Assembly: GCA_018658715.1 (NCBI GenBank)
Contig: JABHUQ010000034.1
Span: 22,230 to 86,229, forward strand
Length of the DNA: 64,000 nt
Direction: 5' to 3'
From: Fidelibacterota bacterium
GTDB lineage: Bacteria > Fidelibacterota > Marinisomatia > Marinisomatales > UBA1611
The notes under the pieces are model-generated. The model did no database searches, was not told the origin of the DNA, and saw only the letters and a list, made by a program, of their open reading frames with translations. Every line of letters starts with the position of its first letter. The stretch's first letter is position 1. The position numbers and the translations under genes are program-made. Shown here one piece after another: positions 1-64,000 of this stretch.

Positions 1-49
1 CAATAAACAACATATTATTTCAGTTATATAACGATTTCTTTATTATATC

Positions 50-122
50 CGACCTATTTAGTCCTAATTAAAAAATAGGTTCATAATTTATTTAATTGTA
101 ATATTTAGGACTAAATAGGTCG
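50..122. promoter_or_regulatory. Perfect 18-bp inverted repeat (arms 50-67 and 105-122, 37-nt spacer) ending 5 nt before the Rrf2 start codon. Candidate Rrf2/suf operator or 5' leader hairpin.
   Basis: Read directly: CGACCTATTTAGTCCTAA and TTAGGACTAAATAGGTCG are exact reverse complements. A partial third half-site AAATAGGT lies at 73-80. Rrf2-family regulators commonly autoregulate through palindromic operators. Confidence 0.5.
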
Positions 123-127
123 TATTT

Positions 128-532
128 ATGTTAAAGATTACACGAAAAGTTGAATATGCTCTCATTGCGCTTAGCCAAATGCAATTAAAGGGGAATAAAT
201 CCTTAACATCGGTTAAAGAAATTTCACAACAGAATGGTATCCCATATGAACTATTGGCAAAAACAATGCAATTATTGGCGCGAGCAGAAATTGTTGAGGC
301 TGTAAAAGGACCTCATGGCGGATATCGTTTAAAAAAAGATCCATCCATAATAAAAATGACTACCTTTTTTGAAATCATTGAAGGTCCTATGGGATTTATG
401 GATTGTTCTTTTGATACAGACTGCGACCAAATACAATCTTGTGCGATTCGTACACCTATACAGCGCATAAATGATTCAATCCGAAACATGTTTAATAATA
501 TTTCATTACAAGATATTACGATGTTATCATGA
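128..532 (+). CDS. Rrf2-family transcriptional regulator (IscR/SufR-like)
   Basis: N-terminus MLKITRKVEYALIALSQM is typical of the Rrf2 wHTH. It has a C-terminal Cys cluster (CSFDTDCDQIQSC), is the first gene of the suf operon, and shares an ATGA overlap with the next gene. Confidence 0.85.
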   Translation: MLKITRKVEYALIALSQMQLKGNKSLTSVKEISQQNGIPYELLAKTMQLLARAEIVEAVKGPHGGYRLKKDPSIIKMTTFFEIIEGPMGFMDCSFDTDCDQIQSCAIRTPIQRINDSIRNMFNNISLQDITMLS

Positions 533-894
533 GTGACACATTAAAACTAAAAATTATAGATGTATTAAAACAATGCTACGACCCTGAAATTCCAGTTGAT
601 CTATGGAATCTAGGTCTAATATATAGTATTGATATTATTGATGGGGATGAAAATAAATCAAATATTTCCATTACTATGAGTCTCACAACCCCCGGGTGCA
701 GTATGGGGCATCATATGTCTCAAGATATTGAAACAAAAGTAGGCGCCATGGAAGAGACAGGAGATGTGAATGTAGATGTCACTTTTGACCCCCCTTGGCA
801 ACCTGAAATGATGACAGATGAAGCGCGAACTAAATTAGGTTTTCCTCCAACTCAAGCAAGCCCAAAACCTAAAGAAAGTGAAATGTGGGAATAA
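529..894 (+). CDS. SUF-associated DUF59/MIP18-family Fe-S assembly protein (short form)
   Basis: Motifs CYDPEIPVDLWNLGLIY and LTTPGCSMG are characteristic of DUF59. It lies inside the suf operon. Confidence 0.8.
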   Translation: MSDTLKLKIIDVLKQCYDPEIPVDLWNLGLIYSIDIIDGDENKSNISITMSLTTPGCSMGHHMSQDIETKVGAMEETGDVNVDVTFDPPWQPEMMTDEARTKLGFPPTQASPKPKESEMWE

Positions 895-1253
895 TACAAA
901 TGAACGATGAAACGCCATTAATTGACGGTTCAATTACCGTAACTAAAAAAGCTTCTGATCGCCTAAAAGGCGTCATGTCTTCTGAAGGAAAGGATGGATT
1001 TGCTCTTCGCATGGGCGTGGAAGGTGGTGGATGTTCTGGTATGACTTACAAAATGTCATTTGATGATAAACAAGGGGAATTTGACAAAGTTTTTGAAAGT
1101 AATGGCTTAAAAGTCTATTGTGATTTAAAGAGTTGGCTTTATGTTAAAGATATTACTGTAGATTTTTCTGATGATATGCTTAATGGTGGTTTTAAAATTT
1201 CAAATCCAAATGCAGAACGAACCTGTGGATGTGGAACTAGTTTTTCTGTTTAA
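885..1253 (+). CDS. sufA: A-type Fe-S cluster carrier (HesB/IscA/SufA family)
   Basis: GGGCSGMTY and the C-terminal CGCGTSF motifs. The alternative start at ATG 900 avoids overlap with the upstream stop at 892-894. Confidence 0.82.
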   Translation: MGIIQMNDETPLIDGSITVTKKASDRLKGVMSSEGKDGFALRMGVEGGGCSGMTYKMSFDDKQGEFDKVFESNGLKVYCDLKSWLYVKDITVDFSDDMLNGGFKISNPNAERTCGCGTSFSV

Positions 1254-1274
1254 TAATTATTTATAACTCTTCGT

Positions 1275-2711
1275 ATGACAGATATCATTGAAAAAACAAT
1301 TGAGCAAGATTACAAATATGGTTTTGTAACCAATATTGAGCAAGAAACACTTCCTCCGGGCTTAAGTAAAGATGTAATCCGTACTATTTCTAAACGAAAA
1401 AACGAACCTAAATGGCTATTAGATTGGCGAATTAAAGCATATAATCATTGGCTTAATATGGAAGAGCCTGACTGGGCAAAAGTGGAATATGAGTCTATCA
1501 ATTATCAAAAAATCAGTTATTTTTCTGCTCCAAAAAAGAAAGAACTCAAAAGCCTGGACGAAGTAGACCCAGAATTATTACGTACCTATGATAAATTGGG
1601 TATTCCCCTAGAAGAACAAAAATTGTTAGCCGGTGTAGCTGTGGATGCTGTATTTGATAGTGTATCCATTGCTACAACGTTCAAAGATGAATTAGAAAAA
1701 TATGGTGTCATTTTCATGCCATTTTCAAAAGCAGTCCATAAATATCCAGAATTAATTAAAACATATTTGGGATCTGTTGTACCGTATACTGATAATTATT
1801 TTGCTGCTTTGAATTCTGCTGTATTCAGCGATGGTTCTTTTGTATATATTCCAAAAGGTGTCCGTTGTCCTATGGAATTATCCACCTATTTTAGGATTAA
1901 TGCCCAAAACACAGGACAGTTTGAAAGAACGCTTATTGTTGCTGACAATGATAGTAATGTGAGCTATTTAGAAGGATGTACAGCGCCGCAACGTGATGAA
2001 AATCAACTTCATGCTGCTGTGGTTGAATTGGTCGCTCATAAAAATGCAACCATTAAATATTCCACTGTTCAAAATTGGTATCCAGGAGACCCAAAAACGG
2101 GAAAAGGTGGGATTTATAATTTTGTAACTAAACGTGGTATTTGTAAAGGTGATCATTCTAAAATATCTTGGACACAAGTTGAAACAGGTAGCGCAGTCAC
2201 ATGGAAATACCCTAGTTGTATTTTAAAAGGGAATCATTCTATTGGTGAATTTTATTCAGTTGCTATGGCCAATCATCACCAACAGGCGGATACAGGGACC
2301 AAAATGGTCCATATAGGCACCAATACAAAGAGCACTATTATTTCAAAAGGGATTTCAGCAGGTAAAGGACAAAATACTTATCGCGGTGAAGTAAAAATGA
2401 TGAAAGGTGCTGAAAATGCTCGAAATTTTTCTCAATGTGATTCTATCCTTATTGGTGATGAATGTGGGGCACATACGTTTCCCTATATTGATGTGAGAAA
2501 TCCTACAGCACAAATGGAACATGAAGCAACTACATCTAATATAGGTGAAGACCAACTTTTCTACTGCAATCAAAGGGGCATTTCAACGGAAGATGCTGTT
2601 TCTATGATCGTAAATGGATTTTGCAAAGATGTTTTCGCAGAGTTGCCCATGGAATTTGCAATGGAAGCACAAAAATTAATGGAAATAAGCTTAGAAGGAA
2701 GTGTTGGATAA
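1275..2711 (+). CDS. sufB: Fe-S cluster assembly scaffold SufB
   Basis: 478 aa with typical SufB length and sequence ([24 protein letters not shown]...YRG), followed directly by sufC and sufD. Confidence 0.95.
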
Positions 2712-2714
2712 ACC

Positions 2715-3455
2715 ATGCTAAATATAAAAAGTCTAAAAGCCAGTATTGATGGCAAACCTATTTTAAAAGGAATTAACCTAAATATTAAACCGGGTGAAAT
2801 GCATGCTATCATGGGTTTAAATGGATCAGGTAAAAGTACATTAGCCAACATTATTACAGGAAGAGATTGTTATGATGTATCTGATGGAGATGTTATTTAT
2901 AAGGGAGATTCTCTTTTAGAAAAAAGCCCCGAGACACGAGCTTTAGAAGGTATTTTTATGTCTTTCCAATATCCTGTTGTAATTCCTGGTGTTAATTTAA
3001 CTTACTTTTTAAAAGCCGCATTAAATGCACATCGCAAACATCGAGGTGAAGAAGAGTTAGATGCAATGCGCTTTTTAAAATTTATTCGGGAAAAAATTAA
3101 GCAAGTTGAAATTGATGAAAAATATTTAAAACGAGCTGTAAATGAAGGTTTTTCTGGTGGAGAAAAAAAGCGAAATGAAATCCTTCAAATGATTACACTT
3201 GAACCTTCTCTATCTATATTGGATGAAACAGATTCTGGCTTGGATATTGATGCATTAAAAATTGTCGCCAATGGAGTGAATCAATATCGCAACAAGGATA
3301 ACTCTTTTCTTGTTATTACTCATTATCAACGTCTTTTAAATTATTTAAAACCTGATTTTGTTCATGTACTTATCGATGGAGTAATTGTAAAGTCTGGTGA
3401 TATGACATTAGCGCACAAACTAGAAGAAAAAGGCTATGGTTGGCTAGAGTCATGA
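2715..3455 (+). CDS. sufC: Fe-S cluster assembly ATPase SufC
   Basis: Walker A GLNGSGKST, ABC signature FSGGEKKRNEILQ, Walker B ILDETDSGLD. 246 aa. Confidence 0.95.
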   Translation: MLNIKSLKASIDGKPILKGINLNIKPGEMHAIMGLNGSGKSTLANIITGRDCYDVSDGDVIYKGDSLLEKSPETRALEGIFMSFQYPVVIPGVNLTYFLKAALNAHRKHRGEEELDAMRFLKFIREKIKQVEIDEKYLKRAVNEGFSGGEKKRNEILQMITLEPSLSILDETDSGLDIDALKIVANGVNQYRNKDNSFLVITHYQRLLNYLKPDFVHVLIDGVIVKSGDMTLAHKLEEKGYGWLES

Positions 3456-4714
3456 GTCTTTCCCATTTCCAAGCCGAATTTGAAAAAATGATGAATAGAG
3501 ACTATTTTTCATCAAGCATTCATCCAATGCGAAATGAAGCATTTTCAAAGTTTAATGAGTGTGGATTCCCTACACAAAAATGGGAGGATTGGCAATTCAC
3601 AAACCTTACATCATTACAAAAAGATACTTTCCGTATATCCGAATTGAAGGATGGCCCAACACAAAAAATAGATTTATCTCCCTTTCACATAGATAATGTT
3701 GCCAATATTGTTATTTATAACGGACATTTTCAGAAAGATATATCACATTTTCCTTCTGGCATAAACCTAATGTCTGGTTTAGACTATTTAGAATCGAAAG
3801 AATGGAAATATAATAATACATATGATTCACCCTTCGATTTATTAAATACTGCATTTATGGATAGTGGTATGTCAGTTGTAATTGATGAAAATATGACTAT
3901 TAATACTCCTATTCATATGGTATTTATTTCAAATAGCAATGAACCATTAATGGTAAATCCCAGAGTCCATATAGATGTAGGGGATTCAAGTTCTGCAACA
4001 TTTATTGAGCATCATGTTGGCGTTTCTTCATCCTTTTTTGAAAATGGATCTATTTTTATTAATCTAGAACAAAATGCACAATTAAACCATATTCGCATTC
4101 AATCCAATTCAACAAAAACTATTAGTATGGCTAATATACAGGCGGAACAAAGTTTAGATAGTAAATATACCTTTTTTCAATATGCAGATGGAGGCCAATT
4201 AGGGCGATTAAATATGGTTACTCGTTTGAATGGTGAAGGAGCTGATTGTAACTTAAATGGATTAGCTCTCTCTAAAAACAACCAACATTTAGACCATCAT
4301 ATTATAACAGATCATCGTGTGCCCCATTGCACAAGTTCACAAAATTTTAAATCCATTTTACAAGATAAATCTACTGGTGTCTTTTGTGGAAGAACGATTG
4401 TAAGAGAGCAAGCACAAAAAACAGATTCTAAACAATCCAATAAAAATTTACTCTTATCTAAAAATGCCCTTATGAATTCAAACCCACAGTTGGAAATATA
4501 TGCAGACGATGTAAAATGTTCTCATGGGTCTACAACAGGCGAACTTGACCATGAAGCTCTTTTCTATTTACGTTCTCGTGGCATTGATATGATGGAAGCA
4601 AAAAATTTACTGACCCGTGGTTTTGCAAATGAAATCATGAACGCCATTCGACATAATTGCACTCGTTCATTTATTGATACTAAATTTAAACATTGGTTAG
4701 GGGACGAAGTATGA
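3452..4714 (+). CDS. sufD: Fe-S cluster assembly protein SufD
   Basis: The C-terminal half is SufB/D-like (LEIYADDVKCSHGSTTG, EALFYLRSRGI). I prefer start ATG 3452 because it forms an ATGA overlap with the sufC stop; the ORF opens at 3440. Confidence 0.9.
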   Translation: MSLSHFQAEFEKMMNRDYFSSSIHPMRNEAFSKFNECGFPTQKWEDWQFTNLTSLQKDTFRISELKDGPTQKIDLSPFHIDNVANIVIYNGHFQKDISHFPSGINLMSGLDYLESKEWKYNNTYDSPFDLLNTAFMDSGMSVVIDENMTINTPIHMVFISNSNEPLMVNPRVHIDVGDSSSATFIEHHVGVSSSFFENGSIFINLEQNAQLNHIRIQSNSTKTISMANIQAEQSLDSKYTFFQYADGGQLGRLNMVTRLNGEGADCNLNGLALSKNNQHLDHHIITDHRVPHCTSSQNFKSILQDKSTGVFCGRTIVREQAQKTDSKQSNKNLLLSKNALMNSNPQLEIYADDVKCSHGSTTGELDHEALFYLRSRGIDMMEAKNLLTRGFANEIMNAIRHNCTRSFIDTKFKHWLGDEV

Positions 4715-5130
4715 CAACACTTCCAATTGTTCATCTTCTTCAAGATATTCAAGATTTATTCCAATTTTTTGATGACCCAAAAGATAAGTATGCTCAACTC
4801 ATTGATTTTGGGAAAAAATCTCAAGGGCTTCCAGCTGAAGATTTAATAGAAAAAAATCGCATACATGGTTGTGCTTCAAATGCCTTTGTGAAAATAATTC
4901 AAAACGAAGATCAAACCTTTTTAATTCAAACAGATTCTGATGCACTAATTGTAAAAGGGCTATTAACATTATTAGAAAGAATTTTTCACAACCAACATAA
5001 ATCTGAAATTATGTCTATTAATGGAAGTGATTTATTAAACTCTATTGGTTTGGGGAATTCTATTAGTGGGCAACGTAGTAATGGCTTCACAAATGCAGTA
5101 GAAAAAATTCAAAGAGAAATAGCAAAATGA
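4711..5130 (+). CDS. sufE: Cysteine desulfuration (sulfur acceptor) protein SufE
   Basis: YAQLIDFGKK and the conserved-Cys motif IHGCASNAFV. Start ATG 4711 forms an ATGA overlap with the sufD stop; the ORF opens at 4693. Confidence 0.8.
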   Translation: MTTLPIVHLLQDIQDLFQFFDDPKDKYAQLIDFGKKSQGLPAEDLIEKNRIHGCASNAFVKIIQNEDQTFLIQTDSDALIVKGLLTLLERIFHNQHKSEIMSINGSDLLNSIGLGNSISGQRSNGFTNAVEKIQREIAK

Positions 5131-5669
5131 CACATCCAACAGATTCAATTAAACTTACACGAGATGTGGAAGCTCACCTTGTTCCTTCTGGTGAATCTAT
5201 TACTCTACTTAAAGGGGAACTCGTTAGAATCACCCAATCGCTTGGCGGAAATTATACCGTATTAATTAGTGGTAATATGGCTCAAATACGGGATGAAAAT
5301 GCAGATGCTATTGGCTTTAAGTCTCCAAAAGAAGATATATCAAAAAATAAAAATGAACCTTTTACTGAAGGAATGGTTTGGGACCAAATGAAAACATGTT
5401 ATGATCCTGAAATTCCAGTAAATGTAGTGGATCTTGGGCTTATTTATGGATGTGAAATTTCTGAAATGGATGAAGGGAAATTAGTGGCAATCCAAATGAC
5501 ATTAACAGCTCCCGGATGTGGGATGGGACATATCATAGCTGATGAAGTGAAACGAAAAGTGAATGGGATTCAAGGCGTAGATGATGTCAGTGTAGAGTTG
5601 GTTTGGGAACCACAATGGAATCGCGATATGATGACGGTAGAAGCTCGTCTCGAATTAGGATTATATTAA
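5127..5669 (+). CDS. sufT: Long-form SufT-type Fe-S assembly protein (N-terminal domain plus DUF59)
   Basis: The C-terminal half is CYDPEIPVNVVDLGLIY...LTAPGCGMG (DUF59). About 90 aa of N-terminal extension matches the ~175-aa SufT family. ATGA overlap with sufE. Confidence 0.75.
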   Translation: MTHPTDSIKLTRDVEAHLVPSGESITLLKGELVRITQSLGGNYTVLISGNMAQIRDENADAIGFKSPKEDISKNKNEPFTEGMVWDQMKTCYDPEIPVNVVDLGLIYGCEISEMDEGKLVAIQMTLTAPGCGMGHIIADEVKRKVNGIQGVDDVSVELVWEPQWNRDMMTVEARLELGLY

Positions 5670-5673
5670 TTCG

Positions 5674-6867
5674 ATGCCATCCTTTAAATCAGATTTCCCT
5701 GTTTTTTCTCATGACCCATCTTTAGTTTATCTAGATAGTGCTTCAACCACACAAAAACCAAAAATGGTCATAGATGCATTAAATACATTTTATGAAAAAC
5801 AGAATGCAAATGTTCATCGTGCTTTATATAATTTAGGAGAAGAAGCTACTAATGCTTATGAAAATGCACGCAAAATAGTTGCTCAATTCATCAATGCGCC
5901 ATCCGAAAATACTATTATTTTTACAAAAGGCACCACTGAATCAATCAATCTCGTAGCTTATGCATGGGGCAGGAAATATATTCAAACTGGCGATGAAATT
6001 CTCATTACAGAAATGGAACATCATAGCAACTTAATCCCTTGGCAATTATTAGCAAAAGAGACTGGCGCTAAGCTCAAATACATTCCAATGAAAACAGATG
6101 GACTATTAGACCTAAGCCATTTGGATCATTACTTTTCACCCAAAACAAAACTTTTTTCTATGGTGCATCAGTCCAACGTTTTGGGAACACTCAATCCGAC
6201 TGAAATGCTTATCCAAAAAGCAAAAGAAGTTGGAGCAGTTACAGTATTAGATGCAGCCCAAAGTGTACCACATAAGTCAGTTGATTTTCAAAAACTTGGT
6301 TGCGATTTTATGGCTTTTTCTGGGCATAAAATGTTTGGTCCAACAGGTGTAGGTGTTCTTGTTGGAAATATGAAAATACTTGACAAAATGAATCCATTTC
6401 TTGGTGGTGGAGAAATGATCAATAAAGTTACTTTAAAAGAATCAACGTGGAATAATGTCCCGTATAAATTTGAAGCAGGAACACCCAATATCGCCCAAGC
6501 AGTTGGTTTGGGAGTCGCCATTGATTATATGAATAGTATCGGAATGGATACGATTGAATCAATTGAATACGAACTCACTAAATATGCTTTGGAAAAGATG
6601 AAAAATATTGAGGGAATGATCATCTATGGCCCCAAAGATCGTGGGCCGGTAATTAGCTTTAATATAGCTGGGATCCACGCCCATGATTTAGCCACTTTTT
6701 TAAATCAAGATAATATTGCCATTCGAGTTGGCCACCATTGCGCTCAACCAATTATGGATATATTAGGCGTACCATCCACAGCTCGAGTAAGTTTTCATAT
6801 TTATAATTCTAAAAACGATATTGATATATTTTGTCAAGGTCTTGAAACAACAATTACATATTTTTAG
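5674..6867 (+). CDS. sufS: Cysteine desulfurase SufS (PLP-dependent, class II)
   Basis: SASTTQKP, MEHHSN, PLP lysine in FSGHKMFGPTG, catalytic loop RVGHHCAQP. Confidence 0.92.
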   Translation: MPSFKSDFPVFSHDPSLVYLDSASTTQKPKMVIDALNTFYEKQNANVHRALYNLGEEATNAYENARKIVAQFINAPSENTIIFTKGTTESINLVAYAWGRKYIQTGDEILITEMEHHSNLIPWQLLAKETGAKLKYIPMKTDGLLDLSHLDHYFSPKTKLFSMVHQSNVLGTLNPTEMLIQKAKEVGAVTVLDAAQSVPHKSVDFQKLGCDFMAFSGHKMFGPTGVGVLVGNMKILDKMNPFLGGGEMINKVTLKESTWNNVPYKFEAGTPNIAQAVGLGVAIDYMNSIGMDTIESIEYELTKYALEKMKNIEGMIIYGPKDRGPVISFNIAGIHAHDLATFLNQDNIAIRVGHHCAQPIMDILGVPSTARVSFHIYNSKNDIDIFCQGLETTITYF

Positions 6868-6931
6868 GTGCTGGGAAAATGTCATATTTCCATGAACTCA
6901 ATAGGACATTTTTCAATAATCGGACTAAACA

Positions 6932-7189
6932 ATGGCATTAGAGACAATACATTTAAATGATTTTCTAGATGGTGGCATCTTGAGAGAAAAATCGTTTCGG
7001 AAACAAGTGGCAGAATTAGACTGGTCACAGTATACCAATAAGAAAGTAATCATAAAAGGATGCGCTGATGTTCCTGTTCCAACATGGGCTTATTTAATTA
7101 TTACAGCTCATTTATCTCATTTTGCCAAAAAGATTTATTATGGCGAACCAAGATATGCGGTGGAAATCTTTTCTCAAAAAGAATCCTAA
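6932..7189 (+). CDS. DUF2480-like small protein (short form)
   Basis: ILREKSFR...DWSQY...VPTWAYLIITAHL..FAKK resembles my recollection of the DUF2480 core found downstream of suf genes in FCB bacteria. It is only 85 aa. Confidence 0.45.
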   Translation: MALETIHLNDFLDGGILREKSFRKQVAELDWSQYTNKKVIIKGCADVPVPTWAYLIITAHLSHFAKKIYYGEPRYAVEIFSQKES

Positions 7190-7218
7190 TTCATAATCTG
7201 CTTTCATAAATTCATCCC

Positions 7219-7650
7219 ATGGCAGATAAAAAGAACAGAGCAAGTTGGGAACAATATTTTATGAATATTGCTACCGAAGTGGCCACACGATCCACCTGCG
7301 ATCGTAAACATGTTGGGGCTGTAATTGTTCGGGAAAAAACAATTTTATCCACTGGGTATAATGGAAGTATAAAAGGCCTGCCTCACTGTGATGAAGTTGG
7401 TCACGAAATGGTTGATGATCACTGTGTACGGACCACTCACGCAGAAGCAAATGCTATTGTTCAAGCTGCAAAAAATGGTGTTAGTATTAATGGGTCAGAA
7501 ATATATGTAACAGCATCCCCCTGTTATAATTGTTTTAAACTCATTGCTAATTCTGGTATAAAGACAATTTATTTTGATGAGTTTTATCGAGATGAACGCA
7601 TCATAAACCACGCAAAAGAATCGGGTGTTGAATTAGTCGAGATTGACTAG
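7219..7650 (+). CDS. dCMP (deoxycytidylate) deaminase
   Basis: Zinc motifs HAEANAI and PCYNCFKLI. 143 aa. Confidence 0.85.
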   Translation: MADKKNRASWEQYFMNIATEVATRSTCDRKHVGAVIVREKTILSTGYNGSIKGLPHCDEVGHEMVDDHCVRTTHAEANAIVQAAKNGVSINGSEIYVTASPCYNCFKLIANSGIKTIYFDEFYRDERIINHAKESGVELVEID

Positions 7651-7669
7651 TACATCGGAAGTCATTTTG

Positions 7670-9874
7670 ATGATTCCATCTAGCATTCCATTTCTATTCC
7701 GTTTTTTTGTACCAATTTTCCTTTCCATTGCTTCGGCGCAAATTTATGATATATCTATCCCACCCCAAGATGATGATTCTTACGAATATGCAGATTTCAG
7801 GATATACATCAATGATTCGTTAGAAACAATTCGAGGTGTATACTTTTTTATGCACCCTTGGCATGGAGATTCTCGAAATATTGTTAATGACGAAATGTTA
7901 AAAGCGTTATGTGATTCATCTCAATTTGCATTAATGGGTGCTCATTTTGATAATATGCACATGGAAACCGGTGTGGGTGATGCAGTGATTGATGCGATGA
8001 ATGGATTTGTCGAGATGACAGGGAAAACCGAATTAGCCTACACTCCCTTTTTTATAAATGGATATTCTTGGGGTGGTCAATTTGGCTATCATTTTACTGT
8101 TTGGGATCCAGATAGAGTAATTGGTTTTATCACTCAAAAAGGCGGGTACCACGATACAACAGATGCGGGCGATGCCATTTCTGTCCCTGGACTCATGTTT
8201 ATTGGTGAAGATGATTTGGATTATCGTATTACAAATCTCACGGGTGTTTTCTTAAATCACCGACCTATAGGAGCTCAATGGAGTCTTGCAGTAGAACAGG
8301 GGTCAGGGCATTCTCAGGTTCAAGATTGGGATTTATTAAATGCATTTTTCTACCATACAGTTCAACTACGATTACCTGATTCAACAGAATCAAATCATCC
8401 TGTAGAACTATTACCTATCGACAATCAAGATGCTTGGTATGGCGACCAATCAAGTTGGGTGATTGGATCATATGAATGTTATGATGGTGTGGTAGATTCT
8501 TCTTCCTGGTTCCCATCACAAAAAGTGGGCGAACTTTGGCAAAATTTTGCATCAGAAGGAACTGTGGAAGATACGAGTGAATGTGATGGGCCCCAAAATG
8601 TGAGTATACGCATTCCTGCGGAATGGGAGAGCCAGAAAGCAATATGGCTCCAGTGGCCACTTCAATTTGAACATTGGATGCGCCCTGAAATGGCTAACGT
8701 AATTGCCACGGTTCAAACTTTTGAAGATGTACATTTAATAGTACAAAATGAGAGTCATTTAGCCGATGCACAATCACAAGTTCAAGAGCAAGGTGGGAAT
8801 CCATTTAATTTAAATTATCATATATGGGAGCATAACAACGCTTGGCTCCGAGATAATGGCCCACTGTATGTTAAACAAGAAAATGAATTAACTATTCATA
8901 ATATGCAATTTGATTCTTGGGGTGGTTTAGTCCCCAATTATCAAGAAGATAATGCCATACCCTGCACTATTGCTTACGAGCTAGGATTAGATTGTAATAC
9001 ATTGGATTTTATTATGGAAAGAGGAAACCTCGAATTTAATGGCTCCGGAGCTCTTATCACCAATTGGGATTGTTGGGCAGATAGAAACCCAAATTTAGTT
9101 CAAAATGAATTAGATCTTTATTTAAAACAGATATGGGGATTAGATCAAATCGTGTGGACCTATGGACATTCTGAATGGGATGTAACTACTGGCCATATTG
9201 ACGGTGTGGCGCGATTTGTGAATGATTCTACGGTTCTTGTTGGGAATGTTATCAATGCAAATGATCCCGATGCTTGGATATGTGATTCAGCAGCCGTTGT
9301 TATTGAAAATGCAGGATTTAATGTAGTCAGAATGGATATGCCCGGATACATTGATTATTATAATTGGACTATTCCTGCACTTTATCTTAATTACATCATA
9401 GTGGATGGTGCCATCATTGGGAATGCTTATAACGTTCCTGAATGGGATAATGAAGCTCAATCTTTATTAGAAGTATTATTCCCTCGCTATGAAGTCATTT
9501 TATTATACACACCAGAAGTAAATCTTTCTGGAGGTGGGATTCATTGTATTACTAATGATCAGCCTGAAATCATTGATATTTTGAGTATGAAAAATAATAA
9601 TTTACTCCCTTCACAATTTCAACTTCATAACCCCTACCCAAATCCCTTTAATCCAACAACCATCATCCCATTTTCGGTAGAAACGCAGAGTATAGCATCT
9701 CTACAGTTGTACGAAATAACTGGTCGGTTGGTGGAAATATTATTTGATGGTATTCTTGATCCTGGAAATCATAAAATAAAATGGGATGCTTCAGCACAAT
9801 CCAGCGGGATCTATTTTGTTGTCCTAAAAACCCCTAATAAAACATTATTGAAAAAACTGGTTTTATTAAAATAA
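7670..9874 (+). CDS. Secreted three-part protein: alpha/beta-hydrolase-like domain, agmatine deiminase/PAD_porph-family domain, and T9SS C-terminal sorting domain
   Basis: Signal peptide IPFLFRFFVPIFLSIASAQ. GYSWGG nucleophile elbow with later GEDD and GSGHS. Deiminase motifs IPAEWESQKAIWLQWP, NNAWLRDNGP, GHIDG and catalytic GGGIHCITNDQP. CTD YPNPFNPTT...SGIYFVVLK...LVLLK (nt ~9614-9871). The ORF opens at TTG 7643; ATG 7670 is preferred. Confidence 0.8.
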   Translation: MIPSSIPFLFRFFVPIFLSIASAQIYDISIPPQDDDSYEYADFRIYINDSLETIRGVYFFMHPWHGDSRNIVNDEMLKALCDSSQFALMGAHFDNMHMETGVGDAVIDAMNGFVEMTGKTELAYTPFFINGYSWGGQFGYHFTVWDPDRVIGFITQKGGYHDTTDAGDAISVPGLMFIGEDDLDYRITNLTGVFLNHRPIGAQWSLAVEQGSGHSQVQDWDLLNAFFYHTVQLRLPDSTESNHPVELLPIDNQDAWYGDQSSWVIGSYECYDGVVDSSSWFPSQKVGELWQNFASEGTVEDTSECDGPQNVSIRIPAEWESQKAIWLQWPLQFEHWMRPEMANVIATVQTFEDVHLIVQNESHLADAQSQVQEQGGNPFNLNYHIWEHNNAWLRDNGPLYVKQENELTIHNMQFDSWGGLVPNYQEDNAIPCTIAYELGLDCNTLDFIMERGNLEFNGSGALITNWDCWADRNPNLVQNELDLYLKQIWGLDQIVWTYGHSEWDVTTGHIDGVARFVNDSTVLVGNVINANDPDAWICDSAAVVIENAGFNVVRMDMPGYIDYYNWTIPALYLNYIIVDGAIIGNAYNVPEWDNEAQSLLEVLFPRYEVILLYTPEVNLSGGGIHCITNDQPEIIDILSMKNNNLLPSQFQLHNPYPNPFNPTTIIPFSVETQSIASLQLYEITGRLVEILFDGILDPGNHKIKWDASAQSSGIYFVVLKTPNKTLLKKLVLLK

Positions 9875-9919
9875 GATTTCGTAACGACATTCCTAAATAT
9901 TTTATAGATTCGTCCTAGG

Positions 9920-11059
9920 ATGAGTTGGGTTATGATAAGATTTATTTTACTTTTATTGCCAATCTATTTGTTGGCACAAAATAATGTTTGTTTTGACATT
10001 GAAGATAATCCTTATCCCAACCATCCAGCGTTTGGGGTTTTTTCAAAATATGTCAATGTTTTGGGCACTATTGATATTTATGCTGAGTCCAGTATTTCTG
10101 ATGAAAAGATACTTCATGTAGCTGCAGTTACGGCAGAATTATTAGATAATGATGAAGATGGAAATATTGATGATCCGCTGATTGAATCTTCACTAATTGA
10201 ATTGAATACTGTTATGCCGGTGTTCCAGTATGAGAATGGAAATGCCATTGAAACATTTTTTGATAATCTAGATGACGATGGGTGTACTGGTGCTGTATTA
10301 TTCAAAAATGAAATTGATCCAAACCAACCTGGTCATTGGGGAGACGATGCTACAGTGGAAGAAGTATTACACACTATAAACGCATGCGGTCATGTGGAAG
10401 TTTATCCCTCGCTCTACGCACTCTTGCCAAATTCATCTGAATTGACAGATGCCATGGATGTTGCTCGAGGTGGACAATTTATGTCCATTCCAAATCCATA
10501 TCCAGATGAGGCTTGGTATCATTACGATGACTGGACATGTGATTATGAATGTATGGCTATGGAATATTTATATTGGTGCGTCGTCACAAATATGGGCATT
10601 TTAGCAGATACGGAAACGTGTAATGGCATTGCAAACGAGTGGGAACCTTGCAGCCTGGAATTGTTTGAATCTACCGATATATTAATGTTTAATTTGGTTA
10701 CTAATTCTGAAAATAAACTGCCACAACTTGCGCCGGACGGGAATTACTGTACCGAACAGGTGGATACTGATTCTGAAATTATTCCCGGTGATTATCCGCT
10801 ATTATCGCTGTATCCTAATCCTTTCAACCCCACATCTACTATCCAGTTTCATATTGGTATAGAGGCACAGTTTATCTTATCTCTCCTTCAAATAATCGAT
10901 ATTAATGGTCATATTGTGGAAACGTTGGTAAATGGGAAATTGCACCCTGGTGATCATGAAATAAATTGGGATGCCTCGGACTTTCCCAGCGGTGTGTATT
11001 TTGTTCAATTAAAAACGGGGAATAAAATCAAAACTGAGAAAATAATTCTTTTAAAATAA
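9920..11059 (+). CDS. Secreted Cys-rich protein of unknown function with a T9SS C-terminal sorting domain
   Basis: Signal peptide MIRFILLLLPIYLLAQ, many Cys residues, an acidic DNDEDGNIDD loop, and CTD LYPNPFNPTSTIQF...SGVYFVQLK...IILLK (nt ~10790-11056). Confidence 0.75.
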   Translation: MSWVMIRFILLLLPIYLLAQNNVCFDIEDNPYPNHPAFGVFSKYVNVLGTIDIYAESSISDEKILHVAAVTAELLDNDEDGNIDDPLIESSLIELNTVMPVFQYENGNAIETFFDNLDDDGCTGAVLFKNEIDPNQPGHWGDDATVEEVLHTINACGHVEVYPSLYALLPNSSELTDAMDVARGGQFMSIPNPYPDEAWYHYDDWTCDYECMAMEYLYWCVVTNMGILADTETCNGIANEWEPCSLELFESTDILMFNLVTNSENKLPQLAPDGNYCTEQVDTDSEIIPGDYPLLSLYPNPFNPTSTIQFHIGIEAQFILSLLQIIDINGHIVETLVNGKLHPGDHEINWDASDFPSGVYFVQLKTGNKIKTEKIILLK

Positions 11060-11080
11060 TGGATACTTAAGAGGCTTTTA

Positions 11081-12418
11081 ATGCCAAAACTCACGCTACT
11101 CCCAGATAATAAAGTTATTGAAGTCGAAAGTGGAACACAATTATTGCAGGCTGCGCTTGATGAAGGTATTCATCATGCTCATGCATGCGGTGCTATGGGG
11201 AAATGCACAACTTGCCGTGTCTTAGTATTAGATGGATATAATAATTGTTCTTCACCTACAGATTATGAACTGAAACTTAAGGAAAAAATCCACTCCAACC
11301 AGGAATTCCGTCTTGCATGTCAAACAAAAATTTTAGGTGATATGGTTGTTAGGCGACTTGTTTTAGACTCTGAAGATATAGAAATGACGTCACAAACCAA
11401 TGCTGTACCCATTGGTCGGTTGGGCGAAACTAAAAAATTAGCTATTTTATTTTGTGATATTAGAGGATTTACACCCTTTGCTGAAAAAATCACACCATAT
11501 GACACCGTTTTCATTTTAAATCGTTATTTTAATCGGATGGTAAATGTAATTGAATCTTATGGTGGTCGAGTTGATAATTACATTGGAGACGGATTAATTG
11601 CATTATTCGGAATAAACAATGAACCTGACGCGGCTGTTTCTGCTGTCCAATCCGCTATTGAAATGTGCACAGAAATGGATGAAATGAAACCTTATCTCAA
11701 AACCATGTATGGTGATGCGTTTAATATTGGCATTGGAGTTCATTATGGTGATGCAGTTGTTGGGGATATTGGTTCAGGAAGATCAAAACGATTAACGGCT
11801 ATTGGGGATTCAGTCAATTTTGCCAGTCGCGTAGAAAGCGCCAATAAACAGTTTCATTCTAGGCTACTCATTTCAGAAGATACTCACAACATTGTTAAAG
11901 ATATGGTGAAAATCAAAGATTTTGTTAGAACAAATATTAAGGGGATTGAAGAAAGAGTAACTTTATACGAGGTAGAAGAAGTAACGGCTGACGTTGGTAA
12001 AATTGAAAAGAGTGAATTTATTGAAAATGGACTGATTTGGCGAAAAGTGAATACAGTATCAAGCTTTGATGACGAACCTCATCAGATATTAAAGGTAAAA
12101 AGAGACAAAATTCTCGTTGCAAAATGCAATAATGAAATTGTAGCAATGAATGACCAATGCCCCCACGCCTTTCTCAGTATGAAAGGTAGTGAAATAGATC
12201 TAAGTGAAAATAAAATTAATTGCAGGTGGCATAATAGTAGTTTTTGCTTACAGTCTGGTGAAATTAAGGAATGGATTGATGATGGTATGTTTAAGTTCAT
12301 GGGAAGGTTAGATTCAAGGGCAAAAGAAATAGTAGAATTGGAAAAAAGAAATCTAGATCTATTCACAACTAAGGTCATTGATGACACCGTTTGGGTTGGG
12401 ATGGATCCGGAATACTAA
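11081..12418 (+). CDS. Three-domain signalling protein: [2Fe-2S] ferredoxin domain, class III adenylate/guanylate cyclase domain, and Rieske [2Fe-2S] domain
   Basis: Fer2: CGAMGKCTTC...LAC. Cyclase: LAILFCDIRGFTPFAEK, YIGDGLIALFG, IGIGVHYGDAVVGDIGS, IGDSVNFASRVES. Rieske: CPH-x18-CRWH followed by SSFCLQSGE and VIDDTVWV. Confidence 0.85.
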   Translation: MPKLTLLPDNKVIEVESGTQLLQAALDEGIHHAHACGAMGKCTTCRVLVLDGYNNCSSPTDYELKLKEKIHSNQEFRLACQTKILGDMVVRRLVLDSEDIEMTSQTNAVPIGRLGETKKLAILFCDIRGFTPFAEKITPYDTVFILNRYFNRMVNVIESYGGRVDNYIGDGLIALFGINNEPDAAVSAVQSAIEMCTEMDEMKPYLKTMYGDAFNIGIGVHYGDAVVGDIGSGRSKRLTAIGDSVNFASRVESANKQFHSRLLISEDTHNIVKDMVKIKDFVRTNIKGIEERVTLYEVEEVTADVGKIEKSEFIENGLIWRKVNTVSSFDDEPHQILKVKRDKILVAKCNNEIVAMNDQCPHAFLSMKGSEIDLSENKINCRWHNSSFCLQSGEIKEWIDDGMFKFMGRLDSRAKEIVELEKRNLDLFTTKVIDDTVWVGMDPEY

Positions 12419-12436
12419 TTATTAAGGAATTTTAAA

Positions 12437-13081
12437 ATGAATAAAAAAACTTGGTTTTTCTTAGTATTGCTTCTTGGGGCATCTCTAATGGGGCAGCATA
12501 TTTCTCAAGGTGATATACTCAGCGAAACTCCTTTATATCCCGTCCCTGTAGATATGACATTCGAAGAATATCAAGATATGAATCGTAGACTTACAATTGG
12601 TTTAGCTTTATCTTCCGTCCCAATTCCTGGAATTATTCACCAATATGCAGGAGAAAAGAAAACGGCTAAAAAATTGAGGATGATAGGAGCAGGTGGTTTA
12701 ATTACTATGATTGCAGGTGGGATCATGATGGAAGAAAAAGGATGGGCCGATTCTCCGTATGAAATTTTTACTTTAAATGAAGGACAAGAAAATGAAAAAC
12801 GGTATGAAAAAATCCCCATCAATCAATTCGGTGATGATGTTGGGTATAACCTTGTTCCATTAAATAAAGAGAGTGAAGGATCGGGTGGCGGTCTCATTGT
12901 TTTAGGCGCTACTGTTTTAATCTGTGATATTTTGTATGATTGGCTTCATGGATGGAAAACTATTGTCCATAAAAGAGATGCAGTACGATATAAATATGGT
13001 CAACAATTACTATTTTCTGTAGCACCAGAAATAGACCCTTCATCAAATTTTGCCGGTTTAAATTTTAATTTATATTTCTAA
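12437..13081 (+). CDS. Hypothetical membrane protein with signal peptide and Gly-rich hydrophobic segments
   Basis: MNKKTWFFLVLLLGASLMGQ signal-like N-terminus. Hydrophobic stretches MIGAGGLITMIAGGIMM and GGGLIVLGATVLICDIL. It starts 18 nt after the cyclase gene. I recognise no family. Confidence 0.6.
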   Translation: MNKKTWFFLVLLLGASLMGQHISQGDILSETPLYPVPVDMTFEEYQDMNRRLTIGLALSSVPIPGIIHQYAGEKKTAKKLRMIGAGGLITMIAGGIMMEEKGWADSPYEIFTLNEGQENEKRYEKIPINQFGDDVGYNLVPLNKESEGSGGGLIVLGATVLICDILYDWLHGWKTIVHKRDAVRYKYGQQLLFSVAPEIDPSSNFAGLNFNLYF

Positions 13082-13293
13082 TCCAACGAGGATATCAATT
13101 AATACATTATAATTTCATATGTGGGGATATTTCTCTGGCGACCAGCTACGTACGGTTTACCATTATACCTAAAATGGCCAATAAATTAAGAAAATTCACA
13201 TTTTAATAACCCTTTAGATTTATTAATAGGCATACTGATTAGTGAAATGAGTATATATTTTCATCTCCATTCTTATGTCTAGTAAATTGTATC

Positions 13294-15132
13294 ATGCATA
13301 ATCCTGCTCTTACTGTTGGCCTTGCAATGGCTATAGGAATGGCTGCTCAGGTCATAGCTCGACATATTCGTATTCCCGGCATTGTACTATTACTTGCTTC
13401 TGGAATGCTTTTTGGCCCCGATGTCCTTAATTGGATTCAACCAGAAAGTTTAGGTGAATCATTACACATTATAGTTGGTTTTGCTGTTGCTGTCATTCTT
13501 TTTGAAGGAGGAATGAATCTTAAATTCAGTCGAATTAAGAGAGAAGGACGGTCCATTCAAGGGCTTATTACTTTAGGTGCACTTATTACATTTGTTGGCG
13601 GGACGCTAAGTGCTAAACTTTTGTTGGGATGGGATTGGCGGGTAGCAATTTTATTTGGAACGTTAGTTATTGTAACAGGGCCCACTGTCATCTCTCCATT
13701 ATTAAAGCGTATTCGAGTCCATCATTCTGTCAGTGTTATTTTAGAAGCTGAAGGAATTTTACTCGATGCTATTGGAGCAATTATTGCAGTAGTTGCACTG
13801 GAAATAGCTATTAGTCCGTCTGGGCTGAGTTTCATCTTTGGCATTTGGCATATTCTTACCAGGCTTGTCGTGGGAACTCTTCTAGGTTTAATAGGTGGAT
13901 TTGTCATGAGTTTTATTCTTCGATTTCGCAATCTTGTTTCCGACGGATTAGAAAATGTGTTTATTTTGTCATGGGTTTTTGCTTTATTTCAAATTTCGAA
14001 TACAATTAGTCCGGAAAGTGGCATAGCAGCCGTTACATTTGCAGGAATGGTTTTGGGGAATTCAAAAACATATATCCATCGGGAATTATTAGAATTTAAA
14101 GAACAGTTGACTGTACTTATGATTGGCATGTTATTTGTCATACTAGCAGCAGATGTTAGAATTGCTGAAATTCAATCTCTTGGTATAAAGGGCCTTATGA
14201 CTGTTTTCGCATTAATGTTTATTATTCGCCCATTGAGTGTTTTTATTTCTACTTCTGCCAGTTCACTAAATATGAAACAAAAAACATTAATATCATGGAT
14301 TGCACCACGAGGGATTGTAGCTGCCGCTGTAGCATCCTTTTTTGCATTTGAGTTAAATCTTCATGGTTATGAAGGGAGCCAATTAAGAGCGCTTGTTTTT
14401 CTCGTCATTATGATTTCTGTATTATTTGCAGGATTCACCGGAGGATTAGCCGCATCAATGTTATCTCTGAAGCGGAAAAAAGAATCAGGATGGATTATTC
14501 TTGGGGCCCATGGTGTGGCTCGTTGTCTTGCTCAAATTTTAAAACGTAACGGACAGGAAGTGATATGTATCGATGAAAATCCGCGCGCCTGTAATCAAGC
14601 TGAGAATGAAGGCATTAAGGTATTTTATGGAAATGCACTTGAAGAGCGGGTATTGCAACAAGCCGAACCAGGGACACGTAAAGGGATTATTGCCTTATCA
14701 GGTAATGAAGAAGTGAATTTTATTTTCTCTCAACGAGCCAAATATTTAGAAAAAAATATGACAATTCTTACAGGGATTAAAAATAGATCAGAAGGTATTA
14801 CTCGAAAAATGGTAATGGAAACGGGAGCACGCATACCCTTTGGACGTGCTGCTGATATGGAACAATGGAGTCAATGGCTTCGTCAAGATTCTGCAACATG
14901 TCAAAATTATATTTACCCTGAATCTAAACAAGATCATGAAATATCAGATCCAAATATGATTGGTATTCTTCTTCCACTTACTATTCGTAGAGGAAAATCC
15001 ATAGAACCCATTGACAATCTGTATAAACCAAAAGAAAAGGATATTGTTTATTTTCTGATCAATAAACAAAAACACGAAGAAGCTAATTCATGGCTTCAAA
15101 CCCATAATTGGTTAAAGAATCCTCCAACTTAA
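13294..15132 (+). CDS. Cation:proton antiporter (CPA1/NhaP-like) with a C-terminal RCK/TrkA-N-like domain
   Basis: About 400 aa of multi-TM sequence (FEGGMNL, ILEAEGILLDAIGAI, SWIAPRGIVAAAVA), then the Rossmann-like ILGAHGVARCLAQILKRNGQEVICID. Confidence 0.85.
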   Translation: MHNPALTVGLAMAIGMAAQVIARHIRIPGIVLLLASGMLFGPDVLNWIQPESLGESLHIIVGFAVAVILFEGGMNLKFSRIKREGRSIQGLITLGALITFVGGTLSAKLLLGWDWRVAILFGTLVIVTGPTVISPLLKRIRVHHSVSVILEAEGILLDAIGAIIAVVALEIAISPSGLSFIFGIWHILTRLVVGTLLGLIGGFVMSFILRFRNLVSDGLENVFILSWVFALFQISNTISPESGIAAVTFAGMVLGNSKTYIHRELLEFKEQLTVLMIGMLFVILAADVRIAEIQSLGIKGLMTVFALMFIIRPLSVFISTSASSLNMKQKTLISWIAPRGIVAAAVASFFAFELNLHGYEGSQLRALVFLVIMISVLFAGFTGGLAASMLSLKRKKESGWIILGAHGVARCLAQILKRNGQEVICIDENPRACNQAENEGIKVFYGNALEERVLQQAEPGTRKGIIALSGNEEVNFIFSQRAKYLEKNMTILTGIKNRSEGITRKMVMETGARIPFGRAADMEQWSQWLRQDSATCQNYIYPESKQDHEISDPNMIGILLPLTIRRGKSIEPIDNLYKPKEKDIVYFLINKQKHEEANSWLQTHNWLKNPPT

Positions 15133-16874
15133 ATAAGATTACTTATATACTCTTTTAAATCTATGGGGGCTACGATGCGCTCTGCATGCCCATATTTTTC
15201 CAACCAACTTGTTGTTTGAAAATCTGGTGATGTTTTTTTACCGGTATATTGTTCAATAACCCTTTTCCCAGAAAACCCAATATGTCCTGCATTCTCTTCA
15301 AATAATTGTATCCCGCGAGATGCCATTCCAATGGCGACACCTCCAAGTGTTGGGTCTGTAATAAGAGTAATTACAGGGAGTCCGGCACGCTCTACTCTAG
15401 AAAGTGCTACATGCACTTTTGGAATACTTACCATGGACGAACATCCTTCATGCATTCTAGCTCCACCACCAGCAGCCTGAATAATTAGTGGTGCTTTTTG
15501 TTCGATTGCTTTTATTGCAGCTTGCCATATCTTTTCCCCAATACTCATACAAAAAGATGCACCTAAAAATCCAAAATCAGTGACACACACTACAATATTT
15601 TTACCCATTAAAGTAGCATCCCCGGTCATCATTGCAGACATCATCCCGGTATTTTTTCTAGCTTTAATTAGTTTATCTGGATAATTAGGAAATGATAATA
15701 TATCTTTATCGAGTATGTATCTCGTTTCAGTATGTTCTTTGAATGTATCTTTATCAACAATCCAGGCGAGATAGTCCCATGCTGAAGGTCGAACAATTCG
15801 TTTCCTACATGTTTGGCATACAAAATTATTTTGTTCTAGAAACTCTAATCGAACGGGGTCATACACATGATTCCCTTGTTCATCATAACACCCTCGATGA
15901 CGTTTCACATACCCTGACTCATTTGATTTTGGTAACCGTGATATTGGACGCTGAACAGAAGTAATATCATTATTAGTCCTTTTTTCCCATTGCCCTATTT
16001 TCTCCCATCGTTTTACGCGCTCATCAAAAATTGTTTCTTTAGGTTGGTTTGATAAATTGCGGAGATGTTTCTGAATTATATTCTTAGCTGACGCAAGAGC
16101 AGATTCTTTAAATCGATGTGCAGGTCCTTCTGGTTCAGGAATTAATTCATCCACAATGCCATGATGAAATCCTTCTCTAGATGTAATTTGGGACACTTCA
16201 GCCGCTTCATTGGCTCGAGACCGTGTATGAAATAATATGGAAGAGCATGCCTCTGGCGTAATGACTAAATAAGTTGAATATTCCATAGCAAGTGTTACAT
16301 CACACCCAGTTAATGCAATGGCTCCGCCAGAACATGCTCGATTCATAATAACAGCCATTGTAGAAACGCTAGCGTCAGCTAAAGCATGAATTGTATCTCC
16401 AATTCGCCAAGCAATTCCATTAGACTCTGACCGCTCTGTTGGGTCAGCACCAGGTGTATCCACAAAAATAATAATGATACGATTTTCTTCTTCCGCAAGT
16501 TTGATTGCCTTTACTGCGCGCTCATAAGAATAAGGAACAGGCATTCCCTGATTCCATTTCTCTACAGCATCAGGATCTTTTAATGTATCCATTATTTTTT
16601 GATAATTAGATGAAGGGCCACTTTGTTGACCTAAGAGCATCACGGGGTTTCCATCTAATGAAGCTCGGTGTGTTTGTATTAAACATGCCCCAAATTGATC
16701 ATCACCAAAGACTTCTTCTACATCAGAAAAAAAGGATCTGTAATTTTTATACTTTGGGCGTTCTGGGTGAAAAGATAATTCATATTTTTCATATTCAGAT
16801 AATTGGGAAATAGCTTCTTGGGTATATGAAAAAAGCTCGTCTTTTTCAAATGATAAGGAAAAATGGTTACTCAT
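15129..16874 (-). CDS. Fused carboxyltransferase with an AccA-like N-terminal half and an AccD-like C-terminal half (acetyl-CoA carboxylase CT type)
   Basis: The N-half aligns by eye to E. coli AccA (HPERPKY, IIIFVDTPGADP, CSGGAIAL, YLVITPEACSSIL, IPEPEGPAH). The C-half aligns to AccD (CQTCRKRI, FGFLGASFCMSIGEKI, AAGGGARMHEG, LITDPTLGGVA, IGFSGKRVIEQ). Confidence 0.8.
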   Translation of the reverse strand: MSNHFSLSFEKDELFSYTQEAISQLSEYEKYELSFHPERPKYKNYRSFFSDVEEVFGDDQFGACLIQTHRASLDGNPVMLLGQQSGPSSNYQKIMDTLKDPDAVEKWNQGMPVPYSYERAVKAIKLAEEENRIIIIFVDTPGADPTERSESNGIAWRIGDTIHALADASVSTMAVIMNRACSGGAIALTGCDVTLAMEYSTYLVITPEACSSILFHTRSRANEAAEVSQITSREGFHHGIVDELIPEPEGPAHRFKESALASAKNIIQKHLRNLSNQPKETIFDERVKRWEKIGQWEKRTNNDITSVQRPISRLPKSNESGYVKRHRGCYDEQGNHVYDPVRLEFLEQNNFVCQTCRKRIVRPSAWDYLAWIVDKDTFKEHTETRYILDKDILSFPNYPDKLIKARKNTGMMSAMMTGDATLMGKNIVVCVTDFGFLGASFCMSIGEKIWQAAIKAIEQKAPLIIQAAGGGARMHEGCSSMVSIPKVHVALSRVERAGLPVITLITDPTLGGVAIGMASRGIQLFEENAGHIGFSGKRVIEQYTGKKTSPDFQTTSWLEKYGHAERIVAPIDLKEYISNLI

Positions 16875-16905
16875 GAAGGGTAATTATAACACAAAAATAA
16901 ATAGT

Positions 16906-18942
16906 TTAGGAAGAATGGTTTATCTGTTTCTCATTTAAACCTTCTAATACTAATTCAGCCACATCTTTCACAACCATGTTATCTTCATGTCCTGTGACTT
17001 TTAATCCATCTTCCATCATTATATTGCAGAAATTACATGCTGTTGCGACTGTGGAGGCTTTTGTATTAGCGGCTTCTTTAAAACGTTCATGATTGATTCT
17101 ATCACCGGTATTGATTTCATACCACATATTACCGCCACCCGCACCACAACAAAATCCAGATTCTTTATTGCGCTCCATTTCAATCAGTTTCCCTTCACTA
17201 AGCACTGATTGGATTAACTCTCGGGGCGCATCATATTCTCCATTATGCCTCCCTAAATAACATGCATCATGATATGTTACATCTTCTGTGACTGATGGTT
17301 GGGGTGAAATTTTCCCTTCTTTAACCAAGTCATTAATATATTGAGAATGGTGAACCACATCTAATTCTATTCCCAATTCAGCATAATCATGTTTAAGAGT
17401 CGTTAAACAATGTGGGCATTGTGTTACAATTTTTTTAATTCCGTATTCTTCAAACTTCTCAATATTTTGCATAGCCATCATTTGAAATAAATATTCATTT
17501 CCGATTCGTCTAGCAGAATCTCCCGTACAGATTTCTTCATTCCCTAAACAAGCATAATCTACACCTGCTTTATCTAATATTTGGCTAACAGCACGAGAAA
17601 TATCTTTTCCACGATTATCATAAGCACCAGAACATCCAGCCCAATATAGAACATCTGCTGTCTTCTTTTCTCGCATCAACGGAACATTTAAACCTTCCAT
17701 CCATGCTTCTCGTTCTTGAGGAGATAATCCCCAAGGATTACCGTAGTTTTCCATTTTATTAAATGCATCCATAGCATCTTCTGGAAAACGACTTTCCATC
17801 ATGACTAAATCCTGACGAATACGCAATATATCCACCATAGGTTCATTCCCAACAGGACAAACTTCAACACAGAAACCACATGTGGTACATGACCAAGCAG
17901 CTTCTTCTGTTAACATCCATTTCGTTATTGGGTCATCTAGTTCTTTCCCTATGGAAAAATCATTTAAATGTTCATTTAGATAATAGCGTTTATTGATTTC
18001 AATTGCAGAAGGAGACAATTCTTTCCCAGTCGAATATGCGGGACAAGCATCTTGACATCGACTACACATAATGCATGCATATGCATCCAAAATTTGGGAT
18101 TGGGTTAAATGTTCGAGTCTAGAAGATCCAAATTGTTCAATATCATCATCTTCAAAATCAATTGATTCCAAAACAGCTGGTGACCGACGCTCTTCTCTTG
18201 CCATATAATTCAATGGTCCCATAAATAAATGAGCATGTTTGGAATAGGGAAAATATGGAATAAAAGCAAGAATCAATCCTAAAGCCAACCACCAACATAC
18301 ATGTTCCATATAGATAATAGTTACAGGATCAAATGATTGCCATAACCATGCCAATAAATTCGCTCCAGGTTGGAATGGATCTGGCCCATGACCTGCAATT
18401 TCAAATGAAGCACCCACAAACCGGAATCCAATATGCATGAGAATGAACATTCCTACAATAAATGAATCTTTTTTCATCCCTGTACGGGCAGCTTCACTTA
18501 CAAGAACGGGATCGTTCGTTTTTAACTTTGGGTCATTAGAAATAAATCGACGAGCGACAAAATATTTGACACCAATAATGACAAATATGCTGAATAAATC
18601 AACAAAAATACGATAAAGTTTTCCAATCCACTGCTCATGAAAAAAATGAAACCCAGGAATAAAACCGTAAAGAACATCAATAATATTAACAGCAATGTAA
18701 AATGAAAATCCCCAAGCAACAATTGCATGTATTCCACCTACAATTGGACGTGTTTTAAATAATGTTTGTTGCCCTAGAAACACAGCCAACCCTTTTGGCC
18801 AATTTCTGATAGTTTCTTTCCACTGTATCGGTCGAGATCCTCGGCCAATCGCTTTGAACATTTTCCCAAAATTCTTCCAAGCGAGTCCTGTTGAACCCAC
18901 AGCTAGAAGAAGAAAAACAATTTTTTCTATAAGGGAGAGCAA
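16906..18942 (-). CDS. Membrane-bound Fe-S oxidoreductase (N-terminal multi-TM domain, 2x[4Fe-4S], two CCG domains; HdrD/GlpC-like). Putative ETF:quinone oxidoreductase.
   Basis: The hydrophobic N-terminal ~240 aa is followed by CIMCSRCQDACP and CTTCGFCVEVCP, then the cysteine-rich CCG-type motifs CPHC and FCCGAGGG. It lies immediately downstream of etfBA. Confidence 0.8.
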   Translation of the reverse strand: MLSLIEKIVFLLLAVGSTGLAWKNFGKMFKAIGRGSRPIQWKETIRNWPKGLAVFLGQQTLFKTRPIVGGIHAIVAWGFSFYIAVNIIDVLYGFIPGFHFFHEQWIGKLYRIFVDLFSIFVIIGVKYFVARRFISNDPKLKTNDPVLVSEAARTGMKKDSFIVGMFILMHIGFRFVGASFEIAGHGPDPFQPGANLLAWLWQSFDPVTIIYMEHVCWWLALGLILAFIPYFPYSKHAHLFMGPLNYMAREERRSPAVLESIDFEDDDIEQFGSSRLEHLTQSQILDAYACIMCSRCQDACPAYSTGKELSPSAIEINKRYYLNEHLNDFSIGKELDDPITKWMLTEEAAWSCTTCGFCVEVCPVGNEPMVDILRIRQDLVMMESRFPEDAMDAFNKMENYGNPWGLSPQEREAWMEGLNVPLMREKKTADVLYWAGCSGAYDNRGKDISRAVSQILDKAGVDYACLGNEEICTGDSARRIGNEYLFQMMAMQNIEKFEEYGIKKIVTQCPHCLTTLKHDYAELGIELDVVHHSQYINDLVKEGKISPQPSVTEDVTYHDACYLGRHNGEYDAPRELIQSVLSEGKLIEMERNKESGFCCGAGGGNMWYEINTGDRINHERFKEAANTKASTVATACNFCNIMMEDGLKVTGHEDNMVVKDVAELVLEGLNEKQINHSS

Positions 18943-18948
18943 GTGTAT

Positions 18949-19917
18949 TTATCCGTTAATAGCTTCCGTTAGTTTAGGGACAATTTCTAATATATTACCA
19001 ACAACACCATAATCTGCTATTTCAAAAATAGGGGCATCAGCATCTTTATTAATAGCAATAATATTTTTTGACCCTTTCATACCTACAACATGTTGTATTG
19101 CTCCAGAAATACCCAACGCAATATATAAATTTGGAGAAACAGATTGGCCTGAACTTCCTACTTGATGAGACGATGGTAACCATCCAGCATCTACAACAGG
19201 CCTCGATGAAGCCAATTCGCCATTTATAGCAGACGCAAGATCTTTAACTATTTGAAGATTATTCTCTTTTTCAATTCCTCGTCCCACGCTGACAATTAAA
19301 TCAGCGCTTGATAAATCAATTCCACTCACTTCTTCTTGGATTGGTGCTTCGGATGAAGTTCTAACTTGACTTGACTCTAATTCAATATCAAATGATCTAG
19401 TAGAAGCAGAGCCGGATTCAATATTTTCTTCTGAGAATGCCGCTGCCTGGAAACTGATTAAAGTACACTCCGAATCATTCGATACCACTTTTGACCCCAA
19501 TTTCCCGTTATACACAGTCTTGGTGAATACAAAGAAGTCACCTTCTTTCATTAATGAAACGACATCTGGTATAAAAGGTTTGTCTATACGAGCACTTACT
19601 TTGGGGAAATAATCTCTTGTTTGATATGTATGTCCTACAAATACTAAGCTTGGATTTTCCTTTTCTATTACTTGCTTTACACATTCAGCAAAACCATCTG
19701 CACTGTAAGTAGACAATAAATTATGATTCGCGACCAATACTTCATCCAAATTCATTCCTGAAACAGACGAAGCTATTTGGTCTGTATCAATCCCAATAGC
19801 TAGAGCAGAAATACTTAGCCCATTCTCTGCTGCAATTGATTGAGCTCCAACGATTGCTTCACGACTCATGCGATGAAGAGATCCATTCTTTGATTCTAAT
19901 ACAACTAAAATATCCAT
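18949..19917 (-). CDS. etfA: Electron transfer flavoprotein alpha subunit
   Basis: C-terminal FAD-binding motif SRPVVDAGWLP...QVG.SGQ.V.P.LYIALGISGAIQH..G. 322 aa. Confidence 0.9.
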   Translation of the reverse strand: MDILVVLESKNGSLHRMSREAIVGAQSIAAENGLSISALAIGIDTDQIASSVSGMNLDEVLVANHNLLSTYSADGFAECVKQVIEKENPSLVFVGHTYQTRDYFPKVSARIDKPFIPDVVSLMKEGDFFVFTKTVYNGKLGSKVVSNDSECTLISFQAAAFSEENIESGSASTRSFDIELESSQVRTSSEAPIQEEVSGIDLSSADLIVSVGRGIEKENNLQIVKDLASAINGELASSRPVVDAGWLPSSHQVGSSGQSVSPNLYIALGISGAIQHVVGMKGSKNIIAINKDADAPIFEIADYGVVGNILEIVPKLTEAING

Positions 19918-19926
19918 GATAATCCT

Positions 19927-20697
19927 CTATAACACTTTTACTTCATTTTTTAAAACATCAACTAACCTCGCCACAATGGTATCTGGTTCGCCTTCAATCA
20001 TTTCAGTTTTTTTATTTGTTTTTGGGACAAATACTTTTTGAATAGATTGCTTTTTACCGTCAATATAAAATTCTGATTCAGAAAGAATTTTTAATTCTTT
20101 TTTCTTAGCGCCCATAATTCCCTTTAGGGATGGATAACGCGGCTGGTTCAAACCAGATTGAATACTGATAGATGCTGGTAATGTAAGTGTAACCCATTGG
20201 GACCACCCTGCTTCTAATTCACGTTTTACCTTTAGAGTATTTTCACTTAACTCAGTTCCAACTACTAAAGATGCTGTTGACATATTCAATAATTCACCAA
20301 GGATAATTCCAGTTTGCCCCATTCCAGAATCATCAGATTGAAGTCCAGAAAAGATGAGATCAAATTGCTCGCTTTCCAACGCTTTTGCGAATTGCTTTGC
20401 CAATGTTAATGGATCAGCTAATCCTTTCGCATCTGTTTGTAAATGAATACCACGGTCAGCGCCTTTTGCCAATGCTTCTCTGATAATTTTTTGTACTCTG
20501 TCAGGACCAAGACTTATAGCAACTACTTCACCGTTTCCTCGTGATTCAATAATTTTTTGAGCTTCTTCTAATGCATAACTATCACTTTCATTCATTAAAA
20601 AGGAAGCTTGGTCTTCTTGGATTCCTGTTTCATTATCGTTGATAGGCAAAGCTGATTCTGCGCCTGGGACCTGTTTGATCAGTACGCCGATTTTCAT
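19927..20697 (-). CDS. etfB: Electron transfer flavoprotein beta subunit
   Basis: MKIGVLIKQVP... with typical EtfB length (256 aa). It lies directly upstream of etfA. Confidence 0.9.
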   Translation of the reverse strand: MKIGVLIKQVPGAESALPINDNETGIQEDQASFLMNESDSYALEEAQKIIESRGNGEVVAISLGPDRVQKIIREALAKGADRGIHLQTDAKGLADPLTLAKQFAKALESEQFDLIFSGLQSDDSGMGQTGIILGELLNMSTASLVVGTELSENTLKVKRELEAGWSQWVTLTLPASISIQSGLNQPRYPSLKGIMGAKKKELKILSESEFYIDGKKQSIQKVFVPKTNKKTEMIEGEPDTIVARLVDVLKNEVKVL

Positions 20698-20785
20698 GGG
20701 GAGTGTCCTTTCTTGTAATATTGCAAAATAGTGATAAATTTAACGGGTAAAGTTAATGTTTTTCCCTTAAAGAGTCTTTCAAATT

Positions 20786-20920
20786 ATGTTTGAACTATTT
20801 AAACCATTCCTAAAAAACGATATTGTTTTAGCCAACTTATTGTTCACGCTCGGCATTGTGATTTTATTACTTACAGTCGTTTGGAAAATCAATCCGCGAA
20901 AAAAGAATAATCAAAGATAA
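20786..20920 (+). CDS. Possible small single-pass membrane protein (44 aa), absent from the ORF track
   Basis: My own translation: MFELFKPFLKNDIVLANLLFTLGIVILLLTVVWKINPRKKNNQR. It has a hydrophobic core and a basic tail but no clear RBS. Confidence 0.25.
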   Translation: MFELFKPFLKNDIVLANLLFTLGIVILLLTVVWKINPRKKNNQR

Positions 20921-21065
20921 TTACGCTCTTTTTTTCGTATTGATTTGTCTTGGTTTTCATGCCAATATATTGATAGTTTTAACTATTCAATCTATAAAAG
21001 TACGTGGATTGAATCCTTCAAAGAGAGGTATTTCTTTATTTAACAAACTAAACAGGAGTATATAT

Positions 21066-22847
21066 ATGAAATCATTTGTTAACATTCTATTAGCATCTGT
21101 GATGTTTATCGGTGTTGCTTTTTCTCAATCTATTCAAGGGAACTATCAGTTGAATTATGTGACAGTTCATTATACCTATGAAGTGAGAGAATTTGACAGT
21201 GCTCAAGATAGCGCAGAAGCTTCATATGACATAACGGCATCTTGGCCCAGTTCTGAATATGCTGCCGCAGGTATGGGTGTCACATGGGATTTATTGGGAT
21301 TTGAACCGGGCGATACGCTCGGGACAACGTTAATTCCTCTTATTTCACCAGAATACCTCGCAGGTTTTGGATATATGCTTACGGGCGATCCTACTGCACC
21401 AGGCGTAGCCATCAATATTGATCTTTATGATGATGGAAACTTTACAATCAATGATGGAAGTACTTACCCAACGACAGAAACCATTGATTGCTCTACCACA
21501 GCTGTAATACCTGCTGTCGCAGAAAATGGTACTTGGCAAGGAACGGCTCTTCTTCCGGTCGATGAAGATACATATACACTTGGTTGGGGGATCACACAAT
21601 CTGAAGTATTTGCTCAATTTAATGCTCCTGATTTAGCGACCATGGAATATGGTGTTGATTTTGGATCAGGGACTACTATGGAAAATTGGGGACAAATGAC
21701 TGTGAATTACACAGATAATACATTAGCTCAGACATCTGACGTAGAAATTTATTGGGAAGCTCATGATGGTGTTGGAAGTGCCTTAGGCGTTGATGATAAT
21801 GGATTTCTTAATGGAAGCACTGGTGTCCCAACTTTGGCATCTGATACTGTTACAATTGGTGGGACTGCTGCACTATTAGCATACTATCAGTCTCTTGGTT
21901 ATTATGCAGATGTTGCACCAATTAATGTTGGTACATACCCTATGATTAATGGACCTGGAAGTGAAGAAGTAGATGAAAATGGTGAGACAGTCACTGTGGG
22001 AGTAGTCGATGCAAACTGGGGATATTTATTCGACCCGGTTGGAGGCGATGGAGAACCTTTTACTGGTGACGAATTATTTCAGTTTACTGGTTATTATTTT
22101 ACATACAACTTCTTATCCACTGCTTTGACATTTATGGATACTGCTGAAGCAGTTTTTGATGCAACATCTGGTGATGTGACTGCTGCATATACAGCTGGTT
22201 TTGTTGCTGTTGCAACCATGTGGGGTGTTGATAGTGAAACTGCAGCTGCATATGGAGCTCAAGTAGGGGCTGATTTATATGCCGAATTCCTCAGTTGTTT
22301 TACAACAACAGGAGACTTAGACGGATGTGCGGAAGAAGTAGCATACGCAGGTATTGTTATGTCACTAGGTGCATTAGCACAAATGGGCATTGATGTAGAT
22401 GATTCTGATCATGACTCGCAAGTTGATCCAAGTACTGGAGGTTTCTCTACAGGTCGTCTTATTTGGGAAATAGATAATGTCTGTATCCCTGATAATACTA
22501 CACAGCGTGTGAATCCAAAATTCTATAATACTGCTGTTGTATCTGTTGATAATAATGCTCCCCTTGCTGCTAAATTTGAATTGTTTGGGAACTATCCAAA
22601 CCCGTTCAATCCAACAACTAGTATCAAATTTGCTACTGAAAAATTCACTAATGTGAATTTAACCATCTACTCTATACTTGGTGAAGAAGTAGCTACGGTT
22701 CACAATGGCAAATTAGCGGCAGGTACATATTCCATGTCTTGGAATGGAAAAAATAACTTTGGGAATAATGTTCCAAGTGGAATGTATTTCTACAAAGTGA
22801 AATCTGATAACCGTACTTTAACAGGAAAAATGCTCCTGTTGAAATAA
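21066..22847 (+). CDS. Secreted protein of unknown function with a T9SS C-terminal sorting domain
   Basis: AGGAG lies upstream of ATG 21066. Signal peptide MKSFVNILLASVMFIGVAFSQ. The body is rich in G, T, A and D with no domain I recognise. CTD YPNPFNPTTSIKF...SGMYFYKVK...MLLLK (nt ~22572-22844). The ORF opens at 20940 but that extension looks non-coding. Confidence 0.78.
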   Translation: MKSFVNILLASVMFIGVAFSQSIQGNYQLNYVTVHYTYEVREFDSAQDSAEASYDITASWPSSEYAAAGMGVTWDLLGFEPGDTLGTTLIPLISPEYLAGFGYMLTGDPTAPGVAINIDLYDDGNFTINDGSTYPTTETIDCSTTAVIPAVAENGTWQGTALLPVDEDTYTLGWGITQSEVFAQFNAPDLATMEYGVDFGSGTTMENWGQMTVNYTDNTLAQTSDVEIYWEAHDGVGSALGVDDNGFLNGSTGVPTLASDTVTIGGTAALLAYYQSLGYYADVAPINVGTYPMINGPGSEEVDENGETVTVGVVDANWGYLFDPVGGDGEPFTGDELFQFTGYYFTYNFLSTALTFMDTAEAVFDATSGDVTAAYTAGFVAVATMWGVDSETAAAYGAQVGADLYAEFLSCFTTTGDLDGCAEEVAYAGIVMSLGALAQMGIDVDDSDHDSQVDPSTGGFSTGRLIWEIDNVCIPDNTTQRVNPKFYNTAVVSVDNNAPLAAKFELFGNYPNPFNPTTSIKFATEKFTNVNLTIYSILGEEVATVHNGKLAAGTYSMSWNGKNNFGNNVPSGMYFYKVKSDNRTLTGKMLLLK

Positions 22848-22888
22848 TTGTGTTTATTTACAACGTTTAATTAACAATAACTAAAAAA

Positions 22889-22922
22889 TGAGCAGTCTGA
22901 ATTCAGACTGCTCATTTTTATT
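22889..22922 (+). terminator. Rho-independent terminator after the T9SS protein gene
   Basis: Perfect palindrome TGAGCAGTCTGAATTCAGACTGCTCA (22889-22914) followed by TTTTTATTAT. Confidence 0.75.
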
Positions 22923-22932
22923 ATGGCACCTT

Positions 22933-25900
22933 ATGAAAAAAATCATTCTATTATTCTTATTATTTAACTTTGTTTTTTCACAAAACAGCTCATTATCTGG
23001 CTATGTGAAAGACGAAACAAATGGAGATCCCTTACTCGGTGCAAATGTTGTCCTTTCCGGAACGACTATGGGTGCAGCAACAGGTATGGATGGAAGTTAT
23101 AATATTACAAATATAAAGGCTGGAGATTATAAAATTTTAGTGACCTATATTGGTTTCGAAACATTGGAGTTTAATTTAACCATACCCTATAACGAATCAA
23201 TCCAACAAGATTTTAATTTATCACCTGAAGCAATTCAGATGGAAACATACGTAGTAACTGCTTCTAGAAGGCGCGAACGTGTTGAAGATGCTCCTGCAGC
23301 TATTTCTGTAATTACAAAAAAAGATATTCGTAGAGAAAGTAATACTAATCTCGGAGACTATTTAAAAGGAACAAAAGGAATTGATTTCACCCAATCTGGC
23401 ATTGATAGTTACAATATGACAGCACGAGGATTTAATTCATCCTTTAGCTCACGATTATTAACATTGACCGATGGACGTATGGCAAATGTGCCATCCTTAC
23501 GATTAACGGCCTATAATGTAATTCCAGTATCTTTTGAAGATGTTGAACAAATAGAAGTCGTACTTGGCCCATCATCTGCTTTGTATGGCCCTAATGCTCA
23601 TAGTGGCGTATTAAATATTGTAACAAGTTCCCCGCTTCGTACGCAAGGAACATCTATTAATATTCAAGGTGGTTTTTTAAATCAGGCGGATACAGATTTA
23701 CTGCAAAAATTAACATTTAGGACAGCCCACAAATATAAAGATTTTGGTTTTAAAATTTCTGGTGTCGCATTGCGAGGCCAAGATTGGACGCATTATAATG
23801 CTGATGAATTAGAAGGCCACGATCCTGCCTTTATAGGGCGTCCAAATTTAAAACACAATTTTATAGATAATGGCGGGAATCCCGGTGAAGGGAACAGCCC
23901 ACTTTTTACGGAAGATATGTTAGGATATTTCGACGATGCAAATGAAAGTTGGATTGGTAAAACATTTGGAGATAATATAGCATCTTTTTCATCTGAAACA
24001 GGCTCCCCTATTATTACTGAAGATATGGTCGCTGAGGCCCAAAGTGACCCATTTAACCGATACTTTTTAGATAATGGTATTATTCTTTGGTATGTGACTG
24101 AAGATAAAATTGGTTCACAATATGCTGATGGGATAGACAATAATGGAGATGGCGCTATTGATGAAGGAATTGATCTAGGAATTGATGACGATTCTGAAAT
24201 TTGGTATGACAATGTAGACAATGATGGAGATGGCCTCGTAGATGAAGCAGATGAAATTGGAAGTGCGTGGCTAGATCGATTTGGTAGCACATTTGAAGGG
24301 GATTTAAATTACACAGTGGGCGTTGGGGTTGACTCCACCCATAAATTTGGGTTTGGAGATTATGAGTATGATGATGATGGAAATATTATTTTTGACACAA
24401 ATGGAAATGGTGAATTCAACGATTCCTGGGGAAGTGATGGTTTAGATAATGATGGTGATTGGGATCTTTACGTCGATACTGATGGAATGACCTATGGCGT
24501 AGAAGAAGAAACATTTTCTGACTTGAACGAGAATGGGACTTTAGACGGGAAAGAGCTATTTATTGATGGGAATGGAAATGGAACATGGGAAGATGGTGAA
24601 GTTCTCATTGATTGGGGTCTTGATGGGGTTGATGGAACTGGAGATTTTGGTGAAGGAAATGGAACATGGGATGGTGAAACTTTTACTGATTTAAATGGAA
24701 ATGGAACATGGGATCAGTTTGAGAATAACGATTTAGATGGAGATGGAAAACCCAGCATGGGTGAAGTAGGTGTGGATGAATTCGATGAAAAGGATTTTGT
24801 GATGAATTATGGAGATCTTCCTCGGATCTATAAAGATGCGAATGATGATGGTCTTAATGATTACCCAGACTTTAATGTAAGAAATTATAGGTATGACTTA
24901 AGATTCGATTGGGAACCAAACCCTGATTTTACCCTAAGTCTATCCCATGGATATGCTTGGGCACGAAATATTAATATTACTGGAATTGCTCGTTATTTAG
25001 CCGATGGTTGGGTTTATCGTTATTACCAAGGTAAAATTCGTTGGAAAAATTTCTTTTTACAAACATACCTTAATTCTAGCTATTCCGGCGAATCAGATCA
25101 CCCTACTAGAAATTTAGCTACAGGATCTTTGATTTATGATCGATCAAAAAAATTCAGCGCACAATTCCAGCACGCGATGGAATTATTAAAAGGAGATCTT
25201 CGGTTTGTTTGGGGGGTAGACTATTTCCTCACCATGCCCAATACACGCGGGACTATATTATCAGATAAAGAACTCGTAGATCGGAAAGATAATAATGGAA
25301 CGGGTGAAGCGGGTTCCCCCTATACATTTGCAGATAGGAATGATAATACATTTTATGACGATGGAGAATTTTATTCTACATGGGCAACAGATACACCTGG
25401 AGCATTTGGAGGAACACCTTCTGATACATTAAGTGTAAACAATGATGGTTCGGTTACATATTCTGATAATGTATTTCATGCTTTAGCCGATGGTTTTGAT
25501 AATGATGGTGATAGTGATGATTTTGAGGATTTAAATGGAAATGGTCTACCGGACTTTGATGATGCAGATGGTGATGGACTATACTCTTACGGCGAGACGG
25601 TTGAACCTGGAGTAAAGTGGATTGGTGAAAATATCTTTTTTGTTTATTCAGATGGCATTGATAATGATGGCGATGGGAAAATTGATGAAAATATTGATGA
25701 GGGGATTGATGAAGCATCCGAAGATAATAGATATACCGTAAATGAATTAGGTGCTTATTATCAAGTAAATTGGAAACTAAATGATAAGTTAGAAATTATT
25801 CAAGCTACACGCCTTGATATTCATGATAGACTTACAAACTTAATTGAATTTAATAATCAAGGATATGGGATGGGATATAACCCTTTAGATTGGGAATTTG

Positions 25901-27015
25901 ATGCATCGCAAAAAAATGGTCTACAATTTTCACCTAAAATTGGTTTCTCCTATAGACCAAAAGAGAATCAAAATTTTCGATTAACTTGGGCTACTGCTTT
26001 TAATACACCCACAAACCAAGCTTTATTTTTGGACATATTTGTAACGCGTGTATCCATTTTTAAAGTGTATGCGCGGGGTGCAGATGGAGGCTATAATTTC
26101 CCCAGAAATGAATTGGGAAACCCTTATTATTATGATATAGAAGAATTTGAATATATGCCAGTGGACACTTCAGAAAGTATGTTCTTCTATCCATCTGTTG
26201 ATCCTCGAATTGAAGGATTCTATGGACAAACAGTTATTGACCTTCCTGAAATTGAAGCAGAAATTGTTAATTCATGGGAAGTGGGATATAAGGGTCGATT
26301 GAATAACAGACTTTTTGGGACACTAGATTTATATACAAGCCATTATAGCAGTTTTGTTAGCCCTGTAACTTTTATTACTCCTATTGTTCTAGAAAGATCT
26401 ATTCTTGAAACGGATTATAATAATGATGGTGTAATGAATACGATTGAAGATTTCAATAATGATATTATTTTAGATCAAGATGATTATGATAAATCTTTTG
26501 ATCATTGGAGAGATGGCATTCAAGGTGTAACGGCAATGGATACAATTGCCGGATTAGCACCTCCTGTTGTGGTTGGCTATATCAACTATGGGGAAGTCGA
26601 TATGTGGGGAATGGATGCAAGTTTAACTTGGTTTATTAACCGTGAATGGAATTTAGATGTTACATACTCACATCTCAGCATGACTGAATTCTTTAATCCA
26701 ATAACTAAAGCAAAAGATCCCATTAATGCGCCAAAACATAAAGGAAGTTTAAAATTACAATATGCACCTCGTAGATGGCCTGTTTCTACATCTTTAAATG
26801 CACGATATGTGGATGGATATAATTGGTCATCTGGAATCTATTTTGGGAAAATTGATCCATATACCATTTTGGATCTTCACGTTGGATATACATTCAACGA
26901 TAATCTTTCTGGTAATTTGACAGTCAATAATTTATTAGATAATCGTCATACAGAAATTATTGGCGGTCCATCATTAGGGCGTGTAGTTGTATTTAGATTA
27001 TCGACAAAATTATAA
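22933..27015 (+). CDS. Very large TonB-dependent receptor (CarboxypepD_reg-like domain, plug, barrel) with two long acidic Ca-binding-type repeat inserts
   Basis: Signal peptide MKKIILLFLLFNFVFSQ. GYVKDETNGDPLLGANVVLSG. TonB box and plug ETYVVTASRRRERVEDAPAAISVI...LTDGRMANVP...VEVVLGPSSALYGPNAHSGVLNIV. Barrel-like C-terminal part. Inserts are listed as separate features. The track start at 22888 lies inside the upstream terminator hairpin, so ATG 22933 is preferred. Confidence 0.85.
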   Translation: MKKIILLFLLFNFVFSQNSSLSGYVKDETNGDPLLGANVVLSGTTMGAATGMDGSYNITNIKAGDYKILVTYIGFETLEFNLTIPYNESIQQDFNLSPEAIQMETYVVTASRRRERVEDAPAAISVITKKDIRRESNTNLGDYLKGTKGIDFTQSGIDSYNMTARGFNSSFSSRLLTLTDGRMANVPSLRLTAYNVIPVSFEDVEQIEVVLGPSSALYGPNAHSGVLNIVTSSPLRTQGTSINIQGGFLNQADTDLLQKLTFRTAHKYKDFGFKISGVALRGQDWTHYNADELEGHDPAFIGRPNLKHNFIDNGGNPGEGNSPLFTEDMLGYFDDANESWIGKTFGDNIASFSSETGSPIITEDMVAEAQSDPFNRYFLDNGIILWYVTEDKIGSQYADGIDNNGDGAIDEGIDLGIDDDSEIWYDNVDNDGDGLVDEADEIGSAWLDRFGSTFEGDLNYTVGVGVDSTHKFGFGDYEYDDDGNIIFDTNGNGEFNDSWGSDGLDNDGDWDLYVDTDGMTYGVEEETFSDLNENGTLDGKELFIDGNGNGTWEDGEVLIDWGLDGVDGTGDFGEGNGTWDGETFTDLNGNGTWDQFENNDLDGDGKPSMGEVGVDEFDEKDFVMNYGDLPRIYKDANDDGLNDYPDFNVRNYRYDLRFDWEPNPDFTLSLSHGYAWARNINITGIARYLADGWVYRYYQGKIRWKNFFLQTYLNSSYSGESDHPTRNLATGSLIYDRSKKFSAQFQHAMELLKGDLRFVWGVDYFLTMPNTRGTILSDKELVDRKDNNGTGEAGSPYTFADRNDNTFYDDGEFYSTWATDTPGAFGGTPSDTLSVNNDGSVTYSDNVFHALADGFDNDGDSDDFEDLNGNGLPDFDDADGDGLYSYGETVEPGVKWIGENIFFVYSDGIDNDGDGKIDENIDEGIDEASEDNRYTVNELGAYYQVNWKLNDKLEIIQATRLDIHDRLTNLIEFNNQGYGMGYNPLDWEFDASQKNGLQFSPKIGFSYRPKENQNFRLTWATAFNTPTNQALFLDIFVTRVSIFKVYARGADGGYNFPRNELGNPYYYDIEEFEYMPVDTSESMFFYPSVDPRIEGFYGQTVIDLPEIEAEIVNSWEVGYKGRLNNRLFGTLDLYTSHYSSFVSPVTFITPIVLERSILETDYNNDGVMNTIEDFNNDIILDQDDYDKSFDHWRDGIQGVTAMDTIAGLAPPVVVGYINYGEVDMWGMDASLTWFINREWNLDVTYSHLSMTEFFNPITKAKDPINAPKHKGSLKLQYAPRRWPVSTSLNARYVDGYNWSSGIYFGKIDPYTILDLHVGYTFNDNLSGNLTVNNLLDNRHTEIIGGPSLGRVVVFRLSTKL
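23790..24880 (+). repeat. Intragenic repeat region 1 of the receptor: reiterated DxDxDG / DxNxNGxxD acidic loops
   Basis: DGIDNNGDGAIDEGID, DNVDNDGDGLVDEADE, DGLDNDGDWD, DLNENGTLDGKE, DGNGNGTWEDGE, EGNGTWDGE, DLNGNGTWDQ, DLDGDGKPS. Near-identical nucleotide units (aatggaaatggaacatggga) recur around 24570-24710. Confidence 0.7.
25264..25725 (+). repeat. Intragenic repeat region 2 of the receptor: acidic Ca-binding-type loops
   Basis: DRKDNNGTGE, DGFDNDGDSDDFEDLNGNGLPDFDDADGDGLY, DGIDNDGDGKIDENIDEGIDE. Confidence 0.65.
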
Positions 27016-27212
27016 TTAATCTTATAATCCCCCTTCCACATAAAAAAATAAGCAGGATATTTTAAAACCTGGGAGCGGGGGAACAACCAGATTTCTTTTT
27101 CATTATCCTGCTTAAAATCTTGTCGAAAAAATTAGGCTAAATCGATTCCTTCAGCAAGTGTTTTCTTTTTGTCTCTATTCAATTAAATGAATCTCTGTTA
27201 ATTTCTATTGTA

Positions 27213-27809
27213 ATGATTGAATATTTAATTTCGCTTGACGTATCACTTTTTCAATTTATGAATTCAGGATTATCAAATACTTTATTTGATATCTTGATGC
27301 CAAAAATAACACACCAAAATAATTGGATAATTCCACTTTGTATACTTTTCTATATACTGCTATTTAAGACAGGGAAAAGAGGGAAAATTGCATTTATAAT
27401 ATTATTAATTGGATTTGGAATTACTGATTATTTTTCAGCTCAATATATTAAACCTTTCATTGGCCGTATTAGACCATCACACTCAATGCTGGATTCTATT
27501 CATCTTTTAGTTAATAAGGGGGGGAAATGGAGTTTCCCATCAAATCACGCAGCAAATAGTTTTGTTCTCGCTACCATTCTAAGTTATTTTTTTTCACAAT
27601 GGAAGTACCCGCTCTTTATATTAGCATCTCTCATTGGATTTTCAAGAATTTATGTGGGTGTTCATTACCCTGGGGATGTTGTCTTTGGAGCTTTACTTGG
27701 TTATTGTATTGCTTGGATATTATTAAGTATTTGGGTTATCCTAAAAATGAGAGAATTAAAACGCGGACGTACCTGGGTGTGGTATACCAGCGATACTATA
27801 AATAAGTAA
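27213..27809 (+). CDS. PAP2-family membrane phosphatase (lipid phosphate / undecaprenyl-diphosphate phosphatase type)
   Basis: The three PAP2 motifs are present: KPFIGRIRP, PSNHA, SRIYVGVHYPGD. Multi-TM. Confidence 0.85.
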   Translation: MIEYLISLDVSLFQFMNSGLSNTLFDILMPKITHQNNWIIPLCILFYILLFKTGKRGKIAFIILLIGFGITDYFSAQYIKPFIGRIRPSHSMLDSIHLLVNKGGKWSFPSNHAANSFVLATILSYFFSQWKYPLFILASLIGFSRIYVGVHYPGDVVFGALLGYCIAWILLSIWVILKMRELKRGRTWVWYTSDTINK

Positions 27810-27813
27810 ATAA

Positions 27814-28140
27814 TTAATTTGGAAGTTTGTCAGATGGCGGCTTTACACCAAAAGCAGAAAAACCATCTTCTCGGTTTGGCATTTTAATTTCACCATTTTT
27901 TGCTTCAAATTTTCTAATGTTGTCTTGAAGTGCATTCGAAAAAGCTTTTACATGCTGAGGTGCCATAATAATTCTTGAATGAACTTTTGCTTTTGGGACG
28001 CCTGGTAGAATACGAGTAAAATCCATTACAAATTCCGCTGGAGAATGAGTAACCACAACAAAATTTGCATATTCTCCATTACTAACTTCTGCATCTAATT
28101 CAATATTTATTTGTTGGACATTTTTTTTATTGTCAGCCAT
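27814..28140 (-). CDS. DUF3467-like small protein
   Basis: YANFVVVTHSPAEFVMDF resembles the DUF3467 core as I recall it. 108 aa. Confidence 0.55.
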   Translation of the reverse strand: MADNKKNVQQINIELDAEVSNGEYANFVVVTHSPAEFVMDFTRILPGVPKAKVHSRIIMAPQHVKAFSNALQDNIRKFEAKNGEIKMPNREDGFSAFGVKPPSDKLPN

Positions 28141-28157
28141 AATAAAATCCTATTTGG

Positions 28158-28547
28158 TTATTTTTTATTAAAATCGCGCTCATTGAAGTCTTCCCAATCT
28201 TCTTCAATTCCCTCAAATTCGGTGTAGTCTGTGGTATCTTCTTCTTTTTTATTATTATGAATTACTTCATTTTCGTAAATATTAAACAAATCTTTTTTCT
28301 TTTCATACTGAGATGGATCGCCTTCTTCTTGTTCTGTTTGGTCTAAGTCTTCTACATCTTCGCTATAGATTTCCGCATCGAAAAAGTCGAGATTTTCGAC
28401 AATACCATTTGTCATAAGGTGTTCTAGAAAATCAAGATATTCCCTATCTCTCAAGTCTGTTTTGCAGTTAATGCAAACAAGAGAATCTTTTAAATCAACG
28501 TCTTGTAATGTTGATTCGCATTTGGGGCAAATAATTCCTTCAAGCAT
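28158..28547 (-). CDS. Zinc-ribbon protein with a highly acidic C-terminal tail (unknown function)
   Basis: CPKC-x15-CINC at the N-terminus, then an E/D-rich tail (EDVEDLDQTEQEEGD, EGIEEDWEDFNERD). Confidence 0.55.
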   Translation of the reverse strand: MLEGIICPKCESTLQDVDLKDSLVCINCKTDLRDREYLDFLEHLMTNGIVENLDFFDAEIYSEDVEDLDQTEQEEGDPSQYEKKKDLFNIYENEVIHNNKKEEDTTDYTEFEGIEEDWEDFNERDFNKK

Positions 28548-28609
28548 TTGTAATCTCCATAAAAATCGGGGGTCAATATATACAGCAGACGAGAGTTCGT
28601 CAACTGGTT

Positions 28610-29773
28610 TTATTGCTTATTATAAATACGCTCTAATACATCCATTTCTACGGGGGTTAAAAATTGATTTCGTCTTGATTTAACAATTGATGTCGATTCT
28701 ATAAAAGAATCCCAATTCATTTTCCGTTTTTTCCCGTTTAAATAAAAAGTAAATGGCTTAATGTTTTTCATTGGGAAAGAGTGAGCCAATATATTACAAC
28801 CTGTCCCAATAACTGTTCCAGTATTAAGCTGAGTGCCAATAGCTGTTTTTGTATGATCCCCTATTAAAGAGCCTAAAAACAAACCACCAGAATCTCTTTT
28901 AGCTCCATTAACATCTATAACAACATTTGAATAATCATTTTTTAAATTACTATTAGTTGTACCTGCTCCAAGATTGACCCATTCACCAATAAATGAATCA
29001 CCAAGGTGTCCATCATGAACCTTATTCGAATAAGATTGAAATATACAACTATGAATTTCTCCCCCTAGTTTACATTGTGGACCAAATATAGATTCTTTAA
29101 TGTGGCTGTGAGGTTTTACAATTGTTCCTTTCCCTAAATATAGTGGTCCCTCAAGTAATGTAAATGGATGAATTTCTACATTTTCATCTATAATGATTGG
29201 ACCCAGTTTTGAGTTTAATATAACTTGATCATGGATAATGCTTGTGGGATGAATGTATGTATCATCATTCTCTGTTGAACCAATAGAAATAGTGTCAATT
29301 GCTGAAGATATGGATTTTGGAATATGTCTTATGATATCCCATAGGAATCGTACCGAATAAACATTGATATTTTTTTCATTCAATCCTTGAATATCATTAT
29401 TAAGTGGACCACCCTTTTCAATCCATTCTTTTGCCTGGAAGCCAGTAATATTTGCACCGACCGTTCGCCCTTTTGATTTAAATACTGTATTAGGCGAATC
29501 ATGAATTAGCTGAATCGTTTCGGACGTCCAATAAGTACAACCGAGTAGCCAAATACCATCTCCAAAAGAAGATGGATTTACACTCATCGTTGGATAATTA
29601 TTTTGTACTATTAATTCAATATCTTTTCTAACGATACCAGAGACAGGACCATCTATAAGTTGAATTAATTGTTCATAAAATGTTTCTGGTCCAGACCGAA
29701 TCCCAAATGAAGGTCGAGTGAATACAATTGGTTCTAAGTCTAATGTAAATTGATCTTCAAAAATATATATCAT
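28610..29773 (-). CDS. Left-handed beta-helix (hexapeptide repeat) protein with a nucleotidyltransferase-like N-terminal region; putative sugar nucleotidyltransferase/acyltransferase
   Basis: The C-terminal half shows hexapeptide-type periodicity (IGEWVNLGAGTTNSNL, IGDHTKTAIGTQLNTGTVIGTGCNI). The N-terminus IFEDQ...LEPIVFTRP resembles the alternative GlmU-like family of FCB bacteria (from memory). Confidence 0.6.
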   Translation of the reverse strand: MIYIFEDQFTLDLEPIVFTRPSFGIRSGPETFYEQLIQLIDGPVSGIVRKDIELIVQNNYPTMSVNPSSFGDGIWLLGCTYWTSETIQLIHDSPNTVFKSKGRTVGANITGFQAKEWIEKGGPLNNDIQGLNEKNINVYSVRFLWDIIRHIPKSISSAIDTISIGSTENDDTYIHPTSIIHDQVILNSKLGPIIIDENVEIHPFTLLEGPLYLGKGTIVKPHSHIKESIFGPQCKLGGEIHSCIFQSYSNKVHDGHLGDSFIGEWVNLGAGTTNSNLKNDYSNVVIDVNGAKRDSGGLFLGSLIGDHTKTAIGTQLNTGTVIGTGCNILAHSFPMKNIKPFTFYLNGKKRKMNWDSFIESTSIVKSRRNQFLTPVEMDVLERIYNKQ

Positions 29774-30360
29774 ATTAATCCTAATATTTTATTCAAATTA
29801 TCAAAACTTTTTTCTAAAAATGCTCCTTTTTGATGATCAATAATAATATTATAATAATCATCTGATCCATAAGTATTAAAACCAATTTTTAACGGAGACT
29901 TAATTGAACAACTTAGTTCATGGTATAAGAAATAGTCCTTTAGATTTAAATCTATAAGGGCATCAATACTAATTTTTTCTATTCTATTCCGAAATGAATT
30001 ATCCGAAATAATGCCCCACCAGTTTATTTCCTTATCAGAAAAAGTGATTATATTCCCTTGTAATTCATTTGGAAAAACATGCTTTACTTTCTCATGACAA
30101 ATAAAATGAACAGCTACATTACCTGTTAATGATTTAATAAAATGGCTCATAATGCGCGCATCTTCTATATTATCAGGAAGAAAAATAAGTAATGCATTTA
30201 ATCTTTCACCATCTTGGGAAAGAGAAAGCGTTGGGATTGGCTCTATTTTTCTCTTTTGAAACTTCCGCCACATTAACAGAGCTTTTGTTCTCGTAGGAAT
30301 TTTCATATCTGAATATAACTGAACCTGTGTAGCTTTAGCCAATATTCTCACTTGTTTCAT
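29770..30360 (-). CDS. Hypothetical protein translationally coupled (ATGA) to the beta-helix gene
   Basis: 196-aa ORF. The stop/start overlap at 29770-29773 reads ATGA on the minus strand. I recognise no motif. Confidence 0.5.
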   Translation of the reverse strand: MKQVRILAKATQVQLYSDMKIPTRTKALLMWRKFQKRKIEPIPTLSLSQDGERLNALLIFLPDNIEDARIMSHFIKSLTGNVAVHFICHEKVKHVFPNELQGNIITFSDKEINWWGIISDNSFRNRIEKISIDALIDLNLKDYFLYHELSCSIKSPLKIGFNTYGSDDYYNIIIDHQKGAFLEKSFDNLNKILGLI

Positions 30361-30381
30361 TTAAATTAAAGAAAGAAAATA

Positions 30382-31107
30382 ATGACTGTAGGAAAAAAAT
30401 TACTTTGGGGTGGTCTTGGATGGGCCTTAGCAGGACCCATCGGCGGTATAATTGGATATGCCATTGCGGGTATGTCTGATAACCAATCATCATACTCCTA
30501 TACACAAACCGGAAAACCGCACACACAACCTGGCGACTTTATTGTATCTATTTTAGTTCTGTTAGCCAAAGTCATGAAGGCGGATGGAAAACTTTTAAAA
30601 TCCGAATTAGATTTTGTGAAAAAATTTCTGTCAGGGCAATTTCCAAATCATCAAGTCCAACAATTCATGGATCTTTTCAAGGATATTTTAGATAAAAATT
30701 ATCCTCTCAAAGATGTATGTCGGCAAATCCAAAGGCAAATGGATCATCCAAGTCGGTTGGAATTAGTCCACGTATTATTTGGTCTATCTGCTGCAGACGG
30801 CCATGTCGATGAAACTGAAATACGCGTAATTCATACCATTGCAGGCTATTTGAATATTAATCCAAATGATTTTGAATCTATTAAAGCTATGTTTGTCCCA
30901 AATACGACTGCATCCTATACTATTTTAGAAATAGCCCCAAGTGCTTCTAATGATGAAATAAAAAAAGCTTATCGAAAAATGGCTAATAAATATCATCCGG
31001 ATAAAGTCACTCACCTCGGAGATGATTTTCAAAAATTAGCTGAAGAAAAATTCAAAGCAGTTAATGACGCATATCATTCGATTAAAAAAGAACGGGGAAT
31101 TAAATAG
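30382..31107 (+). CDS. DjlA-like co-chaperone: Gly-rich TM segment, TerB-like domain and C-terminal J domain
   Basis: N-terminal [21 protein letters not shown]. Middle [15 protein letters not shown] / [10 protein letters not shown] (TerB-like). C-terminal J domain [30 protein letters not shown]. Confidence 0.8.
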
Positions 31108-31116
31108 GATTTATTT

Positions 31117-32604
31117 ATGATGAAAAATAAACCGGGGCACTTTCCATTTACGCGTGGTATATATAAAAATATGTACAAAGATAGATTGTGGACCATGCGT
31201 CAATATGCTGGTTTTACCACTGCTGAAGAGTCAAATAAACGATATCAATATTTGTTAGACAATGGTGTATCTGGACTTTCGGTTGCCTTTGATCTTCCTA
31301 CACAAATAGGATATGATTCTGACCACCCAATGGCTGATGGAGAAGTTGGAAAAGTTGGCGTCCCTATTTCTTCCATTGATAATATGAATACATTATTTAA
31401 TAATATAGCTTTGGATCAAGTATCTACATCCATGACTATAAATGCGACGGCCGCAACCATGTTAGCTCTTTATATAGCAGTTGCAGAGAATAAAGGTATT
31501 TCTTCTCATAAATTACGTGGAACAATTCAAAATGATATACTAAAGGAATATGTAGCACGGGGAACCTATATCTATTCCCCTGATTTTTCGATGCGTCTGA
31601 TTACAGATGTATTTGAATTTTGTGATACACATATTCCCAAGTGGAATACCATTTCTATTTCTGGCTATCATATTCGTGAAGCAGGTTCAACTGCATCTCA
31701 AGAATTAGCATTTACATTTGCTAATGCTATTGCTTATGTAGAAGCTGCTATGTCAAAAGGACTCGACCCCAACCAATTTGGGCAACGATTATCTTTCTTT
31801 TTCAATGCGCATAATGATTTTATTACAGAAGTATCCAAATTTCGTGCAGCTCGATTTATGTGGGCTACAATTATGAAAGAGAGATTTGGAGTCACAAATG
31901 AAAAAGCACTGGTATGTCGTTTCCATGTACAAACAGGTGGATCTACATTGACTGCATCTCAAATCGACAATAATGTAGTCCGGACAACTATTCAAGCTAT
32001 GTCAGCTGTTATAGGTGGCACACAATCTTTACATACAAATAGTAAGGATGAAGCACTTGCACTCCCAACGGATGATTCTGTTCGGTTAGCTTTAAGGACA
32101 CAACAAATTATAGCACATGAATCAGGGATTTCCAATCACCCCGATCCTTTTGGTGGAAGTTATGTAGTTGAAGCATTAACTGAAGAATTGGCGAATGATG
32201 CATTCAAGCTCATAGAGAAAATTGATAATTTGGGTGGAACTATTTCTGCTATAGAGCAAGGATGGATTCAAAATGAGATTTCCAACAGTGCATATTCTTA
32301 TCAAAAAGATGTGGACTCCGGAGAACGAATCATTGTGGGTGTTAACAAATTAAAAACAGAAGAATCTTCCGATCCAGAAATATTAAAAATCGATCCAAAA
32401 GAAACGCAAAAACAAGTCGATGGATTGAAAACATTTAAAGCATCTAGAAATAATGATTTAATTGAATCAAAATTATCCATTTTGAAAAATAGTGCATCTG
32501 GGAAAGATAATGTGATGCCATTACTTATTGATTGTGTAAAAAATGGTTGCACTCTAGGTGAAGTGGCGGATATTTTGCGGTTGGTCGCCGGTGAATATAA
32601 GTAA
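31117..32604 (+). CDS. Methylmalonyl-CoA mutase-type acyl-CoA mutase, catalytic (substrate-binding TIM barrel) chain, without a B12-binding domain
   Basis: FTRGIY, WTMRQYAGF, GLSVAFDLPTQIGYDSDHP, SISGYHIREAGS. The Y in RQYAGF and the R in YHIREAG favour MCM over ICM specificity (by-eye alignment). Confidence 0.88.
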   Translation: MMKNKPGHFPFTRGIYKNMYKDRLWTMRQYAGFTTAEESNKRYQYLLDNGVSGLSVAFDLPTQIGYDSDHPMADGEVGKVGVPISSIDNMNTLFNNIALDQVSTSMTINATAATMLALYIAVAENKGISSHKLRGTIQNDILKEYVARGTYIYSPDFSMRLITDVFEFCDTHIPKWNTISISGYHIREAGSTASQELAFTFANAIAYVEAAMSKGLDPNQFGQRLSFFFNAHNDFITEVSKFRAARFMWATIMKERFGVTNEKALVCRFHVQTGGSTLTASQIDNNVVRTTIQAMSAVIGGTQSLHTNSKDEALALPTDDSVRLALRTQQIIAHESGISNHPDPFGGSYVVEALTEELANDAFKLIEKIDNLGGTISAIEQGWIQNEISNSAYSYQKDVDSGERIIVGVNKLKTEESSDPEILKIDPKETQKQVDGLKTFKASRNNDLIESKLSILKNSASGKDNVMPLLIDCVKNGCTLGEVADILRLVAGEYK

Positions 32605-33202
32605 CGACTATTCTCCTAAATTGATTCTTTTAGCAAAAGGATTCTCACTCCTTTTACACCCTATGCTATTGTCGTTTTTTGTTTATATATATTTTATTTT
32701 TTATTACCTAAGTATCAAGTCAAACCCGTGGATATTAACAGGAATTTCATTCGTTTTTTTAAACTTACTTCCAATAGTAACCTTCATTTATTTAAAATAT
32801 TTAGGTAAAATCAGCGATCTTGATGCATCAAATAGAGAGCAAAGAATATACCCATTAATACTCGGTGTTGTTTATGCGGCTATTGGATTTGGTAGTCTAT
32901 ATATAGTGAAAGCACCACCTTTGATCCAAGGGTTCATGTTTTGTTTCATGACCAACACTATATTCACTTTGGGTGTAACCTATTATTGGAAAATATCCAT
33001 TCATGCGATTGGCGTAACTGGCCCTATGGCTGCCCTTTGGATATCAGGGATTCATACACCCATTATAATGGCATTATTTGTTGTTATTATTTCTATGTCT
33101 CGCATCATATTGAAAGCACATACCATTGCTCAAGTTACAATTGGTTCTATTGCTGGGTTTATTCTTACTTATATTCAATTACATTATATTTTTTTCATCT
33201 AA
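32591..33202 (+). CDS. Multi-TM membrane protein, possibly a distant PAP2-superfamily member
   Basis: Hydrophobic throughout. The ISIHAIGVTGP and MSRIILKAHTIAQVTIGS motifs resemble the last PAP2 motifs. The start is uncertain: the ORF opens at 32558, with candidate starts GTG 32591 and ATG 32663. Confidence 0.5.
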   Translation: MNISNDYSPKLILLAKGFSLLLHPMLLSFFVYIYFIFYYLSIKSNPWILTGISFVFLNLLPIVTFIYLKYLGKISDLDASNREQRIYPLILGVVYAAIGFGSLYIVKAPPLIQGFMFCFMTNTIFTLGVTYYWKISIHAIGVTGPMAALWISGIHTPIIMALFVVIISMSRIILKAHTIAQVTIGSIAGFILTYIQLHYIFFI

Positions 33203-33208
33203 ATATTT

Positions 33209-34003
33209 ATGCTATTTACTCAATTAGTTCAAGCAAACCTAACCACAGCCGAGTACGGTAGAACAATTGAATATTTTACAAAAACAGAATCAACCAATGA
33301 TGATGCATGGGAGCTATATCAAGAAGATGCTCCATCTGGGAGTATTATTATTGCAGAAATCCAATCGAAAGGTCGTGGACGCCAAGGGAATAAATGGCAT
33401 ACATCACCAAATAAAGGATTGGCTTTTTCAATCCTTTTACGTCCAAAGATTTCTGTTCCTGATTCTGGAATCTTTTCTATTGCTACGGCTATTGCCATTT
33501 ACAAAGCTTTAAAAGAATATGAAATAGAAACTAAAACAAAATGGCCAAATGACATTTTAATTGATGATAAAAAAATTGCAGGGATTTTATGTGAATCTAG
33601 AATTTCAGGAAACCAAATCACTGGACTTGTTATTGGCGTTGGGTTAAATGTGAATCAAAGTTTAGATGATTTTTCAGAAGATATCGCTGATTTATCTACT
33701 TCTTTGTTCATAGAAAAAGGAGTACCTTTCCAAAGAGAACGAATTTTAGCTTCAATTATAAATCAACTAGAAAGTGTTGTTACACAAATTATAAATAATG
33801 AAATAGATGAAATAATTCATGACTGGGAATCCAATTGTCATCATATGTTAAAAGATATTTCAATCCGTGATAATGATAAAACTCATTTTGGAAAATTTAT
33901 GGGGATTAATACAAAAGGCAGTGCCCTTTTAAATGCGGCCGGAAATCAAAAAGAATTCAATTCAGGAATAGTGATTAAAACTGGTGAAGACCAGACGATT
34001 TAA
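33209..34003 (+). CDS. birA: Biotin-[acetyl-CoA-carboxylase] ligase (group I, no HTH)
   Basis: GRGRQGNKWHTSP, KWPNDILIDDKKIAGILCE. 264 aa. Confidence 0.88.
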   Translation: MLFTQLVQANLTTAEYGRTIEYFTKTESTNDDAWELYQEDAPSGSIIIAEIQSKGRGRQGNKWHTSPNKGLAFSILLRPKISVPDSGIFSIATAIAIYKALKEYEIETKTKWPNDILIDDKKIAGILCESRISGNQITGLVIGVGLNVNQSLDDFSEDIADLSTSLFIEKGVPFQRERILASIINQLESVVTQIINNEIDEIIHDWESNCHHMLKDISIRDNDKTHFGKFMGINTKGSALLNAAGNQKEFNSGIVIKTGEDQTI

Positions 34004-35141
34004 TCATGACTTCAAATTCTGGGAAAAAGTCTAAGATTCCTATTTCAATATTTTGCTGACATTTTATGGCCAGCTTTTGGGTTGTTCCTGGTTTAAAGTT
34101 TATTCCGAATAAAATTACATGATGTTCTTCTGTATCTACAATTCGAATATCGTGGAAGTTAGATAACCATTCATGGTCGCTATAATGTGTATCTAAATAG
34201 GCGCGTACTTCTTGTACTTTTGGATGATTTGGATAGATAGGATCCACATGAACCGTAGGCGATATACCCAATTTTTCTTTTAAAGTATTTTCTACATTTT
34301 CAGAAATATCATGTGCAGAAGCAGGAGATTCATTTCCATCAATTTCAATATGAATACTAATATATTTATCTTTCCCATAACTATGAATGGCAATATCGTG
34401 TGCACCCAAAACACCCTTAATATGCTCTACGCTATGTCTTACTTCTTTGATTTCATCTTCTGTTGGTGGTTTCCCAAGTAAATCATCAATAGCGGATTTT
34501 GCAATTTCAAATCCCGTCCACATAATAAATAGGGCTACACCAAGCCCGGCCCATCCATCTACTTGATAATAACCATATCTCCCAGCAATCATTGCACCTA
34601 GAACAAGCAATGATGAAATCGCATCTGTCCGATGGTGCCACGCATCTGCATGTAATGTGCCTGAAGCTATTTTTTGTGACAAAAATTCCCCATATCTTGC
34701 TGTGAGTTCCTTTAAGAGAATCGTTAATCCAATAAGCCCAATCATCCACCATTCAGAAACGATTGGTTCTGGATTCATTAACCGACTAATAGATGATTCA
34801 ATAAATTCAATCCCAGCAACTGCTAATAAAATAGCAATAATCAGGGTAGCAATATATTCTGCTCGTCCATGCCCATATGGATGGTCTTCATCTGCGGGTT
34901 TTTCGGCTTCATTAAACCCCCAAATCACAACAGCAGAAGAAATTAGATCAGATAAGGTATGAATGGCATCTGCTAATAAACTTATTGAGCCTACAACTAA
35001 ACTCAATCCCATTTTTATAATAAAAAGAATGCCATTAATAATAACAGACACCCATCCTTGGAATTTTCCAATTCGGGTTCTATAAATTCGGGCTGGTTCT
35101 TTCCCTTTGGGAACAAATATATTGGTAATGGATTCAAACAT
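33975..35141 (-). CDS. Cation diffusion facilitator (CDF) metal efflux transporter with an extra C-terminal domain
   Basis: TM region with LLADAIHTLSDL and HADAWHHRTDA metal-site motifs. A cytoplasmic domain is followed by a second, similar ~85-aa segment. Confidence 0.85.
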   Translation of the reverse strand: MFESITNIFVPKGKEPARIYRTRIGKFQGWVSVIINGILFIIKMGLSLVVGSISLLADAIHTLSDLISSAVVIWGFNEAEKPADEDHPYGHGRAEYIATLIIAILLAVAGIEFIESSISRLMNPEPIVSEWWMIGLIGLTILLKELTARYGEFLSQKIASGTLHADAWHHRTDAISSLLVLGAMIAGRYGYYQVDGWAGLGVALFIMWTGFEIAKSAIDDLLGKPPTEDEIKEVRHSVEHIKGVLGAHDIAIHSYGKDKYISIHIEIDGNESPASAHDISENVENTLKEKLGISPTVHVDPIYPNHPKVQEVRAYLDTHYSDHEWLSNFHDIRIVDTEEHHVILFGINFKPGTTQKLAIKCQQNIEIGILDFFPEFEVMIKSSGLHQF

Positions 35142-35246
35142 TAATAATTTTTTGTGGTATGACTATACGATTATAACACAATTATAAATTAGAGACTAAA
35201 CTCGCTAAACGCAATATTAGGTTTAGCCAGACGTTACCTGCAAACT

Positions 35247-36383
35247 ATGAAAACGATAAGCGTTGTACTTTTAATGATGACTTTTTTAAGTTCTTGCAAT
35301 TCACAAACAGCAAAAATGAATGAAATTGAAACCATTCTATCCAAACAAATTGAAAAGAACAAAACACCTTCTGTTCAATATTTGATTTTCAATAAAGACA
35401 GTATCATTTATCAATTTAGTAGAGGTTTTGCCGATATAAAGAACAAAAAGAAAGTAAATGAAAACACTACATACAATGCATATTCTGTAACCAAGACATT
35501 TACTGCATTAGCCATTTTACAACTAGCAGAACAGGGAAAAATTGATATTGAACAACCCGTCATTAATTATTTACCTGAATTTCCATATCAATCTGAAATA
35601 ACCATAAGGCAATTATTGAATCATTCAAGTGGAATACCAAATCCGATTCCTTTAAGTTGGATTCATTTAGCGGATGAACATAAATCGTTTAACAGGAATA
35701 TTTTTTTTAATCAAATCCTTACCAAAAACAACAAGACAAAATCAAAACCGAATGAAAAATACGCTTATTCCAACCTTGGTTATGTTCTACTTGGGCAACT
35801 AATTGAAAAAATTTCTAAAATCAGTTATGAAGAATTTATTCACTCAAATATTTTACAGCCTTTGGGAATTGAAAATGGCGAAATGGATTTTACAATAGCC
35901 GAGACAAATCAGCACGCAAAAGGCTATCATAAAAAATACAGTTTCTCAAATGCTATTTTGGGCTTTATGATTGACAAATCAAAATTTGTAGATACAACTG
36001 AAGGAAAATGGAACTCATTTAATAATTTATATGTCAACGGTATTTCTTACGGTGGTTTAATCGGAACTTCTGATGTTTTTGTAAAATACATTCAGGAATT
36101 ATTAAAGCCGAATTGTAAACTGATAACAGATGAATATAAGAAAATACTTTTCACTGAAAACCTCACAAATCAGGGAAAACCGACAGGAATGTGTTTGTCT
36201 TGGTTTAGCGGACAATTGTACGGAAATCAATATTTTGCACACGCAGGAGGCGGAGGTGGTTACTATTGCGAAATTAGAGTGTATCCCGACAAAGGAATTG
36301 GAAGTGTTATTATGTTTAATCGAACAGGAATGACTGATGAACGATTTTTAGATAAATTGGACAAATACGCACTGAATGAATAG
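35247..36383 (+). CDS. Serine hydrolase of the beta-lactamase/transpeptidase-like (class C/esterase) family, exported
   Basis: Signal/lipobox-like MMTFLSSC. SxxK motif YSVTKTF. YSNLGY (the YxN motif). Confidence 0.85.
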   Translation: MKTISVVLLMMTFLSSCNSQTAKMNEIETILSKQIEKNKTPSVQYLIFNKDSIIYQFSRGFADIKNKKKVNENTTYNAYSVTKTFTALAILQLAEQGKIDIEQPVINYLPEFPYQSEITIRQLLNHSSGIPNPIPLSWIHLADEHKSFNRNIFFNQILTKNNKTKSKPNEKYAYSNLGYVLLGQLIEKISKISYEEFIHSNILQPLGIENGEMDFTIAETNQHAKGYHKKYSFSNAILGFMIDKSKFVDTTEGKWNSFNNLYVNGISYGGLIGTSDVFVKYIQELLKPNCKLITDEYKKILFTENLTNQGKPTGMCLSWFSGQLYGNQYFAHAGGGGGYYCEIRVYPDKGIGSVIMFNRTGMTDERFLDKLDKYALNE

Positions 36384-37008
36384 AAATATATTATTATTTG
36401 GCGCTACAGGAAATACTGGAGTTGAAATATGTAAAGAATTGAATACGTTGAACATTCAGCATTCAGCTTTTGTTAGAAAAGGATCTGAAAGCAAAGTAAA
36501 CACTAATCTTACAGAAATTATTTCGGGTGATGTGCTCCAAAAGAAGGATGTAGAAAATGGGATTTTAACTCACGATTTTACAGATATAATTATTGCATTA
36601 GGAAGTCGCGATCTTAAAGGAGGAAATATCCGATCTTTGGGAACAAAAAATATTGTAGATACACTAAAGTCGAATTCATTAAAATGTAAAATTCATATAA
36701 TTAGTGCTCATGGGATAGGGAATAGTTGGAATAATTTAAAATGGTATGAAAAATTAATCTCTAAACTATTTATTGGAAAAACAATGAAAGATCATGAATT
36801 ACAGGAACTAACAATTAAACAGAACCTCAGTAGCTTCCATATTATTAGGCCTGTTGCTTTAAAGAATGGAGAAGCTACAGAGAAGATCTATTCATGTTCT
36901 AAAGGAAGCTTACCAAATGGATCAATTATACGAGCTGATGTTGCCAAATTTCTAGTCAAAAGTATGATAGAAGACACATCAGGAATAAGTTCAATTTGTA
37001 ACTCTTAA
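36376..37008 (+). CDS. NAD(P)H-binding, NmrA/atypical-SDR-like protein
   Basis: N-terminal Rossmann motif ILLFGATGNTG. 8-nt overlap with the upstream hydrolase gene. Confidence 0.75.
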   Translation: MNRNILLFGATGNTGVEICKELNTLNIQHSAFVRKGSESKVNTNLTEIISGDVLQKKDVENGILTHDFTDIIIALGSRDLKGGNIRSLGTKNIVDTLKSNSLKCKIHIISAHGIGNSWNNLKWYEKLISKLFIGKTMKDHELQELTIKQNLSSFHIIRPVALKNGEATEKIYSCSKGSLPNGSIIRADVAKFLVKSMIEDTSGISSICNS

Positions 37009-37134
37009 TCCATGACAATTACTTTGATTACCATTATTATTTTCTTTAGCATTGTAGAAGTTGGCACTAGTTCTTTCATACTTTTTTCTGCGTAGAACTG
37101 GATAGAATCATAATATTATAGGTAACTTTTTTGT

Positions 37135-37350
37135 ATGCATATTGCTAATACAATTCGTGGTTTCATTTTCCTTTCCGCTGGATTAGCACTTTTTCTTACA
37201 CCAGATAAAGTATTTCAATTTCAAAAGTATGTACTCAAAAAATTGCCTTTCAAATATAATTTAGAAAAAGAACAAAAAAATTATCTAATCATCGGAATCA
37301 TCTTCTTTATTATTTCAATATTCTTATTTGTAGTTTCTTTCTCTAAATAA
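37135..37350 (+). CDS. Small two-TM hypothetical membrane protein
   Basis: 71-aa ORF with two hydrophobic segments (GFIFLSAGLALFL and LIIGIIFFIISIFLFVV). No family recognised. Confidence 0.4.
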   Translation: MHIANTIRGFIFLSAGLALFLTPDKVFQFQKYVLKKLPFKYNLEKEQKNYLIIGIIFFIISIFLFVVSFSK

Positions 37351-37368
37351 TCCTTTAGAATCAATATT

Positions 37369-37857
37369 ATGGCTATTCAAATATTATTAACTGGCGGCAC
37401 ATTTGATAAAGAGTATAACGAATTAACAGGAAAATTATTTTTTAAAGATTCCCACCTTCCAGAAATGCTTTCTTTGGGTCGATCTAGGTTAGACATTCAG
37501 GTGGAAGCGCTCATGATGATTGATAGTTTAGATATGTCTGAACAAGATCGCGAAAATATTGCTCAACATTGTATATCGTCCCAATATAATCATATTGTGG
37601 TTACACACGGAACTGATACATTAGTACGCACAGCTGGTATCATAGCCAAACTTGTACAAAACAAAACTATCGTAATAACAGGCGCAATGGTTCCCTATAA
37701 ATTTGGCAGTTCGGATGGAATGTTTAATCTAGGAAGTGCGCTTGCGTTTGTTCAAACATTGGAACCGGGCGTATACATTGCTATGAATGGGCAATACTTT
37801 CGTCATGATAATTGCCATAAAAATAAAGAAACAGGCGAATTCGAAGAATTAGTTTAA
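37369..37857 (+). CDS. Single-domain asparaginase-family protein (N-terminal asparaginase domain only)
   Basis: LLTGGTFDK (TGGT nucleophile motif) and VVTHGTDTL (HGTDT). Only 162 aa, versus about 330 aa for full asparaginases. Confidence 0.7.
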   Translation: MAIQILLTGGTFDKEYNELTGKLFFKDSHLPEMLSLGRSRLDIQVEALMMIDSLDMSEQDRENIAQHCISSQYNHIVVTHGTDTLVRTAGIIAKLVQNKTIVITGAMVPYKFGSSDGMFNLGSALAFVQTLEPGVYIAMNGQYFRHDNCHKNKETGEFEELV

Positions 37858-37955
37858 TAGTACCAAGGTAATATGGAGATTTGATCATATTTCTTTTTAT
37901 TGATTAAATAATTCTGTACTTTTTTAAGGATTTAAAAATAAAAAGGAGTATTAAT

Positions 37956-38147
37956 ATGCCAATTACTACTATTAAAATTGTCCGAGGCATTTTTACCGAA
38001 GAGCAGAAATCTGCGATGATTCAAGAGGTTACAGAGGCTATGGTCAAAGTAACTGGAGAAGAAAAACGTAATGGTAACTGGGTTCTCATCGAAGAAACAA
38101 ATCCTGGAGAATGGGCAATTGGAGGAAAACCCGTCGGCCTCCCTTGA
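37956..38147 (+). CDS. 4-oxalocrotonate tautomerase family protein
   Basis: 63 aa beginning MPITTIKI (Pro-1 after Met removal). AAGGAG RBS upstream. Confidence 0.8.
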   Translation: MPITTIKIVRGIFTEEQKSAMIQEVTEAMVKVTGEEKRNGNWVLIEETNPGEWAIGGKPVGLP

Positions 38148-38216
38148 TTACATATTGCAGCTAATTAGTAAATATTTCTACCATCCAATAACTAAAAAGT
38201 GATAAAGGAGATGCAA

Positions 38217-38531
38217 ATGAAGAAATCATTAATAATTCAAGCAATCCTAGCCTTGCTTTTTATTTTTATGACTGGTTGTGCAAGTAAAAAGATTTATCCA
38301 GTGATAGATACTAAATTCAAGTTACACGAATATGATTATGCTCACGTTAAGGATTTAGCTTTTATCAAAATTGGCACAACAACTCAGCTGTACTGTATTA
38401 AACATTCTGATTGGGAAAATATTAAAGTAAAAAAGTACCATCATGAGGATACAGATTTTACAATATCTGACCCATATCCAAATCAAGGTACACCAGAACA
38501 AGATACGTTTAATAGTCAGCGGGGTAATTAA
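38217..38531 (+). CDS. Small lipoprotein of unknown function
   Basis: MKKSLIIQAILALLFIFMTGC contains a lipobox. AAGGAG lies 6 nt upstream of ATG 38217. The ORF opens at GTG 38199. Confidence 0.6.
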   Translation: MKKSLIIQAILALLFIFMTGCASKKIYPVIDTKFKLHEYDYAHVKDLAFIKIGTTTQLYCIKHSDWENIKVKKYHHEDTDFTISDPYPNQGTPEQDTFNSQRGN

Positions 38532-38555
38532 AAAGAGCTGAATTCATTGCTCTTT
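38532..38555. terminator. Possible bidirectional hairpin between convergent genes
   Basis: AAAGAGC (38532-38538) pairs with GCTCTTT (38549-38555) around a 10-nt loop, with A/T runs on both sides. The stem is short. Confidence 0.4.
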
Positions 38556-38570
38556 ACAAAGTTTTAAAAT

Positions 38571-39743
38571 TTATGAATCGTAGGCAGCCATCCCTGTTTC
38601 TTGCTGGCCAATAATCAAAGTATGCATCTCGTGGGTGCCTTCGTAAGTATAAACCGATTCAATATTGGCCATGTGGCGCATAATAGGGTAATCTTCCGTC
38701 ACCCCGTTGGCCCCTAACATTCCACGTGAAATCTTGGCAATATCTCTGGCCAATTCACAATTGTTCCGCTTCGCCATGGATACCTGCTGAAAGGTCATTT
38801 TCCCTTCATCTTTTAAACGTCCCAGTCGGTAGACTAATAATTGTGCTTCAGTAATTCGAGTTACCATATCTGCTAATTTTTTCTGTGTAAGTTGATACCC
38901 GCCAATAGGCTTGGAAAATTGCTTCCGCTCTTTAGAATATTCCAAAGCTGTATTGTAGCAATCCACCGCACAGCCAACCATTCCCCAAGAAATGCCATAA
39001 CGCGCTTGAGTCAAACAACCTAATGGGCCTTTTAATCCTTCAATATTAGGGAGTCGTGCTGAATCGGGCACTTTTACATTCACCATTGAAAGTTCAGATG
39101 TAACGGATGCTCTTAAACTTAATTTTCCATGAATATCGCTAGATGTAAATCCATCCATTCCTTTTTCTAATAAAAATCCACGAACGAGTCCATCTTCATC
39201 TCTCGCCCAAACCACGGCTACATCAGCCAAAGATCCATTGGTGATCCACATTTTATTCCCATTAATGATCCACCCATCACCATCGCGCTTACATCGTGTT
39301 GCCATATCACCAGGATTTGAACCAAAATTTGGTTCGGTAAGTCCAAAACATCCAATTAGTGTCCCTGCACCCAATCCAGGAAGCCATTTGGCTTTTTGTT
39401 CATCTGAACCATAAGCATGAATTGGATACATAACTAATGCGCCTTGAACACTGGCAAAAGATCGAAGGCCAGAATCGCCCCGTTCTAATTCATGAAGAAT
39501 AAGCCCATAGGCAACATTGCTTACACCGGCACCGGCACTTTCTTCAGGGAGTGCTGAACCCATAAATCCTAATTCCCCTAATTTGGGGACCAATTCCATG
39601 GGGAAGGTTGATTTTTCATAATGCTCATTAATGAGTGGCATAAATTCTGATTGGACAAAATCGTATGCCGTTTGTTGTATAAGTAATTCTTCTTCTGATA
39701 GCAAATCTGTTATGTTATAAAAATCTGGTCCAAACTGTTTCAT
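38571..39743 (-). CDS. gcdH: Glutaryl-CoA dehydrogenase-type acyl-CoA dehydrogenase
   Basis: 390 aa. LTEPNFGSNP, KMWITNG, C-terminal YTYEGTHEMHTLIIG (GCDH-like NTYEGTHDIH signature). Confidence 0.8.
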   Translation of the reverse strand: MKQFGPDFYNITDLLSEEELLIQQTAYDFVQSEFMPLINEHYEKSTFPMELVPKLGELGFMGSALPEESAGAGVSNVAYGLILHELERGDSGLRSFASVQGALVMYPIHAYGSDEQKAKWLPGLGAGTLIGCFGLTEPNFGSNPGDMATRCKRDGDGWIINGNKMWITNGSLADVAVVWARDEDGLVRGFLLEKGMDGFTSSDIHGKLSLRASVTSELSMVNVKVPDSARLPNIEGLKGPLGCLTQARYGISWGMVGCAVDCYNTALEYSKERKQFSKPIGGYQLTQKKLADMVTRITEAQLLVYRLGRLKDEGKMTFQQVSMAKRNNCELARDIAKISRGMLGANGVTEDYPIMRHMANIESVYTYEGTHEMHTLIIGQQETGMAAYDS

Positions 39744-39880
39744 AAAATATCCTTTGTTATTTCAAGGAGCAAAATTACATCTATAAATGTGTTGAATTAA
39801 CCAAAAGTAACAACAATTTCTATACTTTACTTTTCGACAACTCTTTAATTTCCTTGCTTATTAATTACGGATTTACAATC

Positions 39881-40975
39881 ATGATTAAAAAAAGAGAAAT
39901 GGTGGATGGTGCAGCTGCCATTGCACGTGGTGCTTTAGATGCAGGATGTAACTATTATGCCGGTTACCCTATCACACCAGCATCAGGTATTTTGACCCAC
40001 ATGCTTCGTGAACTCCCCAAAGTGGGCGGTATTGGATTCCAAGGAGAAGATGAAATATCATCTCTTGGACATTGTATTGGCGCAGCTATGACTGGTGCAA
40101 CTGTTTTTACCGCCACGAGTGGACCTGGGTTATCCCTTTATTCAGAAAATCTTGGGCTTGCTATTATGATGGAAGTTCCAATAGTGATTGCTATTTCTCA
40201 AAGATTGGGCCCATCTACGGGTGCTGCTACTGCATCTGCTCAGGGCGATATTCAATTTATGAGATGGGGAACGACAGGTGGATACCCAATGATTGTCCTT
40301 GCTCCTACAAATATTTCAGAATGTTATCATTTAACAAAACGTGCATTTCAATTGGCTAAACGATTCCGAACACCTGTATTTCTAGCAACGGATAAAGATA
40401 CCGTTATGACCACAGAATCTGTTTCTGTAAATGATATGAAGAATGCCCCAGATTGGCCAAAGATTCCAAATGGTGGAGTTGGAAAAGAATTAGATCCATA
40501 TCAAATCGATGGTGAAATCCATCATTATACAGGATCAAGCCATAATGAAGAAGGACATATCACAAAAGATCCTGATATTATTGCCGAATTAAATGAACGA
40601 TTAAGAACAAAAATTGAATCAAATCTTAATGAGCTATCACTTGTGAAAAATGATCTTCAGCATGGTGCAGACACATTAATATTAAGTTATGGAATATCAG
40701 CCCGTTCTATGGAAGCTGCGGTAAAAGAGATTCGTGACGGAGGGGATCAAGTATCATCCATAACAATATATTCTCTCTGGCCTGTTCCTGAAAAGGCAAT
40801 CCAAGAAAGTTTAGTTGGAATAAAACGTATCATTGTTCCTGAATTAAATCACGGGCAATATCTTCGAGAAATTGAACGACTTGTAAATCGTGATGTCGAA
40901 TTGATTGGTGTAAATCGTGTAGATACTATTTTGCTAACACCCGATGAAATTATGCGAGCCTATCATGGATCCTAA
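39881..40975 (+). CDS. 2-oxoacid:ferredoxin oxidoreductase alpha subunit
   Basis: MVDGAAAIARGALDAGCNYYAGYPITPAS, GFQGEDEISS, TATSGPGLSL. The ORF opens at TTG 39854; ATG 39881 is preferred. Confidence 0.85.
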   Translation: MIKKREMVDGAAAIARGALDAGCNYYAGYPITPASGILTHMLRELPKVGGIGFQGEDEISSLGHCIGAAMTGATVFTATSGPGLSLYSENLGLAIMMEVPIVIAISQRLGPSTGAATASAQGDIQFMRWGTTGGYPMIVLAPTNISECYHLTKRAFQLAKRFRTPVFLATDKDTVMTTESVSVNDMKNAPDWPKIPNGGVGKELDPYQIDGEIHHYTGSSHNEEGHITKDPDIIAELNERLRTKIESNLNELSLVKNDLQHGADTLILSYGISARSMEAAVKEIRDGGDQVSSITIYSLWPVPEKAIQESLVGIKRIIVPELNHGQYLREIERLVNRDVELIGVNRVDTILLTPDEIMRAYHGS

Positions 40976-42287
40976 ACATTTAGATACATATATAGCCAAG
41001 GAAAATCTTCCATATGCTTTTTGCCCTGGATGCAGTCATGGGAAAATTCTAGGTGCATTAAGTGATAGCTTAAAAAGACAAAATTTAGACCCATCTGAAG
41101 TTGTTATAGTAACAGACATTGGATGTGTTGGATTATCTGATAAATATTTTATTACACACGCATTTCATGGTTTACATGGACGTGCAATTACATATGCTTC
41201 CGGTATTAAAATGCAGAATCCTGATTTAAATGTTGTTGTCCTTATTGGTGATGGTGGCTGCGGTATTGGCGGGCATCATTTATTAAATGCAGCCCGACTT
41301 AATTCCGATATTAATGTATTGGTATTCAATAATTTTAATTTCGGCATGACAGGTGGACAACATTCTGTTACAACTCCCCTAGATAGTATTACTGCAACTA
41401 CAGCATTAGGAAGTATCGATGCACCCATGGATATTGCAGGAACAGCGCAAGTGAATGGTGGCGGATTTATCGCCAGAGCTACTGCCTTTGATAAAGATTT
41501 GCCAGAATTAATTGAAAAATCGATGAGACACGATGGGTTTTCGTTAATCGATATTTGGGAATTATGTACAGCATATTATGTCCCAAGAAATGATTTTGGA
41601 CGAAAAGATATGATGGTATATATGGATGGCATGGAAATGGCCTCTGGCATTCTTCAAGAAACTAACCGACCAAGTTTCCAAACAAGTTATAAAAATATTC
41701 AAGAAAAGGCAAGTGTCCAAAATCCTATAAGTGGATTAGAATTAGAAACGATTTTTGAACATTCATTAACAAAACCGATCAGAATTGTATTAGCTGGAGC
41801 TGCAGGTCAAAAAGTAGTTTCAGCTGGTAATCTACTCGCTTCAGCAGCCACATTATCTGGGTTGTGGGTAAGTCGTCGCGCTGATTTCCCCATTACTATA
41901 CAGACGGGTTTTTCTGTAGCTGAAATTGTGATTAGTCCAGAACCTGTCCTTTATTCTGGCATTGTTAAACCTGATGTTGTGGCTATTATTGCATCAGAAG
42001 GAAAATCGAAAGTTTCACGCCTAACATTAGCCATGGATGACAGTGGTGTTATTTACCATTCCGATGGATTAGGCAATATTGAATCTGAAGCACAGATTTC
42101 ACCATTAGATTTCCCTGAAGATGTACAACAAGATATACGAAAAAATCTTTCTGCCTTAACAGCTGCATTCCTAACAAAAAAATTAAATATGTTCCCATTC
42201 GAGGCTTTAAAAGAAGCTTCTCGGCAAATTCAAAAACCAAAAATAACTGAAATCAATCTAGGCATTTTTGAATATTTTGAAGATTAA
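40965..42287 (+). CDS. 2-oxoacid:ferredoxin oxidoreductase beta subunit fused to a gamma-type domain
   Basis: FCPGCSHG, DIGCVG and TPP motif GDGGCGIGGHHLLNAAR..NINV..FNN. The C-terminal IRIVLAGAAGQKVVSAGNLLASAA is gamma (POR) domain-like. ATG 40965 overlaps the alpha-subunit stop. Confidence 0.85.
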   Translation: MDPKHLDTYIAKENLPYAFCPGCSHGKILGALSDSLKRQNLDPSEVVIVTDIGCVGLSDKYFITHAFHGLHGRAITYASGIKMQNPDLNVVVLIGDGGCGIGGHHLLNAARLNSDINVLVFNNFNFGMTGGQHSVTTPLDSITATTALGSIDAPMDIAGTAQVNGGGFIARATAFDKDLPELIEKSMRHDGFSLIDIWELCTAYYVPRNDFGRKDMMVYMDGMEMASGILQETNRPSFQTSYKNIQEKASVQNPISGLELETIFEHSLTKPIRIVLAGAAGQKVVSAGNLLASAATLSGLWVSRRADFPITIQTGFSVAEIVISPEPVLYSGIVKPDVVAIIASEGKSKVSRLTLAMDDSGVIYHSDGLGNIESEAQISPLDFPEDVQQDIRKNLSALTAAFLTKKLNMFPFEALKEASRQIQKPKITEINLGIFEYFED

Positions 42288-42330
42288 ATGGAATATTATT
42301 TTAATAATAACAAACAATAATTGAGTGGAC

Positions 42331-43953
42331 ATGGGTCAATTAACATCATCCCATATATGGGCAAAACTAAAATCACACCAAAAAGATATAGTTGAAAAAT
42401 CGGCTCATAATCTATTTAATAATGCATCTCGATTCGAAAAATTTTCAATTATAAATGATGATTTCCTTTTTGATTATAGTAAAAATATAATTGATGAATC
42501 ATCCATGTCTTTGCTATTCGAATTAGCAGAGCAGTCTGATTTAAAAGCAGCCCAAAAGTCCATGTTGCAGGGAGAACCCATTAATTGGACTGAAAATAGA
42601 TCCGTGCTTCATACATCATTAAGGGATAAATCTAACAATAATATTCATGTTAATAGTGATGATGTTAAAGTTCATATTGAGAATGTATTGAAGAAAATGA
42701 AATACTTTTCTGAACAAGTACGTTCTGGGCATTGGACTGGTTATACAAATAAACCCATTAAAACTGTCGTAAATATTGGGATCGGAGGTTCTGACCTTGG
42801 CCCAAAAATGGTTGTAAATGCCTTAAAATACTATGCAGATGGCCCAGATATTTTATTTGTAAGTAATGTAGATGGAACTGATATTTTTGAAACATTGCAG
42901 TCCATTGATCCTGCAACAACTCTTTTCCTCATAGCTTCTAAAACATTTACCACCCAGGAAACAATGACAAATGCTTACACTGCGAGGGATTGGATAATTA
43001 ACTCATTTGATGAAAAAGCAGTTAAAAATCATTTTGTTGCTCTTTCAACCAGCACACAGAAAGTAAAAGAATTTGGCATTGATACCAATAATATTTTTGA
43101 ATTTTGGGACTTTATTGGTGGCCGATATTCTACTTGGTCAGCGATTGGAATGCCCATTGCTCTTTCAATTGGATTTGAAAATTTTGATGAATTTCTTAGG
43201 GGTGGATATGAGATGGATTGTCATTTTTTCAATACACCTTTTGAAGAGAACATTCCTGTCATTATGGGATTATTAGGCATCTGGTATAATAATTTCTTCA
43301 ATGCTGAAAGTCATGCGATACTACCCTATGATCAATATTTAAAATATTTTTCAGCACATCTGCAACAAGTGGATATGGAAAGTAATGGTAAATACATTGA
43401 TAAAGATGGTAATAAAGTAGATTATCAGACAGGGCCTGTGATCTGGGGAGAGCCCGGCACAAATGGGCAACATGCTTTTTACCAGCTAATCCATCAAGGG
43501 ACTAAATTTATACCAGCAGATTTTATTGGGTTTAAAAAACCATTACACCCCCATGAAGATCATCATCATAAACTCATGTCAAATTATTTTGCCCAAACAA
43601 AAGCCTTATTTTTCGGATTGGATAAGGATGATGTTATCAGTCAATTGGAATCAGATGGTTTAAGCCAAGATGAAGTTGATCAATTAGCGCCGCATAAAGT
43701 TTTTGAAGGTCAGCGGCCTACGAATTCCATATTGATTGAAAAATTGACGCCCAATAGTCTTGGGAGATTATTGGCGCTTTATGAACATAAAATATTTGTC
43801 CAGGGAGTCATTTGGAGAATCAATAGCTTTGATCAATGGGGGGTTGAATTAGGGAAAAAACTCGCTAACCAAATATTGCCGGAAATTGAATCCCAAAAAG
43901 TTGGTTCACATGATTCTTCAACAGAAGGTTTGTTGAACCATTTCCTAAAATAA
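42331..43953 (+). CDS. pgi: Glucose-6-phosphate isomerase
   Basis: [48 protein letters not shown]. The ORF opens at GTG 42325. Confidence 0.93.
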
Positions 43954-44022
43954 TAAATCAATTTTATTTTTGGCTTTTCTGTCCAAAGTTATTGCCATTA
44001 GTGATACTGAGCCTCATTACAT

Positions 44023-45768
44023 TCAAATGGACTCCAGTACATCCTTTAAACTATTTGCCAGTTCTTTTTCTACGTATGGTTGAGAGTCAAGAAACTGATT
44101 TATGGTTTGTTCATTGATCGCAATTGCTTCATTTATTTTTTCTTTGGCTAATTTTTTATCACCTTTTTTAGCATAGGTAGCTGCTAAATAAAATATATGC
44201 CAGTTTAACACTTTTATTGTTTTAAAACTTTCAATTGCTTCGTCATAATTCCCTAACCAATAGTGGCAAAAAGCTAATGGACCAAATAACATATCATGAG
44301 AAAATGGGTCAAGCCTTTTAGCTCGTTCTAATTCTGCTAATGATTTTTCAAATTCGCCAAAATAAATCAACATTTGAGCGTACCGAGAAATAATAAAAAC
44401 ATCACTGGGGCATAATTCTACAGATTTTTCAAAATGGTATTTTCCTAACGTATAATCATGCTCCAAATAAAATTTAATGGAACCCATTATTCGATGGATT
44501 TCTGGTTCGGATGGGTCTAACTCTAGCGCTCTATTAGCCGCTTTAAGGCACCTATCTAATAAATCAGAATCATCTTCATCTTCCCAATCCATTAAGTTTG
44601 CTAAACTACAAGCCTGCCAAGCATGAGCCCGTCCATAATTAGGATCAACATTAATAGCTTGTTCAAAAAGTTTTACGGCAGCTTCTGAGTTTTCCTTAAA
44701 TATGTTCCCATTTTTAGCATATTCTAACCCCTTTAACACCAGGTCATAAGAATTCATATTTTCTGGTCTCTTTGACTTAATTGATTTAAGCAAATCATCT
44801 TCCACTCTACCAACAATTGTAGATACAATTTCTTCAGCTATTTGGTCTTGTACATCAAAAACTTCTTCCACCGATAAATCAAAAGAATTAGACCAAACAG
44901 AAGTTTCATTTTTGGTAGAAACTAAATTTGCACTGATACGCATTTTTGATCCCAGTTTTCTCACACTACCATGTATAATATATCTAACGCCAAGTTCTTT
45001 CCCTATTTCCTTAAAACTCTTGGATTTTTCTTTATAAGAAAAACTTGCGTGGCTAGACATAACAACCAATTTATTATAACGAGAAAGCATGGATAATAGA
45101 TCTTCTGAAAATCCCTCACAGAAGTAATCCTGTTCTTCATCTTTACTAAGATTTTTAAAAAACATGACGGCTACAGAACCCGGTTCTGCTGCTTTTACTT
45201 CTGTATAAATTTTTTCGGAATCTTGTGTGAACCTTACTATTCCTTTATTTTCAATAACGTGAAATGCCTTGATAGGAACTTCTATATTTTTCAATTCTAA
45301 TTCACCTGCATCTTCAAAGGAAACCAAAATTTTCCGATTTATCATATCGAATACAGTTTTTGATACGCAAATACCTGAAGGCCGAGCTGACGCTTCTAAT
45401 CGAGCCGCAATATTGACCGTATCTCCAAATAAATTATCATCAGAAATCATTACATCTCCAATATTGATTCCAACCCGAAATGTCATTTGATCTGATTCAT
45501 CTTTATCCACATTCATTGTTTTCATTTTTTGTTGAATTGCAATAGCGGCTTCCGCTGCTTTAATAGGACTTGCAAATTCAGCTATAACGCTATCTCCTGC
45601 GCTCCCAAAAATGACACCATCATGATCATCTATAATTGAATCAATTGCTTCCCGGCGTTCTTTTAAAATGTTCAGCGTTTTGACTTCATTGTCGCCCATC
45701 ATTTTACTGAACCCTACAACATCTGAAGCAAAAATAGTGGTTAGTTTTCTTTCCATACTCTTCCTCAA
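44023..45768 (-). CDS. Class III adenylate/guanylate cyclase domain protein with a TolB-N-like middle region and C-terminal TPR repeats
   Basis: LTTIFASDVVGFSKMM, GSAGDSVIAEF, FRVGINIGDV, FGDTVNIAARLEA. The C-terminal third has TPR-like A/Y/L periodicity. Confidence 0.8.
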   Translation of the reverse strand: MRKSMERKLTTIFASDVVGFSKMMGDNEVKTLNILKERREAIDSIIDDHDGVIFGSAGDSVIAEFASPIKAAEAAIAIQQKMKTMNVDKDESDQMTFRVGINIGDVMISDDNLFGDTVNIAARLEASARPSGICVSKTVFDMINRKILVSFEDAGELELKNIEVPIKAFHVIENKGIVRFTQDSEKIYTEVKAAEPGSVAVMFFKNLSKDEEQDYFCEGFSEDLLSMLSRYNKLVVMSSHASFSYKEKSKSFKEIGKELGVRYIIHGSVRKLGSKMRISANLVSTKNETSVWSNSFDLSVEEVFDVQDQIAEEIVSTIVGRVEDDLLKSIKSKRPENMNSYDLVLKGLEYAKNGNIFKENSEAAVKLFEQAINVDPNYGRAHAWQACSLANLMDWEDEDDSDLLDRCLKAANRALELDPSEPEIHRIMGSIKFYLEHDYTLGKYHFEKSVELCPSDVFIISRYAQMLIYFGEFEKSLAELERAKRLDPFSHDMLFGPLAFCHYWLGNYDEAIESFKTIKVLNWHIFYLAATYAKKGDKKLAKEKINEAIAINEQTINQFLDSQPYVEKELANSLKDVLESI

Positions 45769-45840
45769 TAATGACTAATATGAGTAGTACCTATTTACTC
45801 TAGTATTTCTATCCAATTATAATAGATAGTAGAATTTAAA

Positions 45841-46515
45841 TCAAATTAATCCATGGTCTGCAAATGAATACACATCATTCCCAGCAATAATAAGATGGTC
45901 ATGGACAGAAACATCAATGGCAAGAGCTGCTTCCTTTAATTTTTTTGTAATGGAAATATCATCTTGGCTTGGGTTTGGGTTGCCACTAGGGTGATTATGA
46001 ACAAAAACCAATGCAGCTGCATTATTATTTAAAGCATGTTTTACAACTTCACGCGGATAAACAGCTGATGTGTTGAGTGTCCCCTTAAATAGTTCATCCA
46101 TTTTAATAATTTGATTCCGACCATTGAGGTAAATAACCATAAATAGTTCTTTATTTTTATCTCTCAAATTATGCTGTAGGTATTCAATAATATCATTGGA
46201 AGATTGGGCATAATCCTTATCAATAATTCTATCAGATAAATACCTGCGAGCTACATCTTGTGATAATTTCAAACCAAATACATTTTTGTCACCAATACCT
46301 TTAATTATTTTTAAATCTTTAGGGTCTGCCTCCAAAACAGCCTTAAGTGATCCAAACTTTTTTAAAACATCTTTGGCAGGTTGTTTACAATCAGAGCGGG
46401 GGGTACCCAAAGTTAAAAGTAATTCAATGATTTCATAATCATGAAATCCATCTAGACCGCTTTTTAGAAATTTATCCCGGAGACGTTGTCGGTGACCTTT
46501 ATTGGCGTTATCCAC
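45841..46515 (-). CDS. radC: RadC-family JAB-domain protein
   Basis: HRQRLR N-terminus, HhH region, and JAMM motif VHNHPSGNPNPSQDD. Confidence 0.9.
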   Translation of the reverse strand: MDNANKGHRQRLRDKFLKSGLDGFHDYEIIELLLTLGTPRSDCKQPAKDVLKKFGSLKAVLEADPKDLKIIKGIGDKNVFGLKLSQDVARRYLSDRIIDKDYAQSSNDIIEYLQHNLRDKNKELFMVIYLNGRNQIIKMDELFKGTLNTSAVYPREVVKHALNNNAAALVFVHNHPSGNPNPSQDDISITKKLKEAALAIDVSVHDHLIIAGNDVYSFADHGLI

Positions 46516-46570
46516 ACTAATTATAAAATTGAATTAATAGTTGACTGTGCATACTATTGACGTGGATGAA

Positions 46571-47533
46571 TTATGGTTTTAGACTTTCCAACTTCTCTCT
46601 GAATTCCCGAAGTTCACGAATATTGCCAATTTCAATTTCTCCTGATTCCCATTTTAGTTTGAAATCAAATTCTGAATCAGATCCGCCTTGTTTTTGGTAT
46701 AAAGGATAAAGATCATTATCATTTCTTGGCTTCCCTTTATGGAGAGTGGCAGTAATTTGATAAGCAATATCTTCAAAAATATCATCAATCACTCTTGGTG
46801 GAAGTTGTTTTTCCAATAATCCTTGCTCCACTCTAGAAAAACGCATGCCATGAACTACATAATCTTGATATGCTTCCCATGCGAATGGTGCTTTTTCTTT
46901 TACATAATGAGCCATAGCGTCTGAAAATACTCGTATTTCATATTGGGCATGTCCATCTGAGCGCAACCCAATAAAATGTAAAAGATTGTGTAAATCATTT
47001 TTCCAATACCATTCAGTATAAATATTCACAGGCAATAAGGATCTAGCTAATTCTCGTGCAACGCCCGCTTCATTCAATTCTTGGTATAAAGCAAAACTTC
47101 TCTCTGAGTTTTTTTTAAAATAATCGAATACTTTTTGTTTCAATTCTACTGGAACTTCCCCAGATCTCCCTTGTTTATTCAATGCGCTTTGGAATTGAAT
47201 ATGTTCAGGTTCGGGCATGTAAAATTCATCTCGAGCTTCAGAATATCTTAAAGAATATTCATTAATATTAGCTGTTCTATGGCGGACCCATTGTCGGGCG
47301 ACAAAAATTGGCATTTTGCAATGGAATTTGAATTCCACCATTTCAAAAGGGGTCGTATGGCGGTGTCGCATAAGGTAGCGAATTAATCCGCGATCTTGAG
47401 ATACTTTACTCGTCCCCTGTCCATAACTCACACGAGCAGCTTGAACAATAGCATCATCGCCACCCATTGAATCCACAAGCCGGACAAATCCTTTATCTAA
47501 ACATTTTATGGCATCTTCTGGTAATCGAATCAT
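46571..47533 (-). CDS. thyX: FAD-dependent thymidylate synthase ThyX
   Basis: ThyX motif RHRTANINEYSLRYS (RHRxxSxxxxSxR) and HTTPFEMV. 320 aa. Confidence 0.9.
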   Translation of the reverse strand: MIRLPEDAIKCLDKGFVRLVDSMGGDDAIVQAARVSYGQGTSKVSQDRGLIRYLMRHRHTTPFEMVEFKFHCKMPIFVARQWVRHRTANINEYSLRYSEARDEFYMPEPEHIQFQSALNKQGRSGEVPVELKQKVFDYFKKNSERSFALYQELNEAGVARELARSLLPVNIYTEWYWKNDLHNLLHFIGLRSDGHAQYEIRVFSDAMAHYVKEKAPFAWEAYQDYVVHGMRFSRVEQGLLEKQLPPRVIDDIFEDIAYQITATLHKGKPRNDNDLYPLYQKQGGSDSEFDFKLKWESGEIEIGNIRELREFREKLESLKP

Positions 47534-47602
47534 TTTTTCTCCACACCGCAGGGTACGCGAAGTATACTACAGCTATATCTATCATTAATTATTTTTTGCG
47601 CT

Positions 47603-48379
47603 CTAAGCAGTAAGAATATTATGTGTTTTATTCACAGCATCAATTTCACCTGCAATTAAGCCTGGCGTAATCAATGTATTTTCTTGATTATAAATTCTTT
47701 GTTTTCCATTTAAATCAATTAATTTGCCACCAGCCTCATTGATTATACAATTTCCAGCGCAAATGTCCCATTCGTTTTTTGGCCGCAGTGAAGCAAATAT
47801 ATCCGCTAGCCCAGCAGCCGTTAATCCTAACTTATAAGCAACAGAACCGATAGCTTTTAATTCACCAAATGTTTTATCAAAAGGCTCCCAAAGACCACGG
47901 CGTGTTTCGGATCGACTATTCAAAATAACCATTTCATTAACATTTTCTTTTGTAATACACTGAATTGGTTTACCATCTAGAAAAGCACCATCTCCATCAG
48001 ATGCTGTGAATGTTTCTTTTGTCACCGGATTAAATAAAACACCTACAATGGGTTTTCCATTTTCTACTAGAGCTACGCTCACAACAAAATTGGGAACACC
48101 TTCAACAAATTCTTTTGTCCCGTCCAAAGGATCCACAACCCAAACTCTTTCTTTATTCAAGCGATCGGGAGAATCAACCGTTTCTTCTGAAAGCCATCCA
48201 TATTCTGGACGTGCTTCCATGAGTGTTTTTTTCAAATAGGAGTCCGCTGCAAAGTCAGCTGTTGTAACGGGGTTATGATAACCCTTATCTTTAATTTCAT
48301 AATCCGCTTTATAATAATTTAGAATTAATGATCCTGCTTCTTTCGCGGCATGGATTGCAATATTTAGGTTTGAATTCAT
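47603..48379 (-). CDS. Inositol monophosphatase / CysQ-family phosphatase
   Basis: WLSEE, WVVDPLDGTKEF, WDICAG motifs. 258 aa. Confidence 0.85.
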   Translation of the reverse strand: MNSNLNIAIHAAKEAGSLILNYYKADYEIKDKGYHNPVTTADFAADSYLKKTLMEARPEYGWLSEETVDSPDRLNKERVWVVDPLDGTKEFVEGVPNFVVSVALVENGKPIVGVLFNPVTKETFTASDGDGAFLDGKPIQCITKENVNEMVILNSRSETRRGLWEPFDKTFGELKAIGSVAYKLGLTAAGLADIFASLRPKNEWDICAGNCIINEAGGKLIDLNGKQRIYNQENTLITPGLIAGEIDAVNKTHNILTA

Positions 48380-48504
48380 AGCACGGAAATTATATCCAAT
48401 TGACCATGAATCGAAGTATCCATCTCGAAATAATTGATAAAATTTTGTAAATCACATTTAGAACATCGAATTATTTTACATAATCAACGAACGATTATTT
48501 TTCA

Positions 48505-49131
48505 TTAATTAAGATTTTTAAAAATAATTAATTTTTCTCGATCTTTTCTTGGAGATATGGATAAAGTAGGCCATTCTTCTTTTTCGATTTCCCAACCAGA
48601 ATTAAAGAGAGATTTAACTTCTTCAAGGCTTGTTGCCCAAGGCGGACCCCCTTCTTCTATTGTTTTATCTAAAGGAAACCAAAGTCCAATTAACTGACCT
48701 CCGGGTTTTAAAATTGATTGAACAACATGTGCGTAATCTTCTCTTTGAATTAGCGGTATGGCACAAAAACACGTTTGTTCTATAACATAGTCGAATGTGT
48801 TATTATACTCGGGTAACATGGAAAAAAGATCAATTTGAATTGTATCAATTTTCACATTGGCTTTTGTTGCCAATTCATTCACAGCTTTAATGGCAGAAGG
48901 AGCAAAATCTACTGCAGTTACATGAAATCCTTTTTTGGCAAACATGATTGCATCATGTCCAAGACCACACCCCACAATACAGATTTCCCCCGGACTTATT
49001 TCTTCTGAAATTTGGCAAAATATAGGTGTGGGGCCACCCAGATCCCAACCAAGACTATCCTCCAAATATTTGGCTTCCCAAATCTGAGCTTGATCTTCTT
49101 TATATGACATACATTTTTTTTGTATCTTCAT
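48505..49131 (-). CDS. TPMT/HOL-family SAM-dependent methyltransferase (thiol/halide methyltransferase type)
   Basis: WEAKYLEDSLGWDLGGPTP followed by the SAM motif ICIVGCGLGHDAIMFA. An alternative start at Met-8 (49110) is possible. Confidence 0.72.
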   Translation of the reverse strand: MKIQKKCMSYKEDQAQIWEAKYLEDSLGWDLGGPTPIFCQISEEISPGEICIVGCGLGHDAIMFAKKGFHVTAVDFAPSAIKAVNELATKANVKIDTIQIDLFSMLPEYNNTFDYVIEQTCFCAIPLIQREDYAHVVQSILKPGGQLIGLWFPLDKTIEEGGPPWATSLEEVKSLFNSGWEIEKEEWPTLSISPRKDREKLIIFKNLN

Positions 49132-49819
49132 TCACTACATTATTGGCGCAAGATACATAATGAACTAAAGAATTTGGATAAAATTGAATGGATTTAAAAT
49201 ATTCACCATTTTTAAAATGGACTGCAGCACCCCCATCAATCGCCCAACCTGGTCCTGATTCCCCATTCTTTAACATTTCATGAACACTGGGCCTTCGATC
49301 TTTTTCCTCTTGATAATGGGGACATGCCATTTCAGGTAAAAAGCCTAAACATTCCATGGTATTTAAATTGCTCGCCCAAGAATCTGTAATCCCTTCTTCA
49401 AACCAACAAATAGCACCTGCACTTACACCACATAAAATTGTACCCTTATTGTACGCTTTTAATAAAAGTTTATCCAATTTCCATTCGCGCCATACGGCTA
49501 ACATACTTTTTGTATTTCCACCTCCTACATAAATCACATCTGCTTTATTGATAATGCTATCTAATCTTGGTGTTCTTTTGAATAAAGTAACATGACTTGG
49601 TTCACAATTTAATTTTGAAAAACAGGAATAATAATTAACAATATATCCCGCATCTTCTGCGCTGGCTGTTGGGAAAAAAATGATGTTAGGATTTTCTTTT
49701 CTGGTTAAATCTAATATGTATTGTTCAATTTTTTGATGATTTGGATTTCGCCCAAAACCACCCCCGCCAATGGCTACAATATGTTTATCAATTACTGGTG
49801 ATTCAGTTTGTTTATTCAT
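49100..49819 (-). CDS. Peptidase S51 (dipeptidase E / cyanophycinase-like) family protein
   Basis: IIFFPTAS, VIYVGGGNT, nucleophile context CGVSAGAICW. 8-nt overlap with the gltB 3' end. Confidence 0.72.
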   Translation of the reverse strand: MNKQTESPVIDKHIVAIGGGGFGRNPNHQKIEQYILDLTRKENPNIIFFPTASAEDAGYIVNYYSCFSKLNCEPSHVTLFKRTPRLDSIINKADVIYVGGGNTKSMLAVWREWKLDKLLLKAYNKGTILCGVSAGAICWFEEGITDSWASNLNTMECLGFLPEMACPHYQEEKDRRPSVHEMLKNGESGPGWAIDGGAAVHFKNGEYFKSIQFYPNSLVHYVSCANNVVNEDTKKMYVI

Positions 49820-52800
49820 TTAAATAAATCCCTAATCGATCTTTTATTTTTTCATTATAGATTTTTTCAAAATCAATATTTCCCGAAGAGTGGGGTATAA
49901 TTTTATGAAAGTTATTTTTTTCATCTTCCCAATTCTTCAATATTTTTTTAGCAATAGGAGATCGAGTATGATAATCATGATTTCTAATTAATCGTTTTAC
50001 CATTCTTTTATCATTTACGTTTAATGAACCATCCAAAACAAAATCAATATTTAAGGAGGATGCTATTGATTTTCTTTTTGAATAAATAAAAGCAAGCCCT
50101 CCTGTCATACCAGCTCCAAAGTTGATACCAATATCGCCCAAAATAATAATGGTTCCACGAGTCATATATTCACACCCATGATTCCCAATACCTTCAACAA
50201 CTGCTGATGCACCACTATTTCTTACAGCAAAACGCTCCCCGCATCTTCCGGAGACATATAAAGAACCTCCTGTGGCGCCATATAATGCTACATTTCCCAT
50301 TACTGTAAATTCTTTTTTCCTTAATCGTACTTCTTTTGGCATTCGAATCGTTATCCGTCCTCCAGACATACCTTTTCCTACAAAATCATTGGCAATGCCT
50401 TTTAACCTCAACTCCACACCATCTGTTAAAAATGCTCCAAAACTTTGGCCACCAACACCCGACATTAAACATTGCACTTCTCCCTTAAATCCACTTCTAC
50501 CATGAATAAATGTTATTTCACCAGATAATCGTGTTCCCACTGATCTATCTTTATTTTGAATATGTCTACTAATAATAGCATGCCCGTGCGTTAATAAAGC
50601 AGGACGAGCTTCATCAAGAATAGTTTCATCGATCGACTTTTTATGTTGACTCTCGATAAAGTGAATTTTCTTATCACTCTTTAAAGGTAGTCCCTTTTTA
50701 TTACTTTTGTTAAGGATTTTCGATAAATCAATTCCACGTTTATTAATATACTTTCTATAATCTTTATCTATAAATAATAAATCTGTTCGCCCTATAAGCG
50801 ATTGAATTTTTGTAAACCCTAATTGGCTTAATTGATTTTGAATGTCTTCCGCCACATGATTTAAATAGATTTGAACATGTTCCGCCTTTCCTTTGAATTT
50901 TTTCAAAAAGGCTTCATCCTGGGTTGCAATTCCTGCTGGGCATGTGTTAAGATGACATTGTCTCGCCATCACGCATCCAAGAGCCACGAGTAAAGATGTA
51001 CCAAAATCAAACTCTTCTGCTCCAAAAAGTGCAGCCGTTATTATATCTTTTCCTGATTTTAATCCACCATCAACCCGAAGAATGGTTTGGTCCCTTAACT
51101 GATTGTCACATAATGTTTGATGAACTTCTGCCAATCCATATTCCCATGGAAATCCTGTATGCACTAAAGATGTTAATGGGCTCGCACCCGTCCCACCATC
51201 ACCGCCGGAAACGAGGACAATATCTGCACCGGCTTTGACTACACCTGATGCAATAATACCAATCCCAGGTTGAGATACTAATTTCACGGATATTTTAGCT
51301 CGCGGATTGACTTCCTTTAAATCATGAATTAATTGTTTAATATCTTCGATACTATAAATATCATGATGTGGGGGAGGTGATATTAAAGGAATGCCTGGCG
51401 TAGCAAAACGTGCATTCGCAATTTGCAAAGAAACTTTATGTCCGGGTAATTGTCCCCCTTCTCCCGGTTTTGCACCTTGAGCCATTTTAATCTGAATTTC
51501 TTGGCCAGCCGATAAATATTCAGATGATACGCCAAATCGACCACTGGCGACTTGCTTTACAAAAGAATTCGTACTTTTGTCGGGATTGGTTAAACTATAT
51601 CTGTCAACCATTTCACCGCCTTCGCCTGTGTTGCTCCGACCTCCTATAAGATACATTCCGCGAGATAATTCTCTATGTGATTCATCTGAAATGGCTCCAA
51701 ATGAAATGGCTCCAGATCCAAATCTTCTTAAAATATTTTCAAGTGATTCTACTTGTTCGCGGTCTATGGAATTCCTTTTGGACTTTATTTTAAATAGGTC
51801 ACGAATATATACTGGAGCGATATCTTTTGGTTGATTTACATTTTTCTGGCGGATTGCTTGACGAATCCATTTAAAATGCTTTGGAGCAAATCCGTGCAAT
51901 TCTCCATTATTTCTAAATCGATATAACCCTTTTTCTGCAAGCGATGGCTCAGGTGAATCGAATGCTTTTTCATTTCTATTTAATAAGATAGAATGAATAT
52001 CGCTGAAAGTATGACCACCCAAATGACTTTCTAAAGAAGGAAAATGTTTTTGTGCAATTTTTTCATTCAAACCAACAATATTAAATAACATACTCCCCTG
52101 GTAGCTACTTATGGTAGATATACCCATTTTAGACATTATTTTTAATAATCCTTTCTCAAGGGCATATCGGTAATTTGATAAATGCTCAACCCAATCTGCT
52201 TCACGAAAATACTCGCGAATTAATTCATAAGCCATATAGGGGAAAATCGCACTTGCTCCCAAGCCAACCAATACAGCAATATGATGATCTTCTACTACAT
52301 CCCCTGTATAACAGATTATTGATACTTTACTACGTACTTTCTTTTCAACCAAAAAGTGATGGATGCCCGAAACGACAATTGGCATTGGAATCGGTAATAA
52401 ATGCTCTTTCAAATTTTCATCACTGAGGATAATCATTTTAGCGCCTTCATTAACCGCGTTTAGGCATTTATTTCTAATTCGTCCTAGTCGCCCTTCAATA
52501 CTGCTATCTTTTCTATAGTGGCAGAATATTTTTTCCTGGGGAAAGTCATTTTGATAACTTGAAAGTCTATCGCAATCAGATGGAGATAAGATTGGGCTAA
52601 GTGTTCTCATGGCTCCTTTAAACCGAGGATTCCTTTTTAATAAATTTTCTTCACTTCCAATATAATTAAATAATGCCATCACTTTTTGTTCGCGAATAGG
52701 ATCAATTGGCGGATTCGTCACTTGAGCAAACATTTGTTTAAAATGATCATAAAACCTTCGCCCAATTTCAGACATCATTGGCAAGGGAGTATCATCCCCC

Positions 52801-54275
52801 ATTGAACCAATAGACTCTCTGGCGCTTGTTGCCATAGGGATTAAGAATCGAGTCATATCTTCTTTTGACCACCCAAGAGCGACTCTAAGCCTTTGATCAA
52901 ACCCACTTTCAGGAAGATGAAATTGCCCAAATTCCTTTTCATTCGTTTTTCGATCTAAAGTAATCAGGTTTTTATTTACCAATTTGGAATAGGGGCGAAG
53001 TGTAGCTATCTCTGTTTTAATATCATGATTTTTTAATACTTTTTTCCCAGAAATAGATACACCAAATATTTCGCTTGAAGCCATATGGTGGTGGACCAAT
53101 AAATCTTCATCATCAATATCAATGATACCCGCTTCCGACGCCATAACAACCAACCCGCTTTTTGTAATGGAATAACGTAACGGCCTCAATCCATTTCTAT
53201 CCATTTTTGCCCCAACTATTTCGCCATCAGTGAAAACAATAGCAGCTGGCCCATCCCATGGTTCCATGATATTCTCATGATATATATAAAAATCTCGTAA
53301 AGACTTTTTCATTTTTTTATTATAAAAATGTGGATCTGGAATTAACATCAATAAACTATGAAATAGTTTACGACTACTACGCGTTAAAAATTCGATAGCC
53401 TGATCAAAACTCTGGGAATCGCTTCCTTTTAAATTAACAATCGGAAATAATGATTTTAACTGATTCCCCCAATATTTTGATTTCAGTTCATTCTCTCTAG
53501 CTTCCATCCATAATCGATTACCTTTGATTGTGTTAAATTCACCATTATGTGCAACCATTCTAAAAGGTTGAGCCATTTCCCATGTTGATTGGGTGTTTGT
53601 CGAAAATCGTTCATGAAACATAGCCATTTTAACAACAAAGTTTGGGTGGCGGAGGTCTGGGTAAAATTTATCTAACTGGTCCGAAGACATTAATCCTTTA
53701 TACACAATTGTTTTTGAAGATAAAGAACAAAAATAGCTTTTCTTTTTTCGGGAGATTGTTTCGCCCTCTATTAATTTTCTTAATAGATATAATCTAGATT
53801 CAATATTTTTTTCACTTCGAGATGATTTTAGTGAAAATAAATATTGAAGAATTATTGGTTTTGATTTTTTAGCAAGTTCGCCTAAATGATTTAAATTGGT
53901 TGGAACAACCCTAACTCCAATTAAAGATATATTTAATTCTTTAGCTTTATCTTTAACTGTTTTTTCAAGCCATTTATTTTCACGTCCATATGTGAAAACC
54001 ATTCCAACTGCTAATTTTGTTGATTTCGGGATTGAGTAATTGAATTCATCAGTTAGTATATCTCTAAGAAATTTAGAAGGAATATCTGTCAAAATACCTG
54101 AACCGTCTCCTGTTTTCCCATCTGCTGAAATAGCTCCTCTATGAGATAACCTTTTTAATCCCTGCAAAGCGGATGGCAAAATTCGTTTATCTGCTCTTCC
54201 GTTTAGAGTTACAATAAACCCTGTCCCACATGCATCATGAAATTTTTCTCTATTGACTAAAGGCCCTTGTTTCAT
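49812..54275 (-). CDS. gltB: Glutamate synthase large subunit
   Basis: Ntn amidotransferase start HDACGTGFI, FMN/Fe-S central domain, C-terminal GXGXG beta-helix region. 1487 aa. Confidence 0.95.
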   Translation of the reverse strand: MKQGPLVNREKFHDACGTGFIVTLNGRADKRILPSALQGLKRLSHRGAISADGKTGDGSGILTDIPSKFLRDILTDEFNYSIPKSTKLAVGMVFTYGRENKWLEKTVKDKAKELNISLIGVRVVPTNLNHLGELAKKSKPIILQYLFSLKSSRSEKNIESRLYLLRKLIEGETISRKKKSYFCSLSSKTIVYKGLMSSDQLDKFYPDLRHPNFVVKMAMFHERFSTNTQSTWEMAQPFRMVAHNGEFNTIKGNRLWMEARENELKSKYWGNQLKSLFPIVNLKGSDSQSFDQAIEFLTRSSRKLFHSLLMLIPDPHFYNKKMKKSLRDFYIYHENIMEPWDGPAAIVFTDGEIVGAKMDRNGLRPLRYSITKSGLVVMASEAGIIDIDDEDLLVHHHMASSEIFGVSISGKKVLKNHDIKTEIATLRPYSKLVNKNLITLDRKTNEKEFGQFHLPESGFDQRLRVALGWSKEDMTRFLIPMATSARESIGSMGDDTPLPMMSEIGRRFYDHFKQMFAQVTNPPIDPIREQKVMALFNYIGSEENLLKRNPRFKGAMRTLSPILSPSDCDRLSSYQNDFPQEKIFCHYRKDSSIEGRLGRIRNKCLNAVNEGAKMIILSDENLKEHLLPIPMPIVVSGIHHFLVEKKVRSKVSIICYTGDVVEDHHIAVLVGLGASAIFPYMAYELIREYFREADWVEHLSNYRYALEKGLLKIMSKMGISTISSYQGSMLFNIVGLNEKIAQKHFPSLESHLGGHTFSDIHSILLNRNEKAFDSPEPSLAEKGLYRFRNNGELHGFAPKHFKWIRQAIRQKNVNQPKDIAPVYIRDLFKIKSKRNSIDREQVESLENILRRFGSGAISFGAISDESHRELSRGMYLIGGRSNTGEGGEMVDRYSLTNPDKSTNSFVKQVASGRFGVSSEYLSAGQEIQIKMAQGAKPGEGGQLPGHKVSLQIANARFATPGIPLISPPPHHDIYSIEDIKQLIHDLKEVNPRAKISVKLVSQPGIGIIASGVVKAGADIVLVSGGDGGTGASPLTSLVHTGFPWEYGLAEVHQTLCDNQLRDQTILRVDGGLKSGKDIITAALFGAEEFDFGTSLLVALGCVMARQCHLNTCPAGIATQDEAFLKKFKGKAEHVQIYLNHVAEDIQNQLSQLGFTKIQSLIGRTDLLFIDKDYRKYINKRGIDLSKILNKSNKKGLPLKSDKKIHFIESQHKKSIDETILDEARPALLTHGHAIISRHIQNKDRSVGTRLSGEITFIHGRSGFKGEVQCLMSGVGGQSFGAFLTDGVELRLKGIANDFVGKGMSGGRITIRMPKEVRLRKKEFTVMGNVALYGATGGSLYVSGRCGERFAVRNSGASAVVEGIGNHGCEYMTRGTIIILGDIGINFGAGMTGGLAFIYSKRKSIASSLNIDFVLDGSLNVNDKRMVKRLIRNHDYHTRSPIAKKILKNWEDEKNNFHKIIPHSSGNIDFEKIYNEKIKDRLGIYLNE

Positions 54276-54279
54276 TGGT

Positions 54280-55422
54280 TTATGCTTTTTCTAATGCTTG
54301 TTCTAAATCAGAAATAATATCTATTACATTTTCAATCCCAACGGAAAGACGAACCAACCCATCCGAGAATCCTCGGGCTAATCTCTGATCTTTAGGGACA
54401 TCAACATGTGTCATTGTTGCCGGATGAGTAATCATTGATTCAACCGCTCCAAGGCTTTCCGCAAGTAAACAAAGGTCTACATTATTCATTAATGCTTTTC
54501 CTGATTCTAGTCCACCTTTAAGCTCAAAAGAAATCATGCCGGAATACCCAGACATTTGTTCCTTTGCAATTTGATGCATTGGGTGAGATTCTAAACCAGG
54601 ATATATAACATGCTTCACCTTTGGGTGAGATTCAAGATATGTGGCGATCTCCATGCCATTCTCATTATGTTTATTCATTCTAAGGTCTAATGTTTTTAGC
54701 CCTAAAAGAGTAAGCCAACAATCAAATGGGCCTGGAACAGCACCCACTGTTTTTTGAATAAATTTCAATGATTCAAATAAATCTTCTCTATCTGTAATAA
54801 CGGCTCCACCTATGAGTTGATTATGCCCGCTTAAGTATTTAGTTGTGCTATGCATAACTAAATCTGCACCAAAATTTAAAGGACGTAAGAATACAGGTGT
54901 TGCAAAAGTTGAATCCACACCAAAAAGAATATTATGTGATTTTGCAATTCTACCCACAGTTTCCAAATCTGTGATTTTTAAGAGTGGATTAGTTGGTGTT
55001 TCTATCCAAATCATTTTTGTATTTGGCTGAATGGCTGCTTCAATATTGGAAACAATTTGTGAATCCACGTATGTGAATTCAAGATTGTAATTGTTTAAAA
55101 TTTGATTAAAGTGACGGGAAACACCTCCATAAACATCATCAGAACAAATAATATGATCTCCAGCTTTCAATAGTTTTAGACAACTGTCTACTGCGGCCAT
55201 TCCACTTGAAAAGGCAACTCCATATTTACCGCCTTCAATTATAGCTAAATATTCCTCCATCGTTTGTCTTGTAGGATTGGCTGATCGGGTGTAATCAAAA
55301 CCTTTATCTTTGCCTACTTCTTCTAATGCATATGTAGCTGTTTGATAAATAGGTGGAATAATCGCTCCTGTGGTTGGGTCTGGCTGTATCTTTCCCCTAA
55401 CAATTAATGTATCTTTCTTCAT
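54280..55422 (-). CDS. Trans-sulfuration PLP enzyme (cystathionine gamma-synthase / beta-lyase family)
   Basis: YTRSANPT, PLP lysine in HSTTKYLSGHN, C-terminal LVRLSVGIE. Confidence 0.85.
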   Translation of the reverse strand: MKKDTLIVRGKIQPDPTTGAIIPPIYQTATYALEEVGKDKGFDYTRSANPTRQTMEEYLAIIEGGKYGVAFSSGMAAVDSCLKLLKAGDHIICSDDVYGGVSRHFNQILNNYNLEFTYVDSQIVSNIEAAIQPNTKMIWIETPTNPLLKITDLETVGRIAKSHNILFGVDSTFATPVFLRPLNFGADLVMHSTTKYLSGHNQLIGGAVITDREDLFESLKFIQKTVGAVPGPFDCWLTLLGLKTLDLRMNKHNENGMEIATYLESHPKVKHVIYPGLESHPMHQIAKEQMSGYSGMISFELKGGLESGKALMNNVDLCLLAESLGAVESMITHPATMTHVDVPKDQRLARGFSDGLVRLSVGIENVIDIISDLEQALEKA

Positions 55423-55443
55423 AATGATGCCATTCTAATTTAA

Positions 55444-56736
55444 TTAAGCAGTAAGTAAAAATTCTTTAACATCCGACATTCGATTTGACATTTCTATCTT
55501 TTGCATTTCTCTTCCTATAAAATGCTGTAATCGTTTTGGAATAGAAATTTTTTCTCCGATTGCGGGTTCAACACTTTCGATAAATTTTGCTGGATGGGCT
55601 GTTGAGAGCACAACACCTGGGTTCATACTATTAAATTCTTTTTTATAATCTAATAATCCTGCATACCCAACAGCAGTATGTGGATCTAAAATTATTTGAT
55701 TTTCTGAAAATATTTTTGAAATAGAATCAATTGTTTCATCATCTGTATAAGCAATACCCATTATATTATTTCTTATGTTTTTCATGTCATAATTATGCAA
55801 TTTTTGGATGCGTGATAAATTGCTCGGGTCACCCACATCCATTGCATTTGATAATGTACGAACGGATGGCCTTGGTTGAAATTTACCTGAATCCAAATAT
55901 TCAGGTACAACATCATTTTTGTTTGTTGATGCAATAAACTTTTCTATTGGTAACCCCATTTTCTTAGCCAATAGTCCTCCAGTTAGGTTCCCAAAATTCC
56001 CGGAAGGGACACTAACTATAATAGGTTCATTCCTAGATATTTGTTTATGTGCCCAAAAGTAATACACACTTTGCGGTAGCAGACGAGCAATATTTATTGA
56101 ATTAGCAGAACTTAAATGTATTGATTCATTCAAATCTTTATCTTGGAATGCCATTTTAACAATTAATTGGCAGTCATCAAAACTTCCATCAATCTCTAGA
56201 GCTGTTATATTATCGCCAAGTGATGTTAATTGCCTCTCTTGAATTGGAGTTACACGTCCTTTTGGATACAAAATAACAACGCGAATACCATCTACATTAT
56301 GAAATCCACTTGCAACAGCACTTCCTGTATCTCCAGACGTGGCCACAAGCACCGTTAATTCTTTAGAATTATTATCTAAAAAATATTCCATTGATCTTGC
56401 CATAAAACGAGCAGCAAAATCTTTAAAGGCTAGAGTAGGACCATGAAATAATTCTAAAATATAGTGATCCTTTTTTATTTTATTTACAGGCACAATAAAA
56501 GAAAAAGCATTTTGGCAGATATCTGCTAAAGATAATTTTGGAATTTCTCCATCAACATAAGGATGTAATATTTCAAATGCTAATTCAGGATAAGACAAAT
56601 CTTTATATTTTAATTTATCCCAAAGAATTGGAATATTTTCTGGAAGATATAGCCCGCCATCTGGCGCCAATCCTTGAAATAGGGCATCCCTAAATCCAAC
56701 TAAACTTGACTTTTTGTTTGTGCTAAAATATTGCAC
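55444..56736 (-). CDS. thrC: Threonine synthase
   Basis: PLP lysine context GPTLAFKDFA, ATSGDTGSA. 430 aa, following thrB. Confidence 0.92.
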   Translation of the reverse strand: MQYFSTNKKSSLVGFRDALFQGLAPDGGLYLPENIPILWDKLKYKDLSYPELAFEILHPYVDGEIPKLSLADICQNAFSFIVPVNKIKKDHYILELFHGPTLAFKDFAARFMARSMEYFLDNNSKELTVLVATSGDTGSAVASGFHNVDGIRVVILYPKGRVTPIQERQLTSLGDNITALEIDGSFDDCQLIVKMAFQDKDLNESIHLSSANSINIARLLPQSVYYFWAHKQISRNEPIIVSVPSGNFGNLTGGLLAKKMGLPIEKFIASTNKNDVVPEYLDSGKFQPRPSVRTLSNAMDVGDPSNLSRIQKLHNYDMKNIRNNIMGIAYTDDETIDSISKIFSENQIILDPHTAVGYAGLLDYKKEFNSMNPGVVLSTAHPAKFIESVEPAIGEKISIPKRLQHFIGREMQKIEMSNRMSDVKEFLLTA

Positions 56737-56739
56737 TCA

Positions 56740-57672
56740 TTATCCTAATATTTCTGGTGGATTGGTATGGATAGGAGAGCTATAAGCTTGACTTGATAAT
56801 CCTACTGCTTTGAATTGCTTTACCATGGCATTACCAATCAATTGCGCTTTTTCTAATGAATCCGATAGCGCAAACACAGCCGGGCCTGATCCTGAAATCC
56901 CACACCCAATAGCGCCCATATCTAAAGCAGAGCCTCTTACTTCTTCATAACCGGGAATGAGTTTGGCGCGGTGAGTTTCAGCAAAATGATCTACCATCGA
57001 CCGCCCCAATAAATCATAATCTGACTCATGAAGACCTAAGGTGAATCCAGATAAATTACCTGCCTGTTCTACGGCATTTTTAAGTGGAACCATTTCTGGA
57101 AGGATTTTTCGAGCTTCCATAGTATTAATTGTCATTTTTGGTAACACAGCCGAACTAAATAAATTTCCTGGTACAGGTAAATTCAAAATATCCAATGGAT
57201 CATAACTTCGAACCAAAATAATACCCCCGAAAAGAGCTGGAGCAATATTATCCGCATGAAACCCACCTGATGCAACAGCTTCTCCTGCCATACCGTGGAT
57301 TAAAAGTTCATTCAATGAGAATGGATTACCTAATAATTCATTCGCTCCAAATACGGCTGCTGCCGCACTCGCAGAACTGGAACCAATGCCACTTCCCGGC
57401 GGAATTCCTTTTTCGATATGAAGTTTGAATCCTTGGTTACTTTTTAATGCATCAAGCAATGAAAGAACTGCTTTACCTCCTGTATTATTGTTTGGGTTAC
57501 AAGAAATAGAATCAGAACCAAATCCTGACATTGTAATATCTATACCAGGCGTATTTTTCCTAATTAAAGTTATAATATCGCCTGGGTCAGAAATAGCATA
57601 CCCAATACAGTCAAACCCACAGGATACATTTGCAACAGATGCATTTCCTTTTATGCGTATAGATTCATTCAA
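56740..57672 (-). CDS. thrB: Homoserine kinase
   Basis: GHMP kinase motif PPGSGIGSSSASAAAAV. 310 aa. ATGA overlap with asd. Confidence 0.92.
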   Translation of the reverse strand: MNESIRIKGNASVANVSCGFDCIGYAISDPGDIITLIRKNTPGIDITMSGFGSDSISCNPNNNTGGKAVLSLLDALKSNQGFKLHIEKGIPPGSGIGSSSASAAAAVFGANELLGNPFSLNELLIHGMAGEAVASGGFHADNIAPALFGGIILVRSYDPLDILNLPVPGNLFSSAVLPKMTINTMEARKILPEMVPLKNAVEQAGNLSGFTLGLHESDYDLLGRSMVDHFAETHRAKLIPGYEEVRGSALDMGAIGCGISGSGPAVFALSDSLEKAQLIGNAMVKQFKAVGLSSQAYSSPIHTNPPEILG

Positions 57673-58769
57673 GAGATAAACCCTTTCTCAATCAATAATT
57701 CAGCGACTAAAATAGCACCGCCGGAGGCACCACGAACCGTATTATGAGATAAACCGATAAATCTGATATCAAAAAATGTGTCTATAGCAATTCTTCCAAC
57801 CGTTACAGCCATTCCCTTTCCAGAATCTCGATCTAATTTTGGTTGGGGACGATCGACATCATCCAAAACTAAAATGGGTAGATTTGGCGATGATGGTAAC
57901 TTCAATGATTGCGGCTCAGCTGTAAAAGATGATAAAATTGATTTGAATTCATCTAACGATGGCGCTTCATTCGAAAACCCTAAATGGACAACAGCTGTGT
58001 GGCCATCTACAACGGGGACACGCGTACATACTGCATTAACATTCAATTCTGTAGATTGAATAATTCCATCATCCGTGATTTTACCAAATATTTTTAAAGG
58101 TTCTTTTTCAGTCTTTTCTTCTTCCCCACCAATATATGGAACTACATTTTCTTTTAAGTCTAGGTTCGTTAATGCTTTATACCCAGCACCAGATAATGCT
58201 TGTAAAGTCGTTACCTGAACTCGATCTACTAGATAACCAGCTTGTTTTAACGCTTCCAAAACAACAATATAAGATTGGATGGAACAATTGGGCTTTACAG
58301 CAACAAAGCCAGAACTTGGTAAGTTACGGTTTTTCTGTTGGATTGGGATTACATCAGCATGCTTAGCATTAATTTCAGGAATAATCATAGGCACATCAAT
58401 TGTTTGACGATTTGCAGAGCTGGTTGAAATAACTGCAAATCCTTTTTCTGCATACCCAAATTCAAAATCGCGTGTGTCTTGTTTTTCATTTAGGTCTAAA
58501 GCAGAAAATACACATGTTACATTATCAGGGATTGATCCATAATCATGTACATTTCTTACGATTAAATTTGAAATTGTATCAGGAATTTCTGCATCCATGT
58601 ACCATTTTTTCCCTACTGCTTCCTTATATGTTTTACCAGATGACCGCTCAGAAGCTGCCACATCAACTACTTGAAACCATGGATGGTTTTCCAATAATCG
58701 TAAACAATTTTGGCCTACCATTCCAGTGGCACCCAAAACGCTGACTTTAATATTTTTTTCTACTGACAT
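57669..58769 (-). CDS. asd: Aspartate-semialdehyde dehydrogenase
   Basis: VLGATGMVGQ Rossmann motif, active-site KPNCSIQ, and SHNTVRGA near the C-terminus. Confidence 0.9.
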   Translation of the reverse strand: MSVEKNIKVSVLGATGMVGQNCLRLLENHPWFQVVDVAASERSSGKTYKEAVGKKWYMDAEIPDTISNLIVRNVHDYGSIPDNVTCVFSALDLNEKQDTRDFEFGYAEKGFAVISTSSANRQTIDVPMIIPEINAKHADVIPIQQKNRNLPSSGFVAVKPNCSIQSYIVVLEALKQAGYLVDRVQVTTLQALSGAGYKALTNLDLKENVVPYIGGEEEKTEKEPLKIFGKITDDGIIQSTELNVNAVCTRVPVVDGHTAVVHLGFSNEAPSLDEFKSILSSFTAEPQSLKLPSSPNLPILVLDDVDRPQPKLDRDSGKGMAVTVGRIAIDTFFDIRFIGLSHNTVRGASGGAILVAELLIEKGFIS

Positions 58770-61150
58770 TTTAAAATATCGCCTAAAACACCAGCAGCTG
58801 TCACTTCGGCTCCGGCTCCATGTCCTTTAATTATCATTGGGGTATCTTTATATCTTTTTGTAGTAAAAACAATGAAATTTTCTCTTCCACTCTGATGGTA
58901 AAATGGATTGTCTCCTCCAATAGCTTTTAGTTCAACAACCGCCTTTTGTCCATCCCATGATGCAATATATCGCAATACTTTATTCTTATTTTTTGCTGAT
59001 GTATACGTATTTAAATATTGATCATCAAATTGAGGTAATTGATCTAAGAATTCATCAATAGATAATGTGGGGCTCAATTCTTCCGGGATTAGATTCTGAA
59101 TTGATACATTATCAATTTCTAGTTTTGCACCCGTTTCTCTCGCTAAAATAAGAATTTTCCTTCCTACATCCATTCCATTTAAATCATCTCTTGGGTCCGG
59201 TTCTGTGTATCCTTGAGATCTAGCATTTTTTACTAATTCGCTAAATGGGAGTGAACCATCAAATTGACTAAATAAGTAACTTAATGTCCCTGACATAATG
59301 CCTTCAATTTTCTCAACGGTATCACCGGTATTCAATAATGTTTGAAGTGTTTCCATGATAGGAAGACCAGCACCAACATTTGTTTCATACTTGAATGTAG
59401 ATTGTCCTTGTTTTTCACTTTGACGAATTTGATTATAATAATCTTGATTCATGCTATTTGCTAATTTGCTTGCCGATACAACAGAAATGCCTTTTTGAAG
59501 AATGTTTGCAGTTTTTTCAGCAATGATCGATGATGATGTAACATCTACAAAAACTGCATTTCGTGATTGAGCAGCAGTTAAAATAAAAGTATCCACATCT
59601 GCTGGCTCTCCATTATTTAATTCTTCTGTATAGAGATTTGGATCAACCCCATTCTGGTTTATAACCATTTTACTACTATTCAGAATTCCACAAATATTAA
59701 TGGATGATTGATCTTGGATTAATCGAATTAAACTAGACCCAACTAAACCTACGCCAGCTATAAAAACATTTATTTTATCATAGTCTGAAAAAATATAATT
59801 ATGTAAAGAACGAATTGCTGATTTCACTTCATCGTTTTTAATAATAAAAGAAATGTTTCTTTCAGAAGATCCTTGAGCAATAGCAATTACATTCACATTT
59901 TGCTCACCTAAAACACTAAATAATTTTCCTGAAATGCCTGGAGTGTGGCGCATTCCCTCCCCAACAACTGCAATAAGAGATAAGTCATTTTCAATTTTGA
60001 TAGAATCAATAAACCTATTTTCAAGTTCAAAAGTAAATTCTTCCTTTAGCAGAGTTTCTGCTTTACCCACTTCAGATGGTTGAATGGCAAAACAAATGGA
60101 ATGTTCACTAAAAACTTGAGATACGAGAATAATATTAATTTTCTTTTGAGCTAATGCTTCAAACACACGACCAATAACACCATACCGCCCCACCATTCCA
60201 GCACCTTGAAATCGTATGAGAGACACATTATATAAAGATGAAATGCCAACTGCAAAATTATTATCTGTTTCCCGATTTTGTGTTATAACTGTTCCGGGGT
60301 TTCCTGGCTCAAACGTATTTCTTATTCGTATGGGAATTGATTTATATAAGGCTGGAATCATGGTGGGCGGAAAAATCACTTTGGCGCCTGCATGAGCTAA
60401 TTCCATCGCTTCTTCATATGTAATATTTAAAATTGTTTTCGCATTAGGAACCACATTGGGATCTGCAGATAAAATTCCATTAACATCTGTCCATATTTCC
60501 ACTTCATCCACATGAAGTGCAGCACCAAAGATAGCTGCTGTATAATCCGAACCGCTACGCCCAAATGTGGTTGTTTCACCTGACTCAGTCGCTCCTATAA
60601 ATCCTGTTATAATTCGAGTTTTTGATTTATCAATCCACTCATTTCGAATATTATTATACGATTTTTGGTAATGAACAAAAGCGCTCCCGAAATGATCATC
60701 TGTTACAATAACTTTCCTTGCGTCTAGATAATCAGCATTTAACCCATTTTCAATACATGCTTCTCTGATAATATTTGCTGAAAATCTTTCGCCAGCACTT
60801 AGAACTGTATCTTTTAATTTGGGTGTGTCCTGTTTCTTATCAGAAATGATTTTTAATGATTGTTGTAATTCATTTCCAATTGTTTGGATAGATTTATGTA
60901 TCGAATCTAGATTGGTCAAAAGTTGAAGTCCACTGACCGTTTCCAAATGTCTATCCAGAAAAGCATTTAATACATCATTATAATCTAATCCACTTTCCGC
61001 AAGATTGATCAGTTCAATCAATTGGTCTGTCACTCCACCAAAAGCAGAAACAACAACACCACATGGATGCTCTGCTGCTATAAGACACACCACGTGTTCA
61101 ATCCTTTCAGTTGTTTTTAGGGAAGATCCGCCAAATTTGAGAATTTTCAT
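58760..61150 (-). CDS. thrA: Bifunctional aspartokinase / homoserine dehydrogenase
   Basis: MKILKFGGSSL kinase start, ACT region, and C-terminal homoserine dehydrogenase (AGVGLVGSSL...GHGAGAEVTAAGV). 796 aa. Confidence 0.92.
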   Translation of the reverse strand: MKILKFGGSSLKTTERIEHVVCLIAAEHPCGVVVSAFGGVTDQLIELINLAESGLDYNDVLNAFLDRHLETVSGLQLLTNLDSIHKSIQTIGNELQQSLKIISDKKQDTPKLKDTVLSAGERFSANIIREACIENGLNADYLDARKVIVTDDHFGSAFVHYQKSYNNIRNEWIDKSKTRIITGFIGATESGETTTFGRSGSDYTAAIFGAALHVDEVEIWTDVNGILSADPNVVPNAKTILNITYEEAMELAHAGAKVIFPPTMIPALYKSIPIRIRNTFEPGNPGTVITQNRETDNNFAVGISSLYNVSLIRFQGAGMVGRYGVIGRVFEALAQKKINIILVSQVFSEHSICFAIQPSEVGKAETLLKEEFTFELENRFIDSIKIENDLSLIAVVGEGMRHTPGISGKLFSVLGEQNVNVIAIAQGSSERNISFIIKNDEVKSAIRSLHNYIFSDYDKINVFIAGVGLVGSSLIRLIQDQSSINICGILNSSKMVINQNGVDPNLYTEELNNGEPADVDTFILTAAQSRNAVFVDVTSSSIIAEKTANILQKGISVVSASKLANSMNQDYYNQIRQSEKQGQSTFKYETNVGAGLPIMETLQTLLNTGDTVEKIEGIMSGTLSYLFSQFDGSLPFSELVKNARSQGYTEPDPRDDLNGMDVGRKILILARETGAKLEIDNVSIQNLIPEELSPTLSIDEFLDQLPQFDDQYLNTYTSAKNKNKVLRYIASWDGQKAVVELKAIGGDNPFYHQSGRENFIVFTTKRYKDTPMIIKGHGAGAEVTAAGVLGDILKCQ

Positions 61151-61180
61151 AAGTATTTTTCCAACGCCAAAATAAGCAAC

Positions 61181-64000
61181 TTAACCAGTTTGTCCCACGC
61201 CAAAATAAATAGATTTTGGATGAGAAAAATACCATCCGCTCACTGATGCTACCGGTAACATTGCTCTAGATTCCGTTAAGGATACTCCAATTTTTTCTTC
61301 AACATTCAATAATGACCAAATTTTATCTTTTTCACTATGATCAGGGCAAGCAGGATATCCAGGAGCTGGGCGAATTCCCTGATATTTTTCCAAAATTAAT
61401 TTTTCATTATTCAATGTTTCGTGTGGCGAATATCCCCAATATTCTTTCCGAACTTTATAATGTAAATGTTCTGAAAATGCTTCAGCTAATCGATCGGCTA
61501 TTGATTGGGCTAAAATTGCATTATAATCATCATTTTGCGCTTTAAATTCAGAAACAAGCGCCTCTAATCCATGTCCAGCTGTAACTGCAAAAACACCTAA
61601 CCAATCATTCTTATTTTCAGCTTCAGGACAAATGAAATCAGATAAACATCGGTTAGGTCTGTCCTTCCCTTTATCAAAGAGTTGTCTTTGAAAAGAAAAA
61701 GAAGTATCATGATTTCGATAATTTACTATAATATTTTCATTCACTGACTTAGCTGGGAAAATACCAAACAATCCTCTTGCCACTAATCGACGATTTTGGA
61801 TAATATTTTCAAGCAAAGATTGCGCATCATTAAATAATTTATTTGCTTCATTGCCTACTTTCTTATCATTTAAAATATTTGGATATTTTCCTTTTAATTC
61901 CCAAGTTGAAAAGAAAGGTGACCAATCTATAAATGGGACCAAATCATTCAATGAATAATCTTCTAAAATCTGAATACCTTCTTTTTTAGGTTTGGATGAC
62001 TCAAATGATTTCCAGTTAATAAAATATTTTCTACTTCGAGCTTCTTCAATTGATAAAAGGTTTTTTTGTTGAGTAGAATTTTTTTCTCTTATGGAAACAT
62101 ATTCATTTGTAATAGATTGGATGAAATCTTTCTTTTTGTCATTTGATAATAATTTTTGCACAACTCCCACCGCTCGAGAGGCATCCTGTATATAAATGGT
62201 AGGACCGGAATACACTTCATCAATTTTAATGGAAGTGTGTTTTTTACTTGTTGTTGCGCCGCCAATTAATAATGGAATATCCAATTTTTCTCTTTCCATT
62301 TCTGTTGCTACATGAACCATTTCATCCAAGCTCGGCGTTATGAGTCCAGATAAACCAATTATGTTTGCGTTTAATTTTTTTGCTTCTTTGAGAATTTGAT
62401 TTGCAGGAATCATAACACCCAAATCATGAATATCGTATCCATTGCACCCGAGGACGACGCCAACAATATTTTTTCCAATATCGTGTACATCCCCTTTGAC
62501 GGTCGCCATTACAATTGATCCTTTTGTTTGGGCTCCATTCTTTTCTTTCTCGATATATGGTTCGAGTATGGCAACTGCTTTTTTCATCACTCGAGCTGAT
62601 TTAATAACCTGCGGTAAAAACATTTTGCCATCACCAAACAAATCTCCTACAACAGACATACCATCCATTAATGGACCTTCAATCACATCCAAAGGTTGAT
62701 GTGCATTTTCTCTTGCTTCTTCTGTATCTATATCGATGAATTCAGTTATACCTTCTACTAAAGCATGAATAAGTCGATCTTTAACGGGGTTTTCTCTCCA
62801 GGATAAATCTTTAGCACTTTTTTTCTTTGTCCCCACAACAGAATCTGCAATGTCTAATAATCGATCTGTAGCATCATCTCGGCGATTAAATAAAACATCT
62901 TCAACTCTATTTTTAACTCTTTCATCAAGGTCAGAATAAATAGCTAATTGGCCTGCATTTACAATACCCATATCCATCCCAGCTTTAATGGCATGATATA
63001 AAAAGCATGAATGCATTGCTTCACGAATTCCATTATTACCACGGAAAGAGAAAGATAGGTTGCTAACACCACCACTAATGTGAACGCCAGCTAAAGTTTC
63101 CTTAATTGTTTTAGTTGCTCTAATAAAATCATTGGCATAATTATTATGTTCTTCAATTCCAGTAGCAACTGCAAAAATATTTGGATCAAAAATAATATCT
63201 TCTGGCGGAAAGCCCACTTTATTAACGAGTAAACTATAAGCTCGTGTGCAAATATCCACTTTTGTTTGATAGGAATCAGCTTGACCTTCTTCATCAAAAG
63301 CCATTACAATTACTGACGCTCCGTATTTCTTGATTATTTTAGCGCGGTCAATAAATAAATCTTCACCATCTTTTAATGAAATTGAATTAACAATTCCTTT
63401 TCCTTGAAGGTTTTTTAATCCTGTTTCTATAACATTCCATTTAGATGAATCAATCATTACTGGAACACGAGCAATATCAGGCTCAGATGCAATCATGCGC
63501 AAAAAAGTTTCCATCGCATTTTCAGAATCCAACAACCCTTCATCCATATTAATATCAATAATTTGAGCACCATTTTCGATTTGTTGCTTTGCCACAGATA
63601 ATGCGTCTTCATATGCTTCAGTCAAAATAAGACGTTTAAATTTTGCAGAACCCGCTACATTTGTCCTCTCACCCACATTCACAAAATTACTATTAGGGAA
63701 AAAAGTAAAAGGTTCTAAGCCGCTTAATTGAGTATATTTTGGTTTTTCTAATATAATTCTTGGGGAAATGTTTTCTACAACCTTTTTCATGGCAACAATG
63801 TGTTCTGGTGATGTGCCACAACAGCCACCAACCATATTTACCATTCCGGATTCTGCGAATTCTTGAATAAAGGAAGCCATTGATTCGGGTGTTTCGTCAT
63901 ATCCGCCCAGTTCATTTGGTAGTCCTGCATTTGGGTAAACAAACGTTGGTATATTGGCCAATTGGGATAATGCATCTAAATGTGGACGAATTTCTTCTGC
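61181..64000 (-). CDS. metH: Cobalamin-dependent methionine synthase (5' end lies beyond the window edge)
   Basis: Pterin-binding region, B12 motif [11 protein letters not shown], and AdoMet-activation domain ending [19 protein letters not shown]. The reading frame stays open upstream of Met 63961 to nt 64000 ([14 protein letters not shown]), so the gene is truncated by the window. Confidence 0.93.

What the first reader, a model, noticed from the sequence alone, without database searches (positions are those of the whole stretch)
22933..27015. About 1360-aa TonB-dependent receptor with long dockerin/EF-hand/TSP3-like calcium-loop repeat inserts
The N-terminus is an ordinary FCB-type receptor (signal peptide, carboxypeptidase-regulatory-like domain, TonB box, plug) and the last ~450 aa read as barrel strands. 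Two segments, however, are almost devoid of amphipathic strands: about 360 aa (nt 23790-24880) and about 150 aa (nt 25264-25725). They consist of reiterated acidic loops such as DGIDNNGDGAIDEGID, DNDGDGLVDEADE, DLNENGTLDGKE, DGNGNGTWEDGE, DLNGNGTWDQ, DNDGDSDDFEDLNGNGLPDFDDADGDGLY and DGIDNDGDGKIDENIDEGIDE. The DxDxDG and DxNxNGxxD spacing is that of Ca2+-binding loops in thrombospondin type 3 repeats, dockerins and EF-hands. Typical TBDRs are roughly 650-1100 aa. A receptor displaying about 500 aa of probable Ca-binding or dockerin-like modules in what should be surface loops could be a docking platform for other surface proteins, or a cation-dependent capture device.
Basis: partly seen in the sequence, partly recalled or inferred. 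Interest (0 to 1): 0.7.

Follow-up and report, generated by a model that had tools for sequence, protein, structure and literature searches.

The report
Giant calcium-loop TonB receptor of Marinimicrobia
This is a real, intact outer-membrane nutrient importer from the abundant uncultured marine phylum Marinimicrobia, whose two surface loops are enlarged by about 530 amino acids of conserved, probably calcium-binding acidic motifs, and whose gene always follows that of a secreted surface protein; its cargo is unknown.

Summary
The ORF at 22933-27015 (+) encodes a 1360-aa TonB-dependent transporter with a signal peptide, a CarboxypepD_reg-like domain, a TonB box, a plug and a predicted 22-strand barrel. 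The two acidic segments are the extracellular loops L2 (aa 282-650) and L5 (aa 771-935). They carry 11 Dx[DN]x[DN]G motifs, against about 1 expected from their composition. The ligand positions are conserved or invariant in more than 100 homologs.

It is not a mis-assembly. All 120 close homologs (1171-1447 aa) keep both inserts. Relatives occur in at least 80 species-level genomes, nearly all of them Marinimicrobia.

The inserts are not members of the TSP3, dockerin, EF-hand or MopE Pfam families. They share only the calcium-binding linear motif. They are built from two uncurated modules that also occur in other large secreted proteins.

New here: a roughly 590-aa protein with a type IX secretion signal lies directly upstream in 50 of 50 loci that could be checked.

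The best reading is a calcium-stapled extracellular crown that forms the capture chamber of an importer working with that surface partner. Calcium binding, the substrate and the partnership are all inferred. I rate it a new variant of a known kind, of moderate interest.

The parts
21066..22847 (+). Upstream partner gene. It encodes a 593-aa secreted protein: a signal peptide, a roughly 480-aa very acidic body of unknown fold (70 D+E, 5 K+R), and a T9SS type A C-terminal sorting domain (aa ~510-589).
   Evidence: Pfam Por_Secre_tail/FlgD_ig/CHU_C. TIGR04183. Conserved directly upstream of the receptor in L001-L005 and in 50/50 genome loci with enough flank. The AF2 model is poor and only the C-terminal domain matches PDB structures. 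Charge.
22884..22919 (.). A 16-bp perfect hairpin flanked by an A-run and a T-run, lying between the two genes. It looks like a terminator or attenuator.
   Evidence: Sequence and terminator scan. In 66 related loci the intergenic spacers are mostly 69-109 nt (two are 267 and 290 nt) and fold at -23 to -42 kcal/mol for the short ones (no shuffle control).
22933..27015 (+). Complete coding sequence of the 1360-aa TonB-dependent transporter.
22933..22983 (+). Signal peptide (MKKIILLFLLFNFVFSQ).
   Evidence: Read from the sequence; inference.
22993..23256 (+). N-terminal CarboxypepD_reg-like domain (aa 21-108).
   Evidence: Pfam PF13715, E 6.5e-22.
23242..23262 (+). TonB box, ETYVVTA (aa 104-110).
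   Evidence: Aligns to ETMVVTA at the N-terminus of the Cir chain. That this stretch is the TonB box rests on my own knowledge of Cir and BtuB.
23281..23610 (+). Plug domain (aa 117-226).
   Evidence: Pfam PF07715, E 4.7e-20. It is 88-99% conserved among homologs.
23647..23775 (+). Barrel strands 1-3 (aa 239-281).
   Evidence: DSSP of the AF2 model.
23776..24882 (+). Extracellular loop L2, which is insert 1 (aa 282-650; 369 aa; 94 D+E against 13 K+R; 8 Dx[DN]x[DN]G motifs).
   Evidence: Lies between strands 3 and 4 of the model. Motif statistics. Length is 236-422 aa across the 121 aligned sequences.
24121..24255 (+). Module A, copy 1: YADGIDNNGDGAIDEGIDLGIDDDSEIWYDNVDNDGDGLVDEADE (aa 397-441). 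Its acidic positions are invariant.
   Evidence: Invariant columns D399, G400, D402, N403, G407, D410, D414, D418, E422, D426, D429, N430, D431, D440, E441 in 106 sequences. Motif-level similarity to PF11617 repeat proteins.
24385..24777 (+). Module B array: EF-hand-loop-like units of the form [FY]xDxNxNGxWDxxE (aa ~485-615). Copy number varies among homologs.
   Evidence: Alignment occupancy of 0.34-0.97 (lowest around aa 521-600). One strict PS00018 match at aa 530. The same repeats occur in P0246, P0252, P0271, P0258 and others.
24883..25242 (+). Barrel strands 4-9 (aa 651-770).
25243..25737 (+). Extracellular loop L5, which is insert 2 (aa 771-935; 165 aa; 3 Dx[DN]x[DN]G motifs).
   Evidence: Lies between strands 9 and 10. 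Length is 93-178 aa in homologs.
25645..25722 (+). Module A, copy 2: SDGIDNDGDGKIDENIDEGIDEASED (aa 905-930).
   Evidence: IDEGIDE..E is invariant in 106 sequences. It was one of the two search patterns that recovered the family in genomes.
25738..27006 (+). Barrel strands 10-22, with long loops L7 (85 aa) and L8 (75 aa). L8 holds a further conserved DYNNDG loop at aa 1161-1172 (nt 26413-26448).
   Evidence: Pfam barrel match.
27213..27809 (+). Downstream PAP2-family phosphatase gene, a conserved neighbour. Whether it belongs to the system is unknown.

Best explanation
The gene encodes a functional TonB-dependent outer-membrane importer of a marine Marinimicrobia (SAR406 / Neomarinimicrobiota) bacterium.

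Its 22-strand barrel carries an extracellular crown built mainly from loops L2 (369 aa) and L5 (165 aa). These loops are Cys-free, poor in secondary structure and strongly negative (136 acidic against 21 basic residues). They contain at least 11 Dx[DN]xDG / EF-hand-loop-type sites.

In seawater (about 10 mM Ca2+) these sites would be permanently occupied. Calcium would then act as a structural staple that folds and stiffens the crown, not as a signal. The precedent is BtuB, where two Ca2+ ions order loop L2, but here the scale is 5-10 times larger. The crown forms the ligand-capture chamber or lid above the plug.

The receptor works together with the very acidic protein encoded directly upstream, which is exported by the type IX secretion system. 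That protein would be a surface partner that catches or hands over the unknown substrate, comparable in logic, not in ancestry, to SusD with SusC.

Shown: the architecture, the loop placement, motif enrichment and conservation, the phylum-wide distribution and the gene pairing.

Inferred: calcium binding, the structural role of calcium, the direction of transport, the physical partnership and the substrate.
For: Domain set and TonB box.

The AF2 model has mean pLDDT 75.4 and 22 countable strands. Periplasmic turns are 2-6 residues, and both inserts fall on odd-to-even strand connections. Foldseek matches to PfeA, Cir, BtuB, FpvA and OprC have E 1e-14 to 1e-17 and probability 1.00.

The motif occurs 11 times against 1.0 expected, with 0 of 5000 shuffles reaching that number. 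The acidic ligand columns are >=90% D/N/E or invariant in 106-120 homologs of 43-94% identity, which is more conserved than many barrel positions.

All 120 homologs keep L2 (236-422 aa) and L5 (93-178 aa), and total length tracks L2 (r = 0.96). The genome scan found 125 relatives and kept 80 loci, nearly all from Marinimicrobia.

The upstream T9SS-CTD gene is conserved in 5 of 5 metagenomic loci and 50 of 50 genome loci with enough upstream flank.

The Dx[DN]xDG motif binds Ca2+ in near-identical fashion in at least a dozen unrelated folds and often has a structural role (PMC3123361). In BtuB, Ca2+ restrains loop L2 and raises cobalamin affinity about 1000-fold (PMC7360065). Marinimicrobia TBDTs are detected in ocean metaproteomes (PMC5776962).
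Against: There is no experimental evidence for calcium binding.

The inserts reach no Pfam, NCBIfam or PDB family.

Insert pLDDT is only 47-89 and the model pTM is 0.56. I could not inspect coordinates, so the ligand geometry and barrel closure are unchecked.

A terminator-like hairpin separates the two genes, so co-transcription is not shown.

The partner's body could not be modelled (pLDDT 63) and it is itself strongly acidic. That gives no electrostatic complementarity, so any contact would need cation bridges.

The neighbouring genes (ETF, Fe-S oxidoreductase, PAP2, DUF3467) give no clue to the substrate, and there is no riboswitch.
Confidence: 0.55

Rival explanations
1. Docking platform. 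The Ca-loop crown is a dockerin-like socket whose main role is to hold one or more T9SS-exported surface proteins, such as the upstream one, on the cell surface. In this reading the crown does not itself form the ligand site.
For: The pairing with a T9SS cargo gene is strict. The subfamily with the largest receptor (1442 aa) has a larger partner of 974 aa. In a Zixibacteria relative the receptor is followed by a 919-aa unknown protein and PorV. Ca-dependent loop motifs mediate dockerin-cohesin binding (my own knowledge).
Against: There is no Dockerin_1 hit and no duplicated loop-helix unit. No cohesin-like domain was found in the partner. T9SS type A cargo is normally anchored through lipid or LPS, not through a protein socket (my own knowledge). 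Both surfaces are strongly acidic.
Confidence: 0.2
2. Ca2+-bridged capture of anionic polymers. The bound calcium ions are themselves the binding sites, coordinating carboxylate or sulfate groups of acidic marine polysaccharides or other anionic organic matter, as in Ca-dependent lectins and CBMs.
For: There are many surface-exposed Ca sites carrying conserved Trp/Tyr/Phe next to the loops (GNGxWD). The same module B repeats occur in large secreted proteins that also carry a peptidase, LRR or PD40 domain.
Against: No glycoside hydrolase, lyase or SusD-like gene lies in the conserved neighbourhood. No CBM or lectin family is detected.
Confidence: 0.12
3. Direct metal capture. The acidic loops scavenge a trace cation (lanthanides, Fe, Ni, Cu), which the barrel then imports.
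For: EF-hand-type loops bind lanthanides more tightly than Ca2+ (my own knowledge; compare PMC12152738, listed). Module A resembles the PF11617 'putative metal-binding motif'. A Ni-SOD gene follows the receptor in some relatives.
Against: Module A scores 8 bits against a cut-off of 27 for PF11617 and lacks that family's Cys. Ni-SOD is absent in this window. Seawater Ca2+ and Mg2+ would saturate sites of ordinary affinity (inference). No metal-regulatory element was found.
Confidence: 0.07
4. Oar-like export channel. This would be a TonB-dependent transporter that secretes a protein outward, as Myxococcus Oar does for PopC.
For: The overall layout is the same: an N-terminal CarboxypepD_reg domain, a plug and an oversized barrel. 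Oar is a documented TBDT required for protein secretion (PMC6434023, listed).
Against: The neighbouring protein already carries a T9SS export signal. Homology to Oar was not tested here, and nothing in the locus points to an exported substrate.
Confidence: 0.04
5. Artefact. The locus is a chimeric mis-assembly, a decaying gene, or meaningless low-complexity filler.
For: None, beyond the unusual length and composition.
Against: The ORF is intact. There are 120 close homologs of 1171-1447 aa from independent assemblies (ENA, JGI, Tara, NCBI, SAGs), all carrying both inserts. The acidic columns are invariant. There is no GC break and no DNA repeat.
Confidence: 0.01

Closest known systems
BtuB, the E. 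coli cobalamin TonB-dependent transporter with Ca2+ sites in its extracellular loops
   Same: Both are TBDTs with a 22-strand barrel and a plug. In both, acidic residues in extracellular loops bind Ca2+. In BtuB, Ca2+ restrains loop L2 and raises ligand affinity about 1000-fold (PMC7360065). BtuB with bound calcium (1nqg) is among the fold matches.
   Different: BtuB has two Ca sites in an aspartate cage on short loops and is 594 aa long. Here at least 11 linear-motif sites are spread over about 530 aa of L2 and L5. BtuB models score far below their cut-offs (TIGR01779: 86.6 against 599.7 bits), and there is no cobalamin riboswitch.
SusC/RagA-SusD pairs of Bacteroidota
   Same: Both belong to the FCB-group lineage. 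Both have an N-terminal CarboxypepD_reg-like extension, a plug and a large barrel. In both, the gene of a surface-exposed partner protein lies next to the receptor gene.
   Different: TIGR04056 scores 96.8 against a cut-off of 368 bits, and the SusC signature scores 13.1 against 46.2 bits. The partner lies upstream and is a T9SS-CTD protein of unknown fold, not a SusD lipoprotein. The lid-like mass is built into the receptor's own loops.
The Dx[DN]xDG calcium-binding linear motif class (Rigden et al. 2011, PMC3123361)
   Same: The sequence motif is identical, followed by a downstream acidic ligand. It sits in irregular, loop-rich insertions stabilised by several Ca2+ ions, which is typical of a structural role.
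   Different: That paper does not mention outer membranes at all (0 occurrences of 'outer membrane'). Here the motifs are arrayed more than 10 times inside TBDT loops. Binding is untested.
Thrombospondin type 3 repeats, bacterial TSP3 repeats, dockerin type I and EF-hand pairs
   Same: They share the DxDxDG / DxNxNGxxD spacing. TSP3 repeats are likewise poor in secondary structure and wrapped around Ca2+ (PMC3123361).
   Different: There are no Pfam hits. The protein has no Cys, whereas TSP3 repeats are disulfide-rich (my own knowledge). It has no loop-helix or helix-loop-helix units.
Pfam PF11617 (Cu-binding_MopE, 'putative metal-binding motif' DGxDNDCDGxxDE)
   Same: Module A (DGIDNDGDGxIDE) aligns motif-for-motif with proteins made of 20 or more PF11617 repeats (P0244, P0254).
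   Different: Cys is replaced by Gly. The score is 8.1 against a cut-off of 27 bits. Only two copies are present, embedded in a barrel loop.
Oar of Myxococcus xanthus
   Same: It is an oversized TBDT with an N-terminal CarboxypepD_reg domain (PMC6434023; the domain layout is from my own knowledge).
   Different: Oar is implicated in export of PopC. No Ca-loop inserts are known for it. Homology was not tested here.

Membership tests
TonB-dependent receptor/transporter | Plug domain | tested here: met
   PF07715 at aa 117-226, E 4.7e-20, 72.5 bits against a cut-off of 23.9.
TonB-dependent receptor/transporter | TonB box at the N-terminal side of the plug | tested here: met
   ETYVVTAS (aa 104-111) aligns to ETMVVTAS of Cir.
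TonB-dependent receptor/transporter | 22-strand beta-barrel | tested here: met
   PF00593 at aa 787-1334, 96.2 bits. There are 22 long strands in the AF2 model. Foldseek to PfeA, Cir and BtuB gives E about 1e-17 to 1e-14. Barrel closure was not checked on coordinates.
TonB-dependent receptor/transporter | C-terminal aromatic residue (beta-signal) | tested here: inconclusive
   This protein ends in ...STKL, whereas the family consensus ends in ...QTKF.
SusC/RagA subfamily | TIGR04056 at or above its cut-off, plus the TIGR04057 signature | tested here: not met
   96.8 against 368.25 bits, and 13.1 against 46.2 bits.
SusC/RagA subfamily | Adjacent SusD-like lipoprotein gene | tested here: not met
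   The neighbours are a T9SS-CTD protein (upstream) and PAP2 (downstream). No SusD family appears.
Thrombospondin type 3 repeat (TSP_3 / TSP3_bac) | Match to the Pfam repeat model; Cys-rich repeats | tested here: not met
   No hit at E<=1 on the whole protein or at E<=10 on the inserts. The protein has 0 Cys.
Dockerin type I | Pfam Dockerin_1; duplicated Ca-loop plus helix segments | tested here: not met
   No hit. DSSP shows mostly coil in the inserts, with few helices.
EF-hand domain | Helix-loop-helix with a canonical 12-residue loop | tested here: not met
   EF-hand_1 and EF-hand_5 reach 8-12 bits against cut-offs of about 25. There is one strict PS00018 loop match (aa 530) and five relaxed ones, but no flanking helices.
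Dx[DN]xDG calcium-binding linear motif (Rigden class) | Motif plus a downstream acidic ligand, conserved among homologs | tested here: met
   11 copies against 1.0 expected. Ligand columns are >=90% D/N/E or invariant.
Dx[DN]xDG calcium-binding linear motif (Rigden class) | Actual Ca2+ coordination | not testable with these tools
   This needs ITC, 45Ca or Tb3+ assays, or a structure.
PF11617 Cu-binding_MopE motif | Pfam score at or above 27 bits; Cys-containing DGxDNDCDG | tested here: not met
   8.1 bits, with Gly in place of Cys.
T9SS type A cargo (upstream protein) | C-terminal sorting domain | tested here: met
   PF18962 at 35.4 bits against a cut-off of 27. TIGR04183 at 40.8 against 23. 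The C-terminal domain matches 8gl8_D and 8qb1_A.

The most novel reading that the evidence does not exclude
The giant receptor and its T9SS-exported neighbour form a calcium-bridged two-component capture machine specific to Marinimicrobia, with analogues in Gemmatimonadota and Zixibacteria. This would be a third architectural solution for outer-membrane nutrient capture, beside SusC-SusD lids and receptor-lipoprotein or hemophore pairs. In it, a Ca-stapled loop crown replaces the lipoprotein lid and serves as the socket for a T9SS-anchored binding protein. Modules A and B would then be two new calcium-binding repeat families.
Probability: 0.2. Interest if true: 0.75.

Novelty: new variant of a known kind. 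Interest (0 to 1): 0.55.

Why it matters
Marinimicrobia (SAR406) are among the most abundant uncultured heterotrophs of the dark and low-oxygen ocean. What they take up, and how, is poorly known.

This receptor is a single-copy gene found across the phylum in a fixed neighbourhood. It is therefore likely to be one of the lineage's main gates for an important nutrient.

It shows an unusual way to build a large extracellular structure without disulfides or regular secondary structure, presumably by exploiting the 10 mM calcium of seawater. It is also always paired with a type IX-secreted protein instead of a SusD-like lipoprotein.

If the pair works together, it would extend the known designs of outer-membrane uptake systems. 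It would also give a concrete target for metaproteomic, structural and heterologous-expression studies of SAR406 nutrition. In addition, two acidic repeat modules with no Pfam, NCBIfam or PDB coverage are defined here.

Tried and rejected
- **Pfam on the inserts.** I searched the whole protein, both inserts and two short module A segments at E up to 10. There was no TSP_3, TSP3_bac or Dockerin hit, and only sub-threshold EF-hand and MopE hits.
- **PDB sequence searches.** I searched insert 1, a module A segment and a module B protein. Nothing meaningful came back.
- **NCBIfam and Pfam on module-B and module-A proteins** (P0252, P0271, P0283 and others): no family.
- **Structure of the upstream partner.** The model has low confidence (pLDDT 63.4, pTM 0.43). 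The fold search recovers only the T9SS C-terminal domain, so the body fold remains unknown.
- **Model length limit.** The 1200-aa limit forced me to model without the N-terminal domain and the plug.
- **Cobalamin or other riboswitch control.** Rfam finds nothing in the window.
- **Recent DNA duplication or foreign origin of the inserts.** There are no tandem repeats and GC is uniform.
- **Literature.** Seven full-text searches found no description of TBDTs with such inserts or of this gene pair. The library is incomplete.
- **Calcium-driven export ratchet (RTX-like).** I considered this and set it aside, because the periplasm of a marine bacterium should equilibrate with seawater calcium (inference).
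- **SusC membership:** rejected on NCBIfam scores.
- **Mis-assembly:** rejected.

Full report
**1. The observation**

The ORF is real and intact.

The mechanical ORF list starts 45 nt earlier, at 22888. That ATG lies inside a perfect 16-bp hairpin (22884-22919) flanked by an A-run and a T-run. The start at 22933, followed by MKKIILLFLLFNFVFSQ, is therefore the credible one.

Pfam finds CarbopepD_reg_2 (aa 21-108), Plug (aa 117-226) and the TonB-dependent barrel model (aa 787-1334). NCBIfam returns only sub-threshold hits to many TBDT families, best on the plug. ETYVVTAS at aa 104-111 aligns to the ETMVVTAS N-terminus of Cir.

The two acidic segments hold 17.5% and 20.1% Asp, against 5.6-7.5% in the other segments of the protein. 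Dx[DN]x[DN]G occurs 11 times in 524 insert residues. Shuffles that keep the inserts' own composition give 1.03 +/- 1.01, and none of 5000 reaches 11. The protein carries 12 of the 14 such motifs found in all long ORFs of the window. So the pattern is not a by-product of acidity. At DNA level there are no significant tandem repeats and no GC discontinuity.

**2. Not an artefact, and where it comes from**

A search of 5.8 billion proteins returned 1352 hits. The best 120 are all 1171-1447 aa long, with 50-100% identity, and come from independent marine assemblies. Those that carry a name are called Candidatus Marinimicrobia / Neomarinimicrobiota TonB-dependent receptor.

In an alignment of the query and these 120 sequences, none lacks either insert. 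L2 is 236-422 aa and L5 is 93-178 aa. Total length is explained by L2 (r = 0.96).

A scan of one genome per GTDB species found 125 relatives. The 80 loci kept (43-94% identity) are almost all Marinimicrobia/Fidelibacterota MAGs and SAGs, and the best are 94% and 91% identical. The gene is thus a core gene across the phylum.

**3. Placement of the inserts**

The 1200-residue limit meant I modelled aa 232-1360 (barrel plus inserts), using a 106-sequence alignment. The model has mean pLDDT 75.4 and pTM 0.56.

DSSP gives 22 long strands joined on one side by turns of 2-6 residues. Insert 1 lies between strands 3 and 4, and insert 2 between strands 9 and 10. In the standard TBDT topology the plug is periplasmic and odd-to-even connections are extracellular (established knowledge). 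These are therefore loops L2 (aa 282-650) and L5 (aa 771-935).

L7 (85 aa) and L8 (75 aa) are also long, and L8 carries a further conserved DYNNDG loop.

Foldseek matches PfeA, Cir, FpvA, BtuB (including the Ca-bound entry 1nqg), OprC and other TBDTs at E 1e-14 to 1e-17 and probability 1.00.

The inserts are mostly coil, with pLDDT 47-89. Part of L2 (aa ~321-421) reaches 78-89. I could not inspect coordinates, so barrel closure and ligand geometry are not verified.

**4. What the inserts are made of**

There is no TSP_3, TSP3_bac or Dockerin hit, even when the inserts are searched alone at E<=10. EF-hand models reach 8-12 bits against cut-offs of about 25. Insert 1 has no PDB sequence relative.

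I searched insert 1 against 1.84 billion representative proteins. Only 145 hit at E<=0.001. These hits resolve two modules.

*Module A* is Y-A-D-G-I-D-N-D-G-D-G-x-I-D-E-x-I-D-x-G-I-D. It occurs once in L2 (aa 397-441, doubled) and once at the end of L5 (aa 905-930).
- Its acidic columns are invariant in 106 sequences.
- It aligns motif-for-motif with proteins made of 20 or more copies of Pfam PF11617 ('putative metal-binding motif', DGxDNDCDGxxDE), but with Gly in place of Cys and only 8.1 bits against a cut-off of 27.
- Together with a preceding GSPxxTxxMxxxA...RY unit, it also occurs in 1227-1333-aa proteins with no Pfam family. At least one of these ends in what looks like a T9SS-type C-terminal domain (by eye, not tested).
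- Both inserts begin with a DN[GN]GxGExxSP element and contain module A. They therefore share one construction plan.

*Module B* is an array of [FY]-x-D-x-N-x-N-G-x-W-D-x-x-E units, which follow the 12-residue EF-hand loop consensus.
- There is one strict PS00018 match at aa 530 and five relaxed ones.
- The array lies at aa ~485-615, and its copy number varies between homologs.
- The same units fill large secreted proteins: one of 4813 aa, one of 1106 aa, an M6 peptidase, and LRR and PD40 proteins.
- These repeat regions have no Pfam, NCBIfam or PDB coverage.

Receptors with module B arrays also occur in Gemmatimonadota (1403 aa, MAE70924.1) and Zixibacteria (1164 aa, HKZ22093.1). In those, the acidic block starts near aa 440, not aa 282. 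Whether it sits in the same loop is untested.

**5. Genomic context**

Directly upstream (21066-22847, same strand) lies a gene for a 593-aa secreted protein.
- It has a type A T9SS sorting domain.
- Its body of about 480 aa is very acidic (70 D+E, 5 K+R) and has no detectable family.
- Its homologs are restricted to the same phylum.

The pair is conserved in every metagenomic locus examined. It is also conserved in 50 of 50 species-level genome loci that hold enough upstream sequence, down to 43% receptor identity. The clade with the largest receptor (1442 aa) has a larger partner of 974 aa.

The intergenic spacer is mostly 69-109 nt and folds stably in 66 loci. Here it is a terminator-like hairpin. 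This leaves open separate transcription or attenuated read-through.

Downstream neighbours are also conserved: PAP2, DUF3467 and DUF6913, with Ni-SOD in some relatives. They say nothing about the substrate. No riboswitch or other Rfam element is present.

The partner's AF2 model is poor (pLDDT 63.4), and only its C-terminal domain matches solved structures.

**6. Most likely mechanism**

The protein has every sequence hallmark of a working TonB-dependent transporter. The plug is 88-99% conserved across the family.

The Dx[DN]xDG motif binds Ca2+ in near-identical geometry in at least a dozen unrelated folds. This includes irregular insertions held together by several Ca2+ ions (PMC3123361). 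The loops here are Cys-free, carry a net charge of about -115 and are predicted to have little regular structure. Such a polypeptide can only be compact if cations neutralise it.

Seawater supplies about 10 mM Ca2+ (general knowledge), so the sites should be constitutively filled. I therefore read the inserts as a calcium-stapled extracellular crown that shapes the ligand chamber.

BtuB is a small-scale precedent. Its two Ca2+ ions restrain L2 and raise cobalamin affinity about 1000-fold (PMC7360065).

The invariance of module A against the variable copy number of module B suggests a fixed core with adjustable reach.

The strictly co-conserved T9SS cargo is the obvious candidate for a surface partner that captures or hands over the substrate. 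This resembles SusD with SusC in logic. The receptor, however, fails the SusC models, and the partner is not a lipoprotein of known fold.

All functional steps are inferred: Ca binding, import, partnership and substrate. Marinimicrobia TBDTs are known to be expressed in the upper ocean (PMC5776962), but that study does not identify this protein specifically.

**7. Rivals**

I considered five alternatives.
- A pure docking platform. Some context supports it, but there are no dockerin or cohesin features.
- Ca-bridged binding of anionic polymers. This is plausible, but no carbohydrate-active neighbours are present.
- Trace-metal or lanthanide capture. The support is weak.
- An Oar-like exporter (PMC6434023). 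The layout is similar, but there is no supporting context.
- An artefact. This is refuted.

**8. Novelty and verdict**

The gene family is already in public databases under generic names. My seven full-text literature searches found no description of the inserts, their modules or the pairing with a T9SS cargo.

It is a new variant of a known kind: a TonB-dependent transporter with an unprecedentedly large, motif-built, probably calcium-dependent loop superstructure and an unusual conserved partner.

Noticed in passing
window 21066-22847 (+): A 593-aa protein with a T9SS C-terminal sorting domain lies directly upstream of the receptor. Its body is very acidic and has no known family. The pairing is conserved in 50/50 related genome loci. 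The ORF list starts this gene at a TTG at 20940, but the signal peptide begins at the ATG at 21066.
   Followed up: yes
window 22884-22919: A perfect 16-bp palindromic hairpin with an A-run and a T-run lies between the two genes, and looks like a bidirectional terminator. The database entry P0001 (1375 aa) and the ORF list start the receptor inside this hairpin, which is probably a mis-called start. Related loci also have short, stably folding spacers.
   Followed up: partly
window 7643-9874 (+): A second T9SS cargo in the window: a 743-aa protein with a Porphyromonas-type peptidyl-arginine deiminase domain (E 2e-66) and a Por_Secre_tail.
   Followed up: no
window 23793-24290 (-): A 165-aa antisense ORF lies inside the L2 insert. 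It is most likely a by-product of the GAT/GGN-rich coding strand (GC skew up to +0.54 there), and there is no evidence that it is a gene.
   Followed up: no
P0252, P0246, P0271, P0269 (hits): Large secreted proteins, up to 4813 aa, consist largely of tandem [FY]xDxNxNGxWDxxE units (module B). P0252 and P0271 have no NCBIfam family, and P0252 also has no Pfam family and no PDB relative; P0246 and P0269 were not scanned. This appears to be an uncurated calcium-loop repeat family.
   Followed up: partly
P0283, P0285, P0289, P0320 (hits): Proteins of 1227-1333 aa with no Pfam family carry repeated cassettes of the form 'DNDxDGE-xSPvvTxxM...RY...YADGIDNDxDGAVDEGIDExIDE', which is the same plan as both receptor inserts. 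P0283 ends in what looks, by eye, like a T9SS C-terminal domain.
   Followed up: partly
L006 6001-13350 (Zixibacteria, GCA_035282785.1): A 1164-aa receptor with module B repeats is followed by a 919-aa protein with no family and then by PorV, the T9SS shuttle protein. ETF and lipoate-ligase genes lie upstream, echoing the Marinimicrobia neighbourhood.
   Followed up: no
L003 5735-6235; L004 8726-9211: In some relatives a nickel superoxide dismutase gene sits between the receptor and PAP2. It is absent from this window, where only a 198-nt gap (27016-27212) separates them.
   Followed up: no
L076 (CAXRJK010000024.1): A contig labelled as a Winogradskyella sp. MAG carries a typical Marinimicrobia-type receptor locus (54% identity, with the same upstream and PAP2 neighbours). 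The contig is probably mis-binned.
   Followed up: no
window 31117-32604 (+) and 61181-63961 (-): The window encodes two B12-dependent enzymes. One is a 495-aa ORF at the position where related loci carry a methylmalonyl-CoA mutase gene; this ORF itself was not scanned. The other is MetH. The mutase stays about 4-5 kb downstream of the receptor in related loci. No cobalamin riboswitch was found, so a link to the receptor's substrate is only a thought.
   Followed up: partly
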